Below, in pieces: positions 1 to 39,947 of a stretch of 39,947 nt of DNA. The notes beneath the pieces were generated by a model. That model ran no database searches and was not told the origin of the DNA. It saw nothing but the letters and a program-made list of their open reading frames with translations. The translations under genes and the position numbers were made by a program. Source of the DNA: Chiloscyllium plagiosum (lineage: Eukaryota); NCBI RefSeq assembly GCF_004010195.1, contig NC_057719.1, positions 25,431,697 to 25,471,643 on the forward strand. Direction: 5' to 3'. How positions within the stretch are numbered: position 1 is the stretch's first letter; the number at the start of each line of letters is the position of its first letter.

Positions 1-68
1 ATATATATATATATATATATATACATACATACACACACACACTATACATACACCCCTCATATATACAT
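1..68. repeat. (AT)n/(AC)n/(ATAC)n compound microsatellite, probably in the L1 inter-ORF spacer
   Basis: atatat...atacatacatacacacacac seen directly; lies downstream of the L1 ORF1 stop on the minus strand. Confidence 0.9.
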
Positions 69-233
69 AAAATAATAACAGAAAACAACTCCAAGGGGGG
101 GGGGGGGAGAAAATCAAATCCCTCTCCCCACCCCCCATGATAATATTAAGCAGTAAGGTAAGAAAAAAAAAGGGAGGGGATATAAACCAAAGTGGGGGGG
201 AAAGGAAGACCAATATCCATTATGTCCTACAGT

Positions 234-1088
234 TTATCTAAGAGAGTCCAAGAATTCCTTAGCCTTTTCTGGTGATCCAATGTTATATACGGATCCTTCA
301 TGGTTAGAGCGTAACGTCGCTGGGTAGCGTAAGGAGTACTGTACATTTAAGTCCCTTAAGCGCTTCTTCGCCTCGTCGAATGCCTTCCTCTTTCGAACCA
401 GAGGCGGGGAAAAGTCCTGAAATAGCATGATCTTGGATCCTTTGTAGATCATAGCTTGGGGGTCTTTTCCGAGATTTCTAGAGGCTTCTAGGAGTATCTG
501 CCTCTCCCTGTAGCTCTGCAGCCGGAACAGGACCGGGCGTGGGCGCTGGTTTGAGCCAGGCCTGCGTATTGCTACTCGGTAGGCCCATTCCACCCTTACC
601 TGGCCTGATCCAGCTTGCAGATTTAAAAGTTGTGGCAGCCACTGCTCCAGGAATGCTGTAAGCTGGCCTTCCTCTTCCCGTTCGGGAAGGCCCAGCAAAC
701 GAATATTTTTTCGGTGACCTCGATTATCGAGGTCAATATGATTTTCCAAGGTCCGGACTCGCTGCTCGAGAGTCCAGGCCTGTTCCACGGCCGATTGAGC
801 GGTATTTTCGGAGGTCGCGGCCTTTAGCTCCGCCCCTCCGACTCGGCGTTCAATTTCTTGAATCTCTCGGTCGTGCTTCTGCAGCGCGGCCGAGAGCGAG
901 TCCCAACGATTTCTGGATTCTGCAATAAAGGCATCGATCTTCGAGTCAAGCTTGGAAAGCATTTCTGCAAGGCTTGTTACTGTTGGTAAGTCCCCCGGGG
1001 CGGCTGTGGACGCCTCTGCTGCAGCTGGAGAGGGTGGGGGAGGGGTTCCTGCCTGCTGAGAGCTGCGGGCTCCCTTCCCTTTAGTCAT
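234..1088 (-). CDS. L1 ORF1p-like nucleic-acid chaperone (coiled coil, RRM, CTD; Transposase_22-like)
   Basis: 284-aa open frame with a heptad region, then LDNRGHRKNIRLLGLPEREE, RPRPVLFRLQSY, IMLFQDFSPPLVRKRKAF and YSLRYPATL, all typical L1 ORF1p motifs. Confidence 0.9.
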   Translation of the reverse strand: MTKGKGARSSQQAGTPPPPSPAAAEASTAAPGDLPTVTSLAEMLSKLDSKIDAFIAESRNRWDSLSAALQKHDREIQEIERRVGGAELKAATSENTAQSAVEQAWTLEQRVRTLENHIDLDNRGHRKNIRLLGLPEREEEGQLTAFLEQWLPQLLNLQAGSGQVRVEWAYRVAIRRPGSNQRPRPVLFRLQSYRERQILLEASRNLGKDPQAMIYKGSKIMLFQDFSPPLVRKRKAFDEAKKRLRDLNVQYSLRYPATLRSNHEGSVYNIGSPEKAKEFLDSLR

Positions 1089-1241
1089 TTTAACTTAGGA
1101 TTAAATTGTTTAAATGTAATATTACACAACTAAATAAATTACACAACTATTATAAATGATTTGGTGAGCTTGGTAGGGGGTGGGTGACACACTGTACCCA
1201 AGTCTTGGGAGGAGCACTATAGACTCAGTCTTACTGGGTCA

Positions 1242-1261
1242 CCGCCATCTTGGATCCCCCC
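1242..1261 (-). promoter_or_regulatory. L1 5' terminus with YY1-type motif (CAAGATGGCGG)
   Basis: Plus-strand ccgccatcttggatcccccc is GGGGGGATCCAAGATGGCGG on the minus strand; it matches the YY1 core and its position in mammalian L1 internal promoters. Confidence 0.7.
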
Positions 1262-1324
1262 TCAGCCTTCTTTAAGCCACTTTTGCATTCAATTGACTAG
1301 CTCCCCCTTGATCACACATGATAT

Positions 1325-2965
1325 AACATAGAACATAGAACAATACAGGGCAGAACAGGCTCTTCAGCCCTTGGTGTTGGGTCGACCTGTGAACTAATCT
1401 AAGCCCATCTCCTTACACTATCCCATCATCATCCATGTGCTTATCCAAGGAATGTTTAAATGTCCCTAATGTCGCTGAGTTAACTATATTTGCAGGCAGG
1501 GCATTCCATGCCCTTACCACTCTCTGAGTAAAGAATCTGCCCCGACATCTATCTTAAATCTATCAACCCTCAATTTGTAGTTATGCCCCCTCGTACACGC
1601 TGACGTCATCATCCTAGGAAAAAGTCTTTCGCTCTCTACCCTATCTAATCCTCTGATCATCTTGTATGTCTCTATCAAATCCCCTTTTAGCTTTCTTCTC
1701 TCCAATAAGAACAGACACAAGTCCCTCCATCTTTACTCAAAAGATCTTCCCTCCAGATCAGGCAACATCCTGGTAAATCTCCTCTGCACCTTTTCCAATG
1801 CTTCCACATTCTTCCTGTAATGGGGCAACCAGAACTGTAAGCAATATTCCAAGTGTGGCCGCACCAGCATTTTGTACAGTTGCAGCATGACATTTTGGCT
1901 CTGGAAGCAAATTCCTCTACCAATAAAATCTAACACACCATATGCCTTCTTAACAGCACTATCAACCTGGGTAGCAACTTTCAGGGATCTATGTACATGG
2001 ACACCAAGATCCCTCTGCACACCCACATTACCAAGAATCTTTCCATTGACTCAGTATTCTGCTTTCCTGTTATTCTTCCCACATTTATCTGCATTGAACT
2101 CCATTTTCCACTTCTCAGCCCAATTCTGCAGTTTATCCAAGTCCCCCTGCAACCTGCAACATTCTTCCACACTGTCCACTACTCCATTGACTTTAGTGAC
2201 ATTGTAAAATTACTAACCCATCCACCTATGCCTGCATCCAAGTCATTTATTAGAAATGACAAACAGCAGTGGTCGCAAAATAGATCCTTGTGGCACACCA
2301 CTAGTAACTGGACTACAGGCTGAATATTTTCCATCAACTACCAATCGCTGCTTTCTTACAGAAATCCAGTTTCTAAACCAAACTGCTAAATCAACCTCAA
2401 TTCTATGCCTCTGCATTTTCTCCAACAGCTTACCATGTGGAACCTTATCAAAGGCTTTACTGAAGTCCATGTATACCACTACAACTGCCCTACCCTCATC
2501 AACATGCTGGGTCATCTCTACTTGAACAAGGGCACAATGTTTGCAATCCTCTAGGCTTCTGGTACTAAATCTATAGACAATGATGACTCGAAAATCGAGG
2601 CCAAAGGCTTGCTATCTCCTCTCTAGCTTCCCAAAGAACCCTCGGATAAATCCCATCTGGCCCAGGGGACTTGTCTACTTTCACTCCTTCTAGAATTGAT
2701 AACACCTGCTCCTTACTAACCTCGATCCTTTCTAGTATAATATCCCATGTCTCATTCTTCTCCGCTACAATATTCTCCTTTTCCTGAGTGAAAACAGATG
2801 AGAAATATTCATTTAGTGCTTCTCCAATCGTCACTGGGTCCACACACAACTTCCCACTTCGAACTTTGATAGTCCCTATTCCTACCCGAGTCATCCTTTT
2901 ATTCCTCACATACCTATAGAAAGCTTTAGGGTTCTCCTTTATTTTACCTGCTAAAGACTGTTCAT
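1325..2965 (-). mobile_element. CR1 LINE, 5'-truncated, internally deleted and frameshifted; (TTCTATG)n tail
   Basis: Tail aacatagaacatagaac at 1325-1341; RT fragments [33 protein letters not shown] and KSPGPDGIYPRVL; deletion near 2520 between the VPLFK and EMTQHVDEG segments. Confidence 0.92.
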
Positions 2966-4910
2966 GATCTAACCTTACTAACCAGTCTACCAAGTGGTAC
3001 TTTGTCAAATGCTTTGCTGAAGTCCATACAGGTAATGTCTGCTGCTCTGCTTTCATCAACCTGCTTTGTCACCACCTCAAAAAACTCAGTCAAGTTAGTG
3101 AGACATTATTTCCCCATGTATAAAGCTATTCAGTCCTTGCCTTTCCAAAGCCCCATCACAGGAAGGATGTGGAAGCACTGCAAAAGGTGCAGGGGAGATT
3201 TACCAGGATGTTGCCTGGTCTGGAGGGAAGATCTTATGAGGAAAGGCCGAGAGATTTGGGGCTGTTCTCATTGGAGAGAAGAAGGCTATGAGAGGATTTG
3301 ATAGAGACATACAAGATGATCAGAGATTAGATAGGGTAGAATTCTGTAGCAAACTTCTGTACCTCAGAATCCCCTCCAACACTGATGTAAGACTCACCAA
3401 TCTACAGTTCCCTGGCTTTTCCTTTCTTAAATAATGGCACAACATTATCCAACCTCCGGTCTTCTGGCATCTCACCCGTGACTGTTGATAATACATATAT
3501 CTCTTCTAGGGGCCAAGCAATCTCTTACTTAGCTTTCCACAAAGTTCTGAAAATACCTGATCAGGTCCCAGGATTTTATCTATCTTTATGTGTTGTAAAA
3601 ACTCCAGCACCTCACCTTCTGTAATATGAACTCTTCTCAAGAAATCGCTGTTTATTTCCCCAAATTCTCGAGCTTCCAAGTCCCTCTCCTCAGTAAAGAC
3701 TGATGTGAAATATTTCTTTAGTCTCTCATCCATCTCCTGTGGTTCTATATATAGGCAGCTATGTTGATTTTTAAGGAGCCCTATTCTCTCCCAGTTACTC
3801 TTTTGCCCAAAATATATACCTCTGGAATTTCTTTGAAGTATCCTTAACTTTATTTGCCAAAGCTACGTCATGTCCCCTTTTTTGGCCTTCTGATTTCCCT
3901 CTTAAGTATTCTCCTCTAGCCCTTATACAACTATAAGTTTACTTAATCCCAGGTGTCCATACCTGACATTTGCTTCCTTGACCAGAACTTCAATTTTTCT
4001 AGTCATCCAGAATTCCCTACACTAACAGCCTTGCCATTCACACCAATAGGAACATACTGCCTCTGCACTCTCATTATCTCACTTTTGAAGGCCTCCCACT
4101 TCCCAACTGCCCTCTGAATAGCCTCCCTCAATTAACTTTTGAAAGTTCCTATCTAATACCATCAAAATTGGCTTTCCTCCAATGTAGAACTTTAACTTTT
4201 TGATCAGACCTATCCTTTTCTGTAACTATTTTAAAACCAATAGAATTATGATCACTTGTCCCAAAGTGCTCCCTTACTGACACCTCAATCACTTGCACTG
4301 CCTTATTTTCCATCACAAGGTCAAGTTTTTTTTCCTTGTTTAGTGGGTACATCCACATGTTGAATAAGAAAGTTTTCTTGTCCACACTTAACAAAAATCT
4401 TCCCATCCAAGCCCTTAACACTATGACAGTCCCATTCTATGTTTGGAAAGTTAAAATCCCCTGCCATTATACCCTATTTTTCATATGATACCTGAGATCT
4501 CCTTAGAAATGTCTTCTCAATTTCCCATTGACTACTGGAAGCTAATAATACAATCCCAACAAGATGATCATCCCTTTCTTATTTATCAGTTCCACCCATA
4601 TAACTTCACTGACCATCTCCCAAGAATATCCTCCCTGAATACAGCCATGATATTATCCCTAAGCAAAAACGACAGTTCCCCTCCCCTCTTTCCTCACTTT
4701 CTATCTGTCTTATAACAACTATACCTCAGAACATTAAACTGCCAGTCTTTTCCCTCCCTGAACCATATTTCTGTGATAGCTATGATATCCCAGTCACATA
4801 TTCCCAATCTGCCCTAATTTCATCTGCCTTACCTGTTAAGTCTCTTGCATTAAAGTAAATGTAGTTGAATTTAATTGGTCTTACCTCATTCTCTGCCAGG
4901 CTCTTGTCTG
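2966..4910 (-). mobile_element. Older degenerate CR1 LINE (endonuclease to RT N-terminus), interrupted at 3151-3340
   Basis: LDLVM...GTSDHNSI...WRKANFDGIR (4149-4421), YFTSVFTEE...GPDQ (3506-3733) and a KAFDKV-like segment near 3000-3020. Confidence 0.8.
3151..3340 (+). mobile_element. Tail-less internal CR1 RT fragment, inverted relative to its surroundings
   Basis: Close reverse-complement match to ~1636-1825 (ccccatcacaggaaggatgtggaagca...ttagatagggtaga). Confidence 0.85.
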
Positions 4911-4984
4911 CCTTGACTATTTGAATTGAGATTTTGAGTTTGAGTTTGAGTTTTATGAGTTGAGATTATCAAAATAGCCATGGT

Positions 4985-5331
4985 ATCATGGAATGGCATA
5001 AATTCAACAAAGATTCTCAGACAGCACCTTCTAAACCAATAACCACTTCTATGTGAAAGGACAAGGGCAGCAGATACATGGTAACATGACCACCTGCAAG
5101 TTCCTCTCCAACAATCCTCACCATCCTGACTTGGAATATATCGCTGTTCCTCCACTGTTGCTTGATCAAAATCCTGGAATTCCCTGCCGAACAGCATTGT
5201 GGGTCTGTCTACAGTAAATAGATTGCAGCGATTCAAGTAGACAGCTCACCAACACCTTCTCAAGGGCAACTAGGTACGGGCAATATGTGCTGGCCACAAG
5301 TGATGCCCACATCTCACGAATGAATTAAAAA
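4985..5331 (+). mobile_element. 3' end of a second CR1/L2-group LINE family
   Basis: Encodes a KSWNSLPNSIVG-like C-terminus; ends caccttctcaagggcaactagg...gcccacatctcacgaatgaattaaaa; homologous copies lie on the minus strand near 29900-30255 and 39140-39360. Confidence 0.7.
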
Positions 5332-5333
5332 GA

Positions 5334-5387
5334 GAGCAGACTTGATAGGCTGAATGGACTACTTCTCCTATGTCTTATTGTCTTATA
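5334..5387 (+). mobile_element. Short CR1 3'-tail fragment
   Basis: gataggctgaatggactacttctcctatgtcttattgtcttat resembles the tail at 9228-9280. Confidence 0.6.
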
Positions 5388-6940
5388 GTTGATTGCTGTT
5401 GGTTATGCTGCTGCTATAATGAGTTTCAAATCTATGAAGGCTCCTTGCCTTTTTCAATTTCATTACTATCTACTTCAAACTCTGCTGAACTGTGAATATC
5501 AAACTATGAGTATTAATTAACATTCCTGGGGAGCAGTAGCTTACATGTTGTGGAGGACAGTGAAAAAGCACTCCTGCTTCCCCTGGTCCCATAGGTCACA
5601 CAAAAATAACATCAAACTTACTCTGGGGTCAGGGTCCTTATTCCTTTCTCCTTCTCAGGAATGATCAACACGCCATCTTACAATTTCAAACAACAACCAG
5701 GATCCTAATGGGCATCTAGATATAGTCCTATTCGCTGAAATATCAGGCATGTTGGACACCCAGTGAGAGGGCCTTTTTACAATGGTAATGGCAGCATTAT
5801 TTGGATTGACAGCAGCACCATGAAAGCCCATTGAGCCTATTTTTGAGTCTGTTGGTGCCCTGCTAACACAGGAGAAAAAAGTTAAAATTGATCACCATGA
5901 CTACAGCACAAAGCGGAGAGAAGCAGAAAAATGAATATATGGGAAGTCAGTGCCTGCCAGTCACTTTTAATTACATTGTCCCAGTCATCATTCACACCTA
6001 GGCTGGCTTTAAAAGTATTCTAACAATAAATCTTATTGCAGATGAACACACTGACTGTTATTGACTTGAGACAAGCTGCAGGAAAACTGCAATTTGAATA
6101 GCAGCTGTCTCTTCAATGACAGTGCATCATTTTTACACAGTTGCTTCTACGATAATGATTGGAAGTACATAAGGTCTCCATTCTGATCCAAGACACCTTT
6201 GGATTAACACATTAGTTATTGTTGGGAAAAATGTGATACTGACAGTTAATAATTTGTTTATCAAGCAATGGTTCCTGCCAATGTCAGCTATTTATAAATA
6301 ATTTTTTTTAATGGCGTGTCAGTATTTGTGTTAGTTACACACTTTGGGGCATAATCTATTAGTTAGTAAATCAAGAATTGCACATTCCAATTAGTTAGAA
6401 CCTTTACACAAAAAGGGTGTAATTCTGGTCTCCTAGATGGCAAAGTACACTTCAAGGAGCTTGATTTTAGTGTAAAGAGTAATTGGATTGTTTTTATAAA
6501 GGGTGACCAAACTACAACGGTCACTTGGAAATGTACTTTGTGACTGTCAAACACTAGGTAAATATTTTCCAAAGTTTCCTTGTTTAAGCGAAAGCCACAA
6601 ATACTTTGTGCAATTGTGATTATTGTGTTAATGGGTGTGGAAATGTTTCAGGTCAGTGTGACAAAGGGATTGACAAAGGTAATGGGAGCTGAAAGAGAAA
6701 TGAGTGCCAAGATCTAATGTGTTATATAACAGTGGTGAGGTAAGCCAGAGCCGAGTTTAACAAGGCTGCTCCAGTTAAAGAGTGAGAATGGCTGGGCACG
6801 TGAAGTACCACAGATTAGGAACAATGAAATAGCTCGAATGAAATTCAAATTTATGATGTCCACTGTAGGTTATAGGACTGAGTTATACATACTAGGTTAA
6901 TTGAGACATATAGACGTAAAGGAAACAGGGTACTGTCAGC

Positions 6941-7160
6941 CTATTACTCAGAGAGTAGTAAGGGTATGGAATGCTTTGCCTGCAACGATAGTAGGTTCGC
7001 CAAGTTTAAGTGCATTTAAGTCATCATTGGACAGGCATATGGACGTACATGGAATAGTGTAGGTGGGATGGGCTTCAGATTGGTATGACAGGGCGGCGCA
7101 ACATCAAGGGCCGAAGGGCCTGTACTGAGCTGTAATGTTCTATCTTTTAGTTCTATGTTT
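6941..7160 (+). mobile_element. 5'-truncated CR1 3' fragment
   Basis: TQRVVRVWNALP-like coding end, gggccgaagggcctgtactg stem region and ttctatgtt tail. Confidence 0.85.
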
Positions 7161-8295
7161 ATTTACATATAAAAGCTGACCTCCATGCCTAGAGAGTTTT
7201 GAGAGAGTTGGACATAGAGCAGGGACATGAGCACACATTTCAGACATCAAGAATGGAATGCAGGAGTTCAGCCATTAATCAGAAGACATCTAAATCAAGG
7301 GTGAATTTTGAGAACATTTTAGGCACATTTGTAAAGAAAGTGGATGCTGCTTATAGACGGTGAACTATTTATAATGTTCACTAGCATGCGTACAAGAATG
7401 GGAGCTGAGTAATCAGAGGTTGAATGAGAAGGTAACCAGAGGAGGAGATTGAGATTACTGGACCAGCTGAGACAAGACAGAGATAGTAAAAAGAAAATGT
7501 TGTTGAAAGAAGATTTAACAGAAGTTTACAATCAGACCAAGTCAGGAAGAACAGGCGAGGTTTATAATTGGGATGGAAGTGATGTCAGCACAGGTTGAAT
7601 TGATCTTAAATGCTAAGAAATTCTTGCATTTGGTGTTGGAGGTGAATGTGAAGGAGATGGTCACTTGTGGAAAATGGGAATCTGAAGATGATGTCTTTGA
7701 GGAACATTCTATATTGTAAGACATTTTGCTCAGGAATGCAATTCTTAATATGAACAGAACTAACCTGGCAAATGACAGCTAGGCCAGCAGCAACCTAGAT
7801 CCATTTGCAGTTGTGCCTCTGTGATTTGAGGGTTCAGATACAGTTCGGTACAGTTCTTGAGCAGCTAAACCAAAAACAGGGAAAGTGTGAACATCAGAAA
7901 AATGCAGAACAGCCCAAGCTATGACATTCTCCATTATGAAATAGTCTGTCGGGGTTCATAGGGGTTAATTGTATCACATATCTCAGGAAAATATCCAATA
8001 TCTTCTTTAAGAGAGGAGAAGGGAAAAGTTTGGAAAGAACAACTAATTCCATTAGTTTTATAATAGCTAAGGAAACAGATAGGTGTGGTCGCAAGTTCAT
8101 GTTAAAAATTGGGGTAAAGTCAATTTTGATGGGTATAAACAGGAATTTTCAAAAGTTGTTTTGGGGAGGCTGTTTGCAGGCAAAGGATTGTCTGATAAGT
8201 GGGAGGTTTCAAAAGTGAGTTAATGAAGGTTCAGAGCCAGGATGTTCCTGTTAGAATGCAGGGCAGGTCTGGCAGGAGTAGGGAACCCTGGATGT

Positions 8296-9279
8296 TCACG
8301 TTATATATTAATGATCTGGATGAAGGGACTGGGGGCATTCTAGCGAAGTTTGCCAATGATACAAAGTTAGGTGGACAGGCAGGTAGTACTGAGGAAGTGG
8401 GGAGGCTGCAGAAGGATCTAGACAGTTTGGGAGAGTGGTCCAGGAAATGGCTGATGGAATTCAATGTGAGCAAATGCGAGGTCTTGCACTTTGGAAAAAA
8501 GAATACAAGCATGGACTACTTTCTAAACGGTGAGAAAATTCATAAAGCCAAAGTACAAAGGGATCTGGGAGTGCTAGTCGAGGATTCTCTAAGGGTAAAC
8601 ATGCAGATTGAGTCCGTGATTAAGAAAGCGAATGCAATGTTATCATTTATCTCAAGAGGGTTGGAATATAAAAGCACCGTTGTGCTACTGAGACTTTATA
8701 AAGCTCTGGTTAGGACCCATTTGGAATACTGTGTCCAGTTTTGGTCCCCACACCTCAGGAAGGACATACTGGCACTGGAGCGTGTCCAGCGGAGATTCAC
8801 ACGGATGATTGCTGGAATGGTAGGTCTAACATATGAGGAATGGCTGAGGATCTCGGGATTGTATTCATTGGAGTTTAGAAGATTAAGGGGAGATCTAATA
8901 GAAACTTACAAGATAATACATGGCTTGGAGAGGGTGGACGCTAGGAAATTGTTTCCATTAGGTGAGGAGACTAGGAACCGTGGACACAGCCTTAGAATTA
9001 GAGGGGGTAAATTCAGAACAGAAATGCGGAGACATTTCTTCAGCCAGAGAGTGGTGGGCCTGTGGAATTCATTGTGGCAGAGTGCAGTGGAGGCTGGGGT
9101 GCTAAATGTCTTCAAGGCAGAGATTGATAAATTCTTGATGTCACAAGGAATTAAGGGCTACGGGGAGAATGTGGGTAAGTGGAGGTGAAATGCCCATCAG
9201 CCATGATTGAATGGCGGAGTGGACTCGATGGGCCAAATGGCCTTACTTCCACTCCTATGTCTTATGGTCTTATGGTCTT
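8296..9279 (+). mobile_element. Young 5'-truncated CR1 with uninterrupted RT C-terminal frame; (TCTTATGG)n tail
   Basis: FTLYINDLDEG...FANDTKLGG...RTHLEYCVQFWSPH...FFSQRVVGLWNSL open to the stop at 9188; ATGT at both junctions (8292-8295 and 9280-9283). Confidence 0.92.
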
Positions 9280-10942
9280 ATGTCTAGAGTTATTGAGGCC
9301 CTGGTCTTGAAAAAGAAGGAGGCATATGACATGTATAGGCAGCTGGGATCGTTAATTCCTCGAGGAGAGTAAAGGGTGTCAGAATACACTTTAGAGAAAA
9401 AAATCAGGAGGGCTAAAAGGGGACACGGGACGGCTTTCACAGATAAGGTAAAGGAAAATCCAAAGAGATTCGACAAGTATGTGAAGGGAGAAAGAGTCAC
9501 TAAGGAGAAAATAGGGCCACTTAAAGATCAACGAGGTCATCTATGTGAGGAACCACAAGAGATGGGTGAGATCCTAAATGAATATTTACCATCACTATTT
9601 AATGTCAAGAAAGGTATGGATGCTAGGAAACTTGGGGAAATAAATACTGATGTCTTGGAGTGTCTACATTATAGACAAGGAGGTACTAGAAGTCTTAAAA
9701 TGCATGAAGGTAGATAAATCCCTGGGACCTGATGAAGTGTAAGCCAGGACCTTGTAGGAGACTCGGAAATTGCGAGGCTGTTAGGGGAGATATTTATATC
9801 ATCGACAGCCACAGGTGAAGTGCCCAAAGACTAGAAGATGGCTAATGTTGTGCCTTTATTTAAGAAAGGCTGCAGGGAAATACCTGGGAACTATAAATCA
9901 GTGAGCCTAATATCTGTAGTGGTTAAATTATGAGAAGAGATTCTGGAAGACAGGATATACAGACATTTGAGAGGTAAGGATTCATTTGGGATAGTCAGCA
10001 TGGCTTTGTGCTTGAGAAATTTTGTCTAGGAATTTGAAAGAGCTTTTTTTAAGGGATGACCAAGAAAATAGATGAGGACAGTGCCACTGTCTTTATGGAC
10101 TTTAGCAAGGCTTTTGACAAGTTATCGCATTGTAGGTTTTTGAGTATAGCTAAATCTCACTGGATGAAGGGAGAGCTTGCCAATTGGATACAAAATTGGC
10201 TTGATAGTAGAAGACAGAGGCTGGTTGTAGAGGGTTGTTTTTCAGACTGGAGACGTGTGACCAGTGGGGTGTCACAGGGATTGGTGCTGGGTCCACTGTT
10301 ATTTGTCATTTATATAAATGATTTGGATGAGAATTTATATGGTTAGTAAGTTTGCGAATGACACCAGGATTGGTGTTATTGTGGACAGTGAAGAAGGAAT
10401 ATCTGGGAATGCAATGAGATCTTGATCAACTGATCCATTGGGCTGAGCATTGGCAGATGGAGTTTAATTCAGATAAATGCAAGGTGTTGCATTTTGGTGG
10501 GTCAAGCCAGTGCAGGACTTACACAGTCAATAGTATGGCCCCAGGGTATATTATAGAACAAAGAAGTCTCGGGGTACAGGTACATAGCTCCTTGAAAGTG
10601 GAGTCACAGGTGGACAATGTGGTGAAGAAGGCTTTTGGCATGCTAGCTTTTATCGGTGAGAGTACTGAATATAGGAGTTGGGAGTACTAGATGTTGGTGA
10701 AGCCACAGTTTGGATTTTACTACTATAGGAAGGATATTATTAAAGTAGAAAGAGTGCAGAAAAGATTTACTTGGATGCTACCTGGACTGTTTGAGTTACA
10801 AGGAAGGTTGTATAGGCTGGAACTTTTTTCCCTGAAGCTTAGGAGACTGAAGGGTGACCTTATAGATGTGCATAAAATCATGAGAGGCATAGGTAAGGTA
10901 GATAGCCAACAGCCTTTCCCCATGGAAATGGAGTCTAAAACT

Positions 10943-11423
10943 AGATTTACAAGGATGTTGCCAGTGTTAGAGGATTTGAGCTATAGAGAGAGGCTGAACA
11001 GGCTGGGGCTGTTTTCCCTGGAGCTTCAGAGGCTGAGGGGTGACCTTATAGAGGTTTACAAAATTATGAGGGGCATGGATAGGGTAAATAGGAAAAGTCT
11101 TTTCCCTGGAGTCAGGGAGTCCAGAACTAGAGGGCATAGGTTTAGGGTGAGAGGGGAAAGATATAAAAGAGACCTACGGGCAACTTTTTCACACAGAGAG
11201 TTATACGTGTATGAAATGAGCTGCCAGAGGAAGGGGTGGAGGGTGGTACAATTGCAACATTTAAGAGGCATTCGGATGGGTATATGAATAGGAAGGGTTT
11301 GGAGGGATATACGCTGGGTGTTGGCAGGTGGGACTAAATTGGGTTGGGATATCAGGTCGGCATGGACGGGTTGGACCAAAGGGTCTGTTTCCATGCTGTA
11401 CATCTCTATGACTCTATGACTCT
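10943..11423 (+). mobile_element. HER1-like CR1 3' fragment nested in the older CR1; (ACTCTATG)n tail
   Basis: The RFTRMLP...RLRGDLIEVYKIMRG block is repeated within ORF 10691-11287; tail ctctatgactctatgactct; the host resumes at gaaggcattggtttaagg. Confidence 0.9.
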
Positions 11424-12414
11424 CGAAGGCATTGGTTTAAGGTGAGAGGGGAGAGATACAAAACAGTCCAGAGGAGCCATTCTTTCATACAGAGGGTGGT
11501 GAGTATCTGGAATGAGCTACCAGAGGTAGTGGTGGAAGCGAATGCAATTTCATCCTTTAAGAGACATTTACACAGATACATGGATGGAATAGGTATGGAC
11601 CACATGCAGGCAAATGTTTAAATCGTGAAAATTGGGTGGCATGGGCATGTTGAGATGAAGGGCTTGTTTCCATGCTGTACACCTCCATGACTCTAAGAAA
11701 GAATCTACTTGGATATTTTCTAAACATTTTTTGGTTAACAGTACAGATAATCCTAGGCTTATGTTTTAAAAACCAGTCTCTGAAATGTTCTCATAAGCAG
11801 CTACATAAATGTGAGAATATAAAGAGAATGCTCAGAACAGATGTTCCTCTGAGTGGGTTTAATTATATTAGACATAATTGCATTTGCATTAAAATGAAGG
11901 TGTTTGTTCTTTGGAGCTAGTTGTTGTTTTGCTGAAGGATTTTATTTTGCATGTTGCGAATAGATTTCAAATGAGAAATAAGAAAAGTTTTAAAAACATG
12001 TTGTTTTCTGAACCAACCAATACAGGTCATGTGACAAACTTATCTCAGACAGACTACTTTGTATTCAATGTTCCAGATAATGAAACATAATACGCTTGCA
12101 AATGTTGTCATTAATAAGAATTAGATGTTACCTTCAGCACAAATTTTAAGCTGTTACTAAAGTGTATCTCAGAGCCAAAAATTCCAAAACCGTGATCATA
12201 AATGAAACCCTATGAACATTTGGTGATTTAATTCAAAAAGTGTCACATTTTATAATAAGTCACAAAACTCAAATTGAGAGGGAAAGCGGAGTAATCCGTT
12301 TCCAAATTTGGTGGAATACCTTGTCTGCCAGACACACATAGAATAATTAAGACCTACTGCCCAAGATTTTCTGACCATTCATCTGAACAGTTGGAAAATA
12401 GGAAATTTCATGTA

Positions 12415-13251
12415 GGGGAAAGTGGGGACTGCAGATGCTGGAGATCAGAGTCAAAAAGTATGGCCCTGGAAAAGCATTAGCAGGTCAGGCAGCATCCGAG
12501 GAGCAGGAAAATCGATATTTCGAGCATAAGCCCTTCCTCAGGACTGCAGGGAGTGGGAAGTTCCAAGGGAGCTGAGAAATAAATGGGGGTGTGTGGGGCT
12601 GGTGGAAGGTACCTGGGAATGTGATAGATAGATGAAGGTGGTGAGTGATGGTGATAGGTCAGAGTGGAGGGTGGAGCAGATAGGTGGGAAGGAAGATGGA
12701 CAGGTAGGACAGTTCAAGATGGCAGTGTCAATTTGGAGGGTTGGATCTGGGATAAGGTGGGGGGAGGGAAGATGAGGAAACTGGTGAAATCGTGTAGTTG
12801 GAGAGTGCCAAGGCAGAAGATGAGGTGTTCTTCCCCCAGGCATCGGATGGCTAGGATTTGACGGTGGAGGAGGCCCAGGACTTGCATGTCCTTACTGGAG
12901 TGGGAGGGGGAGTTGAAGTGTTCAGCCACAGGGCTGTAGGGTTGTATAGTGTGTGTGTGTCTCGAAGATGTTTTCTGAAACATTCTACAAGTTGGCGTCC
13001 AATCTCCCCAGTGTAGAGGTGACCACATCGAGAGCAACGGGCACAGTAGATGAGGTGTTTGGAGGTGCAGGAAAATCTCTGCCGGATATAGAAAAATCCA
13101 TTATTGAAATGTTTCTTTATGCATTCGTGATGAAGGGCTTTTGCCTGAAATGTTGATTTCCCTGCTCTTCAGATGCTGCCTGACCTGCTGTGCTTTTCCA
13201 GCACCACACTCTCGACTCTAATCTCCAGCATCTGCAGTCCTCACTTTTGCC
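12415..13251 (-). mobile_element. Penelope-like element derivative: GIY-YIG endonuclease remnant between ~130-bp inverted terminal repeats
   Basis: Minus strand from 13085 reads RQRFSCTSKHLIYCARCSRCGHLYTGEIGRQLVECFRKHLRD, then PVAEHFNSPSHS..DMQVLGL...LIFCLGTLQ; arms 12415-12545 and 13121-13251 are reverse complements. Confidence 0.85.
12510..12545 (-). ncRNA. Putative minimal type I hammerhead ribozyme in the Penelope-like terminal repeat
   Basis: Minus strand AGUC-CUGAGGA-A-GGGC-UUAU-GCUC-GAAA-UA-UC-GAUU: CUGANGA and GAAA cores, stem II, palindromic AUAU in place of helix III and a 4-bp stem I. Confidence 0.55.
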
Positions 13252-13402
13252 GATATTTTTTGTGCAGTTGAAACTTCATATTACCCCTGAGCAGTTAACA
13301 GAGAGCTGTGCACAAGTCACATTATAAATTGAATTATAACAAGGAATGTATGCTACATATAAGTGTACATGATAATTAAGTTTGGCTAAAATTCAGAGCT
13401 TT

Positions 13403-13520
13403 GGGCTCTTGTAGCATATTGGTAGTGTCCCTATCTCTGAGCCAGGAGACCTGGTTTCAAGTGCCACCTGCTCCAGAGATATGTACTGCAATAATGTCTC
13501 AAAACAGTTTGATTAGAAAA
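13403..13520 (+). mobile_element. Short tRNA-derived SINE
   Basis: A-box-like tagcatattgg, B-box-like ggtttcaagtgcc, ends gattagaaaa; homologous to 24617-24743. Confidence 0.7.
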
Positions 13521-14390
13521 CAAAAAAAGTGTATACCCTTTTAAATATTTAATTTAGAGATATTGAAGGAACAAAAATGTTGATTCATCATACTTACCTT
13601 TTGTTCAAAAATCCCCCACCTGCACCACCCAAGGTATTACATGTCAAAGAGCAACCATTAGTCTGTTCTCTTAATAGTACTAACAAAACATGGATATACA
13701 ATATCAAAATGCCAAAAATCTATTCATAAAATACAAATACATTTCACATTTGATACAGCAAGAAGATATATGCACATAGATATGATTTTTCTTCATAGAA
13801 TTGTATTATTAACTCCAAGTTTCATCTGTTATCTGTAACCCACACCTCTTTGCCATTACTGTATAAACTATCTGTTATTTGCTTTAAGTGTGAGAATGAA
13901 TCAGGCTGGATTGAACTGATAGTCCTTTAGCTAAACAGTCCCAATTTATTTTGCTTTATTGTTAAGTGGCCTCTTGTGTAGTGCATCTATTGGCAAAGTA
14001 ACTAGCTTGAGTGACATTCAGCCAGCTTTAGAATCTCTATATCTCTCAAGAAAACTGCAGGGAAATGTGATTCTGTGTTTTAAAATTCTGAGGGAAGTGA
14101 ATAATCACACTGGCTTAGTATATGAATGTAGAGCTATGTCATGAAGCATGACAATTCATCACAATTCATCACAAATCAGCCTCAAGCAAGACATGAATCG
14201 AGGAGAATAATTTTCACCACAATAGTGAATATATGAAGATCATGCTGCAGTGAATAACATCCTTAAAATGAGCTGATAGTTATCAAAGGTTTGTGTTTTA
14301 CCAAGTCTTGCTTCGACAGACAATGCAGATTGTGACAAACCTGACATATTCCAGGATATTGTTAACTCCTTTGCATTGTGAATATCTGGT

Positions 14391-14787
14391 TCATAAGTCA
14401 GAGTTATAGAGTTATAGAGATGGACAGCACCCTTTGCTTGAAAAAGTTGCCCCTTAGGTCCCTTTTAAATCATTCGCCTCTCACCTTAAACCTTCACCCT
14501 TTGGTTCTGGACTCCCATGCCAGGCAAAATACCTTGTCTATTTACCCTATCCGTATCCCTCATGATTTTATAAACCTCTATAAGATCACCCCTCAGCCTT
14601 TGATGCTCCAGGGAAAACAGCCCCAGCCACTCAGCCTCTCCCTGTAGCTCAAACCCGCTAACCCTGGCAACATCCTTGTAAACCTTTTCTGAACCCTTTC
14701 AATTTTTACAACACCCCTCCTATGACCAGAATTGCACACATTATTCCAAAAGTGACCGAACCAATGTCCTGCACAGCGACATCATGA
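14391..14787 (-). mobile_element. HER1-like CR1 3' fragment with internal deletion
   Basis: Degenerate tail gagttatagagttatagag; reverse complement of the family at 10943-11423. Confidence 0.85.
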
Positions 14788-14924
14788 TGTGGTTCAGGAT
14801 GTAAGTGTTCACTTTCAAGAATAAAACTTTTAGTTTGACTAAGACTGATTTAATTTGATTTATTGTAGTCACGTGTACCTAAGCAGTACAGACAGATCAT
14901 CACAAACAAGGACATACAGATCAC

Positions 14925-15476
14925 TAGGAGAAAGTGAGAACTGCAGATCTGGAGATCACAGTCAAAAAGTGTGGTGCTGGAAAAGCACAGCAGGCCATGT
15001 TGGGGGAGAGGGGATGTGGTGTGGCCAAGGGGGCTGAGAGATAAATGGGAGGTGTTGGGACTGGGGGGAAGATAGCTTGGAAGCAATAGGTAGATGAAGG
15101 TGGGAGGTGATGGTGATAGATCAGAGCGGATGGTGGAATGGATAGGTGGGAAGGAAGATGGACAGGTAGGACAGTTCAAGACGGCAGTGCCGAATTGGAA
15201 GGTTGCAGAATTATTCAGGGAACACATTGGGGCACACGCACCCAACAGCCCTATGGCCAACCACTTCAACTCCCTCTTCCCACTCTGCCAAGAACATGCA
15301 AGTCCTGGGCCTCCTCCACTGCCAAATCCAAGCCACCAGACACCTAGAGGAGAAACGCCTCATCTTTTGCATTGGGACCCTCCAACCACATGCCATCAAT
15401 GTCAATTTCACCAGTTTTGTTATCTTCCTTCCCTCCAACTTATCCCAGATCCAACCTTCCAATGCAGCCCTGCCCA
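14925..15476. mobile_element. Rearranged Penelope-like derivative of the 12415-13251 family with an internal inversion
   Basis: Starts taggagaaagtgagaactgcagat; colinear with 12415-12745 until ~15205, then the GIY-YIG C-terminus appears on the plus strand (ANHFNS...MQVLGLLHCQIQATRHLEEKRLIFCIGTLQPHAIN). Confidence 0.8.
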
Positions 15477-15969
15477 GTTGAAATTCAAATACTATTAGGA
15501 GTATATTTTTGTGGACGGATATAAATTGGCGAATACTTTTAAAATGTCTTATGATCACTAGATATGAAGGAAGGCGTTTCTCAATTCTGAAAACTTATGG
15601 TGTGACATCCAGCCAAACACACAACTTCAAGAATAGAGATTAGAGTCTAACTTGTACCCCTCCCATCTTAATCCTCCCACCACATTCATCTTATTTCATT
15701 CTTCCCAGCCATAGTAACAATCAGTTGAAAGTTGGGAACGATGCACAGTTAGCACTGATCTGTTACTGCCGATTCACAATGGTGGCATTGATCATGAAAT
15801 TGTGTCCTGATTTGTTTGGAAAGCATTTTGTCTGCAGCAAAAAACAGTAAAACTGGTCTGAGTGGTCTGGCATATTTGAAAATGGAACTCCAGTATGACT
15901 GTACATTTAGTTCCAAGCTTTATGTTTTTTTTTGCTGATAACCTCTGGGTTATCACAACTGAAAGGATT

Positions 15970-16737
15970 GATTAGTATGTTGGCAGGTGATACCAAAATT
16001 AGACGCATAGTGGACAGTGAAGAAGGTTATCTCAGTGTACAAAGGGACCTTGATCAGATAGGCTGAGGAGTGGCAGATGGATTTTAATTTAGGTAAATGT
16101 GAGGTGTTGCGCAAGTGCAGATTCATAGTTTCTTTAAGATGGAGCCATTGGTCAATAGGATCGTGAAGAAGGCATTTGATATGCTAACCTTTATTGATCA
16201 GTGCATTAAGTGTAGGAGTTGGGATGTCATGTTGTGGCTGTACATGTTATGCCACTTTTGGAAAACAGTATTCAATTCTAGTCTCCCTGCTTTAGGAGAG
16301 GTACTGTGAAACTTGAAAAGATTCAGAAAAGCTTTACAAGGATGTTGCCAGGATTGGAGAGTTTGTGCTATAGGGAGAGAATGAATATGCTGGGAATTTT
16401 TTTCCTTATAGCGTTGGAGGCTGAGGGGTGACCTGATAGAGGTTTATAAAATCATGAGGGGCATGGATAGGATGAATAGTCAAGGTCTTTTTCCCAGGAT
16501 AGGAACAAAAAGGGCATAGGTTTAAGGTGAAAGAGGAAAGAGGAAAGAGGACAGAGGCTGGTGCATATTTGAGAAGTGGTGGAGGCTGGTACAATTACAT
16601 TTAAAAAGCAGTAGGAAAGGTTTAGAGGGATATGGGCAAAATGCAGACAAGTGTGACTAGTTTAGTTTAGGAAACTTGGTCAGCATAGACCAGTTGGACT
16701 GAAGGGCCTGTTTCCGTGCTACATGACTCTATGATTC
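15970..16737 (+). mobile_element. Degenerate HER1-like CR1 3' region with deletions
   Basis: Decayed FADDTKI-like motif at 15977-16000, RLRGDLIEVYKIMRG at 16417-16461 and tail atgactctatgattc. Confidence 0.85.
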
Positions 16738-16739
16738 CA

Positions 16740-17144
16740 AACTGGTGTTGTTTTCTATAGAGCAGTGAAGGCTGGGTTAGACGGTCCTGATTAATGTGTA
16801 CAAAATTGTGAGAGGTACAGATAGGATAGATAGGATGAAACATTACTCCTTAGTACAGGGATCAATAACTAGAGGCATAGATTTAAAGTGAGGGACAGGA
16901 GGTTTAGAGGGGATTTATGGAGGAATTTTGTTCACCAGTCGGTGGTGTATATTCGGAACTCACTGCCTGAAAGACTGGAACGATCACAACATTTATGAAG
17001 TATTAGATGATCTCTTAAAGCTTCATATAAAGCTACAGGCCAAGTGCTGAAAAATTGGACTACAGTAATTAGGTGCTCAATGACCAGTATAAACACAACA
17101 GGCCAAAAGGCCTCTTTCTGTAATGTAGAACTCTATGGTTCTAT
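16740..17144 (+). mobile_element. Degenerate CR1 3' fragment
   Basis: actagaggcatagatttaaagtgaggg, cggaactcactgcctga and tail ctctatggttctatg. Confidence 0.75.
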
Positions 17145-17591
17145 GGCCCACCACCTCACAACCCCTACTGCATACTATGTGCACTCAAGTGCAAAATCTA
17201 CACTTTGAAATTTTTGATTTTGTTGAACAACCTTCTTTATTTAGAAAGCAGTGTTGCTGCCAAATAGTGCACACAGGTCTAGGAGGAAGCTAGATAATTG
17301 AGAAAGATGAGAGGAATATGGTGACGTGAGGTTAGGCTGATGTGGAGCTTTAACCCCACAGAAAACTTATTGGGCAAATAGTGTATATCTACATTACAGA
17401 TTGTATGTTAAGTGAAAGCAACATATTTATCACTAAATTTAGCCAAAGGTTTTAAGAAAAATAATGTATCATTTGTGGGCCCATGTGTAAAGTTATAAGA
17501 TGCAAACCAAATATACCACCCCAGTACATGTTTAGTCCTTAATTTAGGTTTAATATTTAATCTGAAACTTAGTTTGATACATGAATCGTGT

Positions 17592-17761
17592 GTTTCAAAA
17601 TCTTTAAATGAATTTAAACTGTCTTTGTCTGATATACTGCCCAGCTCTGCAGCTTCTCTATATCCTGCTGTAACCTGCCACATCCTTCCTCACTGTCAAC
17701 AACTCCTCCGACTTTCGTTTCAAAATCTTTAAATGAATTTAAACTGTCTTTGTCTGATATA
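17592..17761. repeat. Perfect 45-bp direct repeat (17592-17636, 17717-17761) flanking an 80-bp internal CR1 RT fragment on the minus strand
   Basis: gtttcaaaatctttaaatgaatttaaactgtctttgtctgatata occurs twice; the insert translates on the minus strand to KVGGVVDSEEGCGRLQQDIEKLQSWA. Confidence 0.9.
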
Positions 17762-18776
17762 TTACTTTATTAGTAAGGGATACTTGCCACGTACATTATT
17801 GAATATGAGAACAATAGGCTTTGAAGTTGCTCTTTTATTTCAGTTATCAGAAATTAAATTGAGTGTTCACTAATAGTTAGCACATGATACTTGCAACAAT
17901 TTCACATGTGGTGGCTTTATTCCTGTTCAGTCAATATGATTCCATTGAAATTGAGTCAATTGAAGATAATTGAATGTTCTGCAGATGATTGTTCTATGGA
18001 CAGCTGGTCATGAATGTTGAAAGCCATTTCATTATTAAAAGGCAGCAATTGTGTTTGTGGACTTTAGCATTCTCCATGTAAGTGATCAGGTCGTAACCAT
18101 TTCAAAATAATTTCCACTCTGGTTTACTTGAAATGGAATTAGGTGTAGGTGCTCTTATAAAATACAAAAAAAAACATTGCAACAAGAAACACTATACAGA
18201 TCAATGTAGATTTTTTTTAATGTAGGCACTGCATGTTTTATTGGAAATGATTTGATTATAATCAGGTGTGATTTTAACACCCAGCATCATGAACTTTCAA
18301 TTCTAGTTAAACATGATATAGAGTACTGACTCTTCCTCATCACAATTTTCACCACAGAAAATGCCAAGCTCTGTGCTAGAATTCTGATGTGTTTATTGCT
18401 CTGGTTGGCAACGTGATGAAAAGGAGAGCACATTGTGATATTGAGCTTGCTGGTGAACATGAAGATTTTAGAGTGTAATTAAAAACATTTGATCCAACTG
18501 AATGGGCATATGGAGCAGAAAGTTTGACTTTTGTCAAGCTAAAAGGAGGACAGATTGGGTAAGGTCAGGAATCGAATGCAAAGATTGTGGTACATGATTA
18601 ACCCCTCTTCACTTGCAGAGATGCAAGCAACATGCAAATCTAGTGGTGTCTGCTGATCTACATGATAGCGCTGTGCAGCCCAGGATTAAGCACACTGCTG
18701 CAAAGCTAAGAGACTTAGTTCCTGTGAGGGTGGCACCACTTAGTTAGCATTTATTACTTAGAGTTACACAGTAACT

Positions 18777-18939
18777 AACTCAGCCACATTAGGGAGATTT
18801 AAACAATCCTTGGATGATCACATGGATGATGATGGGATAGTGTAGGGGGACGAGTTGAGAATAGTTCACGGGTCGGCACAACATCGAGGGCCAAAGGGCC
18901 TGTTTTGTGCTGTATTGTTCAATGTTCTATGTTCTATGT
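18777..18939 (+). mobile_element. CR1 3' fragment, same subfamily as 1325-2965
   Basis: catggatgatgatgggatagtgtagg...gttctatgttctatg is the reverse complement of ~1325-1480. Confidence 0.88.
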
Positions 18940-19228
18940 ATGTCTTGAAGTTATAATGTTTTCTGGACACAGAGGTTGCTGGAAGTGGCTGGAGAAGAGT
19001 CTCTGAGAAGATGATGCGTTAAGCTTGAGAGTGTGATCCAAGACTCTGATGAAGACTGAAGGTCTTGGTATGAAAGCTAGACAAGATGACAGGGATTGCC
19101 TTCCATAGCAAGGCAAACATTGCTTTCCCTCCAGACAAACAGTACGATGTCTAGCTTTGAGGACCCAGACATAGTATCACAAAAACAAATGACTCTGCAG
19201 GAACATTCAACGTCTGTGAATATGTCTT

Positions 19229-19537
19229 TAGATTAGATTAGATTACAGTGTGGAAACAGGCCCTTCGGCCCAACAAGTCCACACCGACCCGCCGAAGCGC
19301 AACCCAGCCATACCCCTACATTTACCCCTTACCTAACACTACGGGCAATTTAGCATGGCCAATTCACCTGACCCGCACATCTTTGGACAGTGGGAGGAAA
19401 CCGGAGCACCCGGAGGAAACCCACGCAGACACGGGGAGAATGTGCAAACTCCACACAGTCAGTCGCCTGAGGCAGGAATTGAACCCAGGTCTCTGGCGCT
19501 GTGAGGCAGCAGTGCTAACCACTGTGCCACCATGCCG
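19229..19537 (-). mobile_element. Near full-length HE1-type V-SINE (tRNA head, V domain, CR1-like tail)
   Basis: Minus strand starts cggcatggtggcacagtggttagcactgctgcctcacagcgccag (A box), ggttcaattcc (B box), gtgtctgcgtgggtttcctccgggtgctccggtttcctccc and a (TCTAA)n tail; GTCTT at 19224-19228 and 19537-19541. Confidence 0.9.
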
Positions 19538-19699
19538 TCTTCACTCACCATATTGTTACAAATGAATCATGGAATGTATTACTTGAATGAATGTCCTTAG
19601 AATACAACTGCATAACAAACATGAAACTGCCACAGGATGGCTGGACATGCTACAAACATGCTGTTGCCTTAATCTCTGCATCTCAATTCTCAGTCAGGA

Positions 19700-20540
19700 A
19701 ATTAAAATGTTGTATCCTGCCTACTTCATTTACCTTGCACACATTTCCAGTGTTGCACGTTCCATAAAATTCCTCCCACACATTTACAATATCAAACCAC
19801 TTGATAATCCAGAAGATGTCTATCAGCTTACCCCTCATCTCTTTTCTAGAGAAAAATACCCCAACCTGTTCAGTATTTCCTGTAAGGCATAACCTCTCAG
19901 TTATCATTCCACTAATTGTTTTTCACCTTCTCTATAGCTTTCTGTCCTTTTAATAGTAGGAGGACTGCTAGTCACAGAGGGGTCTGACCAAGGCATAATA
20001 AATGGTAAAGTCATCATAGTGTTATCATATCAAAGGGATGACTGCTGGTGGTTTAACCTGAGGGTCACCATGCCTCAGGCAAGGCAAGAGGTTGAGGAGG
20101 AGAGGCCTTCATGGTAAACTCAGCCAGTGTGGAAATTAAACCCATGCTGTTGATAGCACACTGCAAACCAGCTATCCAGCTAACTGAGCTAATTGATCCC
20201 CAAAACATCAATGCAAGTTTAACAAAACACTATTTTTCTATTCTGTCCCTATCAAAATGAACTTTTGCCTTTTTAATGGCCTTTTAGACCTGCATTACTA
20301 CATTTGGTGATTGTATGTATTTATAGCTCCAAATTCATTTATCCCATTTAGATATTTATTTTCCAAAAAGTATGTGGCTTCTTTACTCTTTTTACTAAAA
20401 TTTACCAATTCACACTTATCTGTCATAAAGAGATTTAACAATTACTGTCCAATCTGCAAGTTTAGTAAAGTCTTGATGTATTTTGTCATAATCCTCCTCA
20501 ATTATCTACACACGCTAATCTGATGTCATCACCAAATGTG
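19700..20540 (-). mobile_element. Highly decayed CR1 remnant interrupted by a SINE
   Basis: Minus-strand GVFFSRKEMRGKLIDIFWIIK resembles LFSLExRRLRGDLIEVFKIIK; an RT-like continuation lies at 20215-20540. Confidence 0.55.
20001..20201 (-). mobile_element. tRNA-derived SINE of a separate family
   Basis: Minus strand starts ggggatcaattagctcagttagctgg (A box), gggtttaatttcc (B-box-like), contains the hairpin cctgag-gcatggtgacc-ctcagg and ends atgactttaccattt. Confidence 0.7.
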
Positions 20541-21944
20541 GAAATTGACCTCTAATTTATAATAATAAGGTGCATTAATATAACAACCCTAATAATGTGC
20601 CAAGGTACTTATGGGTTCATTAACAAACATAATTTGACACACATCATGTTAAAAGATATTAAGACAGGTGACCAAAAACTTGATCAAACAGGAGCAGAGT
20701 GCAGTAGAGAAGCAGTAGGGAGAAGATTTCAGAGTTCTGAAGTCAGAAAGCTGATGGCCACTTGCATTGATCACTAAACAAAAAAAAGCTCCCAAAGAAA
20801 TTGGAGGGCACAGTTTTACTGTTGGTTGCACATATTGGTAAAGATTACTCTGCTTTCTTTTCATCCTCAATGTTTCCGAACTCAAAATGTCTGAAATCAG
20901 TGGCAAACCCTGTCGGCTTCTCTCAGGGGCTAGGGGTTGAAGATAGGCAGATGCAGATTCATGTAGACTTGGAGGGAGAAGCTAGAGGAAATGGGAAACC
21001 GGGGGGGTCATAGGAAGAGCTGTGGAGCCTTTTTGCCATGAACATTTGATTGGGTAACCCACTTGGATGTTAATGTCTGGACGGCATGGACATACTGAGT
21101 GTCTCCTTGGCAGAGGTAAGTGGTTCCTCCGTGGCATGAACCTATAAAGTGGGAGGGGGCCAGGCAGGGTGGATGTGAAGGGCCCAGCCACTTCCGTATT
21201 GTCTAGAGGGGAGTTTTCTGAGGGACCTGTGTGTACTTCCTTCTGTCAGGTGGTGCATCCTGGCATTGCCTTGCAAGGAAGGGGTATTTGGAGTGAGTGC
21301 CAGATTGCCAACCCCCTATCACCATTCTTTTGGTCTGTGTGCAGATCCAGCAAACCCTGTGAGTGCTGGACCTGGAGCTCCGTGCAATCGCAAGCTTGAT
21401 GCAGTTGATTCCCATAGAGTAACTGCACCCCTGCAGCCTCAGGGCAATGGGGGCCATTCTGTCCCAAACACCTGTCTGCTGTTCCTGTTCCATGCTTTGA
21501 AGTGGATCCCTGATTGCAGACAGCACAGGGCTCTCTCATGCATCCTCCAAGTGCCAGAGGCCTGCAGTTTTTCTTCCTCAGCCAGTTAGGGAGCTGTCTC
21601 CAGTTTGTTCTTACAGACTTAATAAGATTAACATTGCCACTGAGGGGTCAGTCTCTGGGCTGGTAAGGAAGTGAAGGAGGCCAACTTGTCAATATTTCCA
21701 CTGAATATCTTGGAACTCTCTCCCTCAGAGGTGACTTCTGGAGAATTAGCCCCATTTCTCCACCAGCTTCATGGACATCCCACTGGTACCTGCCAAAAAA
21801 CAAGGGAAAGGAGACACACTAGAAGTAGTGTGAAATATATTGTCCGTGGGATTAATATGAGAGTTGCAGTGCACCCAGGTACCTTACTATCCCCATAGGA
21901 GCAGGCCGGGTCTTCTTCCTGTCCACACAGGAGAATAAATTAAT

Positions 21945-24392
21945 GCTTGAAAGAAGGTAGCTAGAAATGTAAAAACAGATAGCAAGATTTTCTGAAATTA
22001 CCTAAAAAGGAAAAGAGTGAGTAAAGTCAATGTTGATCTCCTAAAGTGTGAGGGTGCAGAGATACAGCAGATAGTGAAGAAATGGAGGATGTAATGAATA
22101 AATATTTTGGTTCTGTCTGCCACTTAGAGGATGCAAAGAATTCCCAGTAATACTTGTATATCAGCAGGTTGAAGGAAGAGACAAATGTGGTGAAGTTACA
22201 ATCGTAAGTGATATGGTACTGAGCAAACTGCTAGGGATGTGGGTTGATAAGTCTCTGAATCTTGATGAACTTCATGCTGGGGTCTCACAGGAGATGGATA
22301 AAAAGGTAATAGACATATTGGTGTTAATTTAGAAAAAAAAAGTTACATTCAGGAAAGGTTCTATTAGATTAGAACATCGCAAATATAACTTATCATTTCA
22401 TGAAGATGGGGAGGTAGGAAATAGGAAACAGAAAACTATAGGCCAGTTAACTTGATGTCTGTCATGGGGAAGATGTTAAAATCAATGTGTTTATAAGGTG
22501 GCATTTAGAAAAACCCAATGTAATCAGAAAAAGTCAACATGCTTTTGTGAAACAGAAATTGTGATTAACCAATAAAGAGATAAAGGGACGCCCATTGATG
22601 TACTGTAATTGGATTTCAGAAGATATTTGACAAGATCCACAAACAATAATACTGTGCAACATAGGAGCTCATGGTGTAGAGAGTAACATAGGAGATTAAC
22701 TGGTTGACAAAAAATTGAGTATGTATACAGAGGAACCTCGATTATCCGAACGAGATGGGCGGGCACTATTTTGTTTGGATAATTGATTATGTGGTTAATT
22801 GATTTCCTCTGGGGCTCGGAGTTTTCTGTGCAGTCTGCTCCCTGTTCAGGAGACTAGGCAGCAGCACACTGTGTGCGAGCCCCCGCCCACCACCTGCCCC
22901 TCCCCAACCCCGTTCATGCCCCCGTCCCCCAGCCGATACCCCACTGGGACTGGACACCAACAGTAAGACTGCTGCTGCCTTTGTGGAGTAAGTCTCCAAA
23001 TAGCACGTGCACGCACACACACACACAAACTTTTCACTGCAATGTTTTGACAGGTTCTACCTCTGCCCTGTATAGGACAATGTTGGAGAAATTATCTGGG
23101 TGGGAGGGGGATGTGGTTTAGGCTTCACCCTGTGTAGACCTCCAGGGAAAGTGTGAAGGAGATAGAGAGGGTGGGAGGTCAGTCATTTAGAGATGGTGCC
23201 TGGGCTGTCTAGGACTGTTCAGTGAGCTGAGTTCGTTTTTAATCATTGTACTTGTAAACAAAAGACGTGATCAGGATTGAAACAGCTCTGATGTAATGTT
23301 TCCAGCGGACCTTGAGGTCCCCTTTGGATAATCTGAAATTTGCATAATTGCTATTCGGATAATCGAGGTTCCTCTGTAAATGGTTCTTTTTCAGAATGGC
23401 AGATGCGACAAGTGGGGTTCCAAATGGTCTATTCTGGGCCCTCAAACGTTTGCAATTATATCAATAATTTAGATGGGGACATCAAAACCAGAACAACTAA
23501 ATTTGCAGATGACGCAAAAACAAGTTGGAAAGTATGTTGTAAGATGATATGGTGAGGGTGTAGACTGATATACGTAGGTTATGTGTGTGGCAAAATTCTG
23601 GCAATTGGAACACAATACAGGAAAATGTGAAGTTGTTCACTTTGGCAGAAAGGATTAAATAAAAGCAGTATATTATATAAATGGTGCCAATTGTATAATT
23701 CCATGATGCAGAGGAATCTAGGATTTCATGTGCAAGAGTCACACTAAGTTAGTGTGCAGCTGCAGCAAGTGAGTGGGTAGGCTGATGAAATACAATCCTT
23801 AATTACAAGAGGATATTATACCCCAGTTACATCGAGCACTGGTGAGATCATATCTCAAATGATGAGTACAGCTAACATTCTTCCTTACATAAGGAGATGA
23901 AAGGAGCTGGAGACAGGTCACAGTAGGTTTACTAGTTTGATACCTGGAATGAGTGGGTTGTCTTATGAGGAAAGGTTGGACAGGCTGGGCGTATTTCCAC
24001 TAGACTGCTGAAGAGTGAAGGATGATTTAATTGAAGTTTACAAGATGCTGAATAATCTTGTCAAGGTGGACATGGAAATGAAGTTTCCTTGGATGGATGA
24101 ATTCAGGAGTAGGAGACACTGTTTTAAAATTATGGTCACCCTTTTAGGATAGAGATGAGGGGATTTTTTTTATATATCCGTGGGTTGTACAACTTTGGGA
24201 CTGTCTGCCACAGAAAGCAGTAAAGGTGACATCACTGAATATATTTATATATTTGGAGGTGGATTATTTCTTACCAGGCAGGAATGGGAATTTGGAACTC
24301 AGAACAAAAGCAGATCAGCTATCATCTTATTAAATGGTGGGCCTGATTTGAAGGGCCAAATGGTCTATTTCGGTTCCAAATTCATATGTTCT
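21945..24392 (+). mobile_element. Old degenerate CR1 LINE split by a MITE
   Basis: aactataggccagttaacttgatgtct (NYRPVxL), ggatttcagaagatatttgacaag (DFQKxFDK), SGVPNG, YINNLDGDI..KFADDAK and a 3' end near gggccaaatggtctatttc. Confidence 0.8.
22728..23376. mobile_element. pogo/Tigger-like (Tc1/mariner) non-autonomous MITE, 649 bp
   Basis: Perfect 23-bp TIRs CAGAGGAACCTCGATTATCCGAA (22728-22750 and 23354-23376) flanked by TA (22726-22727, 23377-23378); the host CR1 rejoins across the site. Confidence 0.92.
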
Positions 24393-24404
24393 TGTGTGGC
24401 ATGA

Positions 24405-24810
24405 ATGTTATTTGTCATTTGAAAGCACAGGCCTGGATATTGTCCAGGTCTTGCTACATTTTGGACATGGATTGCTTCAGTATCTGAGGAATCATGAATG
24501 GTGCTAAACATTGTACAATCATGGGTGAACATCCCTACTTCTGAACTTATGATGAATGGAAGGTCATTGATGAAGCAAATGAAGGTGATTGAGTCAAGGA
24601 ACTACCCTGAGGAACTATTAGGGCTTTTGTGGTGCAGTGGCAATGTTCCAACCTCTGAGCTGGTGTTCAAGGTTGCAGGTTTAAGTCCTACTTGCTCTAG
24701 AGTGGTTTAATAACATCTCCGAACAGGTTGACTAGAAAATATTTACCCTGAGGAACTCCTGCAGTGATGTCCTGGAGCTGAGACAAGTGAGTTACTTGTA
24801 AATCACCAGC
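24405..24810 (-). mobile_element. RT-core fragment of a CR1/L2-group LINE, interrupted by a SINE
   Basis: Minus strand reads QDITAGVPQG, then FINDLPFIISSEVGMFTHDCTMFSTI after removing the insert. Confidence 0.75.
24617..24743 (+). mobile_element. 127-bp tRNA-derived SINE with a perfect 14-bp target-site duplication
   Basis: TACCCTGAGGAACT at 24603-24616 and 24744-24757; A box tggtgcagtgg and B-box-like ggtttaagtcc. Confidence 0.88.
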
Positions 24811-26497
24811 TTTGGTAAACATAAAGACTGAGAATAAATTGGGTAACATTAGCTCATCCAACCATTGCAAATTCTTCAAACTTTAATTTCCATTCATTTT
24901 GGTGGAAAGACAAATGATGGATGGTTGATTTAATATTGCCCGACTTACAGTGTTGGTCCATAGTCAAATTTACCTTCAAGGTATTGTTAAATATTACCAT
25001 AATTTCAAACGCTCTGAGAATCTGTTGTTTGAACCAGTTGTGTGACACCAAAAAGTGTTCCAAAGCTCTTATGAACTGTAAAAAAAAAGTTATGTGATCT
25101 AGTCTTATGAGTATTATTTTCTAATGTTATGGATTTCTAGAAGAAATAGTGCCTTTAAAGCTACATTTCAGATACAATCTTACTAGGTTTGGCATCATGG
25201 TAAAAACAAAAGGTCTTTCTGGTAATATTTCTCTGGAGTTTGAACAGAAGTCTTTTTTAATGGAACAACAGATTACACATATTGCTGTGACCCTAGTGTT
25301 CAGACTAGAGGATTTTGGCATGTATTTTCTCTTTTGTGTATCAAAAAGCAATGTTCTTTGTATTGTTGATGTCAGATTCTCTCTCTTTATGCCTGTAACT
25401 ATGGGACTCAATGTTCTGAGTGAGAATAAAGATTGGATTGTTATAGCCCCATGCAGCTAATACTGACATGTCTGAATTTTAGTTGCTTAGCAGCTTGAAA
25501 TCCCTTTTCTCTTCATCTTTATGTTTTTTATATTGACAACAGATGTTAAAAATGAGATAAGTGGACTCCAGAGAGAGTAATATTCAAGAATTGAACAGCC
25601 TGCTGATTTCTCAAAACAATAGGGTCCTAAGCATATTGCAGCAGGATTGTATATTGATCAGTAGTCCATTGAGGAAACTAAACGTAAATTATTATAATGT
25701 CAGGCACTTAAAGCAATCTATGTATTTCTGTTCAGTATTTTCTTTGTTACTTTCTCATGCATCACAGTAAGTTGCAAATAAATATAATTTCCCTTAGAAC
25801 GAATAACCAATATCTAGCATTGAATAAAAGGTTGTAATTCCACCTTGAGTTTCTGTTGCTGATCATGAACCGCTAAACTTGGGCCGCTTGAACATTTGAA
25901 CTGTCTGCAGCTCACTGTCAGTCACAATATATGGATCAATGTTGACCTCAACTAAATCTTCATATTTTCCGTGCACCAATTGTATACAATTCTTGCTTTC
26001 AAGGGCTAATCCTTTCTAGAAATAATATTCATAGGATTCCAGTATTGCAGGTGTCTACTTAGCAGCTGAGTAGACTGGAGCTCACTTAAGGCAAGACTCT
26101 TGCTTAGGGATTAGTTGTGTAGGCTGTGAACTAACTTGAACTAGTGGTCTCTCAGCTGAAAGCCTAACCACTTGTAACAAATGAGCTCTGCACATAATTG
26201 TTTAAAAGTGTAAACAAGATTCCTGTTACGTACATTTTGTACAGTACAGGTCAGATGATGAATAATTAAGATATGACTCTCCAAGATCTTTTATGTAAAA
26301 AGTGCCAACATAATATAATTTATGTTGTCATAATGACAGCTGTTAATTTTAAATATGGAGATGATGCCAAGGAAATTACATCATGAACACTCTTGAAAAA
26401 TAAGCCCAATTTTGCGATTCTGGAAATACTGGTCTGTGAATAGCTGACCACGATATGAGCACAATTGTGTCAACACCATGGATGGGCAGGCCACACA

Positions 26498-26690
26498 CGA
26501 GAATAGGAGTAGGCCATTCAGCCCATTAAGTCTGCCCTGCTATTCATATGATCATAGTTGATCAAACACTTTAATATCTCATATCCTCTCTGTCCCCATA
26601 ACCTGGTATGCCAGGAAACTATCAATCTCTACCTTAACCTTACTGAACTTCCACAGAATTCCAAAGGTTCTCATTCCTCTGAGTAAAACA
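26498..26690 (-). mobile_element. Decayed CR1 3' fragment
   Basis: ggagtaggccattcagccca is the reverse complement of the CR1 3' stem region; colinear with 32800-33015 reversed. Confidence 0.7.
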
Positions 26691-27039
26691 AACGATTAAT
26701 TTTGTTCTGGGTGTCTTGCTGTCTGATTTAATATGCTACAAATTCAGCAGATCCTGTGGTATTCTTAACCAGAGAGACCTAACTCCAACATTGAAGGAGC
26801 TCTTAAAGGCATGCACATTGCCATCAAAGTGGAAGCTATTTCAGTGTGTGAAGATGCCCAGGCAGCTGCTGCAGTTGATGCCAAAGAGTTGGAGGTCTCA
26901 CAGCATATAATGCAACAAATGATGGTGCCTGTAGTTAAGACTGAAAGTCTCTAGGCCGCCCTTCATTACATGCACAGGTAGCAAGTGCATGGAGTGAGGT
27001 CATCACCAATGCAAACATTTAACTCCCTTATATTTGCTT

Positions 27040-27308
27040 TGGGTGAAGGTCTACATGTTCTCCTGTGTCTGTGTGGGTTTCCTCTCACAGCCCAAAGATG
27101 TGCAGTTAAGGTGGATTGGGCATGCTAAAAATTGCCCTGTAGTGTCCGGGGATGTTCAGGTTAGGTGAGATAGCTGTGATTAAAAGCCCTATGTGGGGTT
27201 ATGGGGATGGAGTGGATCCACATGGGATGCTGTTCAGAGGGTCGGTGCAGACTTGATGTACGGAAGGGACTATTTCTGAACTATAAGGGTTCTACAATTC
27301 TATGATTC
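27040..27308 (+). mobile_element. 5'-truncated, decayed HE1-type V-SINE
   Basis: gtgtctgtgtgggtttcctc...ccaaagatgtgcagttaaggtggattgggcatgctaaaaattgccc...gagggtcggtgcagacttgatg; homologous to 19229-19537. Confidence 0.8.
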
Positions 27309-27619
27309 GGCTACAAATGAATAGAAGATGGATAAAAGTGAGTGCCTCTCACTTTAGCACATTCTTCTTTGTATGATACATTTTAGAGACTGCTGCCCAT
27401 CTGGGTAATACTATGTGAAATATTTTCCAAGGACATGTGAAAGGTTTTCTGTTTGAGAACTGATAAAAAACATAAAAGGAAGATTTGTTACTACAATGAT
27501 GGCACTCGTACTTAAATCCATTTTCGTATCTAGAATGATTTCACATGAAAAGTATTGATGAATGTTTCTGGAAAGCATCAGATACACCTGTCGGAACAAT
27601 GTTGAAGCTATTGAGAAGT

Positions 27620-28062
27620 TAGTCATAGCTTGCTGATAGGCCTTCGAATTCTAAGAAAGAGGGTTCTGGGTTTAAGCCCCATATTGGACCACATAATAAA
27701 GCAATACCGATGCCATAGTCACAGACTGTGACACTGCCAGATATGTGGCCTTTCAGATGAGAATTTAAACTGAAGCCCTGTTTCTCCCTTGAAGTGGATA
27801 ATAACAACATGACTCTCCTCCAAGAGGGTTAGGGGAAATATACCATTGTCCTGGCTAAGAGAAAGTGAGGACAGCAGATGCTGGAGATCAGAGTTGAGAG
27901 TGTAATGCTGGGAAAGCACAGCAGGTCATGGCAGCATCCAAGGAGCAGCGGAATCGTTGATTTTCCTGCTCCAAAGATGCTGCCTGACCTGCTGTGCTAT
28001 TCCAGCATTACACTCTCGACATTTTCCTGGCTAACACATGACATTCAACCAACACCAGCAAA
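27620..28062 (+). mobile_element. Old Deu-domain (SacSINE1/AmnSINE-like) SINE interrupted by a palindromic insert
   Basis: B-box-like gggtttaagcccc; ctttcagatgagaatttaaactgaagccctg and tgtcctggctaa...tcaaccaacacc resemble the Deu domain (recognised from memory). Confidence 0.55.
27859..28020. mobile_element. 162-bp palindromic mini-element made only of the Penelope-like terminal repeat, with a 14-bp TSD
   Basis: Arms match 12415-12514 and 13153-13216; ATTGTCCTGGCTAA at 27845-27858 and ATTTTCCTGGCTAA at 28021-28034. Confidence 0.85.
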
Positions 28063-28921
28063 TCATGAAATAAAAGACAAAAATGTAGAATAAAATCAAC
28101 AAGTTGGGCAGCACGTACGCAGAGAGAGAGAGAAAATGCTTCAGGTCTGAAGAAGATAGCAATGAGTAAGCAAGAAACCTATGCTTGCTTGAATGACTTT
28201 GTTTCTACAAACAGTACTTACTTGTGAATTTGATCCTTGAACATAGGAATGGAGGAAATCCAAGGGACCACATTATTTGGAATCAATTTTATTAGTTGGA
28301 GTTGGTGGAAAGGCAAAACTCAAGTGTGACCAGTTATTAGTGATGGTTGAAGGTTTTGGTGATGATTGGATCAGTATCTGATTCAATGTATGTACATAAA
28401 GGGAAAATATTACAGAAACAAATTGGCTAATGACAGCATAAGGTGAGCTGAGCTGATCTATTTTCTTAAGCTTTCCTGTTGGTATGCTTCTTGACCTTTA
28501 TGAACTGTTATAAAATGCCAGGATGACAATGCAGCAGTTCTTTGGTCTTGGGCACAAACAACACTATGCTCATTATAACATTGTGGAAAATGGATAGCAA
28601 AGTCACATTTCTGTAAGTTCAAAAACACATGCTGTATCCAACAACTGGGAACTAAAACCCTGAGGTAACTGCAAATGATAACTGCTTCTGATTATGAAGT
28701 ATGTATCTCTAGCCTGCCTAGTACAATTAGCGTACATGTTGAACTTTTGCTTCTTAATGGGACATAAATAACTGTCAAAATAATGGCAAGCCTAATGGTG
28801 CTCACTGACATTTATTTGGAATGATTACAAGGGTTTGAGAATAGAGTAAAACGCATGGTTAGTTATTTAAAAAAGTTCTTGTCTCCATCTCAGTCCATGA
28901 TGAGTATTCATTAACTTCTCT

Positions 28922-29120
28922 AAAGTTAAAAATCACACAACACCAGGTTATAGTCCAACAGGTTTATTTGGAAGCACTAGCTTTCAGAGCGCTGTTCCTT
29001 CAAGTGATGAAGGAGCAGCACTCAAAAAGCTAGTGCTTCCAAATAAACCTGTTGGACTATAACCTGGTGTTGTGTGATTTTTAACTTTGTACGCCTCAGT
29101 CCAACACCAGCAACTCTACA
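28922..29120. mobile_element. Near-perfect 167-bp palindrome plus ~32-bp unpaired extension; second Penelope-like terminal-repeat family
   Basis: 28922-29002 is the reverse complement of 29008-29088; the centre has hammerhead-like tgatgaaggagc...aaagcta; TCATTAACTT occurs at 28908-28917 and 29121-29130. Confidence 0.8.
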
Positions 29121-29899
29121 TCATTAACTTTTTACGTACTGAAAAATAACTCTTCCAAAATTGTGTTTTCTGTCTCTCTCTTTTAATCCAATCTTTATTA
29201 AAACATTATCTTCATTCCTTTTTCAATAATGGATTTGTGATTGAACCCACTGTCACCTCTCCTCAGTCTTTGCGGTTAGCTTCAATCTGATTGATTAAAG
29301 AGATTCAGACGTGAGATGTTGAACTCCCTCAGTTCAAGGTTACCATATAAAATGGACCATGACTCAATGAGGGAAAAATCAAGAGGTGGGTGTTGTTTGT
29401 TACCCTGCTACACCGGCAGGATTGGACATATCCCTTCATGTTTTGCGACATGGTAATCCTGTGCATACTCCATCTGCTGGTGCCCTCCTACTCATTTTGC
29501 ACAAAGGATCCCAGCCCATCACCCTGAAGGGAAGACGAAAAGAGGTGTTGGAGAGATGGGTTTCTGTGTCCGGATTCTCCATGCTCCATAACATTGGTTA
29601 GGCACCATCTAAAAGGAAATGACCAGTACTGAAAGTTTTTGACACAATTTCCATGCTACAAAGTGAATGGAATTTTAATTTTAAAAAATCAAAAGAAGAA
29701 AATTCCTTCAATTTTTTTTGTTGTCTGGGGAAAGCTTTGCTTTCAAATAACATTGTTTCTATTGAATGAATGACTAATTAATTTGACCTGAGCTAGAGAT
29801 TTGCTGAAATTATACCAATGACAAGATAAACCATTCATGGCTATATTTGAGGCATCTGTCTGACAAAATGCATTACTTACACTTCTTATTTCAGTCTTG

Positions 29900-30255
29900 C
29901 TGGTCTTGAGTGAAGATGTCCCGGTCCAGCAGGATGTGGGTGTTCTCATGGTGTTGATATACCCTTGCTGCTGTTAGGTGGTGTGCTCCACAATTTTGAC
30001 TCAGTGATTCTGAAGGAACAGTGGCATAGTTCCAAGTAAGGGTGGTATGTGACTTTGAGGGTGGGTGGTGCTCCCATGTATTTGCTGCCATGTCTTTCTA
30101 GGTGGTGGAGGCCACCGGTGTCTGGGAGATGCAGTTGAAGAAACCTTGATGAGTTGTGGCAATGCATCTTGCTTTGTTGGAGTTGCAGTCATCCACGTAA
30201 GTGGAGAGTATTCCACCACAATCTAGGAATGGAGAGGCTCTGGGGAGTCAGCATT
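29900..30255 (-). mobile_element. Decayed fragment of the LINE family at 4985-5331
   Basis: gaaggaacagtggcatagttccaagtaagggtggt is the reverse complement of the accatcctgacttggaatatatcgctgttcct block. Confidence 0.65.
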
Positions 30256-31511
30256 TGAAGAACACCCAACCCCAACACACATCACCATAATAAACCTTGT
30301 AATTAACTAGTACCCTGTCTGCTATTAGTTGACTCAAAAATTAAAACAATCACAGATCTGAAGTGCAAACCTTATTGCATCTCAGTGAAATCTCTAAGTA
30401 TGTCTGAGTATCTGTAGGGGACAACACTTTGTTTTGGATTTTATAAAGTGCTACAGTTCCTGCCCATCCCCTACCTCCCCAGCCAAAATATTGCCTGCAC
30501 ATGATCCAGATGGCAGTCCCACAGCAATGTAATACTAGAGCAATTTATTGGATTCATGGTGGGAGGTTTTGGTTTTAAGAAGCTAGATGTACAGTTCACT
30601 GTGAAGGAGGTGAGGATACCTCTGATAGGCCCCAGGCATCTAACTAGAACTCCAATTTGCTCCTTACTGGCAGCTAAAGTTGCCTTGCTTCCCACATGGC
30701 ATCGGCTACCCCCCGGAGTTGGTAAAGCACTGGCATTAGCAGTGGGATGATGTTCTTAAGTAGACACTAACTGGGCAGGCAAGAGGAAACCGACTGCATT
30801 TAACATGACCTTGCCTTCAAACTCTGCAGTTAAGAGAGGATAGAAACTAGCACATTACATCCATGTACAACAGAAACGTAGTATAATTAATTATTTGTTG
30901 CAGTGTGTTTGGTTTCTCTCAAGATTTAACTGGTCACTAACTTTTTTAATCATGAAAGATAGAAGCTAAAAGGTCTTTGAGCAACAGAACTGAGCAATCC
31001 TCACCTTGTTCATTGACAAAGAGTTAGAGCTGGCTTTGCTCGACAAATGAAATATTGATGGTCTTGTTGTTCTTTCTTTAAACAGAATGGCATGTGAGAA
31101 CATCTATCCGATTGCTCAGGTTAAAAGAAGGTCAGAGCAAATAATAGAAGAGCACAAATACCTGACTTTTGTCACTTAATCTTCTCAGAGTTCAATGCTT
31201 CTCCTGTATTACATACAATTACATTGCAATAAAGGGCACAAGAAATGTTCCATAAAGGAACATGTACAAAAGAGAAAGGAAACCAAGTCAGGACTATTCA
31301 CTGAAATTCAATCATTGGATTTTGGACAAACCTGTTCAAATAAATACGTTAAATGAGACCTGAATAAATATTCCAGGCTTTTGTAACTTCCTTATGCACA
31401 CCAAAGATTGTAACATCATTATGTCAACCTATCGTGCTGGGCATGTATTCACAGAGATGCACAATATAGCGGCTGGTTAATAGAGTCTGCTGACATTTGT
31501 GAGAAGAATCG

Positions 31512-31536
31512 CTCCTATGTCTTATGGTCTTATGGT
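31512..31536 (+). mobile_element. Isolated 25-bp CR1 tail (extremely 5'-truncated insertion)
   Basis: ctcctatgtcttatggtcttatggt is identical to 9252-9276. Confidence 0.65.
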
Positions 31537-32544
31537 TACTATGTTCTGTGACACCACTAATACATTTGAAAAGAACAAGTTTATAGTTTAGCTGCACAAT
31601 AGCAACACAGTGATCTTTACTCCACTTCTCTCTCTGATCTCCCTATGCACCCTGGTTGCCGGTTTAGTTACAAATTTTCTATTAATGATGTTAAAGTTGA
31701 AAGCTTGTAAAAGACAATGGAATAAATCATAAATAATATAACAGAATGTACTCAATGGAAAAAAAAGGTCCATTTACTCTTCCTTTCTTATGCACTAAAC
31801 TTGGTCACAATAAAAATGTCAATTTGTGCCTGTGTATTACATGTAACTCTTTAGTACTAATTAAACAAAAGGAGACCGCTGTCTTCAACAAATAATGAAA
31901 ACTAGTAACATTGTAGTTTACAAAATGTAAGGGAAATGCACCGCATCCTACGTCAAAGCCAAAATTCTTTCCATATTTTGTCATGTTCCTTTGAAAATTG
32001 TAACTGGGCCAAAGTTTGTTGAGATTAGCATAGAGCTTCATCACTAGTGAAGGAATTTCATTTGTTTTTGTCTTGGGGTCTGAATTTTAAGCAGGGAACA
32101 TTGTTATCTCAGAATAGCTGCTAGTTGAGGCATGTGTCATTTTAAACTGCTGTTGGATTTTCAGAGACAAATCATGAGTGTCATGAATGTATAATATTAA
32201 CCATTGGGCCTTAAAAACATATTGTTGGTGCCTGGGAAATTGGACAGTCAATGGCTTCCTCCTGCTTTCTGCTGGAAAGTGGGAGTCTGCTGCAGTGGAG
32301 ACCTAAATCTTTTTGGCGTAGCCTATGGAAGATTCTTCCTCCTTCTGGATCCACAAAGGACAGTTTAGAAAAATCCTATGTCCTTTCACACCAGGTTGCA
32401 AAGTAATAATGACTTCCTGCTCAAATTAATCTGTGGAAAACCCGAGGGCCTCAGATTTTGCACAAATGATAATAGTGAGATTAATAGTGAATTAAATCAG
32501 TGAGCAGCATAGCTCCTGTATGCACACATCGGTACAGAAATCCA

Positions 32545-33030
32545 GAAGCTGTCAAGGGTGATTCCAGGACTGAATGGCAGGACTGACAGACGAAGAGAGA
32601 CTGGATCAGTTAGGACTACGTTCATGAGTCCAGAATGATGAGAGGTGGTCTCCTAGAAACTATAAAATTCCAATAGGATTGGACAGAGTAAATGCAGAAA
32701 GGATATTCCCAAAGACCGGGAAGTTCAAAACCAGCTGTCACAGTCTAAAAATATGAGGTAGGCCTTTTAGGACTGAGATGAGGAGAAATTTCTTCACACA
32801 GAGAGTGGTGAGCCTGTGGAATTCTTTGTCACAGAATGCAGTTGAGGCCAATACATTGAATGTTTTCAAGAAGGACTTGGATACAGTTCTTAGGGCTAAA
32901 GGGATCAAAGACTATGGGGAAATGATGAGCACAGGGTACTGAGTTAGATGATCAGTGTTGATCATATTGCATGGTGAAGCAGGTTCAAAGAGCTGAATGG
33001 CCTTATCCTGCTCCTCGTTTCAATGTCCCC
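32545..33030 (+). mobile_element. CR1 3' fragment
   Basis: aggactgagatgaggagaaatttcttcacacagagagtggtgagcctgtggaattc (RTEMRRNFFTQRVVSLWNS) and gctgaatggccttatcctgctcct. Confidence 0.85.
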
Positions 33031-33429
33031 ATGCTTCTCAACATGCTGCAGTTTAATACTTGTCATTGATAGACTTAGCACTGAAATTTATGCAGTGGCA
33101 TGAATCAGGATGGGGAGAGGGTTGGGAGGGGGCAGACTTAATAGTTTGCCATTAAAGAAGTCAAAATGTTCGAGCTGGTACATGCAAAGTACATGAACTT
33201 TTAATGCGATCTGAAATGTTAATTACCTTTAACTTACTGGTTTAAACATAGCATGGCTCAGCGAGGAATCTTCAACCTGATTGTGAGCATCAATGTGTCT
33301 AGACCTGCTCAAAGGTATCACAGAGACCCTGAGGAGGGTGCCACTAAGGATGAGACACTAGTTTAAAGCAAGTCCCCACTTCAAAGCAAAAGAACACATT
33401 CTGTGCAGTTCAGAATCCAAGTGTTCCAA

Positions 33430-34850
33430 TGCAGAAGAAAGCTTTTCAGCCAATGTGTGTGCCCCAGTTCTCCAATGAGCATTCTGACTTGGTGCCATTC
33501 TTCCCTTTCTCTCTTTAACCTTACAATTGCTTCTATTTAAATAATCACCAAATGGCCTTTTGAGTATGGCAATACAATTTGCCACCACCACATTTCCAGG
33601 TATTGTATTCCAGAAATGAACCTACTCATCATGTGAAAAAGTTTATTTTTCTCACACTGTATATATTTGCTTTGCAGATTGCTTTAAGTGTGTGATCTTT
33701 CATTCCGTTTCCTTTTATGAGCAGGAACAGTTTCACCCTATCTATTCTAACTTGCTCCTTTATGATTTTGAAAACTTCTATCAGATCTCTTAGCCTTCTT
33801 TTCTGGAAGGGCAGGTTTATAAAACCATGAGGGGCATGGATAGGGTAAATAGACAAGGTCTTTTCCCTGGGGTGAAGGAATCCAGAACTAGAGGGCATAG
33901 GTTTAGGGTGAGAGGGGAAAGATATAAAAGGGACCTAAGGGGCAACTTTTTCACACAGAGGGTGGTATGTCTATGGAATGAGCTGCCAGAAGAAGTGGTG
34001 GAGGCTGGTACAATTATATCATTTAAAAGGCATCTGAATGGGTATATGAATAGGAAGGGTTTAGAGGGACATGGGCCAATTGCTAGCAAATGGGACTAGA
34101 TTAATTTAGGATATCTGGTTGGCATGGACAAGTTGGACCAAAGAGTCTGTTTCTGTACTGTACATCTCTTTGACAACAGTCTCAGCCTCCCCAGTTGATC
34201 CCCATAACTGAAATTTCTCACCCCTGGAAAACACTCTTGGAAGTCTCTTTTGCACTCTCACCAACACAGTCACATCCTTCCTATAATGTACTGCCTATAA
34301 TTGTAGACAATACTCCTCCGGAAGTATAATAAGAATCTTTTACACATTCAGCATCACTTCCTTGCTTTAGTACTCTGTGCCCTCATTATAAAGCCCAGAA
34401 TACTATCTGCTTTATTAACTGCTCTCTAACTGTCCTACCAGCTTCAAAGATCTGTGTTCAGATACACCCAGCTCCCAGCACCTGTACTCACTTTAGAATG
34501 CACCCCTTAATCTATATGATCTTTTCATGTTCTTCCTATCAAAATACATCACCTCACACTTCTCCATATTTAACTTTATCTGCCACCTATCTGCTGTCTC
34601 CATCAACTTGTCATTATTCTATTGAAGATTTACACAGTCTTTCTAACAATTCACAATGCTTCCAAGTTTCATTTCATTTGTAAACTTTGAAATTGTCCCT
34701 TGTACACCAAGATCTAGATGATTTATATATGTATCAGGGCAAACAATACTGACCCCTGAGGAACTCCACTGCAAACCTTCCTCCAGCCTGAAAATTATCC
34801 ATTGACTATTACACTCCATTTCCTGTCATTCAGCCAATTTTGTAACCAAA
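33430..34850 (-). mobile_element. Old CR1 remnant interrupted by a younger opposite-strand CR1
   Basis: FQKRRLRDLIEVFKIIK...INFFT (33629-33810); RT-like continuation at 34175-34850 including gacccctgaggaactccact (SGVPQGS on the minus strand). Confidence 0.75.
33813..34174 (+). mobile_element. HER1-like CR1 3' fragment
   Basis: MRGMDRVNRQGLFPGVKESRTRGHRFRVRGERYKRDLRGNFFTQRVV; close match to 11052-11412. Confidence 0.92.
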
Positions 34851-35854
34851 ATTCAGACTCCAGCTGTCATGATATCAGGCATAAATGACATTTCTTTGCT
34901 GTTGGCTACAAAATCTGAGAGTTTATGTCTAGGTACACAAACACTATTATTTCACTGAAGTTTACAATTTTAATGGTCTAGAGGAAGCTAAGAGACTGAA
35001 CAGCAGCCTGACTTGCAGCCTTCCTGAGCCATCCAGTAATGATTTAAGTGGCTATGTTGCTAATGCAGCAAACCTGATCCTATCACTGTTTTTAGTACAA
35101 AGTAGAATAATGATAATTAGCTATTCAACTTTTACAGCGAGGGTCTCTGCAAAACAGATTATGATGTAACATAAGTAATTGCACACATTCTGGTTTTCTG
35201 TACTATAAAAATGGTTTCTATTGCTTATGCACCAGTGCTATCATGTAAATTTTCAGCAAATTTAAGTCCATCAAGTTTAAATCTAAGATGTACTATATGG
35301 TGCCATTTGGCAGTAATTTTCATAGAGATGTTTCAGGAGAAGATTGCAAGAGGAACAGCATAAGCAACAACTCTATGAACATTTTACCTGGTTATTTTTC
35401 TTTAACTATTAATACACACTGCCATTTAATGTTACTCATCCTCAGGAGCAACGGTTCATTCTTAGGTCACCATCTGCCTGTATGACAAGATCTGTGACCA
35501 TGTGTAATATTCAACTTTCAAACCGACCAGATTGTAATAAAATCATGCTCCCAGTTAGTCACGATCATAGCTTTTTGCCAGATGCTAATAAATGGCATCA
35601 TGAAATTCAATTTCTCTTTGCTGAAAAAAAACATGTCAATCCAATGTCACTTTATCTTGAATATGTAACAGATTTGTCCAGTCCAGTGCAGCTTAATGGA
35701 TAAAATTTCATGTCAATATGGGAATACTAAGGTCCTTGAAGTTTTAATGTCAGTGCTGTATAATTTATTAAAACAGAAAGAGAGTTACTATCTCTAAACT
35801 GTGCAAATTCTGGTTCAATTGTTTATTACAGCGTTGACTTGGTTTTGTTGGTAA

Positions 35855-36200
35855 TTATTTCACCTCTGTGTGACTGAGGGCTATTAGGTCAAGCTACATT
35901 CAGGTTCATGCTCCAGTACAATGATGAGGAACAACTGAAGTGTTAGAAATGGCATCCTTCAGAGTTAATCCAAGGAGTAGTATGTCCTCATTCTGAATGA
36001 TATCAAGAAAACATTTTCAAAATAGATGCTGCAGTTCTATTGATGTCCTGACCAACATTCTACAGTATCACCAAAAAAAAATCAAATCTTCTTATGTTTG
36101 TTTTACTGTAGGATGGCTATTGTCTTTGCCATTAAAATGATAAATCATTACCATCCAAAATAGTTACTTATGTGAGACCGTTTCAGAAGGTTTATTACTG
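35855..36200 (+). mobile_element. Very old Deu-domain-like SINE remnant
   Basis: Patchy similarity to 27620-28062 (ccttcagagttaatccaagg; tgtcctgaccaacatt). Confidence 0.35.
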
Positions 36201-36394
36201 AGATAAATGGAGGTACTTACTCTTTCTCTTTGCTTTTTTTACACCTAGTTCCAGGTTACACCTCAATGACACGATTGATGCAAAGTTTCACGAGTTGCCA
36301 TGATATTCAGGACTAGCACGTTCCTGACAGGATGAAAGGTAAGCTGGTGAGATTCGGGAACCCTGAATGACAAGTATTTGAAAGAAGAGAAAGG

Positions 36395-37437
36395 AAGCAG
36401 ATGTAAGGTTTTAGAAACTGAAATCAGACAAGGCCCTTGAAGAATACAAAGGAGGCAGGAAAGAACTTAAACAACAAATTAGGAGGGTTGAAAGGTGCCA
36501 TGAAATGCCCTTGTCAAGTTGGATTAAAGAGAATCCCAAGGCATTTTATAAGTATATTAGGCACAACAGGGTAGCTTGGGAAAGCGTATCTTCACTCAAG
36601 GATAAAGGAGGGAATTTATGGATGGAGTGAGAGTGGGTGAGGTCTTTAATGAGGACTTTGCAACAAGACAAAGGACATGGAGGCGTATGTGATATTCTAG
36701 GGGATGTTGCTTTTACGAAGGAGGAGGTATCGGTGGCTTAAAAAATATTAAGGTAGATAAGTCCCCATGGCCTGATGAGATCTATCGCAGGATACAGACG
36801 GAAGCAAGTAAGGAGATTGCTGGGACCTTAATAAAGATCTTTGTATCCTCTTTAGCCACAGGCAAAGTCCAAGAACACGAGAGAATAGCCAATGTTGTCC
36901 CTTTGTATAAGAAGGGACATTCCATAGATATTCCAGGAAATTATTGGCTGGGCAGTCTTACATCAGTGGTAGGAAAATTATTGGAAAAGATTCTTAGGGA
37001 TAGGATTTACTCACATTTGGAAAATAATGGACTTAGAGATAGTCAGCATGGCTTTGTGTAGGGGAGATCTTGTATCACAAACTTAATTGAATTTTTTGAG
37101 GAAGTGACAAAGATGATTCATGAGGGTAGGGCAGTGAATACATTTGACAAGGTCCTCATGGTAACCTGAACCAGAAGATTAAGTCATGTGAATCATGGTC
37201 AGGTTGTAAGTTGGATACAAGATTGATCATAGAAGACAGACAGTAGTTGTGGAGGTGTGTTATTCTAATTGGAAGTCTGTGACCAGTGATGTTCTGCAAA
37301 GATCAGTCATGGGAGCTAGCATTTAAACACAGAGGGAATCTTAGGATGCAAGTCCACAGCAGATGGGATTAGTTTAGAATAACATCATGGATGGTACAGA
37401 TATTGTGGGCCGAAGGGCCTGTTCCTGTGCTGTACGG
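36395..37437 (+). mobile_element. Degenerate CR1 ORF2 fragment followed by a short CR1 3' tail
   Basis: IKENPKAFYKYIR, DKSPWPDEIYRRI, ANVVPLYKKG, SQHGFV, TNLIEFFEEVTK; tail gggccgaagggcctgttcctgtgctgta at 37407-37434. Confidence 0.85.
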
Positions 37438-38149
37438 TACCCAGCCCCAATCATCCCAAGAAGCTGCCATGTTTTTTAACTGGATCAAGTCTGAGGTTTG
37501 CTATGAACCATCTGTCTCTGCCCAGGATATCAGGAAATAGCTTACTGGAGAGATTTTGGGGCCAAATGACATCTGTTCATGTAGAAAATGGTTTACGTAA
37601 TACCACATGACATGATGCTCACCTTTCACTTATGCCCATTACAAAGTCTCTGATTATCATAGATTTCTAACTGTAACTATCATATACATGCTTACCATCA
37701 ATTAAATACCAGGCTTGCACCATCCTTGAGTTTGGGAGTAGGTTAATATCTTTATCATTCAATATAATTGGACCTTTATTCAACCAGCTTTGGAAGACAT
37801 GAGACTTTAGGAGATATGGATGAAAGTATCCTCAAACAGATACAGTCATAATCTTGAGCTGATTAAATATTCCCTGTTTCTTATTCAATAAAAAACAAGA
37901 TAAAGACAATCTCTGTAATTGCATCAACAATACCATAACAAAACCAATAGACGGTACAATTTTATAGTGGTCTCTAAAGGTTTTTGGCTAGTTCTCCATA
38001 ATAATTTTAAAAAGATGAACTGGCAGTGTTATACTACTTTGCAATCAATGAAATCCAATTTTGAAAGTATTGGAATTTCCCTTTATTGCGGAGTGAAAAT
38101 GCTCCCTAAGTTTGGTGAAGATTTATTGTTAGACTATTTTTCTTTATGA

Positions 38150-38350
38150 AGCTCAGCAAGTCTGGAGCATTTGTGGGAAGAATGCATGCTTAATGTTTCA
38201 TGTGCAGTGACTTTTCAGCAGACTCATTCACTGAATGCAAAGCAGTAACTATGCTTTCTCCCTACAGATGCTGCCAAACTTAATGAGTTTTGCCAGCGAT
38301 TTCTGTTTGTTTCAGATCTCCAGAATCCGCAGTTATTTCTTTTATTTTTT
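38150..38350. mobile_element. Decayed palindromic short element resembling the Penelope-like terminal repeats
   Basis: ctcagcaagtctggagcatttgtggga pairs with tccctacagatgctgccaaacttaatgag; ends tcagatctccagaatccgcagt like 13220-13238. Confidence 0.55.
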
Positions 38351-38984
38351 TCATTATTCCTTTGCATAATACAAGATGGATGCATTTACAATCTTTATCC
38401 CAGATTTTCCCCAATGTAAAATATACAATTTGTATTGATTCTCTGTGATACATTCATTCCTATTATGAATTTGCACTCTTGGCTGTACAGTGAAAATCTG
38501 TCACCTTTTATGATTATCATGAGTGGGAGGATAAAATGAACCAAGTAGCATTTGACTTCCGACATGCAAACTAAATTAACATAAATGTTGTTGAGAAAAT
38601 CTAATTCATGATGCAAAAGAGAATCACGATAGATATTTCACAAGCTCATGCAAGAACACTACGTGAGGACAGCCATTTAACCCAAATGTATTCCACTGGT
38701 TCTTAAATTATTTCAGTGTTTTAACTCCATTCCTTTATCTGCAAATGCATTCTAATGTGTTGACCATTTTCTGTGGATAACCACAAAGGTAATCGATTAC
38801 TTCAAATTGAATATTTCATGAATTAAACATTAGAAGTAGGTTTGATGATTCTATCAATCAGTGTGTTAGAGTGAACTGTGTATCCTGAGGAAAATAGGAG
38901 ATTTTAGTTGACTTTGTCAATTAAAAAGGATGGTAAGCCAAAGAAAATTCACAGATTTTCTATATGGTCCACATTCAACAACAG

Positions 38985-39137
38985 ATGTAGATATGTCTAG
39001 TAAAGGATCTCTGTTAATCCAGAGACCCAGGTTGGGGACACTGGGTTGGAATCTGGCCATGGCAGATGGTGGAACTTGAACTCAACAAAAATCTGAATTA
39101 AGAGTCTAATGATGACCATAAAACCGTGGTCAATTGT
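38985..39137 (+). mobile_element. 3'-truncated tRNA-derived SINE fragment
   Basis: B-box-like gggttggaatct followed by ccatggcagatggtggaacttgaactcaac...aatgatgaccat, a shark SINE body recalled from memory. Confidence 0.5.
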
Positions 39138-39139
39138 AA

Positions 39140-39360
39140 GCTAGCATTTATTACCCACCTCTGATGCTCTGGAACAGAAGGTGTTGAGCTGCTTTCTTGA
39201 ACTGCTGTAGTCCATGGGGCAGGGATATGCACAGTGTTGTTAAGGGAGTTTCAGGATTTTGATCCAGTGACATTAAAGGAGCAATGATATTTTTAAGATT
39301 GTGTGTGACTTGGAAAAGAACTTGGCAGTTGCAGTGTTCCCAGGTCTCTTTTGCCCTTGG
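39140..39360 (-). mobile_element. Decayed 3' end of the LINE family at 4985-5331
   Basis: gaaggtgttgagctgctttcttgaactgctg and gggagtttcaggattttgatc are reverse complements of 5160-5260. Confidence 0.7.
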
Positions 39361-39947
39361 AGAGTAGAGTCATAGAGTCATAGAGATGTACAGCATGGAA
39401 ATAGACCCTTCGGTCCAATCTGTCCATGCCGACCAGATATCCCAACCCAATCTAGTCCCACCTGCCAGCACCTGGCCCATATCCCTCCAAACCCTTCCTA
39501 TTCATATACCCATCCAAATGCCTCTTAAATGTTGCAATTGTACCAGCCTCCACCACATCCTCTGGCAGCTAATTCCATACACATACCACGCTCTGCATGA
39601 AAAAAGTTGCTCCTTAGGTCTCTTTTATATCTTTCTCTTTTATATCTTAACCTATGCCCTCTAGTTCTGGACTCCCTGATCCCAGGGAAAAGACTTTGTC
39701 TATTTATCCTATCCATGCCCCTCATAATTTTGTAAACCTTTAGGAGGTCACCCTTCAGCCTCCGACGCTCCAGAGAAAACAGACCCAGCCTGTTCAGCCT
39801 CTCCCCATAGCTCAAATCCTCCAACCCTGGCAACATCCTTGTAAATCTTTTCTGAACCCTTTCAAGTTTCACAACACCTTTCCGATAAGAAGGAGACCAG
39901 AGTTGTACACAATATTCCAACAGTGGCCTAACCAATGTCCTGTACAG
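39361..39947 (-). mobile_element. HER1-like CR1 3' region running off the window end
   Basis: Tail agagtcatagagtcatagag; VRPLLEYCVQLWSPSYRKGVVKLERVQKRFTRMLPGLEDLSY. Confidence 0.93.

Follow-up and report, generated by a model that had tools for sequence, protein, structure and literature searches.

The minus strand at 12545-12510 of the window, the whole analysed stretch of 39,947 nucleotides from the Chiloscyllium plagiosum genome, carries a decayed hammerhead copy in the terminal repeat of an abundant Neptune-type Penelope-like element (PLE), and this copy likely no longer cleaves. The motif is a 36-nt minimal type I hammerhead, with letters and coordinates exactly as given by the initial annotation. 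Along the minus strand, the 5′ strand of stem I (AGUC, 12545-12542) is followed by the CUGAGGA core (12541-12535), an inserted A (12534), stem II with its loop (GGGC/UUAU/GCUC, 12533-12522), the GAAA core (12521-12518), helix III AUAU (12518-12515), C17 (12514) and the 3′ strand of stem I (GAUU, 12513-12510). The presumptive cut would fall between C17 and 12513.

The copy displays the CUGANGA and GAAA boxes, an NUH triplet (AUC, which the NUH rule allows), the palindrome and the absence of loop 3 that characterize minimal hammerheads (min-HHRs), together with a nucleotide inserted between positions 9 and 10.1 and a G10.1-C11.1 pair. Judged by its letters, it is a member of a class already described in 2014, when min-HHRs were reported in the terminal repeats (pLTRs) of metazoan PLEs, including Xena, Poseidon and Neptune of fish (Cervera & De la Pena 2014, PMC4209133). 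According to that report the inserted nucleotide, the G10.1-C11.1 pair and the palindrome, situated at positions 15.2-16.2, are min-HHR traits. The elements described there also share with those studied here the type I form without loop 3, a short stem I, the location in a PLE terminal repeat, U3-A8 variants, and copies that are mostly solitary or on opposite strands, 100-700 bp apart. Differences concern stem II, of 4 bp here versus 7-8 bp in Schistosoma, and copy number, at least 120,029 here with one strict pattern versus about 4,000 in coelacanth and about 9,000 in Xenopus as counted with a different descriptor (PMC4209133). One of the two supplement files of that paper holds no shark, skate or Callorhinchus entry.

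The initial annotation had proposed an Infernal-type check and a motif-descriptor search. The former returned no hammerhead: Rfam gave nothing at gathering score over the whole window, and the six weak matches obtained for 12300-13400 at E<=10 include no hammerhead family. The latter was positive, the structure descriptor having 80 matches in 1,153,412 non-N bases, sampled as 120 evenly spaced stretches of the genome, and none in the reversed control; its sole match in the window is the 12545-12510 copy. A loose core pattern occurs in the window at chance level (5 matches vs 3.6 expected), and the family-type pattern has a single match there and none in 100 shuffles.

The hammerhead sits downstream of the decayed end of a GIY-YIG endonuclease and upstream of a tail of about 100 nt, the position of a PLE terminal repeat. 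This context, with the family counts given below, bears out the initial proposal of a minimal type I hammerhead in such a repeat. On the minus strand, a frameshifted C-terminal GIY-YIG endonuclease remnant of a Neptune-type PLE, 5′-truncated near 13100, occupies 12714..13100; a pyrimidine-rich 3′ untranslated or pLTR segment, placed by alignment to the relatives L195 and L196, leads from the endonuclease end to the hammerhead (12546..12713); and the PLE tail downstream of the cut site covers 12416..12513 and stops at about +98; the 3′ ends of family members commonly lie either there or at about +60. Since Pfam found no family in the four PLE-remnant frames of the window, the identity of the element was established from relatives. 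The remnant shares 32 of 50 residues (E 1e-19) with a 754-aa reverse transcriptase (RT) and endonuclease open frame of L195, and the DNA from the remnant through the hammerhead and tail aligns continuously with both L195 and L196. The L195 frame scores 32.5 bits for RVT_1 (cut-off 29.6) and 21.7 bits for GIY-YIG, just under the cut-off of 22.6. Young relatives (L193-L212) associate RT, Cys-rich linker, GIY-YIG, hammerhead and tail, the linker being found in L195, L207 and L211. A Zn-finger-like Cys motif in the RT-endonuclease linker marks Neptune and Nematis PLEs (PMC8557442); by linker and domain motifs the element would thus be Neptune-type, the linker criterion being common to Nematis. The long RT-endonuclease frames of L193-L212 are often interrupted by assembly gaps, and none of 31 RT loci displayed a full-length element preceded by a direct pLTR.

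An inverted, 5′-truncated second pLTR and tail lies on the plus strand at 13122..13251 and starts at the upstream edge of its hammerhead (-33). This second hammerhead (13123-13158, plus strand) has C3 changed to G, AUGU as helix III and C17 changed to U. The loop and tail letters differ from those of the minus-strand copy, and the repeat probably belongs to another subfamily. An inverted second repeat closing the unit is a typical PLE arrangement (PMC8557442; PMC3846280); no target-site duplication adjoins the composite 12416-13251. Two further PLE remnants were observed in the window. At 14925-15481, an endonuclease piece (15170-15481, plus strand) adjoins a minus-strand untranslated region and tail (15205-14925) that have lost the hammerhead by deletion. 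At 27856-28020, a fold-back mini-element consists of two inverted PLE tails with no hammerhead core left, the arms starting a few bases upstream of the cut position, at about -7/-8.

Elsewhere in the window, a 286-aa open frame (234-1094, minus strand), for which Pfam gave weak coiled-coil matches only, resembles a LINE-1-type ORF1. Decayed repeats at 1300-3900, 8200-11600, 14400-17150, 33800-34200 and 39370-39947 make up most of the repeats listed in the window; they are presumably CR1/L2-type LINEs, and one frame among them has a weak RVT_1 match. An 81-nt inverted repeat, 95% complementary with a 5-nt spacer, is found at 28922-29088.

Across the 3.56-Gb assembly, 120,029 sites match the core pattern exactly, and the reversed control matches nowhere. 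Helix III is ACGU, the family form, in 91,579 of them, and the palindromic 4-nt helix III noticed initially in this copy as AUAU is thus a family character. Motif-spanning copies from 140 stretches, 157 in all, have the A inserted before stem II in 147 cases; truncated copies dilute the upstream columns of this set. This A had been taken to cast doubt on activity; being a trait of both the family and the min-HHR class (PMC4209133), it no longer gives reason for that doubt. Pair 10.1/11.1 is G-C in 119 copies and G-U in 23, and pair 10.2/11.2 is G-C in 138, A-C in 8, A-U in 6, G-U in 2 and otherwise in 3. The latter covaries (Fisher p 7e-6), probably through a single subfamily event, so that covariation within the family rests on few events. 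Stem covariation is also observed among families. The family has AUUC in stem I, opposite which one young subfamily carries a fully pairing GAAU, while most copies have a U-U mismatch.

The 80 descriptor matches also comprise families with other letters and the same fold, with AGCU in helix III, CAC/GUG in stem I and a 5-bp stem II, as well as longer stem II variants. Two of these matches, from two families, carry a U3-A8 core variant: L111 (plus strand, near 7014) and L173 (minus strand, offset 6845). The same variant has been described for Schistosoma PLEs (PMC4209133). A second hammerhead-bearing family, with an AGCU palindrome (L213-L242) and probably Poseidon-type, has 31,931 exact genome-wide matches to a 31-nt word of its tail.

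The 5′ ends of copies were mapped after collecting copies by the tail alone. From 223 matches in 120 stretches, a sample of about 0.03-0.04% of the genome, we kept 175 after excluding 31 that scored <30, 2 that did not align, 13 bordering N and 2 lying at an edge. Ninety of the 175 begin at -35..-21 from the cut site, that is, at the upstream edge of stem I and core. Thirteen begin at -5..+5, and not one at the cut site itself (-1..+1). The 5′-end hazard is 0.045 per base at -35..-21, 0.023 at -40..-36 and 0.002-0.008 in other bins. The peak is present in both junction types, direct (35/80) and inverted (55/95), and a target-site duplication of at least 7 bases accompanies 14 of 53 short direct copies (2 in the shifted control). 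In the second family, for which 98 anchors from random and pattern loci gave 97 mapped and 5 dropped, 38 of 92 5′ ends fall at -37..-21 and 5 at -5..+5. An alignment artefact was rejected as the source of the -35..-21 peak: no two of 38 direct copies have upstream sequence in common, and in a simulation of 110 cases 19 ends were called there for 15 true ones. An apparent peak at -145, in contrast, was an artefact of references holding the inverted arm and disappeared once 6 of the 40 references were removed. Ends at the cleavage site, which would have offered in vivo proof of cutting, were thus seen in neither family. The accumulation of 5′ ends at the upstream edge, with none at the cut site, suggests from junction sequences that the uncleaved RNA is the template.

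The absent peak at the cut site agrees with findings on PAc, the Poseidon element of Anolis carolinensis (Frangieh et al. 2024, PMC11167929), in which the hammerhead needed the protein of the element, unprocessed RNA was the dominant template with internal priming in the tail, and no RNA-seq ends were found at the cut site. In both systems the tail, which follows the hammerhead, ends at either of two positions (about +60 and +98 here), and neither gives a sign of cleaved RNA as main template. They differ in clade, the family here having a Neptune-type linker and being known from sequence alone. The pile-up of 5′ ends at the upstream edge of the hammerhead is seen here, while no mention of it was found for PAc in the parts of PMC11167929 consulted.

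From published work on PLEs, in which single min-HHRs did not cleave and dimers were cleaved weakly (PMC4209133), two motifs of an active element would pair via the ACGU palindrome into a double hammerhead, which would cut after C17, weakly or aided by the element's protein. The breakpoint map suggests that reverse transcription would start in the tail, mostly copying uncleaved RNA, and would stop at or near the 5′ edge of the hammerhead; longer copies such as that at 12545-12510 would come from templates running on into the upstream ORF. The family stem I sequence matches what we take to be an initiator consensus, with the A at -32. For Penelope itself, an internal promoter containing an initiator has been reported (PMC2377424). 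A tentative reading, to which we give appreciable weight though short of an even chance, is that the hammerhead serves as the 5′ boundary of the template RNA of the PLE instead of working through cleavage. Transcription would then be driven from stem I by an internal promoter, and the tail-primed RT would run off the end. Alternatively, the upstream-edge peak could reflect termination of RT after the cDNA of stem II folds.

Another explanation, rather unlikely in our estimation, is that in this family the motif retains its hammerhead shape for a function other than cleavage, as a protein-binding, promoter or RT signal at the RNA 5′ end, cleavage being incidental or absent. It would account for 5′ ends at the upstream edge of the motif instead of the cut site in two families, and would suit the reports that hammerhead mutants had no effect on insertion in vitro (PMC11167929) and that PLEs without hammerheads proliferate well (PMC8557442). 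However, the U3-A8 core covariation and the existence of two helix III palindromes fit selection on the catalytic fold, and the hammerhead of the anole element does cleave with protein (PMC11167929). In one raw poly(A) RNA run, dispersed copies of the family have reads on both strands, and these reads display no site where many molecules begin or end; a second run gave no reads, and the unique flanks of the locus were covered by no run.

As for the 12545-12510 copy, the AUAU helix III is rare, being found in 478 of the 120,029 core-pattern matches, and the 100 AUAU copies listed belong to many different loop subfamilies. With the two single changes taken as equally common, the frequency of AUAU is 0.22 of that expected under independence; for the corresponding double change at the nearby C17-G1.1 CpG, used as a control, the value is 0.28 (184/107,282). 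AUAU being no commoner than this control, it is by its sequence distribution ordinary neutral double-hit decay of ACGU, with no sign of retention for dimer pairing, and its reading as a subfamily or a selected palindrome was rejected on the same figures and on its spread over loop subfamilies. The initial annotation derived AUAU from ACGU by CpG decay on both strands; the origin stands, and a single CpG decay combined with an ordinary transition is the better account of the change. Stem I AGUC/GAUU, also pointed out initially, is present and is not the family form: AGUC was found in none of the 157 random copies, and one other AGUC/GAUU stem I exists among the 29 closest loci. On these counts the fully paired stem I is a near-private change. 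The copy also has G at N7, as do 6 of the 157. After insertion it would have taken neutral mutations, from ACGU to AUAU, from U2.3 to G and from N7 to G.

Folding predictions point in the same direction. The helix III duplex is predicted at +0.2 kcal/mol for AUAU versus -3.1 kcal/mol for ACGU; with the lack of enrichment over the control CpG, this speaks against the earlier suggestion that AUAU may still permit dimer pairing. The predicted double-hammerhead energy is -6.4 kcal/mol for this copy versus -9.3 (L195) and -13.1 kcal/mol (L193) for two young copies. In a 100-nt context, the stem II probability is 0.14-0.41, versus 0.84-1.0 in young copies, and the predicted misfold pairs the core with the tail. 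In all four copies folded, the double-hammerhead fold lies above the dimer MFE, so that the model does not cleanly separate active from inactive; moreover folding energies ignore tertiary contacts and protein help, and folding is only suggestive.

Some properties do argue against inactivity, namely that all invariant core positions and the AUC triplet are retained, that helix III is self-complementary and that stem I can pair at each of its four positions. Together with the fact that this is the sole copy of the window passing the descriptor, they would fit a still working ribozyme in which AUAU is compensatory, the new G-U pair strengthens stem I, and the dimer cleaves in host transcripts. 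We regard this as quite improbable: AUAU is not enriched over the control CpG, its predicted duplex is much weaker and does not allow full pairing with most partners, which carry ACGU, stem II is predicted to be displaced in the 100-nt context, and the one other motif close by has a changed C3 and lies on the opposite strand. No same-strand partner motif passing the descriptor is present in the window. As a decayed hammerhead, the copy may nevertheless, to judge from its intact core, undergo weak cleavage in trans. That the hammerhead likeness arose by chance inside a repeat has a negligible probability, for although matches to the loose core pattern in the window are about as frequent as expected by chance and Rfam has no match, the 80 descriptor and 120,029 pattern matches face none in either control, the position is that expected in PLEs, and conservation of the same fold among descriptor matches from families of different sequence refutes it.

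Non-LTR retrozymes carry a type I hammerhead related to those of PLE pLTRs, as is the motif here (bioRxiv 10.64898/2026.07.22.740005; PMC7229834). They are tandem non-coding repeats with a hammerhead per unit, whereas here a single motif is attached to a GIY-YIG remnant. Retrozyme identity of the copy was rejected on these grounds, no tandem hammerhead array of that kind being present in the window.

The 12545-12510 copy itself matters little, being a single decayed example of a class already known. The family to which it belongs exceeds more than tenfold the counts published for coelacanth and Xenopus, so that many host transcripts probably carry hammerhead-like passengers, and its breakpoints provide a genome-scale handle on the open question of PLE hammerhead function. 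If the hammerhead does mark the end of the template RNA, this would explain the copies of about 95-130 bp, which account for about half of the insertions, and the same behavior in two families with different flanks. Hundreds of thousands of junctions would then constitute an in vivo record of the uncleaved template and would offer a direct test of the purpose of PLE hammerheads.
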